IMG/VR virus record: IMGVR_UViG_3300038318_000232
Coordinates: 1 to 64,000 of that record
DNA from: a virus
DNA: 64,000 nt
Reading direction: 5' to 3' (one strand)
Part shown: positions 1 through 64,000 of the stretch, one piece after another
Numbering within the stretch: the first letter of the stretch is position 1
Layout of the letters: each line of letters starts with the position of its first letter
Made by a program: the position numbers and the translations under genes
Notes under the pieces: generated by a model
The model's database searches: none
What the model was told of the DNA's origin: nothing
What the model saw: only the letters and a program-made list of their open reading frames with translations

Positions 1-2
1 AG

Positions 3-350
3 CAGGACAAGCCTAAAGTCATTTTTGCAGATGCAGTTTCAACCTCAAAATCAAATATTCTGGTAGGCGACTTAGCCAAACTGATTAAACAGAATGGCTA
101 CGACATTGGAGCCAAGCGCCTATTTGAATACCTGCGCCAAAAAGGTTACTTAATCAAGTCTGGATCAAGCAAAAATATTCCCACACAAAAATCAATGGAA
201 TTGGGGCTATTTGAAGTCAAAGAAACCATAATCGACAACCCTGATGGTAGCTCCATCATCAAAAGAACTCCCAAGGTAACTGGCAAAGGGCAGGTTTATT
301 TTGTAAATCATTTCTTGGGGAAAAATCAGCATAGGCAGATTGGAGGTTAA
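3..350 (+). CDS. phage antirepressor, KilAC-domain C-terminal part (5' end outside window)
   Basis: Frame open from window edge to TAA 348-350; translation KPKVIFADAVSTSKSNILVGDLAKLIKQNGYDIGAKRLFEYLRQKGYLIK...TPKVTGKGQVYFVNHFL fits the KilAC antirepressor pattern. Confidence 0.8.
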   Translation, partial: QDKPKVIFADAVSTSKSNILVGDLAKLIKQNGYDIGAKRLFEYLRQKGYLIKSGSSKNIPTQKSMELGLFEVKETIIDNPDGSSIIKRTPKVTGKGQVYFVNHFLGKNQHRQIGG

Positions 351-352
351 TT

Positions 353-658
353 ATGAACAAGGGACATTATTGGATGAACCTGGGGCCAAATATCGAACCA
401 GAAGGCCATTTAATCGTTTCAAATAGTGATGTAGAAATCCCCATAGCAATTGTCATGAATCCCGAAGACATTGGACTTATTATCCATGCCCCCGAAATGT
501 ACCGCATTTTACACGATCTAGTAACCACCCACCTCTTAGTCGAGCGGGTTGGTGAAACAGACCTTTGCAAGAAGCAACTCGAAAATGCTTGGTTCCGAGC
601 CGAGCAGTTATTATGTGATTTTGTCCCACCAGAACAGGAAGAACCCGAACTAGACTAA
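353..658 (+). CDS. hypothetical early protein (101 aa)
   Basis: ATG 3 nt after previous stop, SD GGAGG at 342-346. Confidence 0.6.
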   Translation: MNKGHYWMNLGPNIEPEGHLIVSNSDVEIPIAIVMNPEDIGLIIHAPEMYRILHDLVTTHLLVERVGETDLCKKQLENAWFRAEQLLCDFVPPEQEEPELD

Positions 659-917
659 CTAACTGAATCCCAAACCCTTGAAAGGAGCGTGATGCCCTGT
701 CACAACTCCATAGACTTCTCTACCCCATTGGGCGGCAGATACCTGGAGTCTTTGAACCGGGGCGAGTAGATGGGGGTAGCCTGAAAGAAGGCCATTGAGG
801 GGTTGAGTAACTACTGGACGCGGTAGCGAAGAATGAGAACGCAACAAGATATATAATTATGATAACGCTCCCTGGACGCAGCGGAGAACAAAGAGATTTC
901 GGAGAGGGGCACCGGAC

Positions 918-1262
918 ATGGACAGAGAAAACGAAATGCTGGCAAACAAATTTCTGGCAAGTCGCTCTTGGGAGGAAAGACGCAATATCCTGATTAGCGT
1001 AGGCAAAAAATATGGAAAAGGTGGACGGAAAAGCTTTTCTAGTTATGTCGGAAGAAGCCAAGAGGATTTAGAAAAGTTTTATGAATTAAATCCTGGATTC
1101 AAGTCTCGCAAAACCAAAAGATTTGGTTCGCCATCTAAGCGTCTTGATAGAAATGATGTTAATGCGGCCTTTAGAGAGGAATCCCATAAAGATATTTTCC
1201 ATCGCCCTCACCGTCGCAAAAAGGCCAACGAATTAAAGCCCCATATAAAAGATTTTGAATAA
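918..1262 (+). CDS. Lys/Arg-rich hypothetical protein (114 aa)
   Basis: SD GGAGAGGGG 8 nt upstream of ATG; TATAAT-like box at 851-856; no recognisable domain. Confidence 0.45.
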   Translation: MDRENEMLANKFLASRSWEERRNILISVGKKYGKGGRKSFSSYVGRSQEDLEKFYELNPGFKSRKTKRFGSPSKRLDRNDVNAAFREESHKDIFHRPHRRKKANELKPHIKDFE

Positions 1263-1550
1263 ACCCACGGAGGACAACCTATCATGATACACCATATAGA
1301 AAAAGAAAATGCCCTCGATGCACCCGAGGACACAAACATGTAGTCAACAAAAATATAACACGGTTTTATAACGTATTCAAGTTTCCTGCTCTTTATGACA
1401 GGATTATCCCTCTCCCCTATCGCTTGGAGGTTCCTTTGGGAGCCTCCTTCTATATTGAAATCAAGTTTGCAGGATACGGCTTGGCCCTAGTGACTGGCTC
1501 ATTCTTTCCGAGTGAGAGCTCAAGCCGCCCTGCTATTAAGGAGGAAACAC

Positions 1551-2138
1551 ATGACCCCCAAAGAAACATTCATATCCCTTGCATCTGGCATCACTCGAAA
1601 CGGCATCGAAAACCTGATGCACTTCTTGGAGTATGAGAGCGATTTTTATACTGCCCCCTGCTCTACCCGCTATCATCTATCTGTACCCGGTGGCCTCGTA
1701 ATCCATTCCATCCATGTCTACAAGCTCCTGGAGATCAAAGCCCGGCAATTCAAACTGAATGTAGACCCTGAAACCTTGCTTATTTGCGGATTGTTCCATG
1801 ATGTTTGCAAAACCAATTTCTACGACATAGAAAAGAAATGGCGCAAGAATGATCGCAACCAGTGGGAGCAATACGACGCCTATGTAATTAAGGATTTATT
1901 TCCTGCCGGGCATGGCTCGAAATCTGTGTCCGTTCTCCAGAAGTATCTCCACCTGACAGATGAAGAAATATTAAGCGTCATGTGGCACATGGGCGCATGG
2001 ACTGAGGGAATGACCGAATATTCCATGAGACAAGCCTACAATGCCGCCGGTGATAAGTATCCCCTGGTTACTGCCCTTCACCTTGCTGACTTGGAGGCGA
2101 CACGGTTTATTGAGCGAGAGCAACCGGAGGAGGGATAG
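1551..2138 (+). CDS. HD-domain metal-dependent phosphohydrolase
   Basis: AGGAGG 6 nt upstream of ATG 1551; motifs YHL...GGLVIHS, GLFHDVCK, GHGSKS typical of HD superfamily. Confidence 0.75.
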   Translation: MTPKETFISLASGITRNGIENLMHFLEYESDFYTAPCSTRYHLSVPGGLVIHSIHVYKLLEIKARQFKLNVDPETLLICGLFHDVCKTNFYDIEKKWRKNDRNQWEQYDAYVIKDLFPAGHGSKSVSVLQKYLHLTDEEILSVMWHMGAWTEGMTEYSMRQAYNAAGDKYPLVTALHLADLEATRFIEREQPEEG

Positions 2139-2141
2139 CGC

Positions 2142-2717
2142 ATGGCCTTTCCCGACTACTACAAAGACAAGCTCCCCAACGGCTTCTACCGGGTTTTTGA
2201 TTTCGGGCAGACATACTACCAAGACAGGCAGGGCAAAACATACAACCCCTGCGAGAACTGCGGGGAGCTTACCCCCGAGGGACAACTTGACGACCACGAG
2301 AACAACTGCCCGAAGTGCTGGCGGGATGCCCACTCCTGCTATCAGTGCGGGGAGTACAACGAGAAACTGCACTCAGGGCAGGACGGGCATAATTACTGCC
2401 CTGAGTGCTTTATCGAGTACCTTGAGGAACAACTGCAAAGGAGGAACGGCATGGACCTAAACAGTTTTTACACATGGCAACAACAGGACCCCGACATGAG
2501 GCATGTGCAAATAACTATTGAACATAACAATAAGCCCAAAGTATGGGTTTATGACTTTACTCTTATGGCCGGACAGCACGTTAAATCGGTTGACGAAATT
2601 AACCTTGTCGGAGTACGGGAAGCCCGCGAGAAGGCCGAGTACGAGCGGCTCAAGGCAAAGTTTGAGGAGGGATCACCATGCCAACCTATATCCCCGCCTC
2701 TCGTGACGAATGGCTAG
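2142..2717 (+). CDS. hypothetical protein with multiple CxxC zinc-ribbon motifs
   Basis: 191-aa ORF starting 4 nt after previous stop; CENCG, CPKC, CYQCG, CPEC motifs. Confidence 0.6.
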   Translation: MAFPDYYKDKLPNGFYRVFDFGQTYYQDRQGKTYNPCENCGELTPEGQLDDHENNCPKCWRDAHSCYQCGEYNEKLHSGQDGHNYCPECFIEYLEEQLQRRNGMDLNSFYTWQQQDPDMRHVQITIEHNNKPKVWVYDFTLMAGQHVKSVDEINLVGVREAREKAEYERLKAKFEEGSPCQPISPPLVTNG

Positions 2718-3331
2718 CCAACCGAATAAAAATGATAGGCGGATCTGATGCTTCGGCTATTCTTGGTATGAACCCATACAAAACGAATGTTGAGGTTTGG
2801 CAAGAAAAAACCGGCAAGGTTAGTCCTGAAGACATAAGCCATAAACCCTATGTTAAATACGGAATAGATGCAGAAGAACCCCTGATAGCTCTATTTGCGC
2901 TAGATTATCCCCAGTACAATGTTAATTCCAATAAGGTTTACAAGGTATTCCTACATGACAAATACCCCTTCATAGGCGGCACACTTGACGGAGAACTAAC
3001 CGAAAACGAAACCGGCAGACAAGGTATCCTCGAAATTAAAACCACTGAAATCCTAAATTCTATGCACAGGGAGAAATGGAACGAGAAGATCCCCGACAAC
3101 TATTACATTCAATGCCTTCATTACTTGCTGGCTACTGGTTGGGATTTCGTTGTACTCAAGGCTCAATTGAAAACCGTCTATGATGGTGATGTAAGACTTA
3201 ATACCCGGCATTACCATATTGAGCGCAGCGAGGTTGAGGAGGACTTGGATTACCTGCTAACCAAGGAAATTGAATTTTGGAAGTACGTTGAGGGGGGCAG
3301 GAAACCCCCTCTTGTGCTCCCACCAATCTAA
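2678..3331 (+). CDS. YqaJ-like viral recombinase exonuclease (lambda Exo fold)
   Basis: N-terminus SRDEWLANRIKMIGGSDASAILGMNPYKT..VW and downstream LEIKT motif typical of YqaJ/PD-(D/E)xK exonucleases; GGAGGG SD. Confidence 0.85.
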   Translation: MPTYIPASRDEWLANRIKMIGGSDASAILGMNPYKTNVEVWQEKTGKVSPEDISHKPYVKYGIDAEEPLIALFALDYPQYNVNSNKVYKVFLHDKYPFIGGTLDGELTENETGRQGILEIKTTEILNSMHREKWNEKIPDNYYIQCLHYLLATGWDFVVLKAQLKTVYDGDVRLNTRHYHIERSEVEEDLDYLLTKEIEFWKYVEGGRKPPLVLPPI

Positions 3332-3346
3332 AAGGAGGACTCTATA

Positions 3347-4237
3347 TTGGAACTTGTTATCTATAATCCCACAGAAGATGGCTTTATTCAGGCCATAGAG
3401 TTTAATCATGACGATCTAAAGAAGGAATTGGCCATAAGGCTTGAAAAGTACAATAACCTTGTTTACAGCGAATCCAGCATCAAAGAGGCCAAAACCGACC
3501 GGGCAAGCCTTAATAAACTCAAGGATGCCATTGAAAACAAGCGCAAAGAGATTAAGAAGCAATGCCTTAAGCCCTATGAGGACTTCGAGGCCAAGATCAA
3601 AGAGATTGTCGCCATGATAGACAAGCCCATAACGGCCATAGATACTCAGGTAAAGAACTACGAGCAAATCAAGAAGGACGAAAAACTGGAAGGAATAAAA
3701 GCCTTCTACGCAGACAAGGTAATGGATCTGGCTGACCTGGTTCCCTTTGAAAAGATATTCAACCCCAAATGGCTTAACGCAACCTACAAGGAAGCGGATA
3801 TTCAAAAGGAGATTTCCGACCTGTTTGTTAAGGTAGAATCTGATATTCAGGTAATCCGGGAGTTACAGACCGAATATGAGAAGCAAGTAATTATTACCTA
3901 TCTGAAAGGCTTTGACCTTACCGCAGCCCTTCAGGAGAAAAAGCATCAAGAGGAACAGGCCGCAAAACTGGCCGAGTATAAACGGCAACAGGAAGAAAAG
4001 AAGCAACAGGCCCAGGCCGAACCTGAAAAGCAAGTTAAGGTAATTGACGGCAAGGATGACAATTGGAACACCTTAAAACCGGGTGACGTTGTTGAATTTG
4101 CCGAACCTGCCCAAGAGCCTATACCTGAAGAAAAAATGTACACCATTGATTTTCGAGTAACAGCAACAGCGGTCCAATTACAGGCTTTAAAGCAATTCTT
4201 TGTTGACAATAACATTAAATACGGGAGGACAAATTAA
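3347..4237 (+). CDS. DUF1351-family phage protein (recombination-module accessory)
   Basis: TTG start after AGGAGG; pattern ...IKEAKTDRASLNKLKDAIENKRKEIKKQCLKPYEDFE... and position between exonuclease and RecT. Confidence 0.65.
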   Translation: MELVIYNPTEDGFIQAIEFNHDDLKKELAIRLEKYNNLVYSESSIKEAKTDRASLNKLKDAIENKRKEIKKQCLKPYEDFEAKIKEIVAMIDKPITAIDTQVKNYEQIKKDEKLEGIKAFYADKVMDLADLVPFEKIFNPKWLNATYKEADIQKEISDLFVKVESDIQVIRELQTEYEKQVIITYLKGFDLTAALQEKKHQEEQAAKLAEYKRQQEEKKQQAQAEPEKQVKVIDGKDDNWNTLKPGDVVEFAEPAQEPIPEEKMYTIDFRVTATAVQLQALKQFFVDNNIKYGRTN

Positions 4238-5208
4238 TGGCAGTAAAGAATAGTTTGGTTCAGCAAACCAAGAGACAACCCTTCAGTGCATATCTCACCC
4301 AGGATGCTATCAAGAATCGCATAAACGCTATGATCGGCGGCAAAGACGGGCAACGGTTTATCACTTCCATAGTATCAGCCGTATCGGTTAATCCTGCCCT
4401 GGCTGAATGTGATTACGCAACCATATTTTCAGCGGCCATGTTGGGTGAAAGCCTGAAACTTTCCCCTTCCCCTCAACTTGGGCAATATTACATGGTTCCC
4501 TATAAGAAGAAAGGGAAAAACGGCGACCCAGACACGGTTACTGCCCAGTTCCAATTGGGCTATAAGGGCTATATCCAGCTTGCCATTCGTAGCGGGTACT
4601 ATCGGAAGATAAACGTCCTTGCAATCAAGGAAGGTGAACTAATCAAGTTTGACCCCCTGGAAGAAGTTATAGAGGTTCGCTTGATTGAGGACGAAGAAGA
4701 ACGGGAAACCGCCAAAACAATTGGCTATTATGCAATGTTTGAATACCATAACGGATTCAAGAAAGCCATGTACTGGAGCAAAAAGAAGATGCTGACCCAC
4801 GCCGACAAGTATAGCTCCGCTTTTAGCAAAGACCCTGTGAAGGCAAGGGACCCCAAATATAACAAGGTTTCTTTCGCTGATTACGAGGCTGGGAAAGTCA
4901 AGGAAAGCGACATGTGGCTATATTCTTCCTTCTGGTACAAAGACTTTGACGGGATGGCCCACAAGACTATGCTCCGCCAGTTAATCAGCAAATGGGGCAT
5001 CATGTCTATTGAAATGCAAAGTGCCTTTGAGAAGGACGAGGCGGTTATCTCCGAGGACGGCAGTTTTGAATATGTGGATAATGAACCAGCACCCACGGGC
5101 ATAGATACGCACTCAGATGTTATTGATACTACGGCAACCGTTACCGAACCGGATGGAACAGAGGACAATGTTCAGGATGCCTTCTTTGACCAAGAGCAGG
5201 AGGCATAG
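4237..5208 (+). CDS. recT: RecT-family single-strand annealing recombinase
   Basis: Motifs SIVSAVSVNPALAECD, SPSPQLGQYYMVPY, FQLGYKGYIQLAIRSGYY characteristic of RecT. Confidence 0.9.
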   Translation: MAVKNSLVQQTKRQPFSAYLTQDAIKNRINAMIGGKDGQRFITSIVSAVSVNPALAECDYATIFSAAMLGESLKLSPSPQLGQYYMVPYKKKGKNGDPDTVTAQFQLGYKGYIQLAIRSGYYRKINVLAIKEGELIKFDPLEEVIEVRLIEDEEERETAKTIGYYAMFEYHNGFKKAMYWSKKKMLTHADKYSSAFSKDPVKARDPKYNKVSFADYEAGKVKESDMWLYSSFWYKDFDGMAHKTMLRQLISKWGIMSIEMQSAFEKDEAVISEDGSFEYVDNEPAPTGIDTHSDVIDTTATVTEPDGTEDNVQDAFFDQEQEA

Positions 5209-5209
5209 C

Positions 5210-5335
5210 ATGACCTTCCCCACCATCAGCGAACCCCACGATTTCTGCCCGAGCTGCCTTGCTGACACCGACCTGCGGATATTACGAGAGAACGGCGGTT
5301 TGTGCGAGAAGTGCGCCGAAGAAGAATCTACTTGA
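5210..5335 (+). CDS. small zinc-ribbon protein (41 aa)
   Basis: ATG in GGAGGCATAGCATG junction with recT stop; CPSC...CEKC. Confidence 0.5.
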   Translation: MTFPTISEPHDFCPSCLADTDLRILRENGGLCEKCAEEEST

Positions 5336-5437
5336 TTATTAGAAGAACCCCAAGAAGAAAACCCCACTCAAACGCCTAGATTAAGGCGTTATTTTATTTG
5401 ACGGTTATTTGATTGGAGAAGAACAGGAGGTAATTTA

Positions 5438-5614
5438 ATGAAAACCAAAGAGGAAATTGTTGAAATTATAATGGGGTATTTTGGCAGTGTATATTGCGAC
5501 AGTTGCGAAAGCAATAAAACCAGTAATAAATGCGATGAATGCCATAGAAAGGCAATGAATTGGGGAATATCCGAAGATTATGCAGGGAAAATTGCGGATG
5601 AAATACTAAAATAA
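5438..5614 (+). CDS. small Cys-rich protein (58 aa)
   Basis: AGGAGG 7 nt upstream of ATG 5438; below the 60-aa ORF-track cut-off; CDSC...CDEC. Confidence 0.55.
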   Translation: MKTKEEIVEIIMGYFGSVYCDSCESNKTSNKCDECHRKAMNWGISEDYAGKIADEILK

Positions 5615-5623
5615 AGTCCACTT

Positions 5624-5698
5624 GGCAGATCGTCTATAGGTAGGACACCGGTTCGCATAACCCGGAGAAATCAAGTTCGATTCTTGGTTCTGCCTCCA
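5624..5698 (+). tRNA. tRNA-like element with aberrant anticodon arm (isotype not assignable)
   Basis: 75 nt; acceptor GGCAGA(T)/(T)TCTGCC, T arm TCAAG-TTCGATT-CTTGG, encoded CCA; D loop contains GG; the 17-18 nt anticodon arm cannot form a 5-bp stem with a U33-containing 7-nt loop. Confidence 0.5.
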
Positions 5699-5744
5699 TA
5701 AGTATTAAGGTTTGTCCATTTGAAATGGCTAAACCAACAAAGGA

Positions 5745-6143
5745 GTGATGCCCATGACCCCCATCGAAGCAGGAGAGGAAATCTTACGGTGCATTGACTA
5801 TATTCTCACCCAATACCCCGACAACCAGGACCGCATATGTGAGCTTCAAGCCCAAACTACCGACCTTCTCCACATGATTGAGTTTACTCCCTGCGATATA
5901 CAGAAGGGCTATAAATTTACAAAAAACCTCCAAGACATATGCATAGAACGCAGGTGCTTAAAAGACGAAAACGAAGCACTGAGGCCCCTATTTGATTGTT
6001 TGTCCGCACCTAATGCAGTTGCCTTTAAAAACGGCTTTATAGGCGCTCTAACGAAGGCGAAGCAGCGAGAGAGAGCTTTGGCTTCTCGAATATACGGACC
6101 GCGCTCTGAAAGATTCCAGGACGCCGTTATCAGTAAGGAGTGA
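5745..6143 (+). CDS. hypothetical protein (about 130 aa)
   Basis: Extended SD AAAGGAGTGATGCCC; likely true start ATG 5754. Confidence 0.6.
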   Translation: MMPMTPIEAGEEILRCIDYILTQYPDNQDRICELQAQTTDLLHMIEFTPCDIQKGYKFTKNLQDICIERRCLKDENEALRPLFDCLSAPNAVAFKNGFIGALTKAKQRERALASRIYGPRSERFQDAVISKE

Positions 6144-6412
6144 TGCCCTTGTCCCCCGAGGAAGTAATCAAAGAAGCCCTTAATTCCCTGATTGAGCAGA
6201 AAAACCAAGAGATCAAACGGTTGCAGGCCGAAGTCGATAGATGGAGGCCTGTAATTGATCTTGTAGGACTTATGGTTCAGAAATGGAGCCCGTTCTTTGA
6301 TCGTCTGCCTGACGGAGAACAAGAGATTATACGGGCCTATCAGAGAGCCATGAAAGGAGAGAAAAAGAGTGAAGGAATACACAACAGCGGAAGTAATCAA
6401 AGTTCTGTTTGA
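6140..6412 (+). CDS. hypothetical protein (about 88 aa, coiled-coil)
   Basis: Same SD box TAAGGAGTGATGCCC; likely start TTG 6149. Confidence 0.5.
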   Translation: MMPLSPEEVIKEALNSLIEQKNQEIKRLQAEVDRWRPVIDLVGLMVQKWSPFFDRLPDGEQEIIRAYQRAMKGEKKSEGIHNSGSNQSSV

Positions 6413-6785
6413 CAATCCCAAATTAATCGCAGAAGCAATTAATGAACATGGCGACAAATACCACTTGTTCATAAATTTTAACGGTTATCTCTATTTTAAG
6501 AGATGGAACCCGAATGGCGAATATTTAGACCCGCGCAAACATTCTGGTGGGCATTTTAACGGGAACATTGACGGAAAACTTAAGTGGCACCTCGTCCCCC
6601 AACCCGTCCCCTGGCAGGAGGCGTTGCAGGCAAGACTAGACGGCAAAACAATCAAGGTGGATTGCCCGAATTGTGGCGGCGATGCCGATAGTTGTGTTTT
6701 TGAACCAACACAAGACAAAGAATCAGTATGTTTTTCAGCATTAAAAGGGGGCAGTTTCTACGTCATCGAGGCCCCTATTGACTAG
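6369..6785 (+). CDS. hypothetical protein (138 aa)
   Basis: GTG start 9 nt after AAAGGAG; CPNCGG motif. Confidence 0.55.
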   Translation: MKEYTTAEVIKVLFDNPKLIAEAINEHGDKYHLFINFNGYLYFKRWNPNGEYLDPRKHSGGHFNGNIDGKLKWHLVPQPVPWQEALQARLDGKTIKVDCPNCGGDADSCVFEPTQDKESVCFSALKGGSFYVIEAPID

Positions 6786-7179
6786 GCTACTCCTGGCCCT
6801 GGTGCTGGCCTTGGTTATATACCCACAAGCACTATCAGATCCCTCGCCCCTGCCCGAGCCTATCCCGGTTATTGCCCCGAAGGAAGAAGTTAAGCCCCAA
6901 CCAATCCGAACCATAATTTGTGAAGCCACCGCTTATTGTGAACAAGGAACAACCGCCACCGGCACACAGGCAGGCCCCGGCTCAATCGCAGTTGATCCGA
7001 CCATAATACCGCTCGGTTCGCACCTCTACGTTGAAGGCTATGGTGAAGGTTGGGCGGTTGATACCGGTTCAGCGATTCGCGGCTACATAATTGACGTCTG
7101 GCTACCCGATCCTCAAACTTGCCGAGAGTGGGGACGCAAGAAGAATGTTGAAGTACAGATATTGGAGGTGCCAGAGTGA
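6778..7179 (+). CDS. secreted 3D-domain (RlpA/MltA-like) cell-wall protein
   Basis: N-terminal hydrophobic signal-like segment; ATAYC..GTTATG...GSIAVDP..IPLGS.LYVEGYG...DTGSAIRG..IDVW is the 3D-domain pattern. Confidence 0.7.
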   Translation: MTRLLLALVLALVIYPQALSDPSPLPEPIPVIAPKEEVKPQPIRTIICEATAYCEQGTTATGTQAGPGSIAVDPTIIPLGSHLYVEGYGEGWAVDTGSAIRGYIIDVWLPDPQTCREWGRKKNVEVQILEVPE

Positions 7180-7541
7180 AAATAATACCCAAAAATCTTG
7201 CCCTTAGGCTGCATAGGAGGTTATGGGATTGGTTGAGCAAACATCCCCATGCATCAAAACCCGATTGGCCCGGATTTCGGGGTTTTAAGGGATGGGTTCT
7301 TGAAACCGTATATGGGAATCCAATAGGGTGGCAGTATTGCTTTTTATGTCTTTACACCTACCACTTCAAAGGACCCCATTGTAGTTATTGCCCCCTAGAT
7401 CCAGATTTCGATGCTCCATGTTTGGGAGGGCTCTTTGATTTATGGTGCGATGCACCTAACTATAAAGATCGCAGTGAATATGCCGCCCAAATCCGCGATC
7501 TTCCTGTTCGAGAGGAGGCACCCAATGCACCCACAACTTAA
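7176..7541 (+). CDS. Cys-rich hypothetical protein, paralogous to the N-terminus of 9317..10372
   Basis: CFLC...C.YCP...PC...F.LW...AAQIRDLP shared with the ORF at 9317. Confidence 0.6.
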   Translation: MKIIPKNLALRLHRRLWDWLSKHPHASKPDWPGFRGFKGWVLETVYGNPIGWQYCFLCLYTYHFKGPHCSYCPLDPDFDAPCLGGLFDLWCDAPNYKDRSEYAAQIRDLPVREEAPNAPTT

Positions 7542-7692
7542 AGTAGAAAGACCCACCTGGAAGATAAAATCAATCCCATACAGGCCACGCACTAACTCCC
7601 TGAGACGACTTTACGGAAAGATAAGCCCCTGGTTAGCACTGGGGGTTTTTCTATTGCTCTTAGGCGCAGGGTGCGTGTTAATCGGAGAGTGA
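7525..7692 (+). CDS. small membrane protein (55 aa)
   Basis: GAGGAGG 5 nt upstream of ATG 7525; C-terminal hydrophobic helix WLALGVFLLLLGAGCVLI. Confidence 0.45.
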   Translation: MHPQLKVERPTWKIKSIPYRPRTNSLRRLYGKISPWLALGVFLLLLGAGCVLIGE

Positions 7693-7693
7693 T

Positions 7694-8650
7694 ATGGACA
7701 CCGCACAACTCCGCGATCTGCAAGCCTTACCCCTGAAATACAAGATCATGATCTCCCAGGAGCGCATCCGTGAGTGGTACGAGCACTGGGATGGCAAGGT
7801 CTATGTCAGCTTCAGCGGGGGCAAAGACTCCACGGTTCTGCTTCATCTGGTGCGGCAGCTATATCCAGAGGTACCCGCCGTGTTCGTTGATACTGGGTTG
7901 GAATACCCAGAGATAAGGCAGTTTGTTAAGCAGCATGATAATGTGGTTTGGTTGAGGCCCAAGATGAATTTTAAAGAAGTAATTATACGGTATGGGTTCC
8001 CGGTAGCCAGTAAGCGAATTTCCCAATATATACACGAAATACAAACACCAACAGACAAAAATAAGGCTACCGTGCGGCTCCGTTTAACAGGCATTAGGAC
8101 AAGCGGCAAATACTCGGCCTGTTCAATAATCCCAGAGAAATGGCGCTGTTTAAAGGATGCTCCCTTTAAAGTAAGCGACCAGTGCTGTGGAGTTATGAAA
8201 AAGAAGCCCTTTGATAATTATGTTGCAGAGACGGGCCAGATGCCTTATGCGGGAGTAATGGCAAGCGACGCCCAAACTAGAGAGCTAGATTATTTACAAT
8301 CGGGTTGCAACGCATTTGACAAGAAACGCCCTATATCTCGCCCTCTTGGCTTCTGGATGGAGGCAGACATATGGGAGTATTTACACAAAAACAACGTACC
8401 ATACAGCCCTATTTACGACATGGGATTTACCCGCACCGGATGCATGTTCTGCATGTTCGGTGTTCACCTGGAACCGGAGCCAAACCGCTTCCAAAAGATG
8501 CAGGTGACGCATCCAAAACAGTGGGAGTATTGCATGTTCAAGTTGGGCCTGGCTGAAGTGCTGGACTATATCGGTGTACCTTGGAACGACAGCAATCAAC
8601 TATGGTCCACAGAAGAAATCTTAAAAGGAGGAAGCAACTTTGACCATTAA
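7694..8650 (+). CDS. PAPS-reductase / DndC-like PP-loop ATP pyrophosphatase family protein
   Basis: PP-loop SFSGGKDSTVLLHL, CCGVMKKKP and C-terminal GCMFCMFG Cys cluster. Confidence 0.8.
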   Translation: MDTAQLRDLQALPLKYKIMISQERIREWYEHWDGKVYVSFSGGKDSTVLLHLVRQLYPEVPAVFVDTGLEYPEIRQFVKQHDNVVWLRPKMNFKEVIIRYGFPVASKRISQYIHEIQTPTDKNKATVRLRLTGIRTSGKYSACSIIPEKWRCLKDAPFKVSDQCCGVMKKKPFDNYVAETGQMPYAGVMASDAQTRELDYLQSGCNAFDKKRPISRPLGFWMEADIWEYLHKNNVPYSPIYDMGFTRTGCMFCMFGVHLEPEPNRFQKMQVTHPKQWEYCMFKLGLAEVLDYIGVPWNDSNQLWSTEEILKGGSNFDH

Positions 8651-9320
8651 GGAGTTAATAGGAAGCCTAAACGTAGGCGACACGATAACTTACCAAATGA
8701 AAACCGGGCAGACAACGAAGCAAAAAATTGTTACTCGCACCGGAATCATAAAACAGATTAGGCCCAAGTTTATCACCGTCCAATTAGACAAATACCCAGA
8801 TAGCGTCGAAATCAACGAGATAGCCAATGGTCGCATCCAGATTCTTGACGCTGAAGGCAACCCCATCCCCATTGAGCCGGAATTACTAAAGGCTTCAGAA
8901 CCCCCTACCCTGCCGATTGAGTATTCACCGCGAAAGAAAAGCCAGCTTGAGATTGGGCCGGAGCCGCCTAAATGCGCCCGTACCAAGCAAGGCACCGTAG
9001 ATTGGGAGGTTATGTGGCCTATAGTCGAGACAAAGCTTGCGCGGGGCCAGGGCAAGTACGAGATCGCGGATGAGTTTGGTATCGGGCATAAGGCTATGGC
9101 ATCCAAGGTTCGGAAGGTGAAAGCCAAACTCAAACAAAGCGCCGATATACCATCTCCTGTTCCCGATGACCCAATATATTCCGAGCTTAGGGGCAAATCC
9201 CGCGCGGAACTACTAGCTTTATACGCTTGCCGCATGCAGCAGGGGGTTGTCATTGACATGATTGTGAGCTGTATAGACGCGACACTGGCAGGCGAAGAAA
9301 AGGAGGAACAAGCGATATGA
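8640..9320 (+). CDS. hypothetical protein with HTH-like segment (226 aa)
   Basis: TTG start after GGAGG; GKYEIADEFGIGHKAMASKVRKVK resembles an HTH. Confidence 0.5.
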   Translation: MTIKELIGSLNVGDTITYQMKTGQTTKQKIVTRTGIIKQIRPKFITVQLDKYPDSVEINEIANGRIQILDAEGNPIPIEPELLKASEPPTLPIEYSPRKKSQLEIGPEPPKCARTKQGTVDWEVMWPIVETKLARGQGKYEIADEFGIGHKAMASKVRKVKAKLKQSADIPSPVPDDPIYSELRGKSRAELLALYACRMQQGVVIDMIVSCIDATLAGEEKEEQAI

Positions 9321-10372
9321 ATATGGCGAGAGAGGAAGCCATAAGGAATTTTCGAGAGCATTGGGCTTCAAATGCTGTTACCGGAGTTGATAAAGACCAC
9401 AAAGACGAATATCTCAAAAGACATGGCTATTCCAATATAAAACATGACTGTTTTTTATGCGAGTTTGTCTATCAACAAAATGGGATTAGGAACTGCGGCA
9501 TTTGCCCGATAGAATGGCCTGATACTAAAAACGATTACCCACGCGATAATCACCCCTGCGTATTATCTTATTTCGGCGATTGGTTCCAAGCAGCCATCCC
9601 CGAGGAACGCAAACGACTTGCGGCCATTATCCGCGATTTGCCGGAGAAGCAGGAGAAGAAAGAGCCTGCGCCTGACTTTAAGGTTGGCGATTGGGTGAAG
9701 GTGTTGGAGCCGGGATATTATTTCCCTAACGGACACTCTCTGTTGGATGGCAAAACGCCAGATTTGCCGCAAGAGTGTCCCGTTGCAGGCAAGCCCTATG
9801 AAATTATAGCCATTAGTGATAATCAGGACTCCAGTTACGGATTTATATATGCCCTTCGCTCAAAGGATAATACTATTTGCCAAATCCACCACACCAGCAG
9901 TTGTCAAAAACGTGGACTAGAGCCAACTACTGCCCCGGCCAGATACCAGGTTGGTGACAAGGTTGTGCCGGTGAGGAAGAGTATCGGATGCAGTTTTGAT
10001 CAGCACATGATGGAGGTAGGCGGCAAGAAGAAATATTTTATTATCAACGAAATCAGAGACAACGGCGACATATGGTTAAACGGTGGCAAGTACCGAGAAT
10101 CCGACCTCATCCCCTACGTCGAAAAACCCAAGAACCACGCACCCGAGAACAAGACTTTTACCGAATTCGGCGCTACTTTTATTCTCAACGGCCCGGCGAC
10201 CGTCTGTATAATCCCCGTAGACGGACGCAAGTTCAAAGGCATAGCAAAGTGCGCCCCGGAAGATGCCTGGGATGAGTCGGTAGGCAAAGGCTGGGCAGGG
10301 CTCCGGGCAATGCAAAAACTGCTGAAGGCTACTGAGAAGAACTTGAAGCGTAAAGAAGCGTTGGGGCGGTGA
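9317..10372 (+). CDS. hypothetical multi-domain protein (351 aa) with N-terminal Cys-rich domain
   Basis: ATGA overlap with previous gene; N-terminal domain paralogous to 7176..7541. Confidence 0.6.
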   Translation: MNMAREEAIRNFREHWASNAVTGVDKDHKDEYLKRHGYSNIKHDCFLCEFVYQQNGIRNCGICPIEWPDTKNDYPRDNHPCVLSYFGDWFQAAIPEERKRLAAIIRDLPEKQEKKEPAPDFKVGDWVKVLEPGYYFPNGHSLLDGKTPDLPQECPVAGKPYEIIAISDNQDSSYGFIYALRSKDNTICQIHHTSSCQKRGLEPTTAPARYQVGDKVVPVRKSIGCSFDQHMMEVGGKKKYFIINEIRDNGDIWLNGGKYRESDLIPYVEKPKNHAPENKTFTEFGATFILNGPATVCIIPVDGRKFKGIAKCAPEDAWDESVGKGWAGLRAMQKLLKATEKNLKRKEALGR

Positions 10373-10376
10373 TCCC

Positions 10377-10613
10377 GTGAAGCGATCCGAAATCCAAACC
10401 GGCAAGACCTATCATAACATAAGCAAGCCCCCGTTTTACGCCGAGCGCAAGGTGACGGCTATTTTTAAGAGCCAAGCAGAGGAAGATGGCAGGCAATATG
10501 TCAGGTTCCATACCATCACAGGCCCCCTGTCCCACTACGAGCGCGAAGGCTACCCGGACGGAGAAATGCTACTTGAAGCGTTTGCTAGGTGGGCGGCGGG
10601 GGTAGTTGAATAG
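10377..10613 (+). CDS. hypothetical protein (78 aa)
   Basis: GTG start behind extended SD GGCGGTGATCC. Confidence 0.5.
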   Translation: MKRSEIQTGKTYHNISKPPFYAERKVTAIFKSQAEEDGRQYVRFHTITGPLSHYEREGYPDGEMLLEAFARWAAGVVE

Positions 10614-10730
10614 AAAGGACTCACAAATGAATAGCAACCACACTCGCCAGAGGCCGGTTTTTTATTGGGATGATTCGTAAAATTGCTTTATGCCCTACCC
10701 TATCAAACTAAACGAAAGGAATGATTCTTA

Positions 10731-11093
10731 ATGGCACAAGAATTAAGCTTTGCCACTCTCGCAGGTGGAGGCGTACAGGAAAAGTTGCAGTACGCTTTGG
10801 ATGAAGCCGCAGCGAATATCGCTGATCCCAACACCGATGCCAAGAAAGCAAGAAAAGTAACCATGACCCTAACCCTGAAGCCCAACGAGCAGCGGACTAT
10901 CGCTAATCTTGAGGTTGATGTGAAAACCAGTTTGGCCGCTCCGGTGGGCATTAGCACAACACTGATGATAGACCGGGACGAGAAAGGCAAGATCGTAGCC
11001 CAGGAGATTTACGGGAAGGACCCGAATCAAGGGCAGATAGATTATGAAACCGGCGAAGTCATTCATATTGCGGGAAGGAGTAATGCGAAATGA
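10731..11093 (+). CDS. hypothetical phage protein (120 aa)
   Basis: ATG after GAAAGGAATG region; translationally coupled (ATGA) to the next gene. Confidence 0.55.
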   Translation: MAQELSFATLAGGGVQEKLQYALDEAAANIADPNTDAKKARKVTMTLTLKPNEQRTIANLEVDVKTSLAAPVGISTTLMIDRDEKGKIVAQEIYGKDPNQGQIDYETGEVIHIAGRSNAK

Positions 11094-11812
11094 TAAGAGC
11101 AGCATTGGAATATTTAATCAAATTAGGCGTCGACAATAACCCCTTGGTAAATGTAGGAGAAAAAACCTATTCGGTAACGCAGCTTCATCCAATTAAGGAA
11201 ATCGGTCCTGATGCCCTGGAGTTTAACTTCTTGGATTCTTTGATAACCTACCTGAAAGACGCTCCTGATGCCCTATGCAAATCGAAATTAATTATTGAAA
11301 TTAAGAGCCCGACCGAATTAGCCTTGCGGACAAAAATAATCGGCAAGTTCAGTGAAAGATTTACTCCGGTTCGTTGCAAAGCCCTGGTTGAAGAATTCCC
11401 CTGGGGGCGTTTTATAGACCCCGACAACTTCATCATCATGGCACAATCCCGTTTTGTTGAGACTGAGGACCTAGTTAAAATACGCGCGATTGTAGGCAAC
11501 GTCAAAAGCGAAGAAGTATTCCAATTCTCCGACGACGGTATAAGCCAGCAGGTCACAGCAAAAAGCGGTATAGCCAGGGTAGAAAACGTAGTAATCCCAC
11601 CCCGGGTTAAGCTTGCGCCCTATCGGACCTTCATAGAAATTGAACAGCCGGAGAGCGAGTTCGTTTTCCGGGCCAGGAAGGCCAACGAGTTGCCGCACTT
11701 CGCCCTGTTTGAGGCTGACGGCGGCGCTTGGAGAATCGAGGCCATGAAGCGCATTAAGGCGTACCTAGAAGTTAATTTGGAAGGAATAGAGAACGTCGTG
11801 GTGCTTGGGTAA
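11090..11812 (+). CDS. hypothetical phage protein (240 aa)
   Basis: ATGA overlap with 10731..11093; no motif recognised. Confidence 0.55.
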   Translation: MIRAALEYLIKLGVDNNPLVNVGEKTYSVTQLHPIKEIGPDALEFNFLDSLITYLKDAPDALCKSKLIIEIKSPTELALRTKIIGKFSERFTPVRCKALVEEFPWGRFIDPDNFIIMAQSRFVETEDLVKIRAIVGNVKSEEVFQFSDDGISQQVTAKSGIARVENVVIPPRVKLAPYRTFIEIEQPESEFVFRARKANELPHFALFEADGGAWRIEAMKRIKAYLEVNLEGIENVVVLG

Positions 11813-11832
11813 TTAAGGACAACCAGGGGAGC

Positions 11833-12060
11833 TTAACGCTCCCCTTCCTTATCAGAATATTTTTTTAACAAATCAATCAATGCCTCATCTATTAATTTGC
11901 TTTGCGGTATGCGGGTTTTATCGGCTAATTCCCTAAATTTCAACAAGACTTCTTTATCAATTGTTACCCCATAGTGTTGCCGGTTTTTTAACCCATCGGC
12001 CACAACACAAACCTCCTTAAAGTTTTCATCAAGTATACCACAGAAGGACAACACTTGCAA
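11833..12060 (-). CDS. ribbon-helix-helix (CopG/Arc-like) DNA-binding protein
   Basis: YGVTIDKEVLLKFRELADKTRIPQSKLIDEALIDLLKKY is a beta-strand/helix/helix RHH pattern; the only minus-strand gene in the early arm, facing the replication module promoter. Confidence 0.65.
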   Translation of the reverse strand: MQVLSFCGILDENFKEVCVVADGLKNRQHYGVTIDKEVLLKFRELADKTRIPQSKLIDEALIDLLKKYSDKEGER

Positions 12061-12064
12061 TAGT

Positions 12065-12083
12065 TGTTAAACTATGTTAAACT
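12065..12083 (+). promoter_or_regulatory. tandem direct repeat TGTTAAACT x2 (10-bp period), candidate RHH operator
   Basis: TGTTAAACT at 12065-12073 and 12075-12083, between the divergent RHH gene and the replisome organizer gene. Confidence 0.5.
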
Positions 12084-12123
12084 TTAGAAAGGAAGTGAAT
12101 GCATATTGGAGGGACTAAACAAG

Positions 12124-13047
12124 ATGGCAGAAGTTAAGTGGATTAAGTTGAATGTAGCGATGTTCGACGATGATAAAATACGAATTATTGAGACTATGCC
12201 AGAAGCAGATTCCATCCTGGTTATTTGGGTTAAATTGCTCACCCTCGCCGGGAAGAAAAACATGAACGGCTATATCTTTCTTACTGAAAACATTCCATAC
12301 ACGGATGAAATGTTGGCAGGATTATTTAACCGTCCACTTACAACAGTACGCCTTGCGTTAGAAACTTTTAATAGGTTCAACATGATCAATTATAACGAAA
12401 GTAATCATCTCCATATCACCAATTGGGACAAACACCAGAACATTGAGGGGCTAGATAAAATCCGGGAGCAAACGAGGAGAAGGGTTGCTGATTATCGAGA
12501 AAGGCAAAAGGAATTACCGGAACCGGAACCAACAGAATGTAACGTTACAGGTAACGCTACAGTAACGCAAGGTAACGCAACAGAAATAGATATAGAAGAA
12601 GATAAAGAAATAGATAATATATCTTTAAGCGAAAAACCAAAAGATAAAAAATCTTCTCCAAAAAAAGCTGAAAGGGTTTTTGTAAAGGGTGATCTTGAGT
12701 TTACAATTGCAGTTTATATTCTCAATAAGATTCGTGAAATTAATCCCGGTTTTAAAAAACCCAATATACAAACATGGTGTAAAGATGTTGATGCTATTTT
12801 AAGAATTGATGAGCGAGATCAAGCCGAATTAAAAGAAGTAATTGACTGGATATATGATGATGATTTTTGGAATGACAAGATTCTTAGTCCATCAAAACTA
12901 AGAAAACAATACGACTCAGTAAACACAAAAAGACTGGCAGAAGAATTGAAAGGGCCAAAACAAAGACAGATACATTATTTTGTAGATGACAAACCTGCCC
13001 CCCAACGCGAACGCCATTTACCCACCCCCGAAGACTTAGGACATTAA
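12124..13047 (+). CDS. phage replisome organizer (DnaD-like N-terminal domain)
   Basis: KWIKLNVAMFDDDKIRIIE.MPEADSILVIWVKLLTLAGK.N.NGYIFL pattern of Phage_rep_org_N; SD GGAGGG before ATG 12124. Confidence 0.8.
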   Translation: MAEVKWIKLNVAMFDDDKIRIIETMPEADSILVIWVKLLTLAGKKNMNGYIFLTENIPYTDEMLAGLFNRPLTTVRLALETFNRFNMINYNESNHLHITNWDKHQNIEGLDKIREQTRRRVADYRERQKELPEPEPTECNVTGNATVTQGNATEIDIEEDKEIDNISLSEKPKDKKSSPKKAERVFVKGDLEFTIAVYILNKIREINPGFKKPNIQTWCKDVDAILRIDERDQAELKEVIDWIYDDDFWNDKILSPSKLRKQYDSVNTKRLAEELKGPKQRQIHYFVDDKPAPQRERHLPTPEDLGH

Positions 13048-13111
13048 AGGCAGGTGATACGACATTGAACTTATAACCGATATTGAGGCTGAGAGAAGAA
13101 TCGTTTCAGCC

Positions 13112-14545
13112 ATGCTACACTCTGACTCAGATACTACCCGCATACAAATCCTGGATGCTGTTTCAGACAAAGACTTTGCCCACCCCTTCACCCGAGACAT
13201 TTTCCTGTTATCTCAAAGCCTCTTTATCCAGGGTATAAGACCCACTACAGTCGAGATATTTAAAGAAGGCATGAAATACGGCTACATAAAAAGCCAAAAG
13301 GATAGAGAGCAGATAGCCCACATAGCGGAGCACTACATTGACGATGAAAATATCTCTTATTGGATAGGCAAGGTTAAGGATGCCTCTAAGGGCCGCTCAT
13401 TGCAAAGGTTCCTAAAGGTATACGCCAATCGCTTGAGCAACGATCAGAACGATATTAGCGAACTCATACGGCAAGCAAGTGGCGAACTATTTTCAATTGC
13501 CCAGAACATCGAGAATGAGAAAGTTCTAACCGGTAAAGACCTTGCTGAATACGGGGAGCAGCGGATAAAAAGCCGAGTTGAAGCCTACCGCAAAGCTCAA
13601 GAAGATGCCAAGTTTCCAGATGAAGCAGTTATCCCCCTCGAAGGTGTGCCAACTGGATTTGCAACACTAGATAAAATGTCCCTAGGCTATAAAGCCGGGG
13701 ATTTAATTGTTTTAGGGGCTCAGACCGGCCATGGCAAAACAGCCTTCGCTATTGCCACTTCAAAGGCCGTTTGCGTTGAAGCAGGTGAATCCCTCTACTA
13801 TCTCAACACCGAAATGAGCAAAGAACAATTGGTGGACAGGTGGGCTCCTATTATGGCCGGTGAGCCTATGCAGCAGATAAGAACAGGCTCACTTACCAAC
13901 CAGCAAATGGAACGTGTCCTGGAAGGCTTCAGGCCCCTATCAGAAGCAAAGTTCTATACTGACGATAAACCCTTGACCAGACTCACACCTCAAAGAACCG
14001 AGATTAAGATCCGCAAGTATCAAATGCAGTTCGGAATCAAGATAGCCATAATTGACTACGTTGGCCGGATGCAGAAGCTTCAAAAGGGTTTAGAGGAATG
14101 GCAGGTCCTTGAGCAGATTGTAAAGTCCATGAAAGAGTTAGCCCAGGAATTGGGCATAGCAATTATGGTCCTGGCTCAATTGAACCCGGACGGTAGTCTT
14201 CAGGGAGCTAAAAGGATAAAGAACGAATGCGACATGATGTTTACCTTGGAACCGGCCAGTCTCGAAGAAGAGGGCAAAAAGAAGAGAAAGTCCAGGAAGC
14301 CTGTAAATGGCACGGTTCAACGTGAAGCTAACTACTACCTACACATTGAGAAGGCCCGCGACTTTGCCAGCAACCGGGACATACCCCTATTCTTTGATAC
14401 GGCCAAGCAGCAAATCAGAGAGGTAAAAGGCTCGGGGAATGATGCTCCACCTCTCCCACCTGAACCGCCACCCGAAAAGAAGGATGAAGGGTTGTTTTCA
14501 AATTGGCATGAATTGGGCAAAGAAATTGACTACCGGGAGGAGTGA
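13112..14545 (+). CDS. dnaB: DnaB-like replicative DNA helicase (true start probably ATT 13064)
   Basis: Walker A GAQTGHGKTAFA, DnaB-type C-terminal domain; conserved N-terminal IEAE..vsamL motif is encoded upstream of the first ATG. Confidence 0.9.
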   Translation: MLHSDSDTTRIQILDAVSDKDFAHPFTRDIFLLSQSLFIQGIRPTTVEIFKEGMKYGYIKSQKDREQIAHIAEHYIDDENISYWIGKVKDASKGRSLQRFLKVYANRLSNDQNDISELIRQASGELFSIAQNIENEKVLTGKDLAEYGEQRIKSRVEAYRKAQEDAKFPDEAVIPLEGVPTGFATLDKMSLGYKAGDLIVLGAQTGHGKTAFAIATSKAVCVEAGESLYYLNTEMSKEQLVDRWAPIMAGEPMQQIRTGSLTNQQMERVLEGFRPLSEAKFYTDDKPLTRLTPQRTEIKIRKYQMQFGIKIAIIDYVGRMQKLQKGLEEWQVLEQIVKSMKELAQELGIAIMVLAQLNPDGSLQGAKRIKNECDMMFTLEPASLEEEGKKKRKSRKPVNGTVQREANYYLHIEKARDFASNRDIPLFFDTAKQQIREVKGSGNDAPPLPPEPPPEKKDEGLFSNWHELGKEIDYREE

Positions 14546-14745
14546 TGCTATTGATTTTCTATCATGACTTCACTGACAAAGAAATAAATATTCACCTTCT
14601 GGCAGGGATGAACTCCCTGCTTTTTGTTGAGGCCGAAGGGACAGAGCGGGAGCAGGCGGTGCATCTGATTCTTAGCGATAGGCAGATGCGGGAGTTAAAG
14701 AAGGCAATGGAGGTGGGAGCCAAACAATATGAACAATTGGAATAA
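14542..14745 (+). CDS. hypothetical protein (67 aa)
   Basis: Start within GGGAGGAGTGATGCTATTG box overlapping the dnaB stop. Confidence 0.5.
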   Translation: MMLLIFYHDFTDKEINIHLLAGMNSLLFVEAEGTEREQAVHLILSDRQMRELKKAMEVGAKQYEQLE

Positions 14746-15286
14746 AATCATACTGGATTTATGTGGTGGCACTGGTTCCTGGTCCAAACCCTATTATGAT
14801 AACGGATATGACGTTCGAGTTATCACCTTGCCGGACAATGATGTAAGGCTGTGCCCCCCCCCCCCGCAGGGAATTTATGGAATATTGGCAGCTCCCCCGT
14901 GTACCGATTTCGCTTCTAGCGGTGCTAGGTGGTGGGAGGCTAAAGGCAAATCTGCTTTGCTTGAAGCCCTGTCCATTGTAGATGCCTGTTACAGAATAAT
15001 ATCTATCGCTAATCCTGTATTTTGGTGCTTAGAAAATCCTATTGGTAGACTGGTTCATTATCTCGGTGAGCCAGTTTTGTATTTTGACCCCTGTGACTAC
15101 GGCGATCCGTATACCAAAAAAACTTGTCTGTGGGGCAACTTTAATATCCCCGCAAAGAACCCGGTAGAGCCAACGGAAGGCAGTAAGATGTGGCGATGCT
15201 ATGGAGGTAAAAGCGAACGAACCAAGCGATTGAGAAGCGCAACCCCCCCCGGTTTTGCCCAAGCCTTCTATGAAGCCAATAGATGA
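14729..15286 (+). CDS. short DNA cytosine-C5 methyltransferase-like protein (no obvious target-recognition domain)
   Basis: Motif I LDLCGGTGSW, motif IV AAPPCTDFAS, motif VI CLENP; contains a C12 tract (14854-14865) and a C8 tract (15243-15250). Confidence 0.7.
   Translation: MNNWNKIILDLCGGTGSWSKPYYDNGYDVRVITLPDNDVRLCPPPPQGIYGILAAPPCTDFASSGARWWEAKGKSALLEALSIVDACYRIISIANPVFWCLENPIGRLVHYLGEPVLYFDPCDYGDPYTKKTCLWGNFNIPAKNPVEPTEGSKMWRCYGGKSERTKRLRSATPPGFAQAFYEANR
14854..14865 (+). repeat. poly-C homopolymer (12 nt) inside the methyltransferase-like gene, currently in frame
   Basis: Counted directly: gtg + 12 C + gcagg; encodes CPPPPQ. Confidence 0.95.
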
Positions 15287-15299
15287 GAGGAAGTGAGTT

Positions 15300-15551
15300 A
15301 TGCCGAGAATAACACCAGGAGAATACCAAATGATCCAGACTGAGCTTATAACCATGGCTGCTACAGTTCAGGGCTTCGACCTTGAAGGATTCCTTGAAAA
15401 CATATCATACGCCGATACAATGGGGCCTATCCTTGATCCTACGCTTTGGACGAAGGGCTCAGATCGGATGCACAAGATTGAGCAAATAGCCCGAGCAGCG
15501 TTGAGGTTTCAAAAGGAATGTGCCAAAGCATTGGGGGTGGAAGAAATATGA
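15300..15551 (+). CDS. hypothetical protein (83 aa)
   Basis: SD GAGGAAGTGAG before ATG. Confidence 0.55.
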   Translation: MPRITPGEYQMIQTELITMAATVQGFDLEGFLENISYADTMGPILDPTLWTKGSDRMHKIEQIARAALRFQKECAKALGVEEI

Positions 15552-16024
15552 TTATATCCATCGACCCAGGCCCCGTACAGAGCGCATTTGCCGTCCTTGA
15601 CGAACACTTAAGGCCTATCGAGTTTGGAATCCTGCCAAATGATGAACTGCTTAACCGCCTACATTGGGGCGAATTCGCTGGCATAAATGACTACTTCGCA
15701 ATTGAAATGATTGCCTCCCAAGGAATGGCGGTTGGTAAAACCGTTTTTGAAACCTGCGTTTGGATAGGCCGATTCTGGCAGGAAGCCGATTGTCCTTACA
15801 AACAATTTGTCTACCGTAAGGACGAAAAGATGAACCTTTGCGGGAGTATGAGGGCAAAAGACGGTAATATTCGGCAGGCTTTAATAGACAGGTTTGGTAT
15901 CGTCGGCACAAAGAAGTCCCCCGGGTGGTTCTACGGAGTATCAAAGGACGTATGGGCGGCTATAGCGGTAGGTGTTACATACTATGACACGGTAATTATG
16001 AACAAAAAGAAGGTGACTCCATGA
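15548..16024 (+). CDS. RuvC-like Holliday junction resolvase
   Basis: ATGA coupling; IISIDPGP, FAIEMIASQG and DVWAAIAVG acidic-residue motifs of the RuvC/RNase H fold. Confidence 0.7.
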   Translation: MIISIDPGPVQSAFAVLDEHLRPIEFGILPNDELLNRLHWGEFAGINDYFAIEMIASQGMAVGKTVFETCVWIGRFWQEADCPYKQFVYRKDEKMNLCGSMRAKDGNIRQALIDRFGIVGTKKSPGWFYGVSKDVWAAIAVGVTYYDTVIMNKKKVTP

Positions 16025-16182
16025 TCCCTACCAACAAGAAACGCCAATACCAAAAAGATTACTGGCTTAAGAAAGCATGGCTTTATCAAATCCCAACCGA
16101 AGGCCGCGAGGATGATGCGGCGAGAGAAGCAGAGCGCAGGTACAGGAAGGAATATCGGGCGAGGAAGAAGGTGGGGGGTTGA
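16021..16182 (+). CDS. small basic protein (53 aa)
   Basis: ATGA overlap with resolvase stop; below the ORF-track cut-off. Confidence 0.4.
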   Translation: MIPTNKKRQYQKDYWLKKAWLYQIPTEGREDDAAREAERRYRKEYRARKKVGG

Positions 16183-17091
16183 ATATTGGACTTATTGACG
16201 TTGACTCCAAAATCCCAAACTTAGCCCTGATGAAAATATCTGCATGGCATAAGGCGCAAGGTGATTCGGTTGAATGGTATGGAGGTTTGTTTGACAACCC
16301 GGACAGGATTTATGCCAGCAAGGTATTTACCTTTACTCCCGATTATCAATATTTCCCATCCGGGGGGGGGCATTCCCATATTTAAGGGTGGAATCGGCTA
16401 CGATATGCGCCCCAATAGTGAATACAGAACTTCTTTTTGCCCTATCGCTTTTGACTACATGTGCCCTGACTACTCATTGTATCCTGACATGGACTATTCT
16501 ATGGGGTTTTTAACTCGTGGATGCCCCAACAAATGTTCATGGTGTTTTGTTTGGAGAAAAGAAGGCAATATTCACCCGGCAGCAGACATTGATGACTTTT
16601 GTCGCCACAGGGAAGCAGTTTTAATGGACAACAATGTCTTAGCTTCAGATTGGGGCGTAAAACAAATTCAGAAGATTATTAAACTCGATATCCGCATTGA
16701 CTTTAATCAAGGGCTTGATGCGAGGCTCATTGACGATTCGATGGCCAAGCTACTCTCGAGGGTTAAATGGCGTGCGCCCGTTAGACTGGCTTGCGACACT
16801 TCGGCGCAGATGAAGCACGTTCAAAAAGCTGTGGAAGCCCTTCGGTGGTACAACACAAAGCCGATGGCCTATTCCTGTTACGTTTTGGTGAGGCCCGGCG
16901 AGGTTGAGGATGCTATTCGGCGGGTGAGATTCTTAAAGGGGCTTGGAGTTGATCCCTTTGTTCAACCATATCAACCGCCCGAGGGTAGATTGCCAACCAA
17001 AGAAGAAAGCGACTTGGCGCGGTATGTTGACATGAAAGCTACGTTTAAAAGTTGTTGGTGGGAGGAATATGGGAAGAAGGTGCGTCCATGA
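16179..17091 (+). pseudogene. phage radical-SAM protein split by a frameshift in a G9 tract
   Basis: N-terminal part 16179..16385 (MNIGLIDVDSKIPNLALMKISAWHKAQGD) and the CxxxCxxC part (GCPNKCSWC) in frame +1 from 16369; the frames join at G-run 16362-16370, and G8 would give one ORF. Confidence 0.8.
16362..16370 (+). repeat. poly-G homopolymer (9 nt) at the radical-SAM frame junction
   Basis: Counted directly: catcc + 9 G + cattcc. Confidence 0.95.
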
Positions 17092-17369
17092 CGAAAGTAA
17101 TCGCCTTCCAACGAGAAGGCAGGCTCATAATCGGACAGGTTTACTCGACCTTCATGGAACGCCAAAGAGATGGCAGGTACATGGAGGTTTTCTTTTGCCA
17201 GGATTCGGACGGAATCAGGCGCAGGGTGGAAAAGCGGGATGTGATGATAGTCACCGCTAAGACCGCAGCGAAACCACTTAAGAAATCAAAAAGGAGGCGT
17301 GAGCGTGACGCAAGACGGGAGCGGAAAGCCGCTAAAAGTGTATGTATGCGGGCCGCTGAGTGCCGATAA
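17088..17369 (+). CDS. hypothetical protein with Arg/Lys-rich tail (93 aa)
   Basis: ATGA overlap with the radical-SAM stop. Confidence 0.45.
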   Translation: MTKVIAFQREGRLIIGQVYSTFMERQRDGRYMEVFFCQDSDGIRRRVEKRDVMIVTAKTAAKPLKKSKRRRERDARRERKAAKSVCMRAAECR

Positions 17370-17664
17370 CCAACGCGAAACAGATGCCAACGTAGCCATA
17401 GCCAGACGGGTAAGCTTGGAACTGATGGAGAGAGGGCACTTTCCGTTCTGCCCGCACTTGGCCGTCTACTACAACAGCGACAGGACGTACGAGCAGTGGA
17501 TGGCCTACGACGATGTTTGGTTGCAGCAATGCGAAGCCCTATTCTATATCGGTCCTTCAAAGGGTGCGGATATAGAGTTGGCCAGGGCTAAAGAGTTGGG
17601 TTTGCAGATATTCCATGAATTAAAGGAAGTGCCGGATATGAGGGGAGGAACGGACGTTGGATAA
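17299..17664 (+). CDS. DUF4406 / nucleoside 2-deoxyribosyltransferase-like protein
   Basis: KVYVCGPLSA...N...A......L...GHFPFCPH pattern; AGGAGG SD. Confidence 0.6.
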   Translation: MSVTQDGSGKPLKVYVCGPLSADNQRETDANVAIARRVSLELMERGHFPFCPHLAVYYNSDRTYEQWMAYDDVWLQQCEALFYIGPSKGADIELARAKELGLQIFHELKEVPDMRGGTDVG

Positions 17665-18091
17665 GATTAAATACCGCGTTTGGTGCAAGAACCGCAATGA
17701 ATGGGAAAAGGACCCGGTTTTTATTGATAGCGAAGGCAATCTTTATCACATGATGAGAAACGGCAGTTTAATGCAATGCCGACCCGATACTCATATAGTT
17801 CAATTGTTCACTGGACTTCCCGATTCAAAAAGAACTGATGAATACCCGGAAGGCCAGCATATCTGTGAGGGTGATGTGGTACATGTTTGGGAAACAACCT
17901 GTACACCAGAAAGGACACTCGATTTTACCAGTGAAGTAGCTTTCCGGGAAGGCCAATTTGGTTTCACAAAAGATCATTACGGAGATTGGACACAGTTGGC
18001 CATGGTCACCTGTAAAGGCATTAAATGTGAAGTTATCGGAAATTGCTGCGATAACCCCGAGTTATTAGAAGGAGGCGATTCCAATTTATAA
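17657..18091 (+). CDS. YopX-family phage protein
   Basis: TTG start after GGGGAGGA; KYRVWCK...  ...GDVV...IGN..DNPELLE pattern. Confidence 0.6.
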
Positions 18092-18483
18092 CCGAGTAAT
18101 TTTGATAGGGCGGCTCACCCGCGACCCCGAGCTCCGTTATACTCCAAATGGCACTGCGACATGTTCTTTTACCCTCGCCATAAACCGCAAATTCAACAAA
18201 GAAGAGACTGACTTCATTGATATTGTAGTTTGGAGAGGCCTGGCTGAAAATTGTGCTTCATATCTCCACAAAGGGTCTATGTGTTGCGTAGAAGGCAGAC
18301 TTCAGGTTCGCACTTACGAAGACAAAGAAGCGGAAAGTCACTGAAGTAGTAGCGGACGATTGCCGGTTCTTGGACAGTAAAGCCAAGGGCGACTCCAAGC
18401 CAGCCTCCCCTCCCCCGCAGGATCAATGGAGCAACCTTGGGCAGGAAATTGACTTGGGGGACTCGGAAGAAATTCCATTTTAA
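18084..18483 (+). pseudogene. ssb: single-stranded DNA-binding protein, apparent ATT start and internal +1 frame break
   Basis: (I)[22 protein letters not shown]...[11 protein letters not shown] in frame 0 stops at 18342-18344; [17 protein letters not shown]...DSEEIPF (canonical acidic tip) continues in frame +1 to TAA 18481-18483. Confidence 0.85.
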
Positions 18484-18496
18484 GGAGGGCGATTTT

Positions 18497-18796
18497 ATGT
18501 TGCGCGCGATAACATTAAAAACCCTCCCCGACTACGACTTAAGATGCTGTTGGGCTAGTCTTGGGCTCTGTGTTTACGGCGGACAGAAGTGGACTCCTGA
18601 GAAAGCAATCAATTATGTTTTTAACGAGTACACCCTACCCCAGGAAAGAATGAGTCTTGCCGAAATCCACGATATTCACAGGTTGCACGAGGGAGGTATG
18701 AGTTTCCCGCAAATTGGCGAACTTTTGGGAGTGTCGTTCAAAACCGTGTTCAACGCTCACAAGAGAATCTATGGAATGGGGGGGAAAGGCAATTAG
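18497..18796 (+). CDS. HTH DNA-binding protein (99 aa)
   Basis: AAGGAGGG 8 nt upstream of ATG 18497; EGGMSFPQIGELLGVSFKTVFNAHKRI HTH. Confidence 0.55.
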   Translation: MLRAITLKTLPDYDLRCCWASLGLCVYGGQKWTPEKAINYVFNEYTLPQERMSLAEIHDIHRLHEGGMSFPQIGELLGVSFKTVFNAHKRIYGMGGKGN

Positions 18797-19085
18797 AAGA
18801 TACCTTATTTACGTTGCCCGCTGGGGCGTCCTAGCTATTCCAGGGGCGGCGTTTTTAGTTTGGGTAAGCAAATATATTACAAACACATACCTAGCAATGG
18901 TGGTCTCACAAATGGCTTTAGGGGCCATTATTTATTTTGTGGACAAACGAATCTTCAGAGACAGGAAAGTGGAGCAGGTGATATTTTACGCTCGGCATGT
19001 AGTTCTGTTGTATAAATACAACAAGCAAATGGAATCTGGAATAAGCCATTTGCAGCAAGCCTTGGACGAATTGAAGGAGGGATAG
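18771..19085 (+). CDS. membrane protein, two predicted TM helices (104 aa)
   Basis: ATG 18771 overlaps the end of the previous gene; WGVLAIPGAAFLVWV and LAMVVSQMALGAIIYFV. Confidence 0.5.
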   Translation: MEWGGKAIRRYLIYVARWGVLAIPGAAFLVWVSKYITNTYLAMVVSQMALGAIIYFVDKRIFRDRKVEQVIFYARHVVLLYKYNKQMESGISHLQQALDELKEG

Positions 19086-19086
19086 C

Positions 19087-19311
19087 ATGAACTGCCCTTA
19101 TTGCGGAAAAGAAGCGGATGCCCTGCGCGGAATACAAGCATCCAATTGTGGCGCCAAGATGATTGAGGAATGGCCCGAGCTAAACGAGATAGCCCGGAAA
19201 CTGTATCACGGGAATCTTACCGGGGCCGTGAAATTGGCTCATGAGTTTTACGCGAAGCACCGGAAGTTAAGCCAATATGACCCGAGTGATAATGACGAGG
19301 TGGAAATTTAG
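19087..19311 (+). CDS. small zinc-ribbon protein (74 aa)
   Basis: GGAGGGATAGCATG junction; CPYCG. Confidence 0.55.
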   Translation: MNCPYCGKEADALRGIQASNCGAKMIEEWPELNEIARKLYHGNLTGAVKLAHEFYAKHRKLSQYDPSDNDEVEI

Positions 19312-19319
19312 GAAGGAGA

Positions 19320-19649
19320 ATGAACGTGGGAATTTGGATAAAGTCACAAAGCGGAGGATTGGGGAAATACATCAAAATCAAGCCACCTATTGTTGAATAT
19401 AAAGAAGAACCGGACCCCGAAAGTCCGTTCCCTTTGCTTACCGATGAAGTGATAGCAGTTAATGTGGTCGGAATTGACATGGCGGGGAGCATAGAACTTC
19501 TTGGCACCTACCCCACCGAAGCCCAGGCCAAGCGGGTGCTAGATGAGATAGAGGAGCATATCGTAAACCTGTATCAACTTCAGGCAATGGGAGAAGCGCC
19601 GTTTAAGTATGGTCCAGTTTATGTTATGCCCCCAGCAGAGGAGGCGTAG
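19320..19649 (+). CDS. hypothetical protein (109 aa)
   Basis: AGGAAGGAG SD; start ATG 19320 or GTG 19326. Confidence 0.55.
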   Translation: MNVGIWIKSQSGGLGKYIKIKPPIVEYKEEPDPESPFPLLTDEVIAVNVVGIDMAGSIELLGTYPTEAQAKRVLDEIEEHIVNLYQLQAMGEAPFKYGPVYVMPPAEEA

Positions 19650-19652
19650 CCC

Positions 19653-19841
19653 ATGACCATCGAAAAGACGGGCAACTTTTACCGCCTGACCTGCGACAAT
19701 TGCGGGCAGGTGTTTGATGAAGAGTTTGACAGTTTTAACGAAGCGGTTGATGCCAAGGTTGACAATGGATGGAAGTCAAAAAAACGGCATGGTAACTGGG
19801 AAGATTGGTGCCCAGAATGTAGCCGAGAAAGCGAGGCGTAG
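19653..19841 (+). CDS. zinc-ribbon protein (62 aa)
   Basis: GAGGAGGCGTAGCCCATG junction; CDNCG...CPEC. Confidence 0.55.
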   Translation: MTIEKTGNFYRLTCDNCGQVFDEEFDSFNEAVDAKVDNGWKSKKRHGNWEDWCPECSRESEA

Positions 19842-19842
19842 C

Positions 19843-20151
19843 ATGGATAAAAAGATGTTTCTGTTCAATGAAGATGGTGTTGCTGAATGGATCGTTGCGG
19901 AATCAATTGAACAGGCAATTAAGTTTTATGAAGAAGTCACAGGTGGATCAATGGCCCAGACCTTTAATTTGGATAAAAACTTATACGGATCATGGGAAGA
20001 GTTCGTTGACGGTTATGTCAAAGAGGAACCGCTCGACAAGGTTTTTAATTACCATGATTACCGCGGCAAGGACATTGAAAAGAAAACTGTTCAAGAATTC
20101 CTTAATGATGTTGAGGAAGTTCCGAGCTACTTTGCATGTAGCGAGTATTAG
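19843..20151 (+). CDS. acidic hypothetical protein (102 aa)
   Basis: GAGGCGTAGCATG junction. Confidence 0.55.
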   Translation: MDKKMFLFNEDGVAEWIVAESIEQAIKFYEEVTGGSMAQTFNLDKNLYGSWEEFVDGYVKEEPLDKVFNYHDYRGKDIEKKTVQEFLNDVEEVPSYFACSEY

Positions 20152-20161
20152 GGGGTATAGC

Positions 20162-20398
20162 ATGAACGCTCAAAAAATAAAATCCATTCGTTGTATAACC
20201 GCTCAAGGGCCAGGCCCTTTATATGAAGTCGGGATGACCGTAAATGAGCAAATCATAGACCGTATTTTTGACAACAGCATGCAGTGGCGCAACCACGTGG
20301 ATCATGTCTATACGATATACGGGGACAACATAAACCGCGTTGCAGAACTCATAAACTGCCCGGTGGAAGTGCAGTATTTCCCTGATGAGGAGGCATGA
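20162..20398 (+). CDS. hypothetical protein (78 aa)
   Basis: GGGGGTATAGCATG junction. Confidence 0.5.
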   Translation: MNAQKIKSIRCITAQGPGPLYEVGMTVNEQIIDRIFDNSMQWRNHVDHVYTIYGDNINRVAELINCPVEVQYFPDEEA

Positions 20399-20402
20399 AC
20401 CA

Positions 20403-20804
20403 ATGTACGACAAAGCGAAGCTGGCCGAGATTTTGGCTCTTTCAGAGAAAGCAACTCCGGGGCCTGCGACCATAAAGTACGATGATTTAGGCGACGAATT
20501 TGTCTTGTGGGCACCAATTGAAATCATAGGGGCTAATAAATTTAGAATTGTTGCTTATGACGGCGGTTTAGCCCCGGATGATGAATGGCAGGTAGAAACC
20601 TTAGAGGCAAATGCCAAATTAATAGCGTTCGCTTTCAACGATGCCCCCGCCCTCGCCCGCCATTGTGGGGAACTGATGGAGGCGGCAGAGGACGTAATAA
20701 AAGCTAATGATATTGCAACCAACAAAGAGCGGTCTATGAAAACATTGACTGCCGCCATAGATAGGCTCAAGCAACTCCTGGCAGAAGGGAGCGAAACAAA
20801 ATGA
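20403..20804 (+). CDS. hypothetical protein (133 aa)
   Basis: GAGGAGG upstream; alternative start 20385. Confidence 0.55.
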   Translation: MYDKAKLAEILALSEKATPGPATIKYDDLGDEFVLWAPIEIIGANKFRIVAYDGGLAPDDEWQVETLEANAKLIAFAFNDAPALARHCGELMEAAEDVIKANDIATNKERSMKTLTAAIDRLKQLLAEGSETK

Positions 20805-21019
20805 GAACAGGCGTTATAAACAGAGATTTGACCGTCGAAGAATACAACTGGCTTAGCAAGCCCATAGCAAAGGGTACGAAAGTAAGTTTATATATCGGTT
20901 GCACTTATGGTTGTATCTCCCCTGCTGGAGAAGCTATTTCCTACGATGGAATGGATGGCTTATTTACAGAAGTCCCTTGGGATGCAGTAGATTGGCTGGC
21001 AGAAGGGGGCGGGGAGTAA
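20801..21019 (+). CDS. hypothetical protein (72 aa)
   Basis: ATGA coupling. Confidence 0.5.
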   Translation: MRTGVINRDLTVEEYNWLSKPIAKGTKVSLYIGCTYGCISPAGEAISYDGMDGLFTEVPWDAVDWLAEGGGE

Positions 21020-21135
21020 TGAACTGTTTTCACTGCGAACACTACGACATTAGAGGCTATTGGTGCGAAAAACACAACATACCTAAGTTGCCAGAGGAAG
21101 ATTGCATAGAAGGGAGCGAGGGTGATGCCAGATAA
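21019..21135 (+). CDS. small Cys/His-rich protein (38 aa)
   Basis: TAATG coupling, GGGGAG SD; CFHCEH...WCEKH. Confidence 0.4.
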   Translation: MNCFHCEHYDIRGYWCEKHNIPKLPEEDCIEGSEGDAR

Positions 21136-21481
21136 ACGTGTTTCTCTAGGGGATGTAGATATGTTCTATCGCTTTCTTCAAGGCGAAGTTCCAGAATGTC
21201 TTTCGCTCAGAGAACCACCGAACTTATCAAAAGTACAAGCCTTCGGGGTAATTTATTACCTTCAGGAGGTAATGGGGTTACTGTCGGATACTTATGAACA
21301 GTGCAATAATCCGGAGTGCAGAGATTTATATGATTCAGACTATGAGGGCTGCCTGGCTGGGTTCTGTGGCGGGTGTGAATGTCAATATCCGGATGGGTTT
21401 GATCCAAAAGAGGATGAAGGCGGGTGCTTGAATTGCCCTCTTTATAATGCCGATGAGCCAGACGAAAGCGGGAAGGAGTGA
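21122..21481 (+). CDS. Cys-rich hypothetical protein (119 aa)
   Basis: GAGGGTGATGCC box at start; multiple Cys clusters. Confidence 0.55.
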   Translation: MMPDKRVSLGDVDMFYRFLQGEVPECLSLREPPNLSKVQAFGVIYYLQEVMGLLSDTYEQCNNPECRDLYDSDYEGCLAGFCGGCECQYPDGFDPKEDEGGCLNCPLYNADEPDESGKE

Positions 21482-21487
21482 AGTGAA

Positions 21488-21646
21488 ATGATTTTAAACG
21501 TGAAAAACGAGACTCAATTTGAAATACAGTTCTGTTCCGGCCAGCGGGAATACGAGCTGAAGCCGGGCGAAACCGCCACGGTGGAGGTTGAGGATCAGGA
21601 TATTATGTACCTGAACCAGTTTGCGAAAGGGGACGGTGCGAAATGA
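21488..21646 (+). CDS. small hypothetical protein (52 aa)
   Basis: GGAGTGAAGTGAAATG; ATGA coupling to the next gene. Confidence 0.4.
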   Translation: MILNVKNETQFEIQFCSGQREYELKPGETATVEVEDQDIMYLNQFAKGDGAK

Positions 21647-21990
21647 GCGATAATCAGGCCTATGCCGACTGCTGGGTCGAGTTGGAGCAGGTGAAAGCCG
21701 AGAACGCCCATCTCCGCGCCCAGCTTGAGCAGGAGCAGCACCGGGTGGCAATGCTTCAGGAGGTAATTAAAAACATTGGCGGGGCGCTGGATGCCAACCA
21801 AAAGAGTTGGTTTGAAATGGAGGCCGAAGCCGCCGCTATGAGGGATACCCTAGCACAGGCCAGCGAACACCTAAAAGAATTGTGCAGCGCCCCTTGTTGT
21901 GGCTCTTTGCCGTGTAAAGACTGCGCCATAAACAGCGCCCGGATGGTGATTCGCCAGGGACTTACCAAGAAGGAGGTCACTGAAAAATGA
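21643..21990 (+). CDS. coiled-coil protein (115 aa)
   Basis: Heptad-like AENAHLRAQLEQEQHRVAMLQE. Confidence 0.55.
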   Translation: MSDNQAYADCWVELEQVKAENAHLRAQLEQEQHRVAMLQEVIKNIGGALDANQKSWFEMEAEAAAMRDTLAQASEHLKELCSAPCCGSLPCKDCAINSARMVIRQGLTKKEVTEK

Positions 21991-22229
21991 GCCTACTTGG
22001 TTACCTCATGAACAAGCTAACCGATCATTGGGAAAAGAAGTGTCAGAGAAAAATGGGCGGGATTCCCCTACTATGGGTTTTGTATCAACCAGAAAAGCCA
22101 ATCCCCAACATCGTCTTCAAGCTTCACCCTATGTTCAGCGGAGATGAACACTTGAACCAGCAATTTAAGGTAATGGCCGATTACATGAGAGAAAACTACC
22201 CCGAACTAAGGGACGGTGGTAGCCCATGA
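21987..22229 (+). CDS. hypothetical protein (80 aa)
   Basis: AAGGAGG SD, ATGA coupling. Confidence 0.55.
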   Translation: MSLLGYLMNKLTDHWEKKCQRKMGGIPLLWVLYQPEKPIPNIVFKLHPMFSGDEHLNQQFKVMADYMRENYPELRDGGSP

Positions 22230-22393
22230 CGCTAACCTTCTACACAGCAATCGGATACCTCTTTATGGCCGGGATTTGCGGAGCCGTGATTCTCGGCCTT
22301 GTCTTTTGGTTTTACATTGGGAAGTGGTTGCTGAAGCTCCTTTGGATAGGAGTTAAGCCATTATTTAAAAGGAGTGATGATGTTGGCCGGTAG
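22226..22393 (+). CDS. small membrane protein (55 aa)
   Basis: ATGA coupling; hydrophobic FYTAIGYLFMAGICGAVILGLVFWFYI. Confidence 0.45.
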   Translation: MTLTFYTAIGYLFMAGICGAVILGLVFWFYIGKWLLKLLWIGVKPLFKRSDDVGR

Positions 22394-23030
22394 ACATGCA
22401 TTTGATTTAACGGGAAAGGTATTTGGCAAATTAACTGTTATATCAAAACATAGCACCATAAAAAGATGTACGAGATGGAAGTGTAAGTGTGAATGTGGCA
22501 ATGAAGCAATTGTTTTAGGAGAATCGCTGAAGAGTGGAGCAACGAAAAGTTGCGGTTGTTATAGAAAAGAAATAACTAAAATCAAAGCAACTACACATGG
22601 GCTATCTAAAGATAAACTTTATGACATTTGGTGTGACATGAAAAGACGGTGCTACAACCCTAAAAACAAAAGATATGAAAATTATGGGGGACGCAACATA
22701 AAGGTATGTGAGGAATGGCATGAATTTAAGCCATTTTATGATTGGGCTTTAAATAATGGCTATATTGAAGGACTAACTATAGATCGCATAAATAATAATG
22801 GCGATTATGAACCAGATAATTGCCGATGGGCTACCGCTATTGTGCAAATGAATAACACGACAAGAAATCATTTCGTAGAATTTAAAGGACAAATAAAAAC
22901 CATTTCCCAATGGAGCAAGATCACAGGAATAAGCCAAGATGTCATAAAGGACCGATTAACTAAATTAGGATGGAGTGCCGAAAGGGCATTAACTGTTCCC
23001 GTACGGAGGTGTTTGCGTCATGGAAATTAA
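22374..23030 (+). CDS. AT-rich conserved phage protein, N-terminal Cys cluster plus C-terminal HTH (homing-endonuclease-like DNA-binding gene)
   Basis: WKCKCECGNE...CGCY, GLS..LY.IW..MKRRCYNP....Y..YGGR.I.VCEEW, C-terminal TISQWSKITGISQDVIKDRL; base composition visibly more AT-rich than neighbours. Confidence 0.55.
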   Translation: MMMLAGRHAFDLTGKVFGKLTVISKHSTIKRCTRWKCKCECGNEAIVLGESLKSGATKSCGCYRKEITKIKATTHGLSKDKLYDIWCDMKRRCYNPKNKRYENYGGRNIKVCEEWHEFKPFYDWALNNGYIEGLTIDRINNNGDYEPDNCRWATAIVQMNNTTRNHFVEFKGQIKTISQWSKITGISQDVIKDRLTKLGWSAERALTVPVRRCLRHGN

Positions 23031-23376
23031 AGATAGCGGAAATCGACATTCCTTTCCCACCGGCGCGGTAAGGGACATGCAAGAAGGCAAGGGTCGTTGT
23101 GATCTTCTCCCCCCTGCTGCCATACTCCGCCTAGCTAGGCACTTTGAGGCAGGAGCCAAGAAGTATGGTGAACGGAACTGGGAAAAGGGAATCCCCATAA
23201 GCTCCTTTATTGACAGTGCTTTTCGCCACATCTTGAAGTATATGCAAGGTTTAACTGACGAGGATCACTTGGTTGCAGCTGCGTGGAACCTGCTATGCGC
23301 CTTAGAGATGGAAGAACGCTTTGGGTGGACATTTGCAGAAGGGGGTGAGTCAACTGCCCAAGATACCACACTATAA
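23020..23376 (+). CDS. DUF5664-type (dATP/dGTP pyrophosphohydrolase-like) protein
   Basis: FPTGAVRD...GKGRCDLLPP.A...LA.HFE.GAKKYGERNWEKG....F.DSAFRH...Y....DEDHL.AAAWN pattern. Confidence 0.6.
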   Translation: MEIKDSGNRHSFPTGAVRDMQEGKGRCDLLPPAAILRLARHFEAGAKKYGERNWEKGIPISSFIDSAFRHILKYMQGLTDEDHLVAAAWNLLCALEMEERFGWTFAEGGESTAQDTTL

Positions 23377-23584
23377 CCGCCTGCTGCCCCACCATCAACT
23401 GGGCAAGGCAACGCTAACCGTAAACAACGTAGATTGGGACGTTTCCAGAATGAGTTTTCTCGAAATGGTAGCGACATACGAACCGGAGATAAGGGCCGCT
23501 GAAAAAGTGGTCCTTGTTTCATCTGAGGTCGGCACCTGGCACTACAGCCGCGATGCCGGGAAATGGTGCAGGAAGGAGGACTGA
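23321..23584 (+). CDS. hypothetical protein (start uncertain; alternative ATG 23450)
   Basis: ORF overlaps previous gene by 56 nt; no strong SD. Confidence 0.3.
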   Translation: MGGHLQKGVSQLPKIPHYNRLLPHHQLGKATLTVNNVDWDVSRMSFLEMVATYEPEIRAAEKVVLVSSEVGTWHYSRDAGKWCRKED

Positions 23585-23589
23585 CAAAC

Positions 23590-23754
23590 GTGGATTTTAT
23601 AAAATTTCTATGTTGTTTGGTACTAGTTTTTGCGTGCGTGCTAGGCATAAGTGGCTTGGTCGACGAAGACCCGGAGAAAACCTTTTATGCGGCGATAATC
23701 TGCGCAACAGTAGCTATAATCGCAAACATATTTTCTGCTCTAGGATATTCATGA
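23590..23754 (+). CDS. small two-TM membrane protein (54 aa)
   Basis: AGGAAGGAGG 8 nt upstream of GTG 23590. Confidence 0.45.
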   Translation: MDFIKFLCCLVLVFACVLGISGLVDEDPEKTFYAAIICATVAIIANIFSALGYS

Positions 23755-23777
23755 TGCAAAGGAGGAGTGATAAACAA

Positions 23778-24311
23778 ATGCCCAACGAACAGATATACAT
23801 TGGGTACAAAGAAGTAGACAAACTGTTGTATAAATATCCCTCGCTCAAGGCCCTACTCCATTCTATCCAAGTTGAGCTTGAGCGAATTTACATGGAACTA
23901 CCACCCGCCGAACTATCAGAGGAAGATGTGCTTCATGCCATTTACTTTGCCAGAGAGCTATCAGATATGCCCCACGCTGCGCCTTCTCCGGGAGCTAAAG
24001 AACTAAACGCTATCCTGGAAAAAGATCGCGTCATGAAGCTAGAATGGCCCCGGCAACTTATGGAAGAAAAACTTATTATCGGCGAGGTAGTAGCAAAAAT
24101 ATCAGGAGCACTGGCAGTTCTTTCATTGGATGCTAAGAACGTGATTGACCTGTACTATTGGCAACGCAAAAGGTGGAATGAAATACAAGACATGATAGGC
24201 TTGTCACCTTCAAGGTTAGGGGGCATCCGGCAAGATTCGGTTAATAAAATGATGCCGGTATTGAGGATTACGGTTGAACAGTATGAGTTTTGTATAGGGA
24301 GGGTGCGTTAA
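23778..24311 (+). CDS. ArpU/RinA-like (sigma-70 region-4-like) late transcription regulator
   Basis: AAAGGAGGAG before ATG 23778; C-terminal VIDLYYWQRKRWNEIQDMIGLSPSRLGGIRQDSVNKM HTH; near the end of the early arm. Confidence 0.55.
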   Translation: MPNEQIYIGYKEVDKLLYKYPSLKALLHSIQVELERIYMELPPAELSEEDVLHAIYFARELSDMPHAAPSPGAKELNAILEKDRVMKLEWPRQLMEEKLIIGEVVAKISGALAVLSLDAKNVIDLYYWQRKRWNEIQDMIGLSPSRLGGIRQDSVNKMMPVLRITVEQYEFCIGRVR

Positions 24312-24682
24312 TGATCAGTCTTGAAACAGCCCAAGCTCTGAAGGACGCGGGATTGGGGTGGAATCCTCACGCTGGTGATTATTATTACAGGGTATATGAC
24401 CAGGGTTTTGGGCATTACGACAAATACCCCCAGTTAGTAGATGGCAAAAACTATATAGATTTTATGGCAAATAATGTTTATCATGCCCTCTCTTTGTCTC
24501 AACTCCTGGCCGAGATAGAGGCGCGGGGGTATGTGTGGGCATTAAGACATTCTGGCAGTTATGAAATAAGCATATGCCCTTGGGGAGATATCTCTAAAAC
24601 CAAAACATTTAAAGCAAAATCCCCCGACGAAGCCGCCGCCCAGGCACTGCTCTGGATAATCGAGCAGGAGAAAGGAGAATAG
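24311..24682 (+). CDS. hypothetical protein (123 aa)
   Basis: TAATG coupling. Confidence 0.55.
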   Translation: MISLETAQALKDAGLGWNPHAGDYYYRVYDQGFGHYDKYPQLVDGKNYIDFMANNVYHALSLSQLLAEIEARGYVWALRHSGSYEISICPWGDISKTKTFKAKSPDEAAAQALLWIIEQEKGE

Positions 24683-24684
24683 GG

Positions 24685-25110
24685 ATGAAATTAGGAATGA
24701 ACATTCAGGAGTTTGCACAGATACTAAACGGCAGAGAGATGGGACAAGAGATAACGCCGGAAGAGGCAAAGCGTGCCAAGGAGTTAGGTTTTGTTGTAGT
24801 GTTCGGTGCCTCTGACGATTTAGCCGAATTCAGAGGTGCGATATATGATGAAGTGGCATGCTATGACGGGACCGACGACATTTACATAACCGCTAACGGC
24901 CTTGTTGAAGAACTGGAATGCCATTGCAAATATGCTCTTGCTGCACGAAAAAAAGAGATTGAAACAGCCAAAAGAATTGAAGCTATTTGGGCTGAGGAAG
25001 GCTACGCATGGACTTACAAAACCGATATCCCCCATGCCACCTTTGACATTATGGAGGACGGGGAGAAATATTGTCGGGGGATTGTGTTTGAGGCGGGCGC
25101 GTTAGCTTGA
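24685..25110 (+). CDS. hypothetical protein (141 aa), last gene of the early arm
   Basis: GGAGAATAGGGATG start. Confidence 0.55.
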   Translation: MKLGMNIQEFAQILNGREMGQEITPEEAKRAKELGFVVVFGASDDLAEFRGAIYDEVACYDGTDDIYITANGLVEELECHCKYALAARKKEIETAKRIEAIWAEEGYAWTYKTDIPHATFDIMEDGEKYCRGIVFEAGALA

Positions 25111-25165
25111 TTGACGCTTTCTCTCCATAAACCAGCGCCAGCAGTCATCTTGAAAACGTAAGAAA

Positions 25166-25185
25166 GCCCGGGGGAGACCCCGGGC
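25166..25185. terminator. GC-rich hairpin at the convergence point of the early and late arms
   Basis: GCCCGGGG-gaga-CCCCGGGC; T-rich tail (TTTCTT) only on the minus-strand side. Confidence 0.6.
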
Positions 25186-25201
25186 TACGTGTCCGCGTAT
25201 T

Positions 25202-25468
25202 CTACGATTTTCCCAGAGCAGCTTTGCCTAGTCCGTATATACCCGCAGCGCCAGCCGCCAGTTTCAGTCCTTCCCATGCTGCTTCTCGGACTACCAGTCC
25301 ATCTCCGATCAAGGCAGACACGCCGATGTTGAAGCCGATGCCGAATGCCAGGATTAGAAAAGGGACAAAGACCTTAGCCTTCTCTTTCTTTTCTTCCGGG
25401 ATATATTGCTTCACGATCTCCGTAGCGCCCATAGTTAAGCCCATCACCACGATTGCAGTTTCTTCCAT
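25202..25468 (-). CDS. putative holin
   Basis: 88 aa with 2-3 hydrophobic helices and charged C-terminus, last gene of the lysis cassette. Confidence 0.6.
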   Translation of the reverse strand: MEETAIVVMGLTMGATEIVKQYIPEEKKEKAKVFVPFLILAFGIGFNIGVSALIGDGLVVREAAWEGLKLAAGAAGIYGLGKAALGKS

Positions 25469-25470
25469 GG

Positions 25471-26577
25471 TTATTCTCCTTTCCGCAAGATAACTTGCTT
25501 TGCCTTTTCAACCCACCCCACGCTTATGCCAAACGGCTCGAAAATGCCGTGTACCGGGATAACAGACCGGTTACTGCCCACCATGGCCACAGGAGCTTGC
25601 TCGACGGCCCTTTCCTCGCCATCAACAAATATCACATTGCTGTTGAGGGTTAAAACTATTTCTTCGACCGGCCATTTGTCATCGTCCCAGGTCAGGTCAA
25701 GAACGCCATTTCCGACGAACCGATGGTCTGCGCCGACTTTACGGATATGCTTCAGCAGAACATCAAATGCCTGATCTTCGGTCGGCCACTCGCCCTTCTT
25801 CTTGGACCACGCCGAATAAATCAAGGCCATAGCTCCGGTAATGTGTGGGGTGGCCATGCTGGTGCCGGACAAGAGCTTATAGCCCCCGCCCGGCCAGGCG
25901 CTGTATATCTGCGTCCCAGGGGCGGCTACGTCTATTCCGTCATAGCTGCTGGAATACCCGGCAGACTGCCCGTCCTGGTTCAAGGCACCGGTGGTCAGGC
26001 ATTCCCAGATGTAGCCTGGAAACATGAATACCTCTTCGGTATCCGGCTTCCCGTCCCCCTGGTTACCAGCCGCGACGCAGACAGTCACCCCGGCACCCAC
26101 CAGGCGGCGGATAAGGTAGGCCTGCTCAATATCATAGGCCCCGGAACCAAAAGAGCAATTCACGGCCACAACCCGGTCGGTCTCTGAGTGTTCGGTGTTC
26201 CATTTGTAGATGTACCGGAAGGCCTCTTTGATCGCTTCTCCGGTATCAATGGGGCCTCCAAATACCTTCAGAGGCATTATCCGGGCTTCCGGCGCTACCC
26301 CGCAGGTCTTCCCGGCTGCTATCCCGGCTACATGCGTGCCGTGGCCGTCTTTGTCTGCGAGGTCATTCCACGCCCCACCGTTGAAGTTCCAAGCGCCGAC
26401 TATGCGCCCGGCAAACTCTGGGTGCGAAATATCCAAGCCGGTGTCAACGACGGCAATTATAGCCCCAGCGCCTTTCGTGTGGGGCCAAAAAGAAGGGGCG
26501 TTCACCTGGCTGATATTCCAGGGAACGCCCAACATTTTGGGGATATCTTGGGTTATATATGGAAATAAATTCGGCAT
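25471..26577 (-). CDS. subtilisin-like S8 serine peptidase with C-terminal copper-amine-oxidase-N-like (wall-binding) domain
   Basis: Catalytic motifs AVVDTGLD, HGTHVAG, GTSMATPH; C-terminal VIFVDGE...APV...NRSVIPVHGIFEPFGISVGW; no signal peptide. Confidence 0.85.
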   Translation of the reverse strand: MPNLFPYITQDIPKMLGVPWNISQVNAPSFWPHTKGAGAIIAVVDTGLDISHPEFAGRIVGAWNFNGGAWNDLADKDGHGTHVAGIAAGKTCGVAPEARIMPLKVFGGPIDTGEAIKEAFRYIYKWNTEHSETDRVVAVNCSFGSGAYDIEQAYLIRRLVGAGVTVCVAAGNQGDGKPDTEEVFMFPGYIWECLTTGALNQDGQSAGYSSSYDGIDVAAPGTQIYSAWPGGGYKLLSGTSMATPHITGAMALIYSAWSKKKGEWPTEDQAFDVLLKHIRKVGADHRFVGNGVLDLTWDDDKWPVEEIVLTLNSNVIFVDGEERAVEQAPVAMVGSNRSVIPVHGIFEPFGISVGWVEKAKQVILRKGE

Positions 26578-27239
26578 TATTTTACCTCCAGTTTCTGTAG
26601 CCTCTGCGCTGTGTTAATGATCAGGGTATCGAGATATTTCACGATGTCCGCAGCTGCTTTCCAATATTCCTTTTTGGCTATAATACCGTGTTGCGCTAGT
26701 ACTTCCAGGGCTTGATCAATTGACAAATCGCCCCCTCCCTTCATCTCCTGGTCAACTGCTGCCAGGAAGTCGTCCCAGGTCTTGCCGTATTTCGCGAAGT
26801 ACGGAATAGGGTCCATATGGTCTGTATCGCCGTACATCAGGGTAATGCCCCGATGGCTGAAAACATGGTCAACCGTATTCCATCCATAGGCCAGGCACTT
26901 CTGAGCCACAAACCAGACGGCCCGGTTCCAAACTTCATTAAATTTGGTATAATCGCCGTTATAAGGTTCGCAGAGTTCCACTCCCAGGAAGCGGCCATTT
27001 GCTGTAGGACCGGCGTGCCAGGCTATCTCATTAACCGGAATAAGGGCCATGATGGCGGTCCAGTCAATGACCGCATGGGCCGATGCTTTGGCCGAAGCTT
27101 CCCGTTGCCAATAGTCATGGTGATTCTGCGCTGTAGCGCCGGGATTATCGGTCGAATGAACAACAATGCCCTGGGCGGATAGCTTAAGCCCAGGGCGGTT
27201 TCTGCTCGTTATATAGTTCTGAATGATGTCATATCGCAT
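26577..27239 (-). CDS. N-acetylmuramoyl-L-alanine amidase endolysin (Amidase_2/PGRP type)
   Basis: GGAGGA SD before ATG 27239; VVHSTDNPGATAQNHHDYW, AWHAGPTANGRFLGVELCEP, FSHRGIT pattern. Confidence 0.85.
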   Translation of the reverse strand: MRYDIIQNYITSRNRPGLKLSAQGIVVHSTDNPGATAQNHHDYWQREASAKASAHAVIDWTAIMALIPVNEIAWHAGPTANGRFLGVELCEPYNGDYTKFNEVWNRAVWFVAQKCLAYGWNTVDHVFSHRGITLMYGDTDHMDPIPYFAKYGKTWDDFLAAVDQEMKGGGDLSIDQALEVLAQHGIIAKKEYWKAAADIVKYLDTLIINTAQRLQKLEVK

Positions 27240-27241
27240 AC

Positions 27242-27508
27242 CTATCCTCCAATCCTCTGTACATACCAAATGAAAAAGCCAACAAGGACCGATATTATGG
27301 TTCCTGCAACTCCAAGCACCTTCCAAAAGGCTGTTTTCCAGAAGTCAATTAGTTCTTTTATGCTCTTGGAGAGTTCATCAAGCTTAGTGCACAAAGCGTC
27401 CAAACGCTCAGTTTGCGCTGCATCCTTTATTTCCAACGCCCTAATCCTGTCCCCGTGGTCGTTAAGCCTCCTTTCGGTGATTTCATGAAATGCACAAGTT
27501 TTTTCCAT
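27242..27508 (-). CDS. xhlA: XhlA-like hemolysin/holin-associated membrane protein
   Basis: C.FHE...RL..H..RI..LE coiled coil followed by a C-terminal TM helix, directly upstream of the amidase. Confidence 0.6.
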   Translation of the reverse strand: MEKTCAFHEITERRLNDHGDRIRALEIKDAAQTERLDALCTKLDELSKSIKELIDFWKTAFWKVLGVAGTIISVLVGFFIWYVQRIGG

Positions 27509-27533
27509 CTCCCACGCCCCTTTCACAGAAAAT

Positions 27534-27554
27534 AAAAAAACCGCCCGGAAGCGG
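27534..27554 (-). terminator. weak intrinsic terminator upstream of the lysis cassette
   Basis: Minus strand CCGCT-TCCG-GGCGG followed by TTTTTTTATTTT. Confidence 0.4.
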
Positions 27555-27692
27555 ATTGCGTAGTATTAAGTTAGGTTTCCCGTCTATAGCACCACCCCTT
27601 CTTTTGTTCGACAAAACAATCGTTATTTTGATAGAGGAAAACAATTTAAAAATCAGGAATACCTCTATCAAACGAAAGGAGGGGTAGCGTAT

Positions 27693-27914
27693 ATGCTTCA
27701 AATTGAGAACCCTGTAAAATCGGCATGCCCAAATTGCGGAGGAACCGATTTTGCAACAACTAGACCAAGTCCATATTTCTTTTTGTTTCAAACAGAAATC
27801 AAGGAAACTGGCAAATGCAATACTTCTATAGACGCGGGGTTACCGGTTGTAGCGGCTGTGTGTTCTCGATGCGGCTTAATTCAACTATTTCACTCTGAAA
27901 AGTTATCGAAGTAG
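27693..27914 (+). CDS. zinc-ribbon protein (73 aa), opposite-strand moron
   Basis: AAAGGAGGGG SD; CPNCGG...CSRCG. Confidence 0.55.
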   Translation: MLQIENPVKSACPNCGGTDFATTRPSPYFFLFQTEIKETGKCNTSIDAGLPVVAAVCSRCGLIQLFHSEKLSK

Positions 27915-28090
27915 GAACGGTATTTATAACCGCCTTTAAGGATTCCATGGTCTCACCACCTTTCTTATTAAATAAGCCGGGATAAATTTCCCGGCTACTC
28001 TTATTTAGCCTTCCCGATTGCCTTTTAACAACTATAGAAGTAAGATCATGGTAGATGTAGTATAACGACTATTTGAATGGAGGTTTTAAC

Positions 28091-29077
28091 ATGAGAAAGT
28101 TTTTTGCGACTTTGTTGACGATATTGTTGGTGTTTGGAACCGTTGGGACTACGAAAGCCGCAACAATGGAAGAATTAGATTATTTTAACAACCAAATAAC
28201 GACTTTGGTAAACGCCGGTAAAATGAGCAACAACGAGGTATATGGGATCTTTGTTGACATGTCCAACGTCCCGCAGGGCTCTATTGCATCAACCGTTTAT
28301 CAGACTGATATGCAATTAACTACACTGACAATTGCCAATGTGTACCCACAAGATATTTATGGAACTAACGGGGCAAGAGATAAGCTTCTCCGGTTTTGGG
28401 CCTATCTCTACAATAACCAGAACAGTAACCTTATGGGTGGGTGGGGAAGCCCACCGCAAGACTCTATAATGCAGTTTGTCTATGGTCCGCAGAAAATAGA
28501 AATATTAAATACTTTTGTTACTGGAATACCTGAATGCCTTGCCAATGAGCGTATTGAAGATGTCATTGGCGGGGGATCTGGCTTTGGTTCAACAACTACT
28601 ATTAATGAAACAACAACCAATAACACAGACCCCAATTCATGGGCAGATGCCTATTTGGAAACAATTTTCACCGTAAACTCAACTAGCATCACATCAACCT
28701 CCAGCGCTGAAACAACCACCAACGGGACAATTACTACTATGGACGTTGCGCCTTATATAAGGGATAGCCGCACATATGTCCCGGTAGCACATCTTGCCTA
28801 CTCGCTGGGAGTGCCCGGCGATGGGGTGACATGGAATGGTGCTACCCGGCAGGTGGGTATTACAAAAGGAGATACCAGTATAACCTTATTAATTGGCAGT
28901 CCGGTCATGCTTGTTAACCAAAGCCCTGTAAGAATGGACGTTGCGCCAGAGATAACGAACAACCGAACATTTCTGCCTGCTGGGTGGGTAGCTGAAGCGC
29001 TGGGGGCAGATGTAACATGGAACGCTCATACCAATCAGATCGTGATTAAAACACCCATAGAAGCACCGGGGGATTAA
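28091..29077 (+). CDS. secreted protein with two C-terminal copper-amine-oxidase-N-like repeats (moron)
   Basis: GGAGG SD; signal peptide MRKFFATLLTILLVFGTVGTTKA; repeats MDVAPYIRDSRTYVPVAHLAYSLG...VTWNG and MDVAPEITNNRTFLPAGWVAEALGADVTWN. Confidence 0.75.
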   Translation: MRKFFATLLTILLVFGTVGTTKAATMEELDYFNNQITTLVNAGKMSNNEVYGIFVDMSNVPQGSIASTVYQTDMQLTTLTIANVYPQDIYGTNGARDKLLRFWAYLYNNQNSNLMGGWGSPPQDSIMQFVYGPQKIEILNTFVTGIPECLANERIEDVIGGGSGFGSTTTINETTTNNTDPNSWADAYLETIFTVNSTSITSTSSAETTTNGTITTMDVAPYIRDSRTYVPVAHLAYSLGVPGDGVTWNGATRQVGITKGDTSITLLIGSPVMLVNQSPVRMDVAPEITNNRTFLPAGWVAEALGADVTWNAHTNQIVIKTPIEAPGD

Positions 29078-29084
29078 CCCCCGG
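29066..29084. terminator. hairpin at convergent gene ends
   Basis: CCGGGGG-attaa-CCCCCGG spanning both stop codons. Confidence 0.45.
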
Positions 29085-29250
29085 CTTCCTCTTCTGGCAA
29101 AGCCTCCAATAATGCAAAGAGCCGGGCTTGTTCATCCTGGCTCTTTGTTTTTTGGGCTATCAAGCCTGCTATGTTCTGATCTGCGCTTGCTATTCTTGCG
29201 TCCTCAATTGTAATTCTTTTCTCTATTTCCTCTCTTGTTAATGTCGCCAT
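29074..29250 (-). CDS. small coiled-coil protein (58 aa) downstream of the tail tip gene
   Basis: TGATG overlap with the stop of 29250..31454; below the ORF-track cut-off. Confidence 0.45.
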   Translation of the reverse strand: MATLTREEIEKRITIEDARIASADQNIAGLIAQKTKSQDEQARLFALLEALPEEEAGG

Positions 29251-31454
29251 CAATCCGTCACCTCCATCAATCTTATCCCGGCGTATCCAGCCCGAATAGC
29301 TTCATGTTTCCAAACTACCTTGCCATTGCTCGTCCCGCCGTTACGTTCCTTAACCTTGAAATAATCAGTCCCCACTTCAGACACATAAACATCGTTCTCC
29401 CCATAAGCCTGTACCCATATTTGCCATGGCGTTAACTTCGTATCCGGTTCTATGCACTCAAGGTAAATCGGGTCAAGATGCACAGTTGCCTCGCCAATAA
29501 CAAGGTTGATAGCTCCCCGGTCATAATAGACCAACTCCGGAGATTCTGTAGCGTACATATAGCGTAAGCCATAGTTTTCGGTTACTTGTTGTGCTGGTTT
29601 TCCCCCAGTGCATGATAAAGTACCATTAATCGTCGTTGATCCGTTAATATAAACGCCACCAGACGGATTACTGTTTGTTGGGCCTATTGACATGGAATTG
29701 CCACTTCCGAATATATAGACACCGCCGCCGTTGTATCCGTATATTAAGAGTTCTTTTTGCGTCGATGAGTTCACGAACATATATGCCCGCTCATTGCCAC
29801 TAGTGTCATAAAAGCTTAATCTGCCGGTATCGCTAGCCGCATCCAGTCTGATTACCTGAGTACCAGACGAACCAACAACTTTTATATAGCCATTACCTGA
29901 ACTATTGGAAATTTCAACATATTTTGAAGTTGCATCCGGATCACCTGTTTTAAATAAAGAGCCATATATTTCTCCGTTCAAAACCTTTGCAGCAAACTTC
30001 CCTAACGCATACTGTCCGATATGAACGCGCTTAACCGGTGGATCAGAATCATCCCAAACCTCCAAACCGCTGTCGGTAATCTTTGTAAACCCATCGCCGG
30101 AAGCCAAAGCATAAAGAGCAGTACAGATTATCTGGTCAGCATATATCCCATCACCATCAATAGCAGTATTCCAGGATTGACCACCGTCTGAAGATATTAT
30201 CAAGCCTTGGGGCGTTATCCGAGTCAGCTTGCCCGTTAAAACACCAGCCACCCGATCAAACCATGTGCTAACCCCATCAACAAGAGTATAGTCGCCAGAG
30301 GCCCCATTTATTGTCGTAGCTGCCGTGTTGATGATAGCCTTGAACAGGTTTTTCAAGCCGGTATTAGACTTGTTAGACTTGATGAAATCGGCCATCCTAA
30401 TTGTATCGGCAATACTGGCCTGGATTTTTTCAATAGGATCGCCAACATCTAAATCACAAAGCCAGGGCTGAAACACATTGTATTTATACTTGATAATGCG
30501 GACCTGAACGTCAATGCCTAAATCGCTGTCAATAACATCAACCATATGGCCAATATCAAAGGTTTCATGCTCATAACCGGGAACAGTTCGCAAGTCTAGC
30601 ATCTTTACTGAATAGGCGTGTCGGGGCTTGCACATTACGGCCAATTCCTTTGTACCGGCATCTTTCAATTGTTGAGCATCAGATAAATCCTGGTTGGTCC
30701 AGATGCCCTCAAGAACCTCGTTGGTGTAAGAATGATTGTCAAGGTAGATAACTCCACTGTTCACGGTTCCGATATTCAGATCGTCCTCACCAAAAGGATA
30801 AAGCCGGGTAACAATATCATAGTCATCGGTCCTGGTTATGCTTTTCAGATTTTTGGCATAGTGAATTCCAAACCCGGTATAGTTTCGCCAATTCTCTTCG
30901 CTCCGAAGGGAAACAGTCTTTTTAATGCTGTCCCATACGAGATAGCCGCCCCAGGTTTCCTGTACCTTGTTAATGTTGGACAGCAGGGATTCCTTCTCGG
31001 TTTCGAGGTCATAGGTTCCCTCAACGTCTACCACGCCTACAGTCCACCCAGAGCCATTTAGTAGAGCGTACAAGGCATGCCCAGCAGAACCCACAGCGTA
31101 ACGCCCACCTGACAAATCAGAGCCGCCAGAGACAATTACAACAGCACTCCAAGCGGTAGGGTCGGGGGTCGAAGGATCGTTGCATACGGTGACATACTTC
31201 TTTCCGAGCAATATCCAGGATTCCTTAGCCTTCACCGCTCCCCAAATCTTTTGGCCGTCACGTTCTACCACTACCGCATCGGGGTTTTGAATTACAAACT
31301 CCTTCCCCCCGGCATAGATTCGGTAGGCATCAGTTAAATAGGCCCATTTCTCGCTTGCCAAAGGTAAATAAAAATCTAGTGAGCAAGAACTATTAAGCTC
31401 TGTGTCTACATAACAGTCTTTGATCCCATCCCCATCGGGAGATAAAAAAGCCAC
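29250..31454 (-). CDS. tail-associated lysin/Tal-like tail tip protein (prophage tail endopeptidase family)
   Basis: 734 aa after Dit; pattern ...ELNSSCSLDFYLP...YRIYAGGKEFVI...TRLYPFG..DL.I..VN.G..YL typical of siphovirus Tal N-terminal regions; frame stays open 120 nt upstream of the GTG. Confidence 0.75.
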   Translation of the reverse strand: MAFLSPDGDGIKDCYVDTELNSSCSLDFYLPLASEKWAYLTDAYRIYAGGKEFVIQNPDAVVVERDGQKIWGAVKAKESWILLGKKYVTVCNDPSTPDPTAWSAVVIVSGGSDLSGGRYAVGSAGHALYALLNGSGWTVGVVDVEGTYDLETEKESLLSNINKVQETWGGYLVWDSIKKTVSLRSEENWRNYTGFGIHYAKNLKSITRTDDYDIVTRLYPFGEDDLNIGTVNSGVIYLDNHSYTNEVLEGIWTNQDLSDAQQLKDAGTKELAVMCKPRHAYSVKMLDLRTVPGYEHETFDIGHMVDVIDSDLGIDVQVRIIKYKYNVFQPWLCDLDVGDPIEKIQASIADTIRMADFIKSNKSNTGLKNLFKAIINTAATTINGASGDYTLVDGVSTWFDRVAGVLTGKLTRITPQGLIISSDGGQSWNTAIDGDGIYADQIICTALYALASGDGFTKITDSGLEVWDDSDPPVKRVHIGQYALGKFAAKVLNGEIYGSLFKTGDPDATSKYVEISNSSGNGYIKVVGSSGTQVIRLDAASDTGRLSFYDTSGNERAYMFVNSSTQKELLIYGYNGGGVYIFGSGNSMSIGPTNSNPSGGVYINGSTTINGTLSCTGGKPAQQVTENYGLRYMYATESPELVYYDRGAINLVIGEATVHLDPIYLECIEPDTKLTPWQIWVQAYGENDVYVSEVGTDYFKVKERNGGTSNGKVVWKHEAIRAGYAGIRLMEVTD

Positions 31455-31596
31455 CGTTTGTCCGGCAGCCGTCTTAATCTCGATGTATTCAGGGATTAAC
31501 CCGAGAGAATGAGTAGTTTTTACCCTCTCGTTGAATAGTTTTGTATTAAATTGAAATGGAAACGTGGGATATCACCTCTTCCCGCTTGCCCAAAGG

Positions 31597-32487
31597 CTAC
31601 CCTACCTTTGTCATGCCAAATTCAGGTGTATAGTTTGCAAGCCTGACAATGTTTAAGGCTCCACCAGATGTTTGATACACAACTAACTCCACATAATCGC
31701 CCGCCGATAGATTGTAATCGGCTGAAATAGACAAGTAGTGAGGAGCCCCGCTTACCGCATTTGCGTTTTGTACTGCTAAGAAATCCGATGTACCATTTGT
31801 CTTTATTGCTATCGCCCTAATGCCTGTAGCGTTTGCCTCAAAACCAACGTGCCCAGATATATGGTATTTGCCTGCCGTTGTGACTGTAAGCCGCGAATTA
31901 TTGGTGCTTGTATCATGCATTGTATCTGTGTCATAATGCTCGGATGCAAAAGCCAATACTGTCCATGTTGCCGTGGCAATGCTCTGCTGTACCCCATATA
32001 CTCTGCACGATGGCATCGCGGCGTGAGCATCTATTGCGTTCTTAGCCACATGTGCATTCACGTCCTCAAGGGTTTTACTTGGGGCATCATACCAGTTTGT
32101 TTTACCGGTGATGGCTTTTATGCGGTTAGCTAAATACCCAAGGATTTGTGATATGGTGCCTGTATTTCCGGTTGGAGCGGTAGTTTGAGATACTGTCAAT
32201 GATTCTGTTGGAGCAAGAAGTTCATTGTGCATTCCCGCAGTCATCTTGCCCTCAACTAAGCTCCCCGATTGATGAGCGGCGGCAGTGGTTCCCTCTTGGC
32301 CTCTGAGAATACTTGACAAAGTATTTCCGCTCTTTGCTCCAACCTCAATAATCTCATTGTCAATCGAAGCTCTAAACGGCACAGCAGGCAATAAATCTCC
32401 ACTTACTACCGTACAAGTAGTAGCCGAAGCGTCCATCAGAGCGGCCAATGCTGTCTGTGCATTATTTGCGGCTTTTAGTCTGCTCAA
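31597..32487 (-). CDS. tail fibre / receptor-binding-like protein
   Basis: 296 aa between Dit and Tal; Ala/Thr/Gly-rich N-terminal half and beta-rich C-terminal half ending in GDYVELVVYQTSGGALNI. Confidence 0.5.
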   Translation of the reverse strand: MSRLKAANNAQTALAALMDASATTCTVVSGDLLPAVPFRASIDNEIIEVGAKSGNTLSSILRGQEGTTAAAHQSGSLVEGKMTAGMHNELLAPTESLTVSQTTAPTGNTGTISQILGYLANRIKAITGKTNWYDAPSKTLEDVNAHVAKNAIDAHAAMPSCRVYGVQQSIATATWTVLAFASEHYDTDTMHDTSTNNSRLTVTTAGKYHISGHVGFEANATGIRAIAIKTNGTSDFLAVQNANAVSGAPHYLSISADYNLSAGDYVELVVYQTSGGALNIVRLANYTPEFGMTKVG

Positions 32488-32502
32488 AATATCACCTTCT
32501 CT

Positions 32503-33204
32503 CTACAAGTACCTGTCATACCACTTTAGAGTCACAGTCCCGCCTGTAATCGTCACCGTATTATTTCCTACTGCCAGCTTAGGAAATGCCTTGTTATAAT
32601 CAGCAAGAGCGTTTACCCCATTAAAAATAGCAGTTCGCTTTTCAGTGTCAATCACCAATAAATCACTCGCTGTAACCTGCCCAGTATAAGTCATGATAGT
32701 TCCCGCCACTGTAACCGCAGGATTCGTCACAGGGCCAACGATTTCAACCGTGAAAGGCGTTTCTATTGTCCCGCCATTAACTGCCGTTCCTGCTCCCGCT
32801 AGCGTGTTCTGAGACGATGATTTTACTATGGGATCATGGAGCTTAAAAGGAATGGTGAACTTGCGATGGAATGCGCCTTCTTCTAAGAAGTTAAGCGTTC
32901 CCACCCATACCACGTTGTAGGTTATTCCCGGCCTATTGGCAAAAGTCAAAGCCTGCACTCCAAGCTTAGGGTTAAGATAGCCCTTTATAAGTCTTTCGGT
33001 AGCCGCCCAAGTACTGGGAGTGGTTTCGATGGACACGGGGAGGTTGATCAACCCCGCCTCCATCTCTGCCCCGAAGAAGTACTCTCCATCCCTGCCCGGT
33101 ATTGAATCGGTATGCTCGCGGACATTGTTCACAAACTCCATCCCGCGCAATACATATACCCCGAGCGGTTGAAGGATACCGTTCTCATCTACATTTAGAG
33201 CCAT
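32503..33204 (-). CDS. distal tail protein (Dit)
   Basis: Immediately after the tape measure; size and beta-rich composition typical of siphovirus Dit; start ATG 33204 (or GTG 33216). Confidence 0.65.
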   Translation of the reverse strand: MALNVDENGILQPLGVYVLRGMEFVNNVREHTDSIPGRDGEYFFGAEMEAGLINLPVSIETTPSTWAATERLIKGYLNPKLGVQALTFANRPGITYNVVWVGTLNFLEEGAFHRKFTIPFKLHDPIVKSSSQNTLAGAGTAVNGGTIETPFTVEIVGPVTNPAVTVAGTIMTYTGQVTASDLLVIDTEKRTAIFNGVNALADYNKAFPKLAVGNNTVTITGGTVTLKWYDRYL

Positions 33205-33219
33205 ATATCGCACCACCCC

Positions 33220-36200
33220 CTAACCACGCGCGCCGAGCATATCGCGCACTTGCACGCCCAACACTTGCATGTCTGCCTTATCCTCAAAGCCTGCGTGTTC
33301 AATGTTCACGAGTGGGCCGCCAGTGAGAATATTTTTACTGCTCATAACCGCGATCAACCGGTCTAACTTACGTTCAACCACTGACATATCCACATTGCCT
33401 CCAAAGATATTGTTATTGGTTACGCCCCTGGCAGACAAAGAAGATTCAGCCAAGATTGAAGCCAGTCGGTCGAAGCTTACGGTCAGTTCCGGGGAAAGCA
33501 CCCGCTCACCCTTGAGCAGTTCAGCTGCCCCGGTTCTGGTGACATAAGCCCCAGTGTGGGCCTGCTTTAAGATAGAAACTATACCGCTTGCCTGATCCCA
33601 ATTCACCCCATAACCCAGAGCCGTAGCCACAGTGTTTATGCCAAGATAAGATAGCCCGCTGCTGTCAATCTTAGCCGGGTAGAACTTCTTGCCGCCGATA
33701 GTTACCATACTGCCGTCCCATGAAATTGACTGCCCTAACTTACGGGCTATTGTGCGTGATGAGGCATAAGATCGGCCATTCTCCAGATAGTATTCACCTG
33801 ATGAAAAGGTGGCCACAGGACTGCTACCCGGTTGCGTAGGCGCACCTCCACTCCCGCCTCCCGTATAACTGTCGTAAGTCCCTTGAGCCGTACCAAGCGC
33901 TGCCTGCAATTGAGACATAAGGGTAGAAACTGCCGCCAAGTCTCCCCTTTGAATGGCGTCCTTTATTTTTCCCATAATTGCTTCTACTTCAGCGACCGCC
34001 TCGTCGCCATGCAATGACAGACTGGCCAGCATTTCAAGCGAACTCTCATCGAGCATGTCCTGGATCTGGTCGTAGTACCGCTCCATTTCATCTTTCTTGG
34101 CATCGTTCGTTTTTTCTAGGACTTTGATTTCCTCGTTCATGGCATCTTCGTAGGCATCGGCTTTTTCCTCAAGGGCGTCTATCTGATCCTGATATGCGTC
34201 CTTTTGATCCTGCCTGCCCCATTGCGCCTGCTTCTCTGCCCATTTACGGTTTTCTTCGGCCATCTGCTTCTGAATATCTTCCATGTTGCGCTGATGGTCT
34301 ATGCCGGTTCTGACTTGCTCATAGAGAAGTTGTTCTTCCAGTTCGGCTATGGCCTCGTTGTGGTCCTGAAGCTGAGATTCGCGGTCCGCGCTTTCATCTT
34401 CCTCGTCCAGCAGGTCCATAAGCTCCTGAATGGCCGCTATCTGCGCATCAATCCCCGCCCGGTAGGTGTCAATGGCATCTTTCTTGGAGTCTATCAGGCG
34501 TTTGTTGGCCTTGATTTCTTCCTCGTAGGCATCCATCCTGGCGTCGTAGGCTTTCTTTAGGGATTTCATTTCATCGTCAAGCAGCTTTTTGCGGGCCTGG
34601 TATTCCCTTTCTTGGAGATCCCACAAATCTTTCATAGACAGTTTGGTTTCGTCCAGAGCGTCCAGGTATTTCAACTGCTGCTTAACACTCATCTCGCCAA
34701 TGGCTTCCATGTGGCTGAGCCAGTCTTTCATGTTCTGGTAGTACTTCGCATAGGTGCTTCTTGACAGTTCGTCCAGAGCAGTTTTGTTGCTGTAAATTTT
34801 GGCGGTGTTATCAGCAATGGCTCCGGTTAAGCCGTCAATCTCACCCTGTAAGCTTGAGGCCGCATCTGCCGCATCTTCCATATGCTCCACGTCGCCAGCA
34901 TCTTTGTATTTCTCGTATTCAGACATGGCTTCTGAGAGCAAAGGCGTTAAAGCGGCAATTTCCCGCTGATAAACGTCATTAGCATTACTAAGCCTGCTCT
35001 GTTCGTCCGTTATAAGGGCAGATTTTATCGCTACCAATTCCTGCATCCGGGCATAGTCTTGAGCGGTGTACACGCCGGATTCCATTTTTCCGTTCAGATA
35101 GTCATATTCAGCGCCGGCCACGGAGAGCTTTTGGTTGACGGAATCGAGAGAGGATTCGAGTTGAGCGTTCACGAGTTCAAATTGTTTGGCGGCGTCACCG
35201 AGGTTCTTGAGGTATTCTGTGATGGCGTCGGAACTGGAGCCACCGCCGCCTGATTTGGAACTGGGACCGCCGCCGCCAGAGGATGTACCAGTGCTAATTT
35301 TTAATGCTTCTGCCTTGGCTTCATCTATTGCGTCTTGCACCTCTATAAGTTCAGCATTGAGAGCATTTACTTGAGCACTGCCCTGATTTATTGCATTTTG
35401 GTAATCTCCGGTAATTTCAGCTGGTATATAGTTTTGCGGCAAGTATTTTGCCGCTGTTTGAGCCCAACCAACCCCAAGCTTACTCAGTTTTTCTATTCCT
35501 TGAGCAGCAAACCCGCCAGGGGCCAGAGGAATACCGGTAGATATGCCCATTACCTTCTGATACCATTTTTCTCCCGCTGCGAGAGCGTTTATTTCTGCTT
35601 CGTACAATTGCAATCGCTGAATGATCAGGCTTTTAAGGTTCTCGGTCTTAACCTTTTCCTGCTCGAGAAAATTAATTTTGTTGTTTATGTGGGCTACACG
35701 TTCCTCTTCTAACTTGGCTATTTCGGAGTTTATGGCTTCAGTTGTGAATCCTGCCGACTCAAGCCTTGCCAAGCCACCTTCGGTAGCAGTTTTGGCTATC
35801 AGTTTGTCTATGTCAGATAGTTCAGTTTCTGACTTGGCAGCTTCCTTGCTATCCTTAGATTGTTTAGCCAGGGCCGCTGATAATTCATTTCTTTTAGCAA
35901 CAAGGTCGGACAAAAGCTGTTTGTTATTCTGGGCAGTTTGCGCCAGTTTGTCCTCTACCGCAACTTGCTTTTTTAAATTATCTAGTTCGCTTTCTGCGAT
36001 AGTGCTTTTGGCATCAATTGATTCAAGCTCCTTGCCTGCTTCCGCTAACTCCCGAAGCTTTTTTTCATTGATCGTGATGCGTTCGTTATATTCATCGTAA
36101 CCAGTGATTAGTTCAGGGATTTTGTCTCCTATACCACTTAAAGCCCTGTTATATTCTTTAAGCGCATCGGTATGCTCTTTAGTGCCTTCCGTGGCATTAT

Positions 36201-38145
36201 TAACCTTGGACCTAAGCTCATCGTACTGCCCGATAACGCTGTTTGCGTAAGCCGCATGTTCCTTGAACTCTTGATTGTCTTGGGCAATAACTCGCCCAAG
36301 AGCAATTGCAGCGGTTGTTACGGCTATGATACCTGCGACTACAGGCCCGCCCATGGCAGCAATTATTCCTTTGCCCAAATTAGATGCAAGCGTTGTTGCG
36401 CCGGTTAAAGCAGTCATTAATCCCCTGGTTGCTATGTTCGTAGCTCTAATAGGCACCGCCCACCCTGCCATCAATCCACCAATGCCGGCCATAGCGGAAC
36501 TAATGCCCAAGCCCTTCATGGCTGCGCTTAATAACTTTACCGCTACAGTCACTTCAACAAGAGTCAATAAAATAGTCTGACTGGTATCGTCCAAGTTATT
36601 AAACCACTGGACCACATCGGTTGTGCCCTCAACTAAACCTTTCAATTCGTTGAGCAATCCCGAATCACCCAAAGCTACCGCTAACTGCTCACAGGATGCC
36701 TTCAATACTTCGATCTGCTTGTCCAAGGTCTGCATGGTCCGTTCGTTTTCCTTCATGGAATACCCTAGTGCATTCTCTTGAGAAATCAGAACTTCATCAA
36801 CCTTAGACCAGTTTTGGAGTAAGGCCAGCAGATAATTCCGACGATAAACGCCTGCTGCCGCTTGAGATAGATCGCGCTGCTGTAAATCATTCCATTGTTC
36901 CTGCATCCCTGCTGCATCGGCCATTTCTTCAGAGAAAAGCCCTGCTGCTTCAGCTTCACTGGTAAATGCGTCTTTAGCCGCCTCTCCCATCTCCGGCCAT
37001 CTTGCCGCCATTTCGTCGAATATCTCTATAACGTTCCTGAATTCAGTCCGAGCTTCATTGGCAAATACCTGGATGCCCAAGTCCTCAAAGGTATTAATAG
37101 CCTTATCGCGCTGCATGAAAGAGAGGATACTATTTAAAGCATTTCCCACTTCTTTTCCAGTTCTTCCAGTAGCTTCCCGCATTGTAGTAATTAGGGCAAT
37201 GGTTTCTTCAAGGGTTAATCCAAGCACCTTTGCCGCGCCTGATGAGCGTTGAAGCCCGCCCACGAGGTCAGTGCTGGTCACGGCATAGTCGTCACTGACT
37301 TTATTTATTTTGTCTATCGTCGGGAGCAATTGCTCGGAAGTAAGCCCCCATTGCTGCATGATGCTTATCATTCCGGATGTCGCTTGTTCCGAGGAAAGCT
37401 CGGCGGTATTGAGGGCTAATAGCGAATCTTTAGTCAACTCCAGCGTTTCAGCCTGGTCGTAACCGGCCTGCGCCCACTTGATTGCAATATCGCTTACATC
37501 GCCCCAAGTATCGCCATATGTAACGCCTAATTGCTGAAGCTCATCCCGCATACCTTTGAAATTGAAATTTACATCTTCAGTCACACGGGCTATAGTTGTC
37601 ATGCCCTTCTCAACTTCTCTGATGGTTGATACCGTTTCGCCTATCCCGGCAATACCGCCAAACACGAGGCCCCCGGTAAACATCCAACTTGCCCGGCGCT
37701 CCATCAAGCCTGTAAAGCCCTGGGGCTTTTCTTCAAAAGCAGACCTCCTGGCCTGCATGTACAGCATCTTTTCTTGCTCTACCTGCCGCTTAACAATGGC
37801 TAATTCGGCATTAGCCTGCTTTTGTAGTGTAGTTTGCTGTACCAGTGCTTCCTTAGCTTTTATGGCCGAGATTTCCGCTTCACCCTTAGCAACTATAGCC
37901 GCCCTTCGCGCCTCTCCCTCTGCCGTGATCTGCGTAATCATAGCCTGCTGCGCTGTTACAGGCCCCACTACTTGGCCCGCTGTCTGCGTTCCGGTAGTAC
38001 CCAGATTCAGCTTCGTCCCGGCAACCTTTGCATTGAGGGAGTCAATTTCCCGTTTAAGCTGCTCAATTGAAGTTAAGGCCGGGGTGACGTTAACGCCCAG
38101 GGAGCTTATTATTTTCACTACAGCATCGTCTAACAACCTTATCAC
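33220..38145 (-). CDS. tail tape measure protein (1641 aa) with C-terminal copper-amine-oxidase-N-like domain
   Basis: Length, coiled-coil and TM-rich middle, TP901-type core (ARVTEDVNFNFKGMRDELQQLGVTYG); C-terminal GRSYASSRTIARKLGQSISWDG...NTVATALGYGVNWD. Confidence 0.9.
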   Translation of the reverse strand: MIRLLDDAVVKIISSLGVNVTPALTSIEQLKREIDSLNAKVAGTKLNLGTTGTQTAGQVVGPVTAQQAMITQITAEGEARRAAIVAKGEAEISAIKAKEALVQQTTLQKQANAELAIVKRQVEQEKMLYMQARRSAFEEKPQGFTGLMERRASWMFTGGLVFGGIAGIGETVSTIREVEKGMTTIARVTEDVNFNFKGMRDELQQLGVTYGDTWGDVSDIAIKWAQAGYDQAETLELTKDSLLALNTAELSSEQATSGMISIMQQWGLTSEQLLPTIDKINKVSDDYAVTSTDLVGGLQRSSGAAKVLGLTLEETIALITTMREATGRTGKEVGNALNSILSFMQRDKAINTFEDLGIQVFANEARTEFRNVIEIFDEMAARWPEMGEAAKDAFTSEAEAAGLFSEEMADAAGMQEQWNDLQQRDLSQAAAGVYRRNYLLALLQNWSKVDEVLISQENALGYSMKENERTMQTLDKQIEVLKASCEQLAVALGDSGLLNELKGLVEGTTDVVQWFNNLDDTSQTILLTLVEVTVAVKLLSAAMKGLGISSAMAGIGGLMAGWAVPIRATNIATRGLMTALTGATTLASNLGKGIIAAMGGPVVAGIIAVTTAAIALGRVIAQDNQEFKEHAAYANSVIGQYDELRSKVNNATEGTKEHTDALKEYNRALSGIGDKIPELITGYDEYNERITINEKKLRELAEAGKELESIDAKSTIAESELDNLKKQVAVEDKLAQTAQNNKQLLSDLVAKRNELSAALAKQSKDSKEAAKSETELSDIDKLIAKTATEGGLARLESAGFTTEAINSEIAKLEEERVAHINNKINFLEQEKVKTENLKSLIIQRLQLYEAEINALAAGEKWYQKVMGISTGIPLAPGGFAAQGIEKLSKLGVGWAQTAAKYLPQNYIPAEITGDYQNAINQGSAQVNALNAELIEVQDAIDEAKAEALKISTGTSSGGGGPSSKSGGGGSSSDAITEYLKNLGDAAKQFELVNAQLESSLDSVNQKLSVAGAEYDYLNGKMESGVYTAQDYARMQELVAIKSALITDEQSRLSNANDVYQREIAALTPLLSEAMSEYEKYKDAGDVEHMEDAADAASSLQGEIDGLTGAIADNTAKIYSNKTALDELSRSTYAKYYQNMKDWLSHMEAIGEMSVKQQLKYLDALDETKLSMKDLWDLQEREYQARKKLLDDEMKSLKKAYDARMDAYEEEIKANKRLIDSKKDAIDTYRAGIDAQIAAIQELMDLLDEEDESADRESQLQDHNEAIAELEEQLLYEQVRTGIDHQRNMEDIQKQMAEENRKWAEKQAQWGRQDQKDAYQDQIDALEEKADAYEDAMNEEIKVLEKTNDAKKDEMERYYDQIQDMLDESSLEMLASLSLHGDEAVAEVEAIMGKIKDAIQRGDLAAVSTLMSQLQAALGTAQGTYDSYTGGGSGGAPTQPGSSPVATFSSGEYYLENGRSYASSRTIARKLGQSISWDGSMVTIGGKKFYPAKIDSSGLSYLGINTVATALGYGVNWDQASGIVSILKQAHTGAYVTRTGAAELLKGERVLSPELTVSFDRLASILAESSLSARGVTNNNIFGGNVDMSVVERKLDRLIAVMSSKNILTGGPLVNIEHAGFEDKADMQVLGVQVRDMLGARG

Positions 38146-38243
38146 CTACTTTCGGGCAATAAAAAAACGGCCCATTTCGAGCCATTATTTGTAAAATCAG
38201 ATTTTACTGAATATACTTATAGAAAAACGTGGGGGCGATCCAT

Positions 38244-38807
38244 GTGAAGCATCTACTCGTCATTGCCTTAATAATTACCGGGATCATGTTCATTTTCGGT
38301 TGTGCAAACCAACCTCAATATGTCATGGAGGATTCATACAAACTAATTCTTAGCGACCAGACCATGGTCAAAGATCAGGCCCGGTTATATGAAGAGATAG
38401 CCAAAGGTGCATTGAGCAATGGTTCATATATGTATGCGACTTGCGACTACTCCAAATATGTAGAGCCAATTTCTGCAACCATAGTAAATGAACCCGCCCA
38501 AAAAGTAGTCGTAAAGTGGAAAAACATCAGCGACAAAACTATTGACACAACTCAATGGAGGACTTACTACCTGGATTCCGAAGGTAAACAGATTGAATCA
38601 GGGATTGTTGCTAATAGCACAGAAAAGATCAAACCTGGTGAAGTAGGAACCGCCACTGGATTATTTAAAAGCCATTGGGAAAGGCCTAATGAAGTCGCTC
38701 CCAATTGGGATGGTAAGTCAATGGGAGTAAAAAACGTATTTATTCTTTTTGAAGCTCCCAAACAAGATGCCCAGGTTAAAGGTGTTGTCGCAGTACCAGC
38801 AAATTAA
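38244..38807 (+). CDS. lipoprotein (moron inside the tail module)
   Basis: MKHLLVIALIITGIMFIFGC lipobox-type signal; opposite strand, AT-rich. Confidence 0.65.
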   Translation: MKHLLVIALIITGIMFIFGCANQPQYVMEDSYKLILSDQTMVKDQARLYEEIAKGALSNGSYMYATCDYSKYVEPISATIVNEPAQKVVVKWKNISDKTIDTTQWRTYYLDSEGKQIESGIVANSTEKIKPGEVGTATGLFKSHWERPNEVAPNWDGKSMGVKNVFILFEAPKQDAQVKGVVAVPAN

Positions 38808-39103
38808 AGCCCCCCAAACATAGCCAGCACAGACATGGCATCGTCAACGGTATACGGCTTTTCGCCATCCTCATTATCCTTGTCGCCATAACCCAGAAAC
38901 GGGGCTCGTTTAAGGTTAACTTCATCCGGCAGATTCGCCAAGATAGCATGAAACCCCGGAATGGGTAGTTCAGGTATATCAAAATAGCCAATATTGGTAT
39001 GGCTCACTATTTTCGTGTAAACGTACCCCCAATCTACAGGGGCATAATGTAAAATACCCCCGCAATGAGGGCAAAGGTCGCCTGTCATTAAATCGCCAGG
39101 CAC
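38804..39103 (-). CDS. CxxC protein, possibly the T part of a tail assembly chaperone G/GT pair
   Basis: Frame is -1 relative to 39160..39483 and stays open up to 39172; also has its own GTG with AAAGGG SD. Confidence 0.45.
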   Translation of the reverse strand: MPGDLMTGDLCPHCGGILHYAPVDWGYVYTKIVSHTNIGYFDIPELPIPGFHAILANLPDEVNLKRAPFLGYGDKDNEDGEKPYTVDDAMSVLAMFGGL

Positions 39104-39159
39104 ATCATGCCCTTTGTCGCAGACGACCTTGCCTTTAGAATCCTCTCGCGGGGGGTTGG

Positions 39160-39483
39160 TCAGCCCGAGAAGTCAACCAACTTTCTCCAGAACGTCTTAA
39201 TGTCCGCTATAGTCCAATCATCATTCTCAATGGTTTCCAGTGTCACAGGTTCGCCATCTTCCGTGAAAAGATGCCTGCCCAACCACTTAATCAAAGTGGC
39301 CTTGGCATCCGGGTCCATAAGGGTTAAATACTGCGAACCAAAATTGACGTTATCCTGGGTAAACTCTTCACTTTCCTTAACTTTAAGGACGGTTATTTGG
39401 TACTGTTTACCGGCAATTTCAATAGTAGTGCCGCTTCCCGCCATTACAGAAAACGGCACCGGTTTTGCCTCCTTCTTGGTCAT
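39160..39483 (-). CDS. tail assembly chaperone (gpG-like)
   Basis: 107 aa between the major tail protein and the tape measure region. Confidence 0.6.
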   Translation of the reverse strand: MTKKEAKPVPFSVMAGSGTTIEIAGKQYQITVLKVKESEEFTQDNVNFGSQYLTLMDPDAKATLIKWLGRHLFTEDGEPVTLETIENDDWTIADIKTFWRKLVDFSG

Positions 39484-39496
39484 CAGATATTACCTC

Positions 39497-40252
39497 CTAT
39501 CTGGCCACCCGGTAGTCAACAGGTTTATAGCCCGCACGGGGCTTCTGCAATTTAAAGGTTACGGACCACCCGGCAGGCTCTTTCTTCCTGATAGGCGGCT
39601 TAATATCCCCGGTCGGCGATACGGTATCAAATATCCAGGAGTCGGCCTTGCTGGTGCCCTCGTCATCTGCCAGCACCGCATTTCCTGCGATTCTAAGCTC
39701 AAACAAAGGCCGGTTGCCTTCAGAGGGCAATTCCATCTTGTCAGCGGTAGTAGACACATCAAACGCCAGGGCTATCTCTTCGCCAGCATTGGCCGAGCTA
39801 AAGGTAAACACTGAGCCAGATACGCTGAACTGACCAACAGCAGGCGCACCCGACACCTTGACATACGGGCTATCAGCGGCATCATGCACCACAGGCACAG
39901 GATCAGCGGCAGGAGTCCCGGCATCACTGGTAACGTCAATCGTAAACCCACTAGACGGGACAGTCTTTTGCAATATATGCCGGATGCCAAAAGAACTATT
40001 TTCAGTTAAAGTCGCGCCGCAGAAGGCCGCATAAATCTTGGGAACAAAGGTGGAGAAATTAACCGCCACCTGTCCCTCTTTGCCAGCGGAAAACTCCATA
40101 TCATAGTCAGAGTTTCCGTCAGGCAAAGTCGTGGTCTTTTGATTGATTGAGGGTTCAATGGATTCAACAACGCCAACCTGTAAAAAGCGAACCAGGTCGC
40201 TACGCCGGATAAGCTCAATGCTACCCGCTTTCTTGTAAACAAGTTTTGCCAT
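39497..40252 (-). CDS. major tail protein
   Basis: 251 aa, position upstream of the chaperones, beta-rich. Confidence 0.7.
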   Translation of the reverse strand: MAKLVYKKAGSIELIRRSDLVRFLQVGVVESIEPSINQKTTTLPDGNSDYDMEFSAGKEGQVAVNFSTFVPKIYAAFCGATLTENSSFGIRHILQKTVPSSGFTIDVTSDAGTPAADPVPVVHDAADSPYVKVSGAPAVGQFSVSGSVFTFSSANAGEEIALAFDVSTTADKMELPSEGNRPLFELRIAGNAVLADDEGTSKADSWIFDTVSPTGDIKPPIRKKEPAGWSVTFKLQKPRAGYKPVDYRVAR

Positions 40253-40272
40253 TCGGTTTTTCACATCCTTTC

Positions 40273-40701
40273 TTACTTGATTGCGTAGAAGGTGAATCTC
40301 GCTCCTACACAAATAAAGCCAGTCGCGGAGGGTAATTCTCCTAACTGGCCTTCAAACTCATATATTCTGTTGCCTATTTGTTGGTCGTAGAGCAGTTTTT
40401 CTACTCTTGCTATGGTCCGGTAAGCTATATAATCCTGTGCGGCTGGCACATGGCAGTCTACTTGCAGAACTTCATTGGTTACGATCGATAGCCTTGAGGT
40501 CCGTGACGGTCGAAAGTAGCAGCACAATCGCTTTTCGTTGTTCGCCAAGTCAGTCCATATGCTGCGCTTAAGAATATGCTTGACTCTTTCTACCTGAGTC
40601 GCAGAAGTCAGGCCTAAATGAGTTAGAATCTGACTATCAGTCAACAATAAGGCTTGTAGTGTATTCAGATCGGTTTCGGGTGAGAAGGACAAAGGCATCA
40701 C
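40273..40701 (-). CDS. tail completion / tail terminator-like protein
   Basis: Synteny; AAAGGCAGGTGATGCC box, likely TTG start at 40692. Confidence 0.5.
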   Translation of the reverse strand: MMPLSFSPETDLNTLQALLLTDSQILTHLGLTSATQVERVKHILKRSIWTDLANNEKRLCCYFRPSRTSRLSIVTNEVLQVDCHVPAAQDYIAYRTIARVEKLLYDQQIGNRIYEFEGQLGELPSATGFICVGARFTFYAIK

Positions 40702-40715
40702 CTGCCTTTCAAGTT

Positions 40716-40758
40716 AAAAACCCCACTAACCTGTAAGGATTACTTACAAGTTGCGGGG
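40716..40758 (-). terminator. intrinsic terminator inside the late operon
   Basis: Minus strand CCCCGCAACTTGTAAG...CTTACAGGTTAGTGGGG followed by TTTTT. Confidence 0.5.
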
Positions 40759-40817
40759 CCAAATCACATTTCTACTGAAGGTCCGCTTCCTATCGGTATC
40801 ATTAGGCATCACCTGCC

Positions 40818-41363
40818 TTAATCCGGTGTGACAATAATAAAACTTCCCCAAGGAAAAGCCATCATTGCCTCGCGCCAGATGATCTGTATTCTTCCGTTAG
40901 CCATCCACCGGCCCGCTGTTTCCATGGCGTGACTCGGAGGTTGGGGAGCGAATTTACCACCCTTGGCTTCCAGATCCACCCCGCCCACGTTGGAGTTAGA
41001 ATAGACCTGTTCACCAAAAATGTTTGTATACGGTCCACGCTCCCGGCTACGAATGGTATTGTCGTACCTGGCCGGGTTCCATAGTTCACTAGCCTTGTAA
41101 GCGTCAAGGGCAGGATTAGAGTTGTCCATAAGCGAACCACGGCCAAACTCGTCCATTGCCGCCCAAGCTCCACCTGACACGTTAGCCACAATGAAATCAC
41201 CGAGCAAGGCTATTTCTTCAGGCTTAAGCGATTCCGCGCCTTCAGGTGTCAGCATATGAGACTTGGCTTCTGCAAGGTATTCCTGCTGGATTAGGAGCAA
41301 GGTAGCGATAACATGCTCCCGGAAAGCGACCATGCAAGCGGTAGAATTGAATTTAACGCCCAA
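40818..41363 (-). CDS. head-tail joining protein (HK97 gp10-like position)
   Basis: Synteny only. Confidence 0.45.
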   Translation of the reverse strand: MGVKFNSTACMVAFREHVIATLLLIQQEYLAEAKSHMLTPEGAESLKPEEIALLGDFIVANVSGGAWAAMDEFGRGSLMDNSNPALDAYKASELWNPARYDNTIRSRERGPYTNIFGEQVYSNSNVGGVDLEAKGGKFAPQPPSHAMETAGRWMANGRIQIIWREAMMAFPWGSFIIVTPD

Positions 41364-41375
41364 TTGCCACCACCC

Positions 41376-41957
41376 CTATGTCCTGGTATCCGAACCGCAT
41401 TGAATTCTGCTCACGCCTTCCAACATCAGCGAATCAATGGCGTTTACCATCAAGTTTTCACCAGTCAAAATCACGCGGTCCATCACCTGCAAGCCAGCAC
41501 TCGCCGGGACAAAGAATAAATACTTGGAAGAATCCAGCAAACCAGGGTCGCTCGCCCTTAATTGAGCCGTTACTATCTGCCCATAGCCCTCTATGACAGC
41601 CCCGCTAGGAGTCCATCCCCAAACCTCAACAATGTTGTTGTCAGCGTCCAGAGATGCAGTTATCCGTTGGGGGGTCAGGCCTACATTAGTCTTAACAGCG
41701 AAAAAAGCAAGCTCTCCACTAGCCGGGTCCGTATTTGCGGACTGCACTAAATAGTTGTCCGTTCCTACGGTCATGATTTCGCCGCCTACCAGATTAGTCG
41801 CGGCATCGGTAATACCTTCCCAGAAGGAATCCCTTATGCCGGGGTCCCTGGTGGCCCTAGTGGATCGCTTCATACTGACGATGGTGGTCGCCGGTGGCGT
41901 TCGCTGGATGGTGGCCATCTGCCCATGTGCCCGTAAATAGCGTTTAGCGTAGGACAT
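41376..41957 (-). CDS. head closure / head-tail adaptor protein
   Basis: Synteny only. Confidence 0.45.
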   Translation of the reverse strand: MSYAKRYLRAHGQMATIQRTPPATTIVSMKRSTRATRDPGIRDSFWEGITDAATNLVGGEIMTVGTDNYLVQSANTDPASGELAFFAVKTNVGLTPQRITASLDADNNIVEVWGWTPSGAVIEGYGQIVTAQLRASDPGLLDSSKYLFFVPASAGLQVMDRVILTGENLMVNAIDSLMLEGVSRIQCGSDTRT

Positions 41958-41961
41958 ATTA

Positions 41962-42372
41962 TCACCCCCGCCAACTTATAACGCCGAAATGGGGGACCGT
42001 AGCAAGCCCACCAGCATCAACTATTTTTGTTAGATAGCCGTCTCGGTCGACTCCCAGAATGGCTTGCAGTTTGGTCCAATCAGTGTCCAATTCGTAGGTC
42101 ACATGCGGTCCCTGCTCCTTTGCAGGGAGCCTCGCGGGCATTGACGGGCAGGCTAATATAGCACATTCGCAAACCGTAGCGGCTTCGAGATACACCTTAT
42201 CCGTACCCGTCTTACTCGCATAGTCCGGGACCTGCTCAATTATATTGGCTTCGGCAATGTCGATGATTTCTGGTTGCTGGAGATCCGCATCAGGAAGATA
42301 AGCCGCATCCACCCCCAGTTTGGAGCGTATGCGGCCTTCCCATCCCGGACTCGTTAGAATTTTATTGGGCAT
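41962..42372 (-). CDS. head-tail connector (gp6-like) protein
   Basis: Synteny only; directly after the capsid gene. Confidence 0.45.
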   Translation of the reverse strand: MPNKILTSPGWEGRIRSKLGVDAAYLPDADLQQPEIIDIAEANIIEQVPDYASKTGTDKVYLEAATVCECAILACPSMPARLPAKEQGPHVTYELDTDWTKLQAILGVDRDGYLTKIVDAGGLATVPHFGVISWRG

Positions 42373-42389
42373 AAGGGGTAGCCCCCTTT

Positions 42390-43484
42390 CTAAGCACCTA
42401 TTTTCAGGATGCCCGTTGCTTCGTTGAAAAGCTTACCGTATCCGTTCGCCTCGGATACCGTCAAGGTTTCAACTTGACGCTTAATAAAGCGCTGCGATTC
42501 GCTTATATCCGACCCAGCGACAGTTACTTCCTCTATGGCATGCTGACTGTTGATGCCCACTAAGTCCTTAGCGGTTACATCTTCATGCCAGAACAGTTTC
42601 AGGCTCTTGTTGGGCATTTGGGGAGAAGCAACATTAAACCCGCCAGCCTGCCCCTGTGACAGCAGCCAGAGCAATTGAGCAATACCGACTCCGGTAGTGT
42701 TGGTCAGCACCAGGTCAACGTAGGTATCCTTGTCGGCGATCAGAATATCGCAAGGGAATAATTCAAACTCCATGAGGAACTTCAGGAATCCCTTTGCTGT
42801 TAGGGTTCCGGCAGTCGCATCAGTGTCCAAGTCGGTCAGATTATAAGTGGTAGCGGCGTTATCGTTGCCATCTCCGTTCTCGATTACATCCAGAATGTCA
42901 TATACTTTGTCCTTGGCGGTCTGCATGCCGACACGCTTAATAAACAGGGCCAGCAGGTCAATTTGCATCTGTTTTACGAACTCATAGGAATAGTCAATCG
43001 CCCGTCCATATTTCCAAAGCACAATGTTTTGCTTTCTGCCAACAATCTTAGAGGTTGGCAGTTCAGCAGCCTCACCGAAGCGCACCTTGTGCTGCGCCGC
43101 AGGCTGATCGTCAATATAGTAAGTCTTATAAGAGTCACTATTGATCGTGGTGCGTTTACCGATGAGGTAGGGCAGCATGGTATCGTTAATAATCGCTTCA
43201 CGTACCTGCCGAGCCACAAACTCGGGGAAAAGTATTTCATCAACTCCGGTGCGGAAAAACGCCTGCACCTGATCAGCCTGCCGGCCACCGAAAACCGAAC
43301 TTGTCTGAATCCCCCGATGCAGTAACATTTGGCGAAAGCCATCAAGGTTCGGGCGCTCCGGGTCTTTTTTGAGAGCTTCGTTAAAATATGCCGACAGCGA
43401 GGTCTTTTCTTCGATAATCTTGTCGTAAATATTCCAGGTTAATTCGATTTCACCGGGGCTTAATTTCTTTGCAGCCATAACCAT
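42390..43484 (-). CDS. major capsid protein
   Basis: 364 aa, position after protease-scaffold and decoration genes. Confidence 0.75.
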   Translation of the reverse strand: MVMAAKKLSPGEIELTWNIYDKIIEEKTSLSAYFNEALKKDPERPNLDGFRQMLLHRGIQTSSVFGGRQADQVQAFFRTGVDEILFPEFVARQVREAIINDTMLPYLIGKRTTINSDSYKTYYIDDQPAAQHKVRFGEAAELPTSKIVGRKQNIVLWKYGRAIDYSYEFVKQMQIDLLALFIKRVGMQTAKDKVYDILDVIENGDGNDNAATTYNLTDLDTDATAGTLTAKGFLKFLMEFELFPCDILIADKDTYVDLVLTNTTGVGIAQLLWLLSQGQAGGFNVASPQMPNKSLKLFWHEDVTAKDLVGINSQHAIEEVTVAGSDISESQRFIKRQVETLTVSEANGYGKLFNEATGILKIGA

Positions 43485-43515
43485 CTTGTTATTTCACTTC
43501 CTTTCTTCTCGGCAA

Positions 43516-43935
43516 TTAGCCGATAAATACCATGACAGGGCCGGTAGCGGCGGTCCCTACATCAACGACAAAACTTCTACCCGTTGCACCGGTCGAGGGC
43601 ATTACAGCGCCAGCACCGTTAACTACCAGCACGTTGCCAGCAATCGGCAGGGAGCCAGATACACCAGTAAACGAGGTATAGCCCATATCTTGGACGGTCA
43701 TCACATCATCAGAATGATAATGCTCCACTTTCCCCAGTAACCGGTCGCCAGCGGAGCCGAACCCAGCGGTCATATTGCCGGTAATGGTCACAGCCATGCC
43801 TTCTGCCACGGCTCTGCCGGCAGCAGCCTTGGGGCCACCAGCGGCCAAAACAGCTGCTTTTAATGTCGCGTCCGCTTTCCAAGTACTCGCGTTCGCATGA
43901 ATCTGCTCAAAATCGAGTCTCTCTCTACGCTTCAA
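43516..43935 (-). CDS. DUF2190-like head decoration protein
   Basis: Gly/Ala-rich 139 aa directly upstream of the capsid gene. Confidence 0.55.
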   Translation of the reverse strand: MKRRERLDFEQIHANASTWKADATLKAAVLAAGGPKAAAGRAVAEGMAVTITGNMTAGFGSAGDRLLGKVEHYHSDDVMTVQDMGYTSFTGVSGSLPIAGNVLVVNGAGAVMPSTGATGRSFVVDVGTAATGPVMVFIG

Positions 43936-43974
43936 TTCAGTTCACTTCCTTTCAAAATCCGTAAAAATGGGAAT

Positions 43975-43995
43975 AAAAAAACCGCTCTAAAGCGG
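43975..43995 (-). terminator. intrinsic terminator inside the late operon
   Basis: Minus strand CCGCT-TTAG-AGCGG followed by TTTTTTT. Confidence 0.55.
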
Positions 43996-44029
43996 AGTTA
44001 TTGTGGTTATTTAGTTGTTGTAGCCAGTG

Positions 44030-45340
44030 CTACGCTTTGAACGCATCGTCTGGCAGGTCGTTTTTGGAGAAGATTTCTTTTCCGGCTCCCGCCTGGGTTT
44101 GACGACCAGCGGGGATTTCATCTTTGGCCTGCTTCTCAAAGGTCGCCATGATGTCCTTGATGCCCTGAGAACTCATGCCAGCAAAAGTATTCTTCCAGGT
44201 TTCTGCCGGGAAGTCGTTGCCCTGAGCGCGAACACCCATAGCCACTGCATCGTCAATAAGCTGAGTCATATAGGATTCGCCCTCTTTGGCATAGGATAAA
44301 ACCTTGTCGGCAGGCAGTTCTTTGCCTAGCTTGTCAACTACGTCCTGCTGGGTCATGTAAAGCTCAATGGATTTCAAAGCTTCTCCTATCTCTTTTCCGG
44401 TTTCAGCAGTTTTAGCCAAGGCATCGGCAACGGCCTTATCAGCCGCATCTTTTACCAGAGCGTCAACTTCTTCCTGGGTATAGGTTTTAACATCTTCACT
44501 CACTTGTTTTCCACCACCTTTCAAATTCGATAAATCGGGGACTGTAAAGACGTTGCCTTTTGCGATGTCGTCTTTCTTGGCATAGGTGATCAGGGTTTCC
44601 CTACCAGCACTCATAATGTGGTAGGTTCTAACCCCAAAAGGTACTTCTTTGATGTTTTCCACCATAGCAAAGGGACTAGGTACGCCTTGCCCGCCCTCTC
44701 CAATAGCCGACAATACGCCAGCAGTAGGATAAGCACCATCAAAGACAAGACTATCCTCCATGAGAAAGCCAGGGGGCTTGGCAATATCCCAACATAGCTT
44801 TTCTTCGCCGTTTACATCATAAGTTTTGCCGGGATAATGTTCACACTCGCTATAACGCCTAATATCTTTATGGCAAATTGAGCATTCGTGGGTATCTGCG
44901 CCCCAACCTATGGAAGTGTCAAATAGTGTGCCCGATTCAATACCCTGGATAAGAGAATTGGTATTAATGCCATCAATCTCCATTCCCTTGACCATGTAAA
45001 ACCAGGCATCCAATGCCCATTTCTCGGAATCAGTATCGCCATGGCGCAACTTGGCGTCAAAGCTTCTGCCGTAGGTAAATGCTCCCCGAGGTCTGCCCCC
45101 CATTCCAAATAGCCCGCTAGGTGCCCAGGAATGGTCCACCATAAGAGACACGCCCTTTATAGCATCCTGCTTAAATACTTCCAGCAAAGTCTTGTGAAGC
45201 TGAATATAGCGTTCAGGGATTACCATGTCGCCAGCTAACTTGTTGGGGAAAACAAAAACCTCGTCCGCAGACAAGGTTCTCTTCGCCAGCATATTTATTT
45301 TTTCCAATTGCCCCGCTGTCGGGACTCCAAATTCAGCCAA
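44030..45340 (-). CDS. prohead protease - scaffold fusion protein
   Basis: N-terminal SLMVDHSW-type segment reminiscent of HK97-family prohead proteases, Cys/His cluster, Ala/Lys/Glu-rich coiled-coil C-terminal half; sits between portal and capsid. Confidence 0.6.
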   Translation of the reverse strand: MAEFGVPTAGQLEKINMLAKRTLSADEVFVFPNKLAGDMVIPERYIQLHKTLLEVFKQDAIKGVSLMVDHSWAPSGLFGMGGRPRGAFTYGRSFDAKLRHGDTDSEKWALDAWFYMVKGMEIDGINTNSLIQGIESGTLFDTSIGWGADTHECSICHKDIRRYSECEHYPGKTYDVNGEEKLCWDIAKPPGFLMEDSLVFDGAYPTAGVLSAIGEGGQGVPSPFAMVENIKEVPFGVRTYHIMSAGRETLITYAKKDDIAKGNVFTVPDLSNLKGGGKQVSEDVKTYTQEEVDALVKDAADKAVADALAKTAETGKEIGEALKSIELYMTQQDVVDKLGKELPADKVLSYAKEGESYMTQLIDDAVAMGVRAQGNDFPAETWKNTFAGMSSQGIKDIMATFEKQAKDEIPAGRQTQAGAGKEIFSKNDLPDDAFKA

Positions 45341-45373
45341 TCATTTTCACCACCTTTCATAGGGTAATGGCGA

Positions 45374-45640
45374 CTATTTCACCGCGTCTTTCAAGGCTTT
45401 GCCTGCCCTGAATCCAACAGACTTACTCGCAGGAATTTCAACCTCCTGCCCAAAAGCCGTACCTTTATGAGCGGCCCGTTCTCTTAGTTCAAAAGTGCCG
45501 AATCCCAGGATTGATACTTTTTCACCCTGAGATACCGCTTTACCGATGGTTTCAGCCAGGGCATCCAAGAACTTCCCGCTGTCCTTCTGGGTAAAGCCTG
45601 TTTTGTAGGCCAGTTCTTTTACCAATTCACCTTTATTCAT
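45374..45640 (-). CDS. hup: HU-family histone-like DNA-binding protein
   Basis: MNKGELVKELAYKTGFTQKD...ILGFGTFELRERAAHKG......EVEIPASKSVGFRAGKALKDAVK is a near-canonical HU sequence. Confidence 0.9.
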   Translation of the reverse strand: MNKGELVKELAYKTGFTQKDSGKFLDALAETIGKAVSQGEKVSILGFGTFELRERAAHKGTAFGQEVEIPASKSVGFRAGKALKDAVK

Positions 45641-45702
45641 GGTTCTTGCCTCCATTCGTTTTATTAATATTTAATATTGCGCCGCATTTACGGCATTTTA
45701 TT

Positions 45703-47148
45703 TCACTTTGTCTTTCCTTTGACGATTCCCAATCGTGAGCGCAAACCTTTATCGGCCTGTTGTAGTCCACCCTTGCCATGTTCATCGGTTGCAGTAAGAT
45801 CACCCCCTCTGCCGAAGGATACCCTTGCAGACTCGCTCGGTTCACCGCCAGCCTTCTCTTTCCCAAGAACTGCGCCAGCTGCTTCGTCGCCTAACTGCCA
45901 CCCCATCAACTGAGCAATAGCATGGAACTCTTCTTCCATGAGCTTTACAGTCATTCGCTGTTCTTCGCTATTCCAATCAATCTGATTATGAGTAAATACC
46001 GGGACAGCTTGATAACCACGAACCCTAAGCCAGAGCCTTGCTATTTCTTCGATTATCCGCTTGGAACCTCGCTGAATAGAGGCTATGCCCGAGCAAAAAA
46101 TACGGAATTGGACAGTTCCCCAACTCTCGGTCACGCCTGTATTGCGGTTCATAAAGATAGACAATTGCTTTGCACCTGATAAGGTTTGAGTATCAACCAT
46201 CTCCATAATGGCCCTCACATCAACGCTTCTATTCCCGCTAAAGCCCTGCGTCATGCCTATTTCCACTTCGTCAAAGTGAATGTAATCGCTATCTGGGTCC
46301 AAGTTGTCCAACATGGACACAATCTCATCGTACCTGGCTTTTAGCCATTCCCTTTGTTTCACAACGCTGTTTCTGGCTTCAGCGGGCATTGCGGCCATCA
46401 TGCGCTCCATCAGAATCTTAATGTCATTACGAGGCCAGCCTTGACGGTGGAGAACCGCCTGCAAATCCTGCATAATCTGCATCTGAAAATCCACCGACTG
46501 CAAGACGGGCGCGAGGATTAGATTGCCTCGGGGATCGTCAATATCGGGGTCAGTTGGCACCCAATAGAAATTAGCTTTTCCTGGTTCAAGCGATACCCTG
46601 CCGCCAATTTGACCCTGATAAGGTATCCATGTCTGCCGGCCATTGCGTTCTTCCAACTCCCATTCAATTGTCTGCGGGATAATTGGATGAACGTCCACAA
46701 TATCGGTTCGATCCTCGCTTACTTCAACCTCTAAGCCCTGAGCACCCAGCAGATAAGCAGACTGATGCAAAACATCCACAAGGCCATCCATCCCGGCATT
46801 GGAAATTTGGTTAATACGAGAAGCAAAGGCGCGCCATTCATCCTCAATATCAGACATTCTATTTTTTGTTCCAGGAGCATAGAAGGCCATCTCGTGCCCC
46901 TGGTTGGCAAGCCTGACAAAGTTCCAAATACCCATCGACACATCAGGATTAATTTTTTTAAGAAATTTTAAGGCTCTTGATTGCTCCGGAATTCTGCGTA
47001 AGGTTTCAAGCGTATCTGCAACCCGAGAACGATGAGGGGAAAGCGTTGTTCGCCCGTATCTATTGCCAACCGAACTGACGCGCCCAGTCGGGATCGCTGT
47101 TTCCGGTTCAGCCCTGGTCCGCTTCCTGAATTTATTCCAAAACACCAT
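45703..47148 (-). CDS. portal protein
   Basis: 481 aa, first large structural gene after the terminase region. Confidence 0.75.
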   Translation of the reverse strand: MVFWNKFRKRTRAEPETAIPTGRVSSVGNRYGRTTLSPHRSRVADTLETLRRIPEQSRALKFLKKINPDVSMGIWNFVRLANQGHEMAFYAPGTKNRMSDIEDEWRAFASRINQISNAGMDGLVDVLHQSAYLLGAQGLEVEVSEDRTDIVDVHPIIPQTIEWELEERNGRQTWIPYQGQIGGRVSLEPGKANFYWVPTDPDIDDPRGNLILAPVLQSVDFQMQIMQDLQAVLHRQGWPRNDIKILMERMMAAMPAEARNSVVKQREWLKARYDEIVSMLDNLDPDSDYIHFDEVEIGMTQGFSGNRSVDVRAIMEMVDTQTLSGAKQLSIFMNRNTGVTESWGTVQFRIFCSGIASIQRGSKRIIEEIARLWLRVRGYQAVPVFTHNQIDWNSEEQRMTVKLMEEEFHAIAQLMGWQLGDEAAGAVLGKEKAGGEPSESARVSFGRGGDLTATDEHGKGGLQQADKGLRSRLGIVKGKTK

Positions 47149-47168
47149 TCAATCGCCACCTTTCCGGG

Positions 47169-47708
47169 TTACTTTTCCCGCCCGACTTTCTTTCGCGCCA
47201 GCGTCCAAACTAGATACGGCTCCCCTGCTGGTTCTGGGCCAAACAACGCGGCCCACTCGCCGCCAGCAAAACCCGACTTAACAATTTTCAATCCCGCCTG
47301 AACATGCAATTCGTTCAGGGTTTCTTGCACATAATCAAGCTCGTCTTTCCATTCGGCTTTAGTTTGGGCTTTGCATTTCATGTAAGGCACGCACCCGCTA
47401 TTGGGCACAAAGTTGAGCACATATCTTCTGCTCATACCGGCCATACGCTGGATAACATCAACTGCTTTCTCCGGCGCGAAATGCTCCAGCAACCCAGAAG
47501 AATAAACCAGTTCATACTTTTTGTCAGGCTCAAACTCCATTACATCGGCCTTGATTACGCTCTCAACTTGCGGGTCAATATCAATCCCATCTGCCCCGAT
47601 TGTTTGTGACAATTCACCTGACCGACAACCAATCTCCAGGGCCGAATGAACATTAAGCTCCTTTACCAATTCTTTGAATTCCTCTATAAATCCTGGATGA
47701 TTAAACAC
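47169..47708 (-). CDS. class I SAM-dependent methyltransferase
   Basis: Motif I ALEIGCRSGE, post-I DIDP, motif II/III LVYSSGLLEHF; GAGGAGGG SD (start GTG 47708 or TTG 47714). Confidence 0.75.
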   Translation of the reverse strand: MFNHPGFIEEFKELVKELNVHSALEIGCRSGELSQTIGADGIDIDPQVESVIKADVMEFEPDKKYELVYSSGLLEHFAPEKAVDVIQRMAGMSRRYVLNFVPNSGCVPYMKCKAQTKAEWKDELDYVQETLNELHVQAGLKIVKSGFAGGEWAALFGPEPAGEPYLVWTLARKKVGREK

Positions 47709-48552
47709 CTGCAACCCTCCTCAATAAGTTTGCTGTTTCTTCTCCGCTGTTTCCCCTTAATGTTTTGGGGAATACGCCCTCAATAAACTCCCCTGCCTTA
47801 CTGTCTATGCCGCCTAAATAAGCCCGTTTTACGCAATCCAAAAGGTTTGTGCTACTCCAGGCATGATAGCCGATTTCTTCCCAGTATATTTGGTCCTCAA
47901 AAGAACCAGGGAAACACTTCATTACACCCTTTTTCAGCAACCAGGAAGGGAATACCACCGGCTTGTTTAATGTCCAAGCCTCATACACCAGACTGCCAGC
48001 ATCACTGATCACCACATCAGCATCAACCAAAACCTGCATGGTTACATTGCCTTTTGAAATTGCCGGGTGTGGGGCCTCTATCACATCGTAGAACTCCCGT
48101 AGTTTTTTGAGCTCATTATCGAACCTACCTTGAAGTGATATTTCCTCAATCGCTCCATGAGTAGGAGCATAGAGCACGCGCGGCTTATCACGGGGAGCCG
48201 CTTTGTATTTGCCTTGGAATATTGGGTCAAGCTTGGTATAGCCTCCGACAAGGATTTTACTTTGAGGGAAGCCCTGTCTGACTAACTTATCAACCCAGGC
48301 AGGACCAGAAACAAAGACATAATCAAAGTCCTTCACCTTGTCAGCATTGCGATAGTTTTTATCAGCGATGCCATGAGGAATAAACACCTGACACCCTTTG
48401 TCAACCAGAAAGAATCCTACATTTATACTCTCGGGCATCACTCTTTTTTCCGCAGAAAAGTCGGGCAAATACTCTTGTATGGGGCCTATAAGCGCGTCAA
48501 GTATGCTTTTATACGGACCACTCGAAGGTACATAAAAATTAATCCTCTTCAT
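47701..48552 (-). CDS. TagB/TagF-like CDP-glycerol glycerophosphotransferase family protein
   Basis: FIPHGIADK (WHG.p.K-like) and VLYAPTHG (YAPTWR-like) motifs. Confidence 0.6.
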   Translation of the reverse strand: MKRINFYVPSSGPYKSILDALIGPIQEYLPDFSAEKRVMPESINVGFFLVDKGCQVFIPHGIADKNYRNADKVKDFDYVFVSGPAWVDKLVRQGFPQSKILVGGYTKLDPIFQGKYKAAPRDKPRVLYAPTHGAIEEISLQGRFDNELKKLREFYDVIEAPHPAISKGNVTMQVLVDADVVISDAGSLVYEAWTLNKPVVFPSWLLKKGVMKCFPGSFEDQIYWEEIGYHAWSSTNLLDCVKRAYLGGIDSKAGEFIEGVFPKTLRGNSGEETANLLRRVAGV

Positions 48553-48556
48553 GGCA

Positions 48557-49708
48557 TCACGCCCCAAACTGTACTAGAACTTGATTCCACCGCTGCTTCC
48601 AAATCTCAATATCAAAACAATCACGGGCTATCTCCCGGTTACGTTTGCCCATTACCTCGCGGGCTTCAGGATTCGCGGCTAACCACTTGATGATCTCTGA
48701 TAGATTATTTTTAACCGGGTCAAAGATTATCGTGTTATAGCCGTCTATGTTCGCGTCAGTCAAGCCACCCGCATGAGTAGTAATAGTGGGCAGGCCGCAA
48801 GCCATGGACTCGATCATCGCCAACGAGCTTCCTTCACAGGCTTTCGTTGGAATCACCGCCAAGTCCGACTGCTGATATATTTCCTCCATGCCGTCAAGCG
48901 GCTTCCAGACAAAACGCAGGTTTTTGGTCGTATCGCCCCATTCCTGCTGCTTTGCATAAGCGCCGGGGTCTGAGCCCTGCCCAACTGCCAGAAAATCAAA
49001 ATCCGGACACTCGGTTGAGGCCCGGATAAATTCGTTACATCCCCTGAGTAGGGTTAATCGTCGAGGGAATAGCACCTTGAGCCGTTCCCAATCTCTCTTA
49101 TCTGGCTCTAGCGGCTTAAATTTCTCTGTGTCAACGTAGTTGTATATGACTTCGATGTTGCGCTCTAAGCCCGGCTTAAGGGCTTGCATGACTCTCTTGG
49201 TATTGCTATCCACGCTGACTACCATATCGGGATTAGCGAATCCCTGTAGTTGCCGGTTCATAAATTCCTTACGATGATTTTCGTCACCACTCCAAGCATC
49301 AGCATAGGGGTAATCCCAATAAATGCCGTGACAGATAGCGATTGACGGGCTGACCGCATAGGGGTAAGCCATGTAGGTTGTCCAGTAGATCGCCAGATCA
49401 TAATTACCGACAAAACACTCGTTGAACTTCATATTGAGCAGCGGATTTGTGTTGAACTGCCATGAAGTGTCCGGCAGGATAATGAACGGTATGCCATCGT
49501 AGTATTTTGTTATCTGGCCACAGGGAATGCGCTTGCCGTCGCGGATGTTGTTAATGTACTGATAGCATGTTACGCTATGTCCACGAGATTGCAGGAAGTG
49601 GCAGAAGTCCAATGTAACGCGTTCCGACCCGCCGAATACGATATAATCCTCACCGCTGAGCTCGGAAACGTCCTGGTAAAAGGCCGGGGTTAAAATGGCT
49701 ATACGCAT
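48557..49708 (-). CDS. GT-B fold glycosyltransferase (GT4-like)
   Basis: EGSSLAMIESMACGLPTITTHAGGLTD (E-x7-E region); GGAGGTGA SD. Confidence 0.8.
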   Translation of the reverse strand: MRIAILTPAFYQDVSELSGEDYIVFGGSERVTLDFCHFLQSRGHSVTCYQYINNIRDGKRIPCGQITKYYDGIPFIILPDTSWQFNTNPLLNMKFNECFVGNYDLAIYWTTYMAYPYAVSPSIAICHGIYWDYPYADAWSGDENHRKEFMNRQLQGFANPDMVVSVDSNTKRVMQALKPGLERNIEVIYNYVDTEKFKPLEPDKRDWERLKVLFPRRLTLLRGCNEFIRASTECPDFDFLAVGQGSDPGAYAKQQEWGDTTKNLRFVWKPLDGMEEIYQQSDLAVIPTKACEGSSLAMIESMACGLPTITTHAGGLTDANIDGYNTIIFDPVKNNLSEIIKWLAANPEAREVMGKRNREIARDCFDIEIWKQRWNQVLVQFGA

Positions 49709-50001
49709 CCCGTCACCTCCAACCTGTCCATATAAGACCTATCGTGGTCGCGGTCAATAAAAAAACACTTGTTAGCACCAACGCCATATCCGCAGGCACC
49801 ACCACCGATTGCCTCTATTAAAATATGTCTGTTACCAGCAAGCATAATCCCATCTGGCCTAGATTCGATTATTGCCTTTTCTAATTTTTCTCGCAAATAC
49901 CATCTGACTAACTGAATGTCTCGAAAATAGGGCACCTGAAGAACGATAAAAGAATCATCATCCAAGAACTCCAACGCTTGGTCAACCTGGTCATATCTCA
50001 T
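49699..50001 (-). CDS. hypothetical protein (100 aa), first gene of the glyco-cassette
   Basis: AAGGAGG SD; overlaps the GT start. Confidence 0.55.
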   Translation of the reverse strand: MRYDQVDQALEFLDDDSFIVLQVPYFRDIQLVRWYLREKLEKAIIESRPDGIMLAGNRHILIEAIGGGACGYGVGANKCFFIDRDHDRSYMDRLEVTGCV

Positions 50002-50027
50002 AAGTTTTGCCTCCTTATTTCTCCATC

Positions 50028-50049
50028 AAAAAAGCCCGCTACTGCGGGC
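50028..50049 (-). terminator. intrinsic terminator between the terminase region and the glyco-cassette
   Basis: Minus strand GCCCGC-AGTA-GCGGGC followed by TTTTTT. Confidence 0.65.
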
Positions 50050-50343
50050 CTACATCCAAACTATTCCGATTTCTCCTATGTGGTCGTTAAACTTCAGCGG
50101 TTTTGGCAATGGGGCCTCCGTAAATGTCTTATCCACCCACATTGTACGGCACATTAATTTGCCCTTACGCCAAACATAAAGCCAAACCACATGAACTGGA
50201 TTATTTGACTTACGCACCTCGTCGGTAGCGTCCTCGATCATCCGTTTAACCGCAGTCTTATTCTTCTTATCAACCTCGACATGCGCAACGTACCTCTTAC
50301 ATATCGGCCTTGAAACGTCCTGGATCTCGGTTGTTTTGTACAT
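50050..50343 (-). CDS. hypothetical protein (97 aa)
   Basis: GGGAGG SD. Confidence 0.55.
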   Translation of the reverse strand: MYKTTEIQDVSRPICKRYVAHVEVDKKNKTAVKRMIEDATDEVRKSNNPVHVVWLYVWRKGKLMCRTMWVDKTFTEAPLPKPLKFNDHIGEIGIVWM

Positions 50344-50459
50344 TCATCCGATGCCTCCCATTCAGGATTAACCATTATAGTTCCGTCACTCATTACCGAA
50401 TAGTCTGGGCCGATGGCTAAATCAACGCCGATAACTGCATCGCCATATTCGCCTTCCAT
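50238..50459 (-). CDS. hypothetical small protein (long overlap with the next gene; real end uncertain)
   Basis: GGAGGCGG SD 6 nt upstream of ATG; the last ~35 codons overlap 50050..50343. Confidence 0.35.
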   Translation of the reverse strand: MEGEYGDAVIGVDLAIGPDYSVMSDGTIMVNPEWEASDECTKQPRSRTFQGRYVRGTLRMSRLIRRIRLRLNG

Positions 50460-50571
50460 CTTTTACCGCCTCCATCTTTTATTCGCCTCCCCAATAAAAT
50501 TATCTGCGCGGCAGGGCTCCCGGAGGCAAAGGAGCCCGTAACAGGCCGAAACCTGCGCCGCACAAACTTGA

Positions 50572-52116
50572 TTACGCTGTCTTTTTCCGGTGATTTACCC
50601 CGCCTATCAATCCCATGAACGGCAATCCTTCTTCCAAGAGGTCAAAGTTCTTGTAAGCCAGCATCATAGCCGTTACAAGGTCGTCATGGCCGTTCTTAGA
50701 AGCGTTGCCGAAACTAATAGACTTGGTTTTCGGTGAGATTGAATACTGATAATCCTTAAATTCAAGCAGTAATGGCTCGAACTTGGGATAACTGATGCGG
50801 TGTTGCTCAATTAGCATAGCCAAGTTGTTGACCATGTTTTCCTTCTCTTTGGGAGAGAAAAATACATCTTCAACCTCCATTCCCCGCTTGGTAAGTTGGG
50901 AAGGGATAGTCTCGCCTAAGCCGGTTCTGTCCATAACGACCGGAGCATGGTTATAAATGCGTGATAGCCTCGCTATTTCATCAAACTGCTTATCCCAACC
51001 CCATCCAGACCATTGCTTAATATAAACCGTTTCGCCCCTACCGTTGCGGACCACAACCCCTGAATAGTCAATAGACTTAGCTGGGTCATAGCCAATTACA
51101 TAGGTTTCTCCCGGTTCCACCATGCCATCACCGATATAAATAGCGCATTCATCGGCATAGGGGAACATGCAATTGCCTTCGGGAAGGAACTGGCCCATAA
51201 CCTCCTGCTCGTAAATTCTGGCCGGGAAGCGGCGCTTGATGCCCTCAAGGAATTTCTTATCCTTTCGCACAAGATAAGGATTATCCCATGAGCTAAACTG
51301 CCAAGATTCCCAATCCTCATCGTAGTAAGGGGTGTCTTTTTGCCCCCACTTGAACATGTCATAATAAAACCCGAGTCCTCGTGGGGTCCCGTTTATAAGC
51401 CCCAATCCACCTTGCCCATTCGGACCACGTCCAGGGGAAGCAAGACGCATTTCAATATTTGACCAAACCTCATCAAAATTCCTTATTCGGGCTGCTTCGG
51501 TGATGAGCACTATGTCAATACCAACACCAACCAGCGAATTAGGGTCATCAGCTGAACGGACCTCAATCATGCCACCGTTGACGGTCTGAATCATCTTATC
51601 GGATTCCCAATAGTTCTCTACCCACTCCCGGGGGAAAAAGGCTTTTAACTCACGCCAAACCTGCCGGGCAAGAATGTAGGTGGGTGCTATAATCCAGCCA
51701 TGAACCGAAGGAACCATGTCAGGTCCGCGCTCTTCGCTGAGCATTTCGGCAAATTTCGTGATAAACTCCATTATCATGCAGCGGTCTTTTCCCCATCTTG
51801 CGCCAGCTGCTATGACTTTGAATCGCGCCTTACTCTCGTGGATTAACTTCTGCCCAGGATGCGGCATATAGGCTATCGTGGCCTTACTATTCCCCCTGGC
51901 TACAGCAGTTCGGCACTTATCGCAGGAATTATACTGCGTGAACTTCTCCAATTGCGGCATCCACTTCTGTTCAAAGGGCTTACCGCACTCCTTACATATA
52001 CTCAACTTGCCGCCTGAATTAGCCTCTATCTGCGTTTTAAGGCGATTATTCACCCTTTGTACGCGGTCCCGGCGCTCGCCATTGGGATTATTAAATTTGT
52101 CGCCACCTTTTGCCAT
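50572..52116 (-). CDS. terL: terminase large subunit
   Basis: Walker-A-like AAGARWGKD, size, N-terminal zinc ribbon; start ATG 52116 behind AAGGCAGGTGATCTC (the ATG at 52140 abuts a terminator hairpin). Confidence 0.85.
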   Translation of the reverse strand: MAKGGDKFNNPNGERRDRVQRVNNRLKTQIEANSGGKLSICKECGKPFEQKWMPQLEKFTQYNSCDKCRTAVARGNSKATIAYMPHPGQKLIHESKARFKVIAAGARWGKDRCMIMEFITKFAEMLSEERGPDMVPSVHGWIIAPTYILARQVWRELKAFFPREWVENYWESDKMIQTVNGGMIEVRSADDPNSLVGVGIDIVLITEAARIRNFDEVWSNIEMRLASPGRGPNGQGGLGLINGTPRGLGFYYDMFKWGQKDTPYYDEDWESWQFSSWDNPYLVRKDKKFLEGIKRRFPARIYEQEVMGQFLPEGNCMFPYADECAIYIGDGMVEPGETYVIGYDPAKSIDYSGVVVRNGRGETVYIKQWSGWGWDKQFDEIARLSRIYNHAPVVMDRTGLGETIPSQLTKRGMEVEDVFFSPKEKENMVNNLAMLIEQHRISYPKFEPLLLEFKDYQYSISPKTKSISFGNASKNGHDDLVTAMMLAYKNFDLLEEGLPFMGLIGGVNHRKKTA

Positions 52117-52140
52117 GAGATCACCTGCCTTGAAGGGCAT

Positions 52141-52163
52141 AAAAAAAGACCGCTTATACGGTC
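52141..52163 (-). terminator. intrinsic terminator immediately upstream of terL
   Basis: Minus strand GACCG-TATAAG-CGGTC followed by TTTTTTT. Confidence 0.6.
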
Positions 52164-52197
52164 AGTCTCAACTATTAAGAATTGCTGAATAGTTTGT

Positions 52198-52809
52198 TTA
52201 CGTCTCCACCTTCGCCGCCGCCATCATAGAGCCATCGGCATTGGTAAAGGCTAATGACAATTTCAAATGTTTGCGCTGCCCTCCCAAACGCCCATCGTCG
52301 AAGCTCTGAGAAAGCAATTCCTTTGTCTCTGCCAGGTCCTTGACCGTCTGAATGAGTGCCCGGACCTCTCGTAGATCACCTGCGCCCATTTTCTCGATGA
52401 TATTGCCGGTTAAGGCGTGAATGGCATCATCAGAAGTGATAATATCAAGGACTTCCTGCAAATACCTGTCTATCCGGGAAACATGGTAAATGTCGTTCTT
52501 TTTGCCCATAGCAGCGGCAATATCTCGCAACTGCTCAAACTGCCGGACCACTTCTGCCAAAGTATCAGTTTTGCCCTGAAGCAGAATCTTTTCCTCGACT
52601 TCTGCCAATGGATTTACCTTCGCCCGCTGCAAGAATGGGTTGTCCAACAGGGACGGCGGCAGAACTTCGGGATCAACCACCTTGGGTTTTCCCAAGTGTT
52701 CTCCCGCCTGATAGCAAGGATAGCAGTACAATTCTCCGTCAATATTGCGGTAATTACCGCGTTTTAATGCAGTGCCGCAGATACAGCACTTTTTGTTTGT
52801 TGCAGGCAT
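52198..52809 (-). CDS. putative small terminase subunit / DNA-packaging protein with N-terminal zinc finger
   Basis: Position directly upstream of terL; CCICG...CYPC. Confidence 0.45.
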   Translation of the reverse strand: MPATNKKCCICGTALKRGNYRNIDGELYCYPCYQAGEHLGKPKVVDPEVLPPSLLDNPFLQRAKVNPLAEVEEKILLQGKTDTLAEVVRQFEQLRDIAAAMGKKNDIYHVSRIDRYLQEVLDIITSDDAIHALTGNIIEKMGAGDLREVRALIQTVKDLAETKELLSQSFDDGRLGGQRKHLKLSLAFTNADGSMMAAAKVET

Positions 52810-52826
52810 TGCATATCACCCTCTTA

Positions 52827-53255
52827 CTACTCTGTTCTTATCGGCCTGCGCTCAATGAACTCCTGGAATGCCAGCAACCGGGCATCAGTGTAAGTCAACG
52901 GAGCAGCCGAATCTTTATTCATCTGATCCACAATAAAATTAAAAGCTTCTGCCAGATCTGCCGGGATACGCATATTCCAGTTTACAAACTCGCCCTTTTC
53001 CCATCTGCGAGGCCTGCCTAAATTCTGGTTCTTGGCTTCCGTCAAATGAGTGTTCTTGCCTTCGAACATGAAATCGTCTACCACTTTCCGGGCTATGAGA
53101 TACCTCATGCTCTTTTCGCTATGGCCTGAACCCACCTGAATGACAGGGAAAGGGAATTTATTGGTTTTAATCAGACGCTTGCCCTGCTCGTGGTCTATAC
53201 CCAACATCTCGCATACTTCCGGCAGGGTGTACGTCAAAACCTTTGTTGTTGCCAT
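52827..53255 (-). CDS. HTH (excisionase/MerR-like) DNA-binding protein
   Basis: GGAGG SD before ATG 53255; YTLPEVCEMLGIDHEQGKRLIKTNKFP. Confidence 0.55.
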   Translation of the reverse strand: MATTKVLTYTLPEVCEMLGIDHEQGKRLIKTNKFPFPVIQVGSGHSEKSMRYLIARKVVDDFMFEGKNTHLTEAKNQNLGRPRRWEKGEFVNWNMRIPADLAEAFNFIVDQMNKDSAAPLTYTDARLLAFQEFIERRPIRTE

Positions 53256-53445
53256 AGTAACCGCCTCCAATACCCATCCAGACCTGTCTCCCGCCCCTGA
53301 CAATCAAGTTTGTGGCCGTCAAAAAATCAGGCCTTAAACCTAGCCTGGACCTAACCCACAAAGACCTAAATATTAAAACGGGCCGGACATGAGCCGGAGG
53401 AAATGAACCCATGCCCGTTGGCTCTTAACCGCCCGTTTTTGACGT

Positions 53446-53544
53446 TTATTGCCTCTCCGGAGAGAGGGGCCACCACCTTACACCATACGGACAGGGAGTT
53501 AGCATCCCTGGGCAACTATCACTCGCAGGACAGTTTTTACACAT
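53446..53544 (-). CDS. Cys/Pro-rich micro-ORF (32 aa)
   Basis: GGAGG 7 nt upstream; MCKNCPASDSCPGMLTPCPYGVRWWPLSPERQ. Confidence 0.3.
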   Translation of the reverse strand: MCKNCPASDSCPGMLTPCPYGVRWWPLSPERQ

Positions 53545-53556
53545 GTCAAAACCTCC

Positions 53557-53655
53557 TTACCTTTCGGACCAAACACCATAGCAAAGCAAGCACCATGCCA
53601 TCAAAGGCGAGAATACCAGCGATGCTAAGGATTGCTTCTTTCGTCCCTCTGACAT
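53557..53655 (-). CDS. hydrophobic micro-ORF (32 aa)
   Basis: GGGGAGGTG SD 6 nt upstream. Confidence 0.3.
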   Translation of the reverse strand: MSEGRKKQSLASLVFSPLMAWCLLCYGVWSER

Positions 53656-53674
53656 GGCGAACACCTCCCCAGGT

Positions 53675-54121
53675 TTACATATTAAATAGGCTTACAGTAT
53701 TCATTAAAATTGCCTTCAAATCATCCGAATACCCGAACCGGCTTTGATTTATCTCAATGCTTCTGCGAATGTCGCCGTCATTATGCCTCATGCTTGCGGC
53801 CCACCAATCGCAAAACATTTCTACTAAGTCCACCAGGTTCATGCCCCGTATTCCGTTCTCGAAATGCTCCGGGTGATGCCGGTTTGCTTTGTAATGATGT
53901 TCAAGGGCTTTACCCATTTCTTTTAAGTAGCCCTTATACTCATCCGAGCCATATGTGGTGTTTTTTAACTTTGAAGTGTATTCGTCAAAAATACTTACCT
54001 CCGGCTCCTGAATCTTGGATTCGTCGTGTTTCATTACGCTTTCAATCAACTGTCCCATAATAAGCTTCGCTATGCCGATTACCTTTTCGCGGTGTTCTAA
54101 AGTATCTTTTTCACTGCTCAT
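53675..54121 (-). CDS. DUF5662-like (HD-related) phage protein
   Basis: KHDESK, ALEHHYKANRHHPEHF, DLVEMFCDWWAA pattern. Confidence 0.5.
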   Translation of the reverse strand: MSSEKDTLEHREKVIGIAKLIMGQLIESVMKHDESKIQEPEVSIFDEYTSKLKNTTYGSDEYKGYLKEMGKALEHHYKANRHHPEHFENGIRGMNLVDLVEMFCDWWAASMRHNDGDIRRSIEINQSRFGYSDDLKAILMNTVSLFNM

Positions 54122-54285
54122 AAACCCTCCTCTTCGCCCATCTCGCCGAGGGCAATAGATACCTTTGTCACCATCTCCATAGCCTCACGGACAGTCGAAT
54201 CTTTCATAGCCGCAACCAAAAGCCTCCCGCAGGCACCATCCAGAGTGCTGATCATTTCGTCAATCGTCATTTTAAGTTCATCCAT
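54118..54285 (-). CDS. small hypothetical protein (55 aa)
   Basis: GGAGGCT 5 nt upstream; ATGA coupling to the next gene. Confidence 0.45.
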   Translation of the reverse strand: MDELKMTIDEMISTLDGACGRLLVAAMKDSTVREAMEMVTKVSIALGEMGEEEGL

Positions 54286-54303
54286 CTCATAGCCTCCTTA
54301 ATT

Positions 54304-54338
54304 AAAAAATCCGGTCACTTATTTTAATAAGCACCGGA
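54304..54338 (-). terminator. strong intrinsic terminator after the tRNA / small-ORF block
   Basis: Minus strand TCCGGTGCTTATT-AAA-ATAAGTGACCGGA followed by TTTTTT. Confidence 0.75.
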
Positions 54339-54401
54339 AGTTTATTCCGTTGTTAAAGTCTATTTTGCCAACTGTACTTTGCATTTTTACCGGGGAAAGT
54401 G

Positions 54402-54503
54402 CTATCCATGAATAGCAATAGCGATACATAGGATGCCAATAATAGTCGATAAAATAAATAAAATGTTTATCAGTTTTTCTGTTTCCTCAAAATCATCCTT
54501 CAC
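54402..54503 (-). CDS. hydrophobic micro-ORF (33 aa)
   Basis: GGAGGGCG SD before GTG; ILFILSTIIGILCIAIAI. Confidence 0.3.
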   Translation of the reverse strand: MKDDFEETEKLINILFILSTIIGILCIAIAIHG

Positions 54504-54515
54504 GGCTACGCCCTC

Positions 54516-54587
54516 CTAACCCTGTATTTCCTCAACACTGAGCCAATAGTCGCCTTCTGAATACATGCCGCCGCCGCCATCAAACAT
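54516..54587 (-). CDS. micro-ORF (23 aa)
   Basis: GGAGGGATAACT before ATG. Confidence 0.25.
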   Translation of the reverse strand: MFDGGGGMYSEGDYWLSVEEIQG

Positions 54588-54589
54588 AG

Positions 54590-54814
54590 TTATCCCTCCT
54601 TTAAACCTGCCCTTTCATCGGCTAGATATTGGGCTTCCTTGTCACGAATGCCCATAAGCCAGAACCGGTTTTTGGTACGGCGAACCCAAACGCCTTTTGA
54701 TAAATAGTAGAGATAAGCCGTTTTTGTGATTTGTTTCAGGTTTAGTCCCTCCTTATTTCCACCGAACGAAATAGCGAAATCCTTGTTTTCAAATGAGGGG
54801 GATTTTGTAAACAT
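54590..54814 (-). CDS. hypothetical small protein (start uncertain)
   Basis: Its 3' end supplies the SD of the next ORF; the first in-frame ATG abuts tRNA-Trp. Confidence 0.3.
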   Translation of the reverse strand: MFTKSPSFENKDFAISFGGNKEGLNLKQITKTAYLYYLSKGVWVRRTKNRFWLMGIRDKEAQYLADERAGLKEG

Positions 54815-54888
54815 GGCACCGGCCAAAAGAATTGAACTTCTACCCTCAGTTTTGGAGACTGAAATGCTACCAATTACACCAGACCGGC
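54814..54888 (-). tRNA. tRNA-Trp (anticodon CCA)
   Basis: Cloverleaf by hand: anticodon arm TCAGT-CTCCAAA-ACTGA, T loop TTCAATT, encoded CCA. Confidence 0.85.
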
Positions 54889-54891
54889 ACA

Positions 54892-54965
54892 TGGTTAGGA
54901 GGGAAAGAATCGAACTTTCGCATTGCGGGTCAAAGCCGCATGTTCTACCACTGAACTACCTCCCA
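54892..54965 (-). tRNA. tRNA-Gln (anticodon TTG)
   Basis: Acceptor TGGGAGG/CCTCCTA (U1-A72), anticodon arm TGCGG-CTTTGAC-CCGCA, T arm GAAAG-TTCGATT-CTTTC, encoded CCA. Confidence 0.9.
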
Positions 54966-54966
54966 A

Positions 54967-55042
54967 TGGAGCCGAGTGGAGGAATCGAACCTCCTTATGC
55001 TCCCTTACAAGGGGAGTGACCACGCCAATGGACCAACCCGGC
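54967..55042 (-). tRNA. tRNA-Thr (anticodon TGT)
   Basis: Acceptor GCCGGGT/ACTCGGC, anticodon arm CTCCC-CTTGTAA-GGGAG, T arm GGAGG-TTCGATT-CCTCC, encoded CCA. Confidence 0.9.
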
Positions 55043-55466
55043 ACAAATACCGTTGATACAGTTCAACGGCAAAAACTTCTGTACGCTTTCTACTATGAGT
55101 AGAAGCCATCACAATATCAAAGCCCTGCCCCTCCTGCTAAATGACAAAGGGACAGGGCCGATTACCGCGCGGGGCCTGCACATGAGCAAGCCCACATCCC
55201 CGTAATTTCGCCGACTCCCGGATAGCGGGACGGTTACTCTGTGCGGGGAAATTAGATTCGCAACCTCAAGGCCGATGCTTTCCTCCCAGGTGCGTAGGCG
55301 GTTCCCTCAATGCCTTGCGCTTAACCCTGCCACTATACAGTGACCATCGGTGCGCACCCTCTCTTGGTTGCTATGCTGGCACCGCTTACACGCTGCCGTT
55401 ACTCCTTCTGCGCTTGGCAGATGAGCTATGGAGTCAAGTCTTCCGAGGAAGTACCTGCTACCGAAA
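55043..55466 (-). ncRNA. candidate large structured RNA (class unknown) directly 5' of the tRNA array
   Basis: 424 nt without an SD-preceded ORF, visibly GC-richer than flanks, many stable local hairpins (e.g. 55122-55158, 55172-55193, 55211-55233, 55085-55106, 55050-55069). Confidence 0.45.
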
Positions 55467-55958
55467 CTACGGAAACTGCTCAATTGGGGCAATAAACTTT
55501 AAGCTATCTTTGCTCCAATAAACCATGCCAGATTTACCCCAATTGGGGCTTTGATGGTTTTCGTTTTTTCGCAAAAACTCTAAAGCATTGCCAAACAATC
55601 CAGCAGGAGAATTGGCAGGAGAATCCTTTGCTTGCCCACCTTTATGCAAAAACATTAACCACACCGGCCATGGAGTACAATCGTCAACCCGGCAATAATG
55701 CCCATAATGCTTTAAGTCTATACCGGTTGTCCATCTTTGCGTATTACGATGCCAGGTAAAGGCCGTTTTATGCTTGGCTTCAATCCAAAAACACTTTTCC
55801 ATCTTAAAAACCAGCATGTCAGGTGCTATTAATTGTTCTTCCGGGGTATACAATTGCGGCCCTTTCCCGGAATCAATCTCTATCTCGTAAACAGGAAGGA
55901 CATTGTAGCCCTTCCCAATAAAATACTGCGCTATTTTGCTTTCGCCAATTTTACCCAC
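55467..55958 (-). CDS. PD-(D/E)xK superfamily nuclease
   Basis: GESKIAQYF..., APDMLVF and FWIEAKHK (D...ExK) motifs; GTG 55958, 22 nt after the methyltransferase stop. Confidence 0.65.
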   Translation of the reverse strand: MGKIGESKIAQYFIGKGYNVLPVYEIEIDSGKGPQLYTPEEQLIAPDMLVFKMEKCFWIEAKHKTAFTWHRNTQRWTTGIDLKHYGHYCRVDDCTPWPVWLMFLHKGGQAKDSPANSPAGLFGNALEFLRKNENHQSPNWGKSGMVYWSKDSLKFIAPIEQFP

Positions 55959-55980
55959 TCGAAGCGTTTCTCGAAAAGCA

Positions 55981-57252
55981 CTACTCACCGAGAATCGCCC
56001 CCCAGCCGAACTGCATAAAGCAGGATAGGAACTTATCAGGGTTTTCTCCAAAATAAACAACTGCCTGCCCCTGCAAAGGCGCTCCAATAGAGCCACCGGG
56101 AGTATAGAATTTAACCCGGCCTTTCGGAAACACAATTGCACTTGCTTGGCCAATAAGGGTATTAAACCAAGCGGTTTCTGTGGCATTATTCACCAAAACA
56201 ATCGCTTCCTGAATATCACCAGTCGCAAAATAATTAACCAGTTTATCACAGAACAAAGGAATTAACTCCCCCGCATATGGGGGATTCATCCAAACGCGGC
56301 CAGTCCAATCTTGTTCTAATCCGTTGTCCTCTATAGTAAATATCTGCTTCGCGCCTACTACCCTATTAGCAACTTCACTGCTGGCCGGATCTAAATCTAT
56401 ATCACCCATTACCTCCTTGGCCGCTTCTATATACGGCGAAGGTGTATACCATTCGTTGTTACCGGAATTATAGGCAACATGCGGGGTTTTCTTCTCTATG
56501 GCTTCCTTAACCGTTTTTGATTCACCGGTTGCCACTTCCTGAATAACTTGCCGCTGTACTTCGGGTTCGGCCTTCGCTAGTTCCAAAGTATCCTTCTTAG
56601 TCACCGGAATCTCATGGTTAAGAATTTGCTGTTTTACTTGGGGTGTAGTGTTTTGAGTTATAGTGTCCACGGCCCTAGTGAATTCAGCATCATTTTTGAT
56701 GGTTCGAGGAGAAACATTGTGCTGCTCAGCCAATCTTTCAGCCGTTTTAGGTTGGGTGCAATTTTTGCCTTCAACCTCGCTAAATTGGTTTATCCCTTGC
56801 TCATTAGGAATTTTCTTTTTTTCTCTCTCGTATTGCAAACCCCGAAGATAACTTTGATTCGCCGGAGTTAAATTACGTCGGCCCAATTGGTTATTTATTA
56901 TCCAGTCAATTACCTCGTCGCGGCTATCAAAATCCATCTCTATTGTTTTAAATTCAATGCCATGATCTTGGCAAATGTCATATCGGTTATGTCCATCAAT
57001 CAAAATGTGTATTTCTTCCATGGGATAAATTCCATAACCGCACTTAGGGCACTCCCAATTGCCGCCTGGTCCGAACTCAACTGCAACATCTTCGCAACAA
57101 TCACGACAATACCCAGTATCATACATTATGGGTTGCGCCCAAACTACTAGCGCATCTCGGCACCCTTCCGCAACAATGTTTTTCTCTAACTGCTCATACT
57201 CATCCACTGCCAACCGGGGAATGAGATTCCTGAACTCCTGATCAATAATCAT
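55981..57252 (-). CDS. ParB-like nuclease domain fused to phage-type DNA N6-adenine methyltransferase
   Basis: ParB box ILIDGHNRY with an inserted zinc ribbon; C-terminal VWMNPPYAGE (NPPY) methyltransferase domain. Confidence 0.85.
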   Translation of the reverse strand: MIIDQEFRNLIPRLAVDEYEQLEKNIVAEGCRDALVVWAQPIMYDTGYCRDCCEDVAVEFGPGGNWECPKCGYGIYPMEEIHILIDGHNRYDICQDHGIEFKTIEMDFDSRDEVIDWIINNQLGRRNLTPANQSYLRGLQYEREKKKIPNEQGINQFSEVEGKNCTQPKTAERLAEQHNVSPRTIKNDAEFTRAVDTITQNTTPQVKQQILNHEIPVTKKDTLELAKAEPEVQRQVIQEVATGESKTVKEAIEKKTPHVAYNSGNNEWYTPSPYIEAAKEVMGDIDLDPASSEVANRVVGAKQIFTIEDNGLEQDWTGRVWMNPPYAGELIPLFCDKLVNYFATGDIQEAIVLVNNATETAWFNTLIGQASAIVFPKGRVKFYTPGGSIGAPLQGQAVVYFGENPDKFLSCFMQFGWGAILGE

Positions 57253-57397
57253 CAATACCATCCTTTCGTATTGGTCAATCCACGATAAATGCCCGGAACA
57301 GAAGGCAGGATTTACCTCTTTTCGGCTTGCAATCACCTATTTCCGGGCATGAAAAAAGCCGCTCCCGAAAGAACGGCCTTTATCACCTTATTTATTT

Positions 57398-58003
57398 TTA
57401 TGATTCGTCAGATTTTGAAAATGCTATCCTTACCCACTCGGGAACATATTTCTCCATTTCTTCATGGAACAGTTCGTATAAGTTCCCGGATAACCTTGGA
57501 CCTTTAAAATAATATAAGGGGTTCACATAATACTGAAGTTCTATCTTTTCCCCAAAAGGGACAGGGATGCATTTTATGACTGTATACTTCTGCATTCGCC
57601 TTACAAACAACTCTGATTGCTTTGGATTTAGGTCTACCAACCGGCCTATGCCATCAATATCATATGGCTTAATCCGACCAAAACCACGATACCCTAGCAT
57701 GTTTGTGTCGCCCCACATGTGCTTTGACAGCGTGGCCATCCTTCCCCTGTCAATCATCGACATTGCTTCTGGAAAGGGAATGTCAAAGAAAGATTTAACT
57801 CCATCCCTTGAACGCCACAAGTAGCCTTTGGCAGGATCGAACTTTGAGGCTACAAACTGCTGCTTCTTGTGTTGCCTAAAAACCTCTCCTGTATTTGGAT
57901 CAAATTCCCTTGTCAAGACTTCTTTACAAATCTTATTCATGTTGTTTTGTTTGCCCAATTGCCACACCTCTCTTTTCTTCGGCATTTGAGCCGCTTTTCC
58001 CAT
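57398..58003 (-). CDS. hypothetical protein (201 aa), first gene of the late/minus arm
   Basis: Long ORF with ATG start; no motif recognised. Confidence 0.55.
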   Translation of the reverse strand: MGKAAQMPKKREVWQLGKQNNMNKICKEVLTREFDPNTGEVFRQHKKQQFVASKFDPAKGYLWRSRDGVKSFFDIPFPEAMSMIDRGRMATLSKHMWGDTNMLGYRGFGRIKPYDIDGIGRLVDLNPKQSELFVRRMQKYTVIKCIPVPFGEKIELQYYVNPLYYFKGPRLSGNLYELFHEEMEKYVPEWVRIAFSKSDES

Positions 58004-58125
58004 TTATTTCTAGTAATCCATGTTTTTTGCCATCAAAGTACCAATACCAAAGGATTCTTCTCTCAAAACATGTAATTCTGCATATTAGACTTAATTAGTA
58101 GAACTACATGATTTTGATTTCAGCA

Positions 58126-58155
58126 AAACAAAAAGCCCCGGTTTTTCTCCGGAGC
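58126..58155 (-). terminator. intrinsic terminator upstream of the first late-arm gene
   Basis: Minus strand GCTCCGG-AGAAAAA-CCGGGGC followed by TTTTTGTTTT. Confidence 0.6.
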
Positions 58156-58386
58156 TAATTTTGCTTATATTTTCCTCGCGCCTGAGCGCCTTGCCTGTCG
58201 TCCCCCCTATAATATAGCACATGAACTTATATGGGAATCTACTATAATTCTCTAAAAATACCTCAAAAGTCTACTATTTTTCACCACCCTATATTTTTGC
58301 CCACCTTTTCCGCTAAGTTTTTATTGAAAGCCCATGTGTGAGAGTAATTTTTGTGAGGGGAGTCTCTCCCGCCCGCGCTGTCTGAT

Positions 58387-58395
58387 CCCCCCCCC
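58387..58395. repeat. poly-C homopolymer (9 nt) in the ORF-free control region
   Basis: Counted directly. Confidence 0.9.
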
Positions 58396-58817
58396 TACCC
58401 CTGGCCGAAAACAAAAGGCACTTGGCGCCGACTGCGAACGGCCCACCAGGCAGTCAAAGAAGGAGCAAAAGCGCAAAACCTATGCCAATATGAGCATCAA
58501 AACTGGAAATTAAACAGCGAATATACAAAAGGCCTGCGTAAACAAGCTTGCAAAGCAAATATAATACCTAAAATACATATTAAAGGTACTATATATGAGC
58601 CTGCTATAATCAACCAGACAAAAGCCCGATATATTGGGCTATACTATATAATAAGGGCTGACGTATGGCATCACCTTGACCCATGTCAGTCGCCGGCCTC
58701 TCTCTCGCTTATTAAGGAGCTCCGTTCGACCGGCTCATATGGCTCTATGCCCGGTGTATTGGGTGTGCACAACCTTGTGCTCATCCCTAAGTAACTGAGC
58801 CTGCCGTCTGCTCTTCC

Positions 58818-58832
58818 ATAACCTTTAGTTAT
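58818..58832. promoter_or_regulatory. palindromic operator-like site ATAAC-N5-GTTAT (copy 1)
   Basis: ATAACctttaGTTAT. Confidence 0.5.
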
Positions 58833-58853
58833 ACTTCCCAATTCCTTATCAAC

Positions 58854-58870
58854 TATAACCATTGGTTATA
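58854..58870. promoter_or_regulatory. palindromic operator-like site TATAAC-N5-GTTATA (copy 2)
   Basis: TATAACcattgGTTATA. Confidence 0.55.
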
Positions 58871-58955
58871 ACACAACAGTCTTATTAATCTATTACATTT
58901 TGTAATAATATGCACTGCATGATTACAGTATAATGTATTGTTATATAACGCTTAC

Positions 58956-58972
58956 TATAACTTATAGTTATA
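58956..58972. promoter_or_regulatory. palindromic operator-like site TATAAC-N5-GTTATA (copy 3)
   Basis: TATAACttataGTTATA; an inverted version GTTATATAAC lies at 58940-58949 next to TATAAT 58929-58934. Confidence 0.55.
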
Positions 58973-59345
58973 CATTAACATTAATGAATAGCCATAGCAT
59001 AGGCTGTCTGCCTGGTAGTGGGCACCTGGCACACTGGCCAACATGGTCTATGATAGTAGGCTGCTCCTACCCTATCCAGCATCAGGTTGTTAGGTCGCGG
59101 CGTGGTATGGTATCTATAGGGCATAGTCTCGTGGCGCTCCGCTACTACAAGCTTGGTTCTCCCGCTAATCGGCGTGCTATATTGGGTTATGATAGATACA
59201 TTTGAGCGCGATTAAAAAAAGAAAGAAAATATATAAAAGAAAGAAGAAGGATAGGCGGCTCTTGTGCTCAAGGCAGGGTGTTTGTATGTTGCTTGCCCGG
59301 TTACTACCTACCATGATATACTGGCAATGAAAGGGAGTGAATAAC

Positions 59346-59546
59346 ATGCCCAATAAACCCAAAGAAGGATTGCAGACCATCCACATACGAATAGAACCGG
59401 AATTAAAAGACCGGCTGCTTGATGTGATAGATAGATACAATATAGGTCTACCCAAAGAGGATCATATTACCCAGGCTGATATAATCCGGGAGGGAATGGA
59501 AAGAGAGATCAAGCGAATAAAACGTAAGCTCAAGCAGGCAGAATAA
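59346..59546 (+). CDS. ribbon-helix-helix (CopG/Arc-like) protein, first gene of the right + strand arm
   Basis: AAAGGGAG SD; LQTIHIRIEPELKDRLLDVIDRY beta-strand/helix pattern. Confidence 0.6.
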   Translation: MPNKPKEGLQTIHIRIEPELKDRLLDVIDRYNIGLPKEDHITQADIIREGMEREIKRIKRKLKQAE

Positions 59547-59559
59547 AGGTAGTAACCTA

Positions 59560-59595
59560 AACCGGCTCCAATAAAGAAAGGGCCGGTTATTTTAT
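59560..59595 (+). terminator. terminator-like hairpin after the RHH gene
   Basis: AACCGGC...GCCGGTT followed by ATTTTATT. Confidence 0.4.
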
Positions 59596-59629
59596 TGCAA
59601 ATTTATTTTAAAATATAATACCTTTTTAC

Positions 59630-59659
59630 TTGCACGGTATGTAGTAACCATGCTATAAT
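59630..59659 (+). promoter_or_regulatory. sigma-A-type promoter candidate
   Basis: TTGCAC - 18 nt - TGcTATAAT. Confidence 0.5.
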
Positions 59660-59692
59660 TAGTTATAAGCAAAACACAAGGAGGCGGCACCC

Positions 59693-59830
59693 GATGAACC
59701 AAGAATACGACCGCATAATCACTAAGCTCAAAGAGGCCCGGGCAACTGGCGACCTCAAGGCAGAGCGCAGGTGGAAAAACAAGCTCAGCAAGTGGCAACA
59801 GGCATATGGGGCTTACGCTCCAGTTAGGTA
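59693..59830 (+). CDS. small basic protein (45 aa)
   Basis: AAGGAGG 8 nt upstream of ATG. Confidence 0.45.
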
Positions 59831-59881
59831 GGATTTAAGCAACAAACGGCGAATCTGGAAAAGAAAAGGGAGGAATAAAAA

Positions 59882-60040
59882 ATGTTGACATTAAAAATTT
59901 ACGACATCGAAAACGGGGACCTGGAAAACAATTTGATTTTGGTCAACGAGATTAACGGCGAAACCAACGAGGAATGTGAAGCTAAGGCAGAGGAGCTATA
60001 TTGGGACACAGATAAGTATGCCTGGTCCTATGCAGACTAG
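59882..60040 (+). CDS. small acidic protein (52 aa)
   Basis: GGGAGGAATAAAAAATG. Confidence 0.45.
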   Translation: MLTLKIYDIENGDLENNLILVNEINGETNEECEAKAEELYWDTDKYAWSYAD

Positions 60041-60395
60041 GGTGGACGTTAAGCTCTGTAAAAAATGCGGAAACACCTATCCCGCAACAATTGATTTTTT
60101 TCCGCGAAACCGGTTTAAAAATTTTGTCTCACCATGTCGTATTTGCAGGCGAGAGTACAACAAAAAATACTATTCAGACCCCGACAAAAGGGCAAAGCAC
60201 ATCCAAGATACAATAGACTGGCAGCGTAAAAATCGTGAAAAATACAACGCGAGGCTATCAAAATATCGAATAAAAAACAAGACTAAACTTGCTAACTACA
60301 ACCGGAAGTATATGGGAAAATGGCGTAAACTCCACCCAAATAAAGTCAAAGAAATTAATAAAAGATATTACGAAAAACGAAAAGGGAGGAATTAA
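60030..60395 (+). CDS. zinc-ribbon protein with Lys/Arg/Tyr-rich repeats (start uncertain)
   Basis: CKKCGN...CRICRREYNKKYY; AT-rich. Confidence 0.5.
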   Translation: MQTRVDVKLCKKCGNTYPATIDFFPRNRFKNFVSPCRICRREYNKKYYSDPDKRAKHIQDTIDWQRKNREKYNARLSKYRIKNKTKLANYNRKYMGKWRKLHPNKVKEINKRYYEKRKGRN

Positions 60396-60397
60396 GA

Positions 60398-60610
60398 ATG
60401 AATGAAACACTAGAAAAGGCCAAACAAATCGTAATCGTATCAGGCGAAGGCGAAAACGGGACAGTCGAGGAATACGAAGGGACCAAAACAGAGCGGGCTA
60501 TTTGCGCCAGGCTAATCAAAGAGGAATCCAATGGTGACAGATGGGCCTTTGCCCGGGTTGACGGCATCAGATACGACCGGGACGGCTACAGCCTGATACC
60601 GCGCTACTAA
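60398..60610 (+). CDS. hypothetical protein (70 aa)
   Basis: GGGAGGAATTAAGAATG. Confidence 0.55.
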   Translation: MNETLEKAKQIVIVSGEGENGTVEEYEGTKTERAICARLIKEESNGDRWAFARVDGIRYDRDGYSLIPRY

Positions 60611-60657
60611 CACTGGGAATACCGGATAGACCGGGATTTTGAAAGGTGGAGATTGGA

Positions 60658-60927
60658 ATGAAAATTACTGAAATTGAACTTTGGAAAAAAATTGTAGAAG
60701 TTGAGGAAACAGCGCTAAATTTGTCTCACGGGTATGTGGGGCTTACGCCTGACCTAGATATTTGGACATACTCATCCGAGCCAAATCCCAACTCCTGTCT
60801 GTGTGGGCTATTCGGTGACCAAACCAAAGCAAGGGACACCGAGTGGAAAGAAATGACTTTTGGATACATTTTGGAGTGTATCCAATGCGGAGAATACCCC
60901 GATTTGAAAATCGTAAAAAATAGATAG
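60658..60927 (+). CDS. hypothetical protein (89 aa)
   Basis: GGTGGAGATTGGAATG. Confidence 0.55.
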   Translation: MKITEIELWKKIVEVEETALNLSHGYVGLTPDLDIWTYSSEPNPNSCLCGLFGDQTKARDTEWKEMTFGYILECIQCGEYPDLKIVKNR

Positions 60928-61058
60928 CTTCCCTGCTTTCCGGGCATTGAGAAGTGCCCGGGCGGGAGGGAAAGCCTCAGCAGCAGTCAAAATATCCCAA
61001 GACTAAGGCCTCAGTAAGATCAAAAATAGTCCGGGCAACCGGGAGAGGTGGTGAAAGG

Positions 61059-61274
61059 ATGAATTTTGAACACAGCAATAGGGATGTATATATGAGTTGC
61101 GGACATTTCCAGAACATGGACATGATGACAACCGGAAAAGAACTGACACTTGATTTGAGCTACTACGCTAGACAGGGGCTTTGCAAAGAATGCTGGGCAA
61201 AACTTCGCCAGCGCAGAGCCGAAGAAAGACAGCGCACTAAAGCGGAAAAGCCCCAGCCTGCCGGCCGGAGCTAA
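61059..61274 (+). CDS. hypothetical protein (71 aa)
   Basis: GAGAGGTGGTGAAAGGATG. Confidence 0.5.
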   Translation: MNFEHSNRDVYMSCGHFQNMDMMTTGKELTLDLSYYARQGLCKECWAKLRQRRAEERQRTKAEKPQPAGRS

Positions 61275-61377
61275 TCCAGAGTACAAGTCCGGGGACCTGT
61301 AGCCCTCGCAAGCTCAGTTTACCCCGGACCTCAGTAGGAGTCAAGTTTAGGACAGACAGAGGAAAGGGGTTTTGTTT

Positions 61378-61638
61378 ATGTTAGAAGAATTCAAAGTGTT
61401 TGAAAACCTAATCGATCACAGTCTCAGAGATCAAAACGCCACTATAACCGGCTGCGAACTTGGAGAGCATTTCGGCAGTACAACCGTAAAGGTGTTTTAT
61501 ACCCTATCCGATGAATGCGCCCAAAGAGAAGGCTTTATCCACAAAGACCGCATAATGGAAATCGTTTTAAAGCGTGGCTCAGTAAACGAGGGTTTGCCCA
61601 TTATGAGTTATGCTAATCCGGGAGGTGCGCAACAATGA
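61378..61638 (+). CDS. hypothetical protein (86 aa)
   Basis: GAGGAAAGGGG SD. Confidence 0.55.
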   Translation: MLEEFKVFENLIDHSLRDQNATITGCELGEHFGSTTVKVFYTLSDECAQREGFIHKDRIMEIVLKRGSVNEGLPIMSYANPGGAQQ

Positions 61639-61838
61639 CCATTTTAACCGCAAGACCATATATTTTTAACCGCGAAACCCTAAAAATCGAACTGCATTTT
61701 GAGAAAGCCGAATATGACGCCCTCAGCGAAGAACAAAGGCGGGAGCTGAAAAGCAATTTCCTGTGGAGCGGCCAGCCGCATGCCAATTTTTGCGAGATAG
61801 GCAGAGCCCTCGCCCTGGCCGAAGGGAGGCAGGATTAA
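61635..61838 (+). CDS. hypothetical protein (67 aa) ending in LAEGRQD
   Basis: ATGA coupling. Confidence 0.5.
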   Translation: MTILTARPYIFNRETLKIELHFEKAEYDALSEEQRRELKSNFLWSGQPHANFCEIGRALALAEGRQD

Positions 61839-61839
61839 T

Positions 61840-62037
61840 ATGGTATCGGATGAAACTTTTAGCAAGTTGGCTGAAGAGTGTAGCCAGTTGACTGCCACAA
61901 ACGAAGTTATGTTATCGGCCTTAAAGATAGCATCTGGCTATCTCAGGACAATGAGGATGTTAACCGGTTATGATACGAGTGAGGTAGTTGAGGTCATAAG
62001 CAAGGCTATTAATCTCGCTGAAGGGAGGCAGGATTAA
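61840..62037 (+). CDS. hypothetical protein (65 aa) ending in LAEGRQD
   Basis: Start directly after the repeated GAAGGGAGGCAGGATTAA junction. Confidence 0.5.
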   Translation: MVSDETFSKLAEECSQLTATNEVMLSALKIASGYLRTMRMLTGYDTSEVVEVISKAINLAEGRQD

Positions 62038-62038
62038 C

Positions 62039-62749
62039 ATGATGGTACAACTCACTCAGGAACAGATAAATGTCCTGGAGGCGGCGGGCGCAATGCCTCA
62101 GCAGGAGATTCCCTCAGTCCCTCAGTACGGTAAAAAATTCTCCCTGGTTAAGGGCAGCGGGAAAAAGCGCAAACCCAAGAGACTTCCCAAGGTAGTCAGT
62201 GAGGAAAAATTTGCTCAGTTAGTCTCCAAGCTCAATACCAAGTGCTTTATCGGGCTCCGCAATCGCGTTATCTTGGAAACCCTGTACAAATCCGGCCTCA
62301 GAGTGCAAGAGTTATGCGATCTCCAAGTCTCAGATGTAAATATTGAAACCGGCCAGATTTATGTCCAGGAAGGCAAGAACTCAAAGGATAGAATGATTGC
62401 TATTGGCCCTTCGCTCATGGAATGGCTCAGTCAATGGGCAAGCGTGCGGCCTCAGCAGAGCGAGAGCTTCTTCTGTACCTTCAAGGGCGGGGCTTTAAAT
62501 AAGCGGTATGTACGGGCTATGATAGAGCGGCAGAGCATCAACACTCAGGTATTTATCCAGGTTGGCAAGAAAAAGAAGGTTGTTTGGCCTCATGCTCTAC
62601 GCCATTCGTTTGCCACGCATTTGCTGGACAAAGGCATGAACATTATCGAGGTTAAGGAGCTCATGGGGCATGAGAGTATTGCTACAACCCAGGTGTACAC
62701 CCATGTTTCGATGAAGGTTCTGGATGCCAAGATTAAAGCCCTTGGTTAA
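62039..62749 (+). CDS. short tyrosine recombinase (XerC/D-like catalytic domain, no large N-terminal arm-binding domain)
   Basis: RNRVILETLYKSGLRVQELCDL, HALRHSFATHLL, GHESIATTQVYTHV (R..HxxR..H..Y). Confidence 0.85.
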   Translation: MMVQLTQEQINVLEAAGAMPQQEIPSVPQYGKKFSLVKGSGKKRKPKRLPKVVSEEKFAQLVSKLNTKCFIGLRNRVILETLYKSGLRVQELCDLQVSDVNIETGQIYVQEGKNSKDRMIAIGPSLMEWLSQWASVRPQQSESFFCTFKGGALNKRYVRAMIERQSINTQVFIQVGKKKKVVWPHALRHSFATHLLDKGMNIIEVKELMGHESIATTQVYTHVSMKVLDAKIKALG

Positions 62750-62800
62750 TCCAGGGGCTTCCTCAGTAAGATATAATAACTCCAGGAGGTGGAAACCAAT

Positions 62801-63043
62801 ATGCTAGTTTTTGAAGAGTTAAGTTCTGAATTTCAAAACGAATTAATACAAATGGCCTCAACAATGGGTGTATCTTTGGCCGAACTAATGGAAGCGGCAA
62901 ATGCAGCATTAAACCAATATGAAGAACATCAAGCAGCAGAACTTTTAGCTTGTTGTGAAAATAGAGGAAAATTAATTGGTGATTCTCTCCGGGATGTTTT
63001 AGAGAAGCTAGACATTCCTCAGCAGGAAGGAGAATTGCCGTGA
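62801..63043 (+). CDS. acidic hypothetical protein (80 aa)
   Basis: AGGAGG upstream. Confidence 0.5.
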   Translation: MLVFEELSSEFQNELIQMASTMGVSLAELMEAANAALNQYEEHQAAELLACCENRGKLIGDSLRDVLEKLDIPQQEGELP

Positions 63044-63174
63044 CAGATAAGAAAGAGGACGCATTTTCCCGGCAGATTAAAATACAAACCGGCAAAACCA
63101 TTGAAGAACTCAAAAAAGAAATAGCAACGGTATTTAAAGGAGCCTATGTTTTAATAAAGCGAATCCCTCAGTAA
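63040..63174 (+). CDS. small protein (44 aa)
   Basis: AGGAAGGAG 7 nt upstream of GTG; GTGA overlap with the previous stop. Confidence 0.4.
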   Translation: MTDKKEDAFSRQIKIQTGKTIEELKKEIATVFKGAYVLIKRIPQ

Positions 63175-63345
63175 CCCAAAATATCAGGCCTCAGTAGCTT
63201 GTAAACCCCGCGTTATAGGGTTAAAATAGATTTAGCGGGCTAGGAAGGGAGTAATTAACCCATCCGAAACCCGGTTCCGTTTGCCGGACGCCCGCTAATT
63301 TAATTATCAAACGGAAGGTTGTACCTTAAACGGGGGTATATTTTA

Positions 63346-63741
63346 ATGGCCAAAAAAGAAAACCTGTTACCGATCAATGCTATCTATTTTACATGGTTGC
63401 GAGACTACGGAAAACGCAATCGTCCCACCGCAAGGCGAACTGCCGTCAACCATCGAACCCATGAAACCCGGACAATTGAAAAGACCGAAATGGATATGAT
63501 TGACTTCATGATCTACGTCAGTCTTCTTAGCCGATCTGACAAGGACAAGCTCACTTGTTTTCCATCCATCAATGCTATAAGCGACGATTGTTTTGGTATT
63601 GACCGCAGAACAATAACTGACCATCTCCAGGACCTTGAGCAGATGGGGTACATAGAAATTAAAAAGGCTAACGGGAAAGCCAATATATACGTTATGAAAG
63701 ATTTTAAGGAATGGCTTAATAACCCGCGCCACAAAGATTAA
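63346..63741 (+). CDS. winged-helix DNA-binding protein (replication-initiator-like)
   Basis: CFPSINAISDDCFGIDRRTITDHLQDLEQMGYIEIKK is a wHTH pattern; iterons follow the stop. Confidence 0.6.
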   Translation: MAKKENLLPINAIYFTWLRDYGKRNRPTARRTAVNHRTHETRTIEKTEMDMIDFMIYVSLLSRSDKDKLTCFPSINAISDDCFGIDRRTITDHLQDLEQMGYIEIKKANGKANIYVMKDFKEWLNNPRHKD

Positions 63742-63874
63742 CCTATATCACCCGGTGTACTAGGTTAAGGGAAAACCTATGACACCCCATGTACCTACTA
63801 CCTATAACACCGGGTGTACTACTAACAGAGAACAGTAACAGATAACAGGACGTTCCTAAGTCAACAGAGAACAG
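63741..63874 (+). repeat. iteron-like direct repeats (candidate replication origin or binding array)
   Basis: ACCTATnnCACCnnnTGTACTA at 63741-63762, 63775-63797 and 63801-63824; AACAGAGAACAG at 63824-63835 and 63863-63874; TAACAGATAACAG at 63836-63848. Confidence 0.65.
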
Positions 63875-63947
63875 AACCCCAAGCACTGACGTTCTTTCTT
63901 GGGGTTGTTAGGGGTATTCTTTCTTAAATATTTTAGGAGGTATATTT

Positions 63948-64000
63948 ATGAATAATAAATTAATTGAAACTAAATTACCGGAAAGAAACAAAGAACTAAA
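63948..64000 (+). CDS. hypothetical protein, 5' part only (runs off window)
   Basis: AGGAGG 8 nt upstream of ATG 63948. Confidence 0.4.
   Translation, partial: MNNKLIETKLPERNKEL

Follow-up and report, generated by a model that had tools for sequence, protein, structure and literature searches.

What does a phage carry in 424 nucleotides that lie beside its tRNA genes and contain no protein-coding gene? Within the window, by which we mean the whole 64,000-nucleotide stretch of viral DNA analysed here, the segment 55043–55466 is bordered on one side by the stop codon of an upstream ORF at 55467, and on the other directly abuts three tRNA genes on the same strand (Table 1). An earlier sequence-only reading had pointed to this arrangement and proposed a large structured RNA. 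Its description of the segment as ORF-free holds, as stop codons occur in six of six frames and the ORFs that touch the segment are only 50–68 amino acids long. A 61-aa ORF (55307–55492) loses its frame through a 1-nt deletion in the relative L006 (L numbers denote individual loci throughout), indels among relatives across the segment measure 1, 4, 1 and 2 nt, and the substitutions form clusters that show no codon periodicity. A codon-like substitution pattern was looked for among the relatives and was not seen. Given stops in all frames, frameshifting indels and non-periodic substitutions, we discarded a coding reading of the segment.

The segment had also been described as richer in GC than its surroundings and dense in hairpins. 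Its GC content is 54%, compared with 47% and 42% in the 5-kb flanks, with a peak of 58% at 55100–55400, and all five local helices proposed by eye read exactly as given. The minus strand folds with a minimum free energy (MFE) of −166 kcal/mol (z = −3.1, with 1 of 100 shuffles equally good) and the plus strand gives z = −2.1, which suggests an excess of structure over chance that is real but only modest. Two long-range pairings proposed at the same time did not survive. The pairing of TAATTTC with GAAATTA acquires a C·A mismatch in L006 and L013 and also competes with a sarcin-ricin-like loop, and GGTGCG and CGCACC are the abutting halves of one palindrome, so that with no loop between them a hairpin is impossible. 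Nor could the label "nuclease" given to the upstream ORF be sustained, its product having no match in Pfam, PHROGs, NCBIfam or PADLOC.

Comparison of the segment with Rfam 15, including the GOLLD, ROOL, raiA and HEARO models that had been singled out for checking, returned no family match, and only the three tRNAs of the window passed at gathering score. At E ≤ 10, with 1.1-kb and 381-nt queries, we obtained only TEG147, at 22 bits, and chance-level matches. ARAGORN and the Rfam tRNA model identified no tRNA or tRNA-like element within 55043–55466, and tmRNA and additional tRNAs, both considered as candidates, were not found in the segment. The k-mers GGGAGGAAAG, GGGUGCGCACC, CGCGCGGUAA and ACAGAG are reminiscent by eye of RNase P RNA; their order is non-collinear and no model match was obtained at E ≤ 10, and this candidate was rejected. 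Covariation among relatives, which had been suggested as a further check, was recovered within the central domain in one long-range helix, Ha, and is weak, with an RNAalifold covariation term of −0.75 kcal/mol from approximately two independent sequences. As the MFE and RNAalifold folds of the central domain conflict with this lone covarying helix, we give no full secondary structure.

Table 1. Features of the segment 55043–55466 and the adjoining tRNA genes, in the 5' to 3' order of the minus strand.
Feature	Position	Strand	Remark
Small hairpin CUUC-CUCG-GAAG	55440–55451	minus	just past upstream stop codon; MFE fold
H1, 26-nt hairpin AGCUCAUCUGCC-AAGC-GCAGAAGGAG	55402–55427	minus	core of widespread small-RNA family
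H2, hairpin GGCAGCG-UGUAA-GCGGUGCC, GNRA tetraloop	55378–55397	minus	
Lineage-specific central domain, ~180 nt	55194–55377	minus	
Helix Ha	55345–55350 with 55272–55277	minus	central domain
Invariant hairpin	55331–55342	minus	central domain
Variable hairpin	55292–55320	minus	central domain
Sarcin-ricin-like hairpin	55192–55253	minus	central domain
Conserved 3' hairpin GGGCUUGC-loop-GCAGGCCC (55172–55193), then single-stranded CGCGCGGUAAUCG	55159–55193	minus	
Terminator-like hairpin, 10-bp GC-rich stem (55122–55158) and U-rich tail CUUUGAUAUU	55112–55158	minus	
tRNA-cassette leader, hairpins 55085–55106 and 55050–55069	55043–55111	minus	
tRNA-Thr(UGU), tRNA-Gln(UUG), tRNA-Trp(CCA)	54814–55042	minus	ARAGORN and Rfam tRNA model

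The composition of the segment varies from one relative to the next. L005 and L008 lack the central 176 nt (55198–55373), L013 carries a 141-nt tRNA-like insertion, with acceptor stem and T arm, that is absent from the window, and the homology of L006 and L007 begins exactly at 55466. The window shares its tRNA cassette with L003/L004 and L006/L009, but L005, L007, L008 and L013 do not have it, and in L007 and L013 its leader is missing as well. In L013 the terminator-like hairpin joins directly to sequence found past tRNA-Trp in the window, and in L007 it is followed by a 120-aa ORF, with homology returning at 54755; 55120–54814 is thus absent from both. The three-tRNA cassette with its own 78-nt leader is an insertion just behind the RNA unit. 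A promoter-like site nearby (TTGATA-17-CATAGT, 55120–55092) is weak: it agrees at 9 of 12 positions, which does not exceed the expectation from shuffles. Only the first ~50 nt of the segment, corresponding to H1-H2, are widespread. Because its domains differ among relatives, the segment is modular and one large RNA is not supported; it is a mosaic non-coding RNA locus on the phage minus strand. The sequence-only reading was therefore right to regard the segment as non-coding, structured, on the strand of the tRNAs and of no known class, but not as one large ornate RNA, and its alternative of a tRNA-precursor leader applies to the last 78 nt, the leader of the tRNA cassette, the rest being other modules. 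Searches beyond these relatives were less productive: those in IMG/VR via the 239-aa ORF and the terminase yielded only L001 and L002, neither of which has the RNA, exact-protein matches to the 239-aa ORF and the 522-aa terminase were not found, and blastn of the whole region against INPHARED returned no match.

The central domain is 95–98% identical in L006, L007 and L009, a level of conservation that persists where the flanking genes are replaced, and diverged in L013, the single further contig in which scans of IMG/VR and JGI metagenomes detected it. There, helix Ha changes from CCGAUG/CAUCGG to CAGAUG/UAUCUG, comprising one compensatory change and one wobble change, and unrelated sequence takes the place of the variable hairpin. 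The TEG147 model aligned whole to the sarcin-ricin-like hairpin (55253–55192) at 22–23.5 bits, against a gathering score of 56.1, with E = 0.06 in the window and 0.04 in L013. This hairpin resembles TEG147 (RF03535, from Staphylococcus aureus) in its length, in a common AGAGUA/GAAAU internal loop and in its apical CCC/GGG stem, and TEG147 is listed as bearing a sarcin-ricin motif (PMC13085918). The likeness probably reflects a shared three-dimensional motif, and homology is not demonstrated.

Beyond the central domain, the conserved 3' hairpin and the single-stranded stretch behind it are kept in every variant, the short form of L005/L008 included; the stem is invariant and the loop, CUCAUGU, becomes UAUC in L005 and is 2 nt shorter in L013. 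The stem of the terminator-like hairpin has three compensatory pairs in L007 (CCC/GGG to AUAU/AUAU), and the U-rich tail after it is found in all variants. The RNA unit probably has its 3' end at this hairpin, which went uncalled by a consensus terminator scan because of its 17-nt loop; promoter and terminator scans of the segment gave results no better than shuffles. At the opposite end, the predicted small hairpin past the upstream stop codon is replaced by hairpins of different sequence in L006/L007 (UCUC..GAGA) and L013 (CGCCC..GGGCG), with two pairs changed on both sides according to RNAalifold, and it may be either a 3' hairpin of the upstream gene or a 5' flank of the RNA.

The H1-H2 module (55427–55378) is of a different standing from the remainder of the locus. 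In H1 an outer stem of 3 bp leads through a 1x2 internal loop into an inner stem of 5 bp, capped by an apical loop that has 6 nt in the window. The family pattern AGCUC-A-UCUGC-loop-GCAGA-AG-GAG, or a compensated variant of it, is matched exactly over 26 nt by a single copy in the window, which is the sole match even at three mismatches (chance expectation 0), and the covariance model R1 scores 46.1 bits at 55427–55398 (E = 1.3e-11). Further motif-derived loci were collected from genomes and IMG/VR by exact pattern matching, and the resulting counts are lower bounds. The identical 26-nt H1 recurs at no fewer than 35 further loci, among them loci in phages, SPbeta of B. subtilis being one, and in bacteria of many phyla; the identical motif was found at at least 20 bacterial genome loci and at least 24 IMG/VR loci, in addition to SPbeta-like phages. 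In the stem alignment 100% of cells are paired and compensatory changes affect 5 of 8 pairs, a level of pairing and compensation reached by none of 500 shuffles and by no slid register. The compensatory changes stem from loci retrieved by protein, not from those retrieved by the motif.

A hairpin follows H1 after 3–5 nt in 36 of 36 distinct family members, each time of different sequence, and the window likewise has a free-sequence second hairpin, H2, separated from H1 by the linker UAAC (55398–55401). In L005 and L013 the tetraloop of H2 changes from GUAA to GAAA and an A-U pair to G-U, and its G·G mismatch is replaced by a pair, A-U in L005 and G-U in L013. At the window copy we found no −10 or −35 at the right distance and no U-run after H2, and most phage copies likewise lack a promoter at that distance and a U-run; the window thus holds the embedded, phage form of the family, in which transcription would carry on past H2. 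A TTGACT just upstream was considered as part of a DNA-level phage promoter for H1 and rejected, there being no −10 at usable distance. We also dropped the readings of H1 as an attP site and as a piece of some host RNA gene, because bacterial H1 has its own promoter and terminator and compensatory changes. The H1-H2 family has no match in Rfam 15, and we found no description of it in the papers searched.

Bacteria of many phyla carry H1-H2 as a small-RNA gene of its own, ~60–75 nt long. A sigma-70-type promoter ends ~6 nt ahead of the first A of AGCUCA, with the end of the −10 hexamer 4–9 nt upstream and a TTGACA-like −35 often at 16–18 nt; the near-invariant H1 lies at the 5' end, and the free-sequence H2 is usually a terminator, with a U-run after it. 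The unit occurs once or, at most, as a tandem pair, with no repeat array; the SPbeta phage copies form such a pair at 3002–3091 of L068. The gene is arranged tail-to-tail with a two-gene operon encoding a DUF3800 protein (Pfam DUF3800, E = 4e-15) and a partner of ~160 aa, a pair that constitutes the candidate defence system PDC-M04 in PADLOC (PDC-M04A, E = 5e-91; PDC-M04B, E = 9e-41). L026, L034 and L075 are examples of loci with a PDC-M04 operon. This convergent pair was present at 10 of 19 distinct motif-derived genome loci, and in the reverse test the small RNA was found in the same place at all six distinct loci retrieved via homologues of the partner protein. Recurrent placement beside a DUF3800-domain gene is therefore a property of the family but not of the window itself, where none of 79 ORFs matches a PDC-M04 or DUF3800 protein. 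The other half, approximately, of the motif-derived bacterial loci have Mrr_cat, a DUF1016-like protein (by eye only) or restriction-modification genes, and some motif-derived bacterial copies sit in prophage late regions. Eleven unrelated RNA motifs have been reported beside DUF3800 genes, in one orientation or the other, several of them with terminators and none with a known function (PMC5737381). The RNase H-like fold of DUF3800 and its connection with defence systems have likewise been described (PMC10910872, PMC13594972). Our literature search found no paper on PDC-M04. The partner protein is poorly conserved (34–54% identity), and the near-invariance of H1 across phyla could reflect binding of a universal host factor rather than of this protein.

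Phage copies occur without the DUF3800 and partner proteins, the pair being present at only 1 of the 24 IMG/VR loci listed (L051), and they often lie in or beside tRNA arrays and other DUF3800-associated RNAs. DUF3800-VIII is located 100–150 nt downstream of H1 in L015/L017 and L054, and in L014 the tRNA array behind H1 includes a drum RNA. tRNAs are found 38–360 nt downstream of H1 in L014, L028, L064 and the window, where 360 nt separate H1 from the array, and in L066 the CCA of tRNA-Tyr is followed directly by H1, within an array of 11 tRNAs. No central-domain module of the window is shared above chance by ~45 unrelated H1 loci.

We propose, with a probability of roughly 40%, that the H1-H2 module of this mosaic locus is a phage-made mimic of the RNA of a DUF3800 defence system, with a possible decoy or antidote role suggested only by its genomic context. 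The bacterial small RNA would be the RNA partner of the DUF3800 module and, in the simplest model, would keep the nuclease module silent in the manner of a type III antitoxin. Phages without the proteins would make their own copy of the RNA as a decoy or antidote that acts in trans on host DUF3800-type systems. Such a copy would be expressed within islands of non-coding RNAs and tRNAs, from which RNase P and 3'-end processing could free it with its native 5' end. With no promoter at the phage module and no U-run after H2, the transcript is expected to continue into the extension, the conserved hairpin and the terminator-like hairpin. The lineage-specific extension may provide further decoy or scaffold modules; the central domain, and with it most of the 424 nt, falls outside what the decoy model accounts for. 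That many phage lineages, SPbeta included, carry RNA mimics of PDC-M04-linked small RNAs, freed by tRNA-processing enzymes and amounting to RNA-based anti-defence, is a tentative generalisation that we place somewhat on the doubtful side.

The main rival to a trans-acting mimic is a cis-acting leader of the late or packaging operon, in which H1-H2 would either bring about processive antitermination, by modifying the transcribing polymerase as the put RNAs of HK022 do, or serve the stabilisation or processing of late transcripts, and stand-alone bacterial copies would control read-through into the convergent operon. Several positions fit this. In the window, the middle genes (Dam methylase and the 173-aa upstream ORF) precede the module and the packaging genes (terminase, 50572–52140) follow it; in SPbeta (NC_001884), H1 at 59629–59655 comes ~0.7–0.9 kb after the mapped YonO late start, with yonK a further 500 nt on, and is hence inside the untranslated late leader; Bacillus and Salibacterium prophages have H1 between an ArpU/sigma-like regulator and terS/terL; and the copies in L053 and L058 belong to the 5' UTRs of ORFs. 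Many phage copies also have a terminator behind H1-H2, such that the downstream genes would need read-through. However, the late genes of SPbeta are transcribed by YonO, which is without most multisubunit-polymerase domains (PMC5467207), so that a single RNA element would need to work on polymerases of very different kinds. The L066 copy, between two tRNAs, would be excised from the nascent transcript, and the bacterial promoter-to-terminator gene faces the 3' end of the operon, where antitermination would yield antisense RNA only. A cis-acting leader also leaves the specific and repeated DUF3800 link unaccounted for. We consider it unlikely.

A single large ornate RNA of a new class, spanning the whole of 55112–55466 (~350 nt) with H1 as one domain, is in our judgement improbable. 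The GC enrichment and fold z-score would suit it, as would the GNRA tetraloop, the sarcin-ricin-like loop and a possible pseudoknot-forming Ha with its compensatory change; substitutions cluster in hairpin tips and in the swappable hairpin, indel lengths are not codon-like, and both the hairpin past the upstream stop and the terminator-like hairpin covary. Yet close relatives gain and lose domains independently through the 176-nt deletion, the 141-nt insertion and the hairpin swap, scans of IMG/VR and the JGI metagenomes recovered the central domain from just one further contig, the covariation is anecdotal with only about two independent sequences, and Rfam offers no match. Were the segment instead a passive spacer, made up of the 3' tail and terminators of the upstream operon and of a promoter and leader for the tRNA cassette, its hairpins would be terminators or recombination scars. 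The mosaic breakpoints at its edges (the start of homology at 55466 and the inserted cassette), the terminator-like hairpins at 55158–55122 and 55069–55050 and the promoter-like site could be taken in this sense, but the promoter and terminator scans do not outperform shuffles, and a spacer would be at odds both with an H1 that recurs unchanged in dozens of unrelated phages and bacteria and evolves by compensation, and with a central domain so well conserved beside replaced genes; this reading strikes us as very improbable. Scarcely credible, finally, is a phage-borne two-part system, such as a toxin-antitoxin or exclusion module, formed by the RNA and the 173-aa ORF (putative PD-(D/E)XK-like). 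The RNA does lie directly behind this ORF on the same strand, and the bacterial small RNA pairs with nuclease-type genes (DUF3800, Mrr_cat, and DUF1016-like by eye), but this reading is already largely refuted by gene swaps: the same RNA stands behind an unrelated 162-aa protein in L006/L007/L009 (BLASTP E = 2.2), L013 has yet another neighbour, and L001 encodes a homologue 59% identical to the 173-aa protein, but no such RNA comes after its gene. The protein, moreover, matches no family in four libraries. Because the gene is swapped in relatives, we rejected a link to the upstream "nuclease".

For the window, the reading shifts from one giant RNA to a modular non-coding RNA island. More broadly, the presence of at least eleven unrelated conserved RNA structures beside DUF3800 genes has been a puzzle since 2017, with their role unexplained. 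To these we add a further DUF3800-linked motif with a clean anatomy, namely a promoter, an invariant hairpin, a terminator and a tail-to-tail placement with the operon, together with phages that have the RNA but not the proteins, next to other RNAs of the DUF3800 type and in tRNA arrays, and a copy in SPbeta of the genetically tractable B. subtilis 168. The role of DUF3800 RNAs is now addressable by comparing the defence system with and without its RNA, as is a possible RNA-based phage counter-defence. If the proposal is true, arms-race diversification would account for so many unrelated DUF3800 RNA motifs.

Among known systems, H1-H2 resembles the DUF3800-I to -XI, drum and skipping-rope motifs (PMC5737381) in being short, structured, highly conserved, present in many phyla and located beside DUF3800 genes. 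Like several DUF3800 motifs, the bacterial form has its own terminator, and its H1-to-H2 linker, UAA(C), fits the remark of Weinberg et al. 2017 (PMC5737381) that UAA is common in DUF3800 motifs. None of the DUF3800-I to -XI, drum and skipping-rope models matched the 18 bacterial H1 loci at gathering score, nor did the DUF3800-type Rfam models match any H1 locus at E ≤ 10; the DUF3800-VIII and drum models recovered matches elsewhere in L014, L015, L017 and L054. Having no Rfam 15 match, H1-H2 would be a twelfth DUF3800-associated structure. The window copy departs from these motifs: neither a promoter or terminator of its own nor a DUF3800 gene accompanies it, and a ~300-nt extension is joined to it.

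GOLLD and ROOL RNAs, likewise non-coding and structured, occur in phages and prophages, often beside tRNA genes, and each has one conserved architecture of ~580–800 nt, whereas the present segment is modular and mostly lineage-restricted. The putL and putR RNAs of HK022 are ~70-nt two-stem-loop leaders that sit just past early promoters and act on RNA polymerase, strictly in cis, to read through terminators; H1-H2, unlike them, is also found within tRNA arrays and as a gene that stands alone with a terminator. The tRNA cluster of phage T4 encodes stable small RNAs (species 1 and 2, rnaC/rnaD) that are matured by the tRNA-processing machinery and whose function is unknown. The L066 H1, directly behind a tRNA CCA, is comparable to these, whereas the window H1 lies outside the tRNA array, 360 nt upstream. 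ToxI is a tandem repeat array upstream of its toxin gene, on the same strand, and is processed by the toxin. H1-H2 shows no such array, being a single or double unit that is convergent to its operon, and the RNase H-like fold of DUF3800 differs from that of ToxN-type endoribonucleases. In PLoS Genet in 2012, Blower et al. reportedly described escape phages that make a pseudo-ToxI, an RNA copy that can neutralise a type III system. In the model proposed for H1-H2, the two are alike in being small structured RNAs beside a nuclease-type abortive-infection module.

The 424 nt between the stop codon of the upstream ORF (55467) and tRNA-Thr proved to be ORF-free, richer in GC than their flanks and directly joined to three tRNA genes on the minus strand, as the sequence-only reading had described. 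All six frames contain stops, the ORFs touching the segment are only 50-68 aa long, and its GC content is 54% (peak 58%) versus 47% and 42% in the 5-kb flanks. Substitutions among relatives, which are grouped in hairpin tips and one swappable hairpin, show no codon periodicity, and indels are 1, 4, 1 and 2 nt long, indicating that the segment is non-coding. The five local hairpins picked out by eye are present exactly as written, and the minus strand folds more stably than its shuffles (z = -3.1), with a weaker signal on the plus strand (z = -2.1). Two suggested long-range pairs fell away: in two relatives TAATTTC/GAAATTA contains a C.A mismatch, and GGTGCG/CGCACC together form a single palindrome whose halves adjoin, leaving no loop. 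The "nuclease" label of the upstream ORF came from a motif seen by eye, and Pfam, PHROGs, NCBIfam and PADLOC returned no match to this protein.

At gathering thresholds, Rfam 15 identified only the three tRNAs in the window. At E<=10, the segment region had no match to GOLLD or ROOL, to whose genomic setting it had been likened, nor to raiA, HEARO, RNase P, tmRNA or any DUF3800 motif. The only suggestive sub-threshold match, to TEG147, recurs in the homologue on the IMG/VR contig L013; the common feature is an AGAGUA/GAAAU internal loop, and TEG147 appears in a list of Rfam families that contain the sarcin-ricin motif (PMC13085918).

The window is a temperate siphovirus-like genome encoding an integrase, RecT, DnaB, an SPP1-type Dit, a terminase only 27% identical to its nearest cultured counterparts, and three Cu_amine_oxidN1-domain proteins, which suggest a Bacillota host. 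Two glycosyltransferases adjoin the terminase, and further ORFs match PAPS_reduct (Pfam) and the PADLOC models DndC, SspD, QueC and BrxP/subtilase; these may serve phage DNA-modification or anti-restriction functions.

Related contigs were found by looking up exact matches to the DUF5662 protein, and each was compared with the window (see table). In L013, the sequence that comes after tRNA-Trp in the window adjoins the terminator hairpin, and from such tRNA-less arrangements we conclude that the leader and three tRNAs are an inserted cassette. The L013 insertion directly 3' of H2 has a 7-bp acceptor stem (CGAGUGG/CCACUCG), a D-arm-like GGCGGAAUAGGUAGACGC, a T arm (AGGG-UGCAAAU-CCCU) and a long helix where an anticodon arm is expected; ARAGORN called no tRNA in it. 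The segment is a non-coding RNA locus built from modules. The reading as one giant ornate RNA is only partly supported: the segment is ORF-free, non-coding and structured, but the relatives show a mosaic whose modules are gained and lost separately, which does not support a single large RNA.

A mosaic breakpoint at 55466/55467 falls exactly at the upstream stop codon. Upstream of it, in a stretch that takes in 55981-57336, the window lineage has a Dam-type methylase and a 173-aa ORF, where L006, L007 and L009 have an MT-A70 methylase and an unrelated 162-aa ORF (BLASTP E=2.2), followed by the same RNA. On the other side, a 100-aa ORF overlaps tRNA-Trp; in the homologous, tRNA-less stretch of L013 an AAGGAG and ATG lie further downstream, so the start called in the window is probably incorrect, and if a gene exists here it is probably shorter.

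Features of the segment, its relatives and other H1 loci (window coordinates unless a contig is named)
Feature	Position	Remarks
RNA unit proper	~55466-55112	approximate, from comparison of relatives
H1	55427-55402	first 26 nt of module; AGCUCAUCUGCC-loop-GCAGAAGGAG
H2	55397-55378
Central domain	55194-55377	~180 nt
Palindrome	55349-55358	perfect, 10 nt; GGUGCGCACC; in central domain
Helix Ha	55350-55345 with 55277-55272	CCGAUG/CAUCGG; CAGAUG/UAUCUG in L013
Replaced hairpin	55320-55292	unrelated sequence in L013
TEG147 match	55253-55192	22 bits; 56.1 required
10-bp hairpin	55158-55122	likely terminator
Inserted cassette	55120-54814	78-nt leader and three tRNAs
tRNA-Thr, tRNA-Gln, tRNA-Trp	54814-55042	minus strand; ARAGORN and Rfam
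100-aa ORF	54590-54892
L003, L004		identical to window
L006, L009	from exactly 55466	98% identity; upstream genes differ
L007	55466-55151	95% identity; tRNAs absent
L005, L008	55439-55374 and 55197-55151 only	central 176 nt absent
L013 (IMG/VR)	whole unit	diverged; 141-nt tRNA-like insertion after H2; no tRNA cassette
tRNA-like insertion	L013:11812-11950
Twister-sister ribozyme	L013:7796-7876	RF02681, 37 bits; elsewhere in this phage contig
Drum RNA	L014:5820-5927	RF02958, 62 bits; within tRNA array after H1
H1 between tRNAs	L066:5129-5171	43-nt spacer
Two tandem H1 copies	L068:3002-3091 (NC_001884 59565-59654)	B. subtilis SPbeta
Two H1 small-RNA units	L051:1021-1050 and 1247-1276	226 nt apart
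PDC-M04 locus and small RNA	L071:1-675	downstream of RVT_1 protein

Within the unit, compensatory changes preserve the stems of two hairpins, the one that follows the stop codon and the 10-bp one (CCC/GGG to AUAU/AUAU in the 10-bp hairpin of L007), and the latter, with a U-rich tail in all variants, is likely a terminator. H2 retains a GNRA tetraloop in relatives (GUAA to GAAA), and its stem changes are pairing-compatible. Ha differs in L013 by one compensatory and one wobble change, and would make a pseudoknot with a GAGG/CCUU hairpin (RNAalifold prediction). RNAalifold gives a covariation term of only -0.75 kcal/mol, from effectively two independent sequences, and covariation is suggestive of structure, short of proof. 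An IMG/VR scan and one metagenome scan recovered the central domain from the L013 contig only, and comparison with about 45 unrelated H1 loci found nothing in common above chance; the domain is structured and rare, confined to one phage lineage and that contig. Its palindrome, unable to form a hairpin, could mediate dimerisation or a kissing contact; in L013 the 8-nt core GUGCGCAC is retained and both flanking positions are altered.

The real interest of the segment lies in its 5' module, H1-H2. Exact H1 occurs at 24 loci in IMG/VR and 20 in a one-genome-per-species collection, with record titles spanning Bacillus, Salibacterium, Eubacterium, Acidovorax, Burkholderiaceae, Pirellulaceae, Zavarzinella, Victivallales, Actinomycetes, Bdellovibrionales, Dadabacteria, Ktedonobacteraceae and Wallbacteria, and it is also present in SPbeta/phi3T-type Bacillus phages. 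A second hairpin of free sequence, H2, follows 3-5 nt past H1 in 36/36 distinct copies. At bacterial loci the first A of H1 is preceded by a -10 hexamer that ends 4-9 nt before it, often together with a TTGACA-like -35 (spacing 16-18 nt), and H2 is followed by a U-run. These features define a free-standing small-RNA gene of ~60-75 nt that matches no Rfam family. In the 20-sequence H1 alignment, 100% of cells are paired and five of eight pairs show both-side changes; 0/500 shuffles came close, nor did any slid register. The resulting covariance model scored the window copy at 46.1 bits (E=1.3e-11) and found no second copy in the window.

Of 19 distinct genome loci, 10 have the small RNA arranged tail-to-tail with an operon of two genes. 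The first gene encodes a DUF3800 protein (Pfam E=4e-15; PADLOC PDC-M04A E=5e-91) and the second a ~160-aa partner (PDC-M04B E=9e-41). Because these loci had been found via the motif, we ran a reverse test from partner-protein homologues (34-54% identical), and found the promoter, an H1-type hairpin and H2/terminator at the same place in 6/6 distinct loci. Their H1 stems are compensated relative to the canonical one (UCAAC/GUUGA, UCCAC/GUGGA, UCUAC/GUGGA, and CUUAC/GUAAG with outer stem CUG/CAG). Other bacterial copies face an Mrr-type nuclease, a DUF1016-like protein (by eye) or restriction-modification genes. The H1-H2 module is a member of a small-RNA family accompanying DUF3800/PDC-M04 operons. 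Eleven unrelated RNA motifs accompany DUF3800 genes (PMC5737381), and the 5' module is a further, apparently undescribed member of this kind. The L071 locus lies directly downstream of a 1325-aa RVT_1 (reverse-transcriptase-domain) protein, recalling the reported link between DUF3800 and retrons (PMC7736814).

Most phage copies have no such promoter and are found within non-coding islands, and the window copy is an embedded, extended phage form of the RNA. None of the window's 79 ORFs encodes a DUF3800 or PDC-M04 protein, and among IMG/VR H1 loci the protein pair occurs in L051 only, where the second small-RNA unit has its own promoter (TTGATT-17-TATACT) and faces a complete DUF3800-partner operon, so some (pro)phages possess the system in full. 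In an 11-tRNA phage array (L066), H1 makes up most of the tRNA-Tyr to tRNA-Ser spacer, starting immediately after the tRNA-Tyr CCA, 17 nt before the next tRNA and without an H2 of its own. In the 146-kb phage contig L014, H1 and a hairpin precede a tRNA array; in L064, L065, L067, L028 and the window, tRNAs follow H1 by 50-360 nt; and in L013 the tRNA-like element is inserted inside the RNA itself. A DUF3800-VIII RNA follows H1 by 100-150 nt in L015, L017 and L054 (~150 nt in L054, a close homologue of the SPbeta locus). Phages carry this RNA but not the two proteins, and have it near tRNAs and further RNAs of the DUF3800 type.

The main alternative is that H1-H2 acts in cis as a leader of late operons, and the positions of H1 in SPbeta and between ArpU and terS favour it. 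In SPbeta, H1 lies between yonN and yonK, with a second, compensated copy (UGUAC/GUACA), which has a terminator, 60 nt later, inside a ~1.3-kb untranslated leader from the mapped YonO late start site to yonK; the mapping primers of Forrest et al. lie 700-900 nt upstream of H1, which places it within this leader, termed by them an unannotated non-coding RNA (PMC5467207). In Bacillus and Salibacterium prophages H1 has an ArpU/sigma-like regulator on one side and terS/terL on the other, and in L053 and L058 H1-H2 is within the 5' UTR of an ORF. A further conserved non-coding block, GCCUUUGCUACU...GUAGGGUGAA.C..UCACAG (L029:2060-2110 and L068:2290-2340), lies downstream of H1 in Bacillus prophages and ~700 nt upstream in SPbeta. 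These long late leaders resemble arrays of RNA modules that have been shuffled.

A role in trans seems somewhat likelier, in which the bacterial small RNA would be a partner of the DUF3800 module, most simply its inhibitor. The phage copy may then be a decoy or antidote, analogous to phage pseudo-ToxI against ToxIN, and tRNA-processing enzymes could provide its native 5' end. A conflict of this kind could have driven diversification, in keeping with the existence of eleven unrelated DUF3800 motifs.
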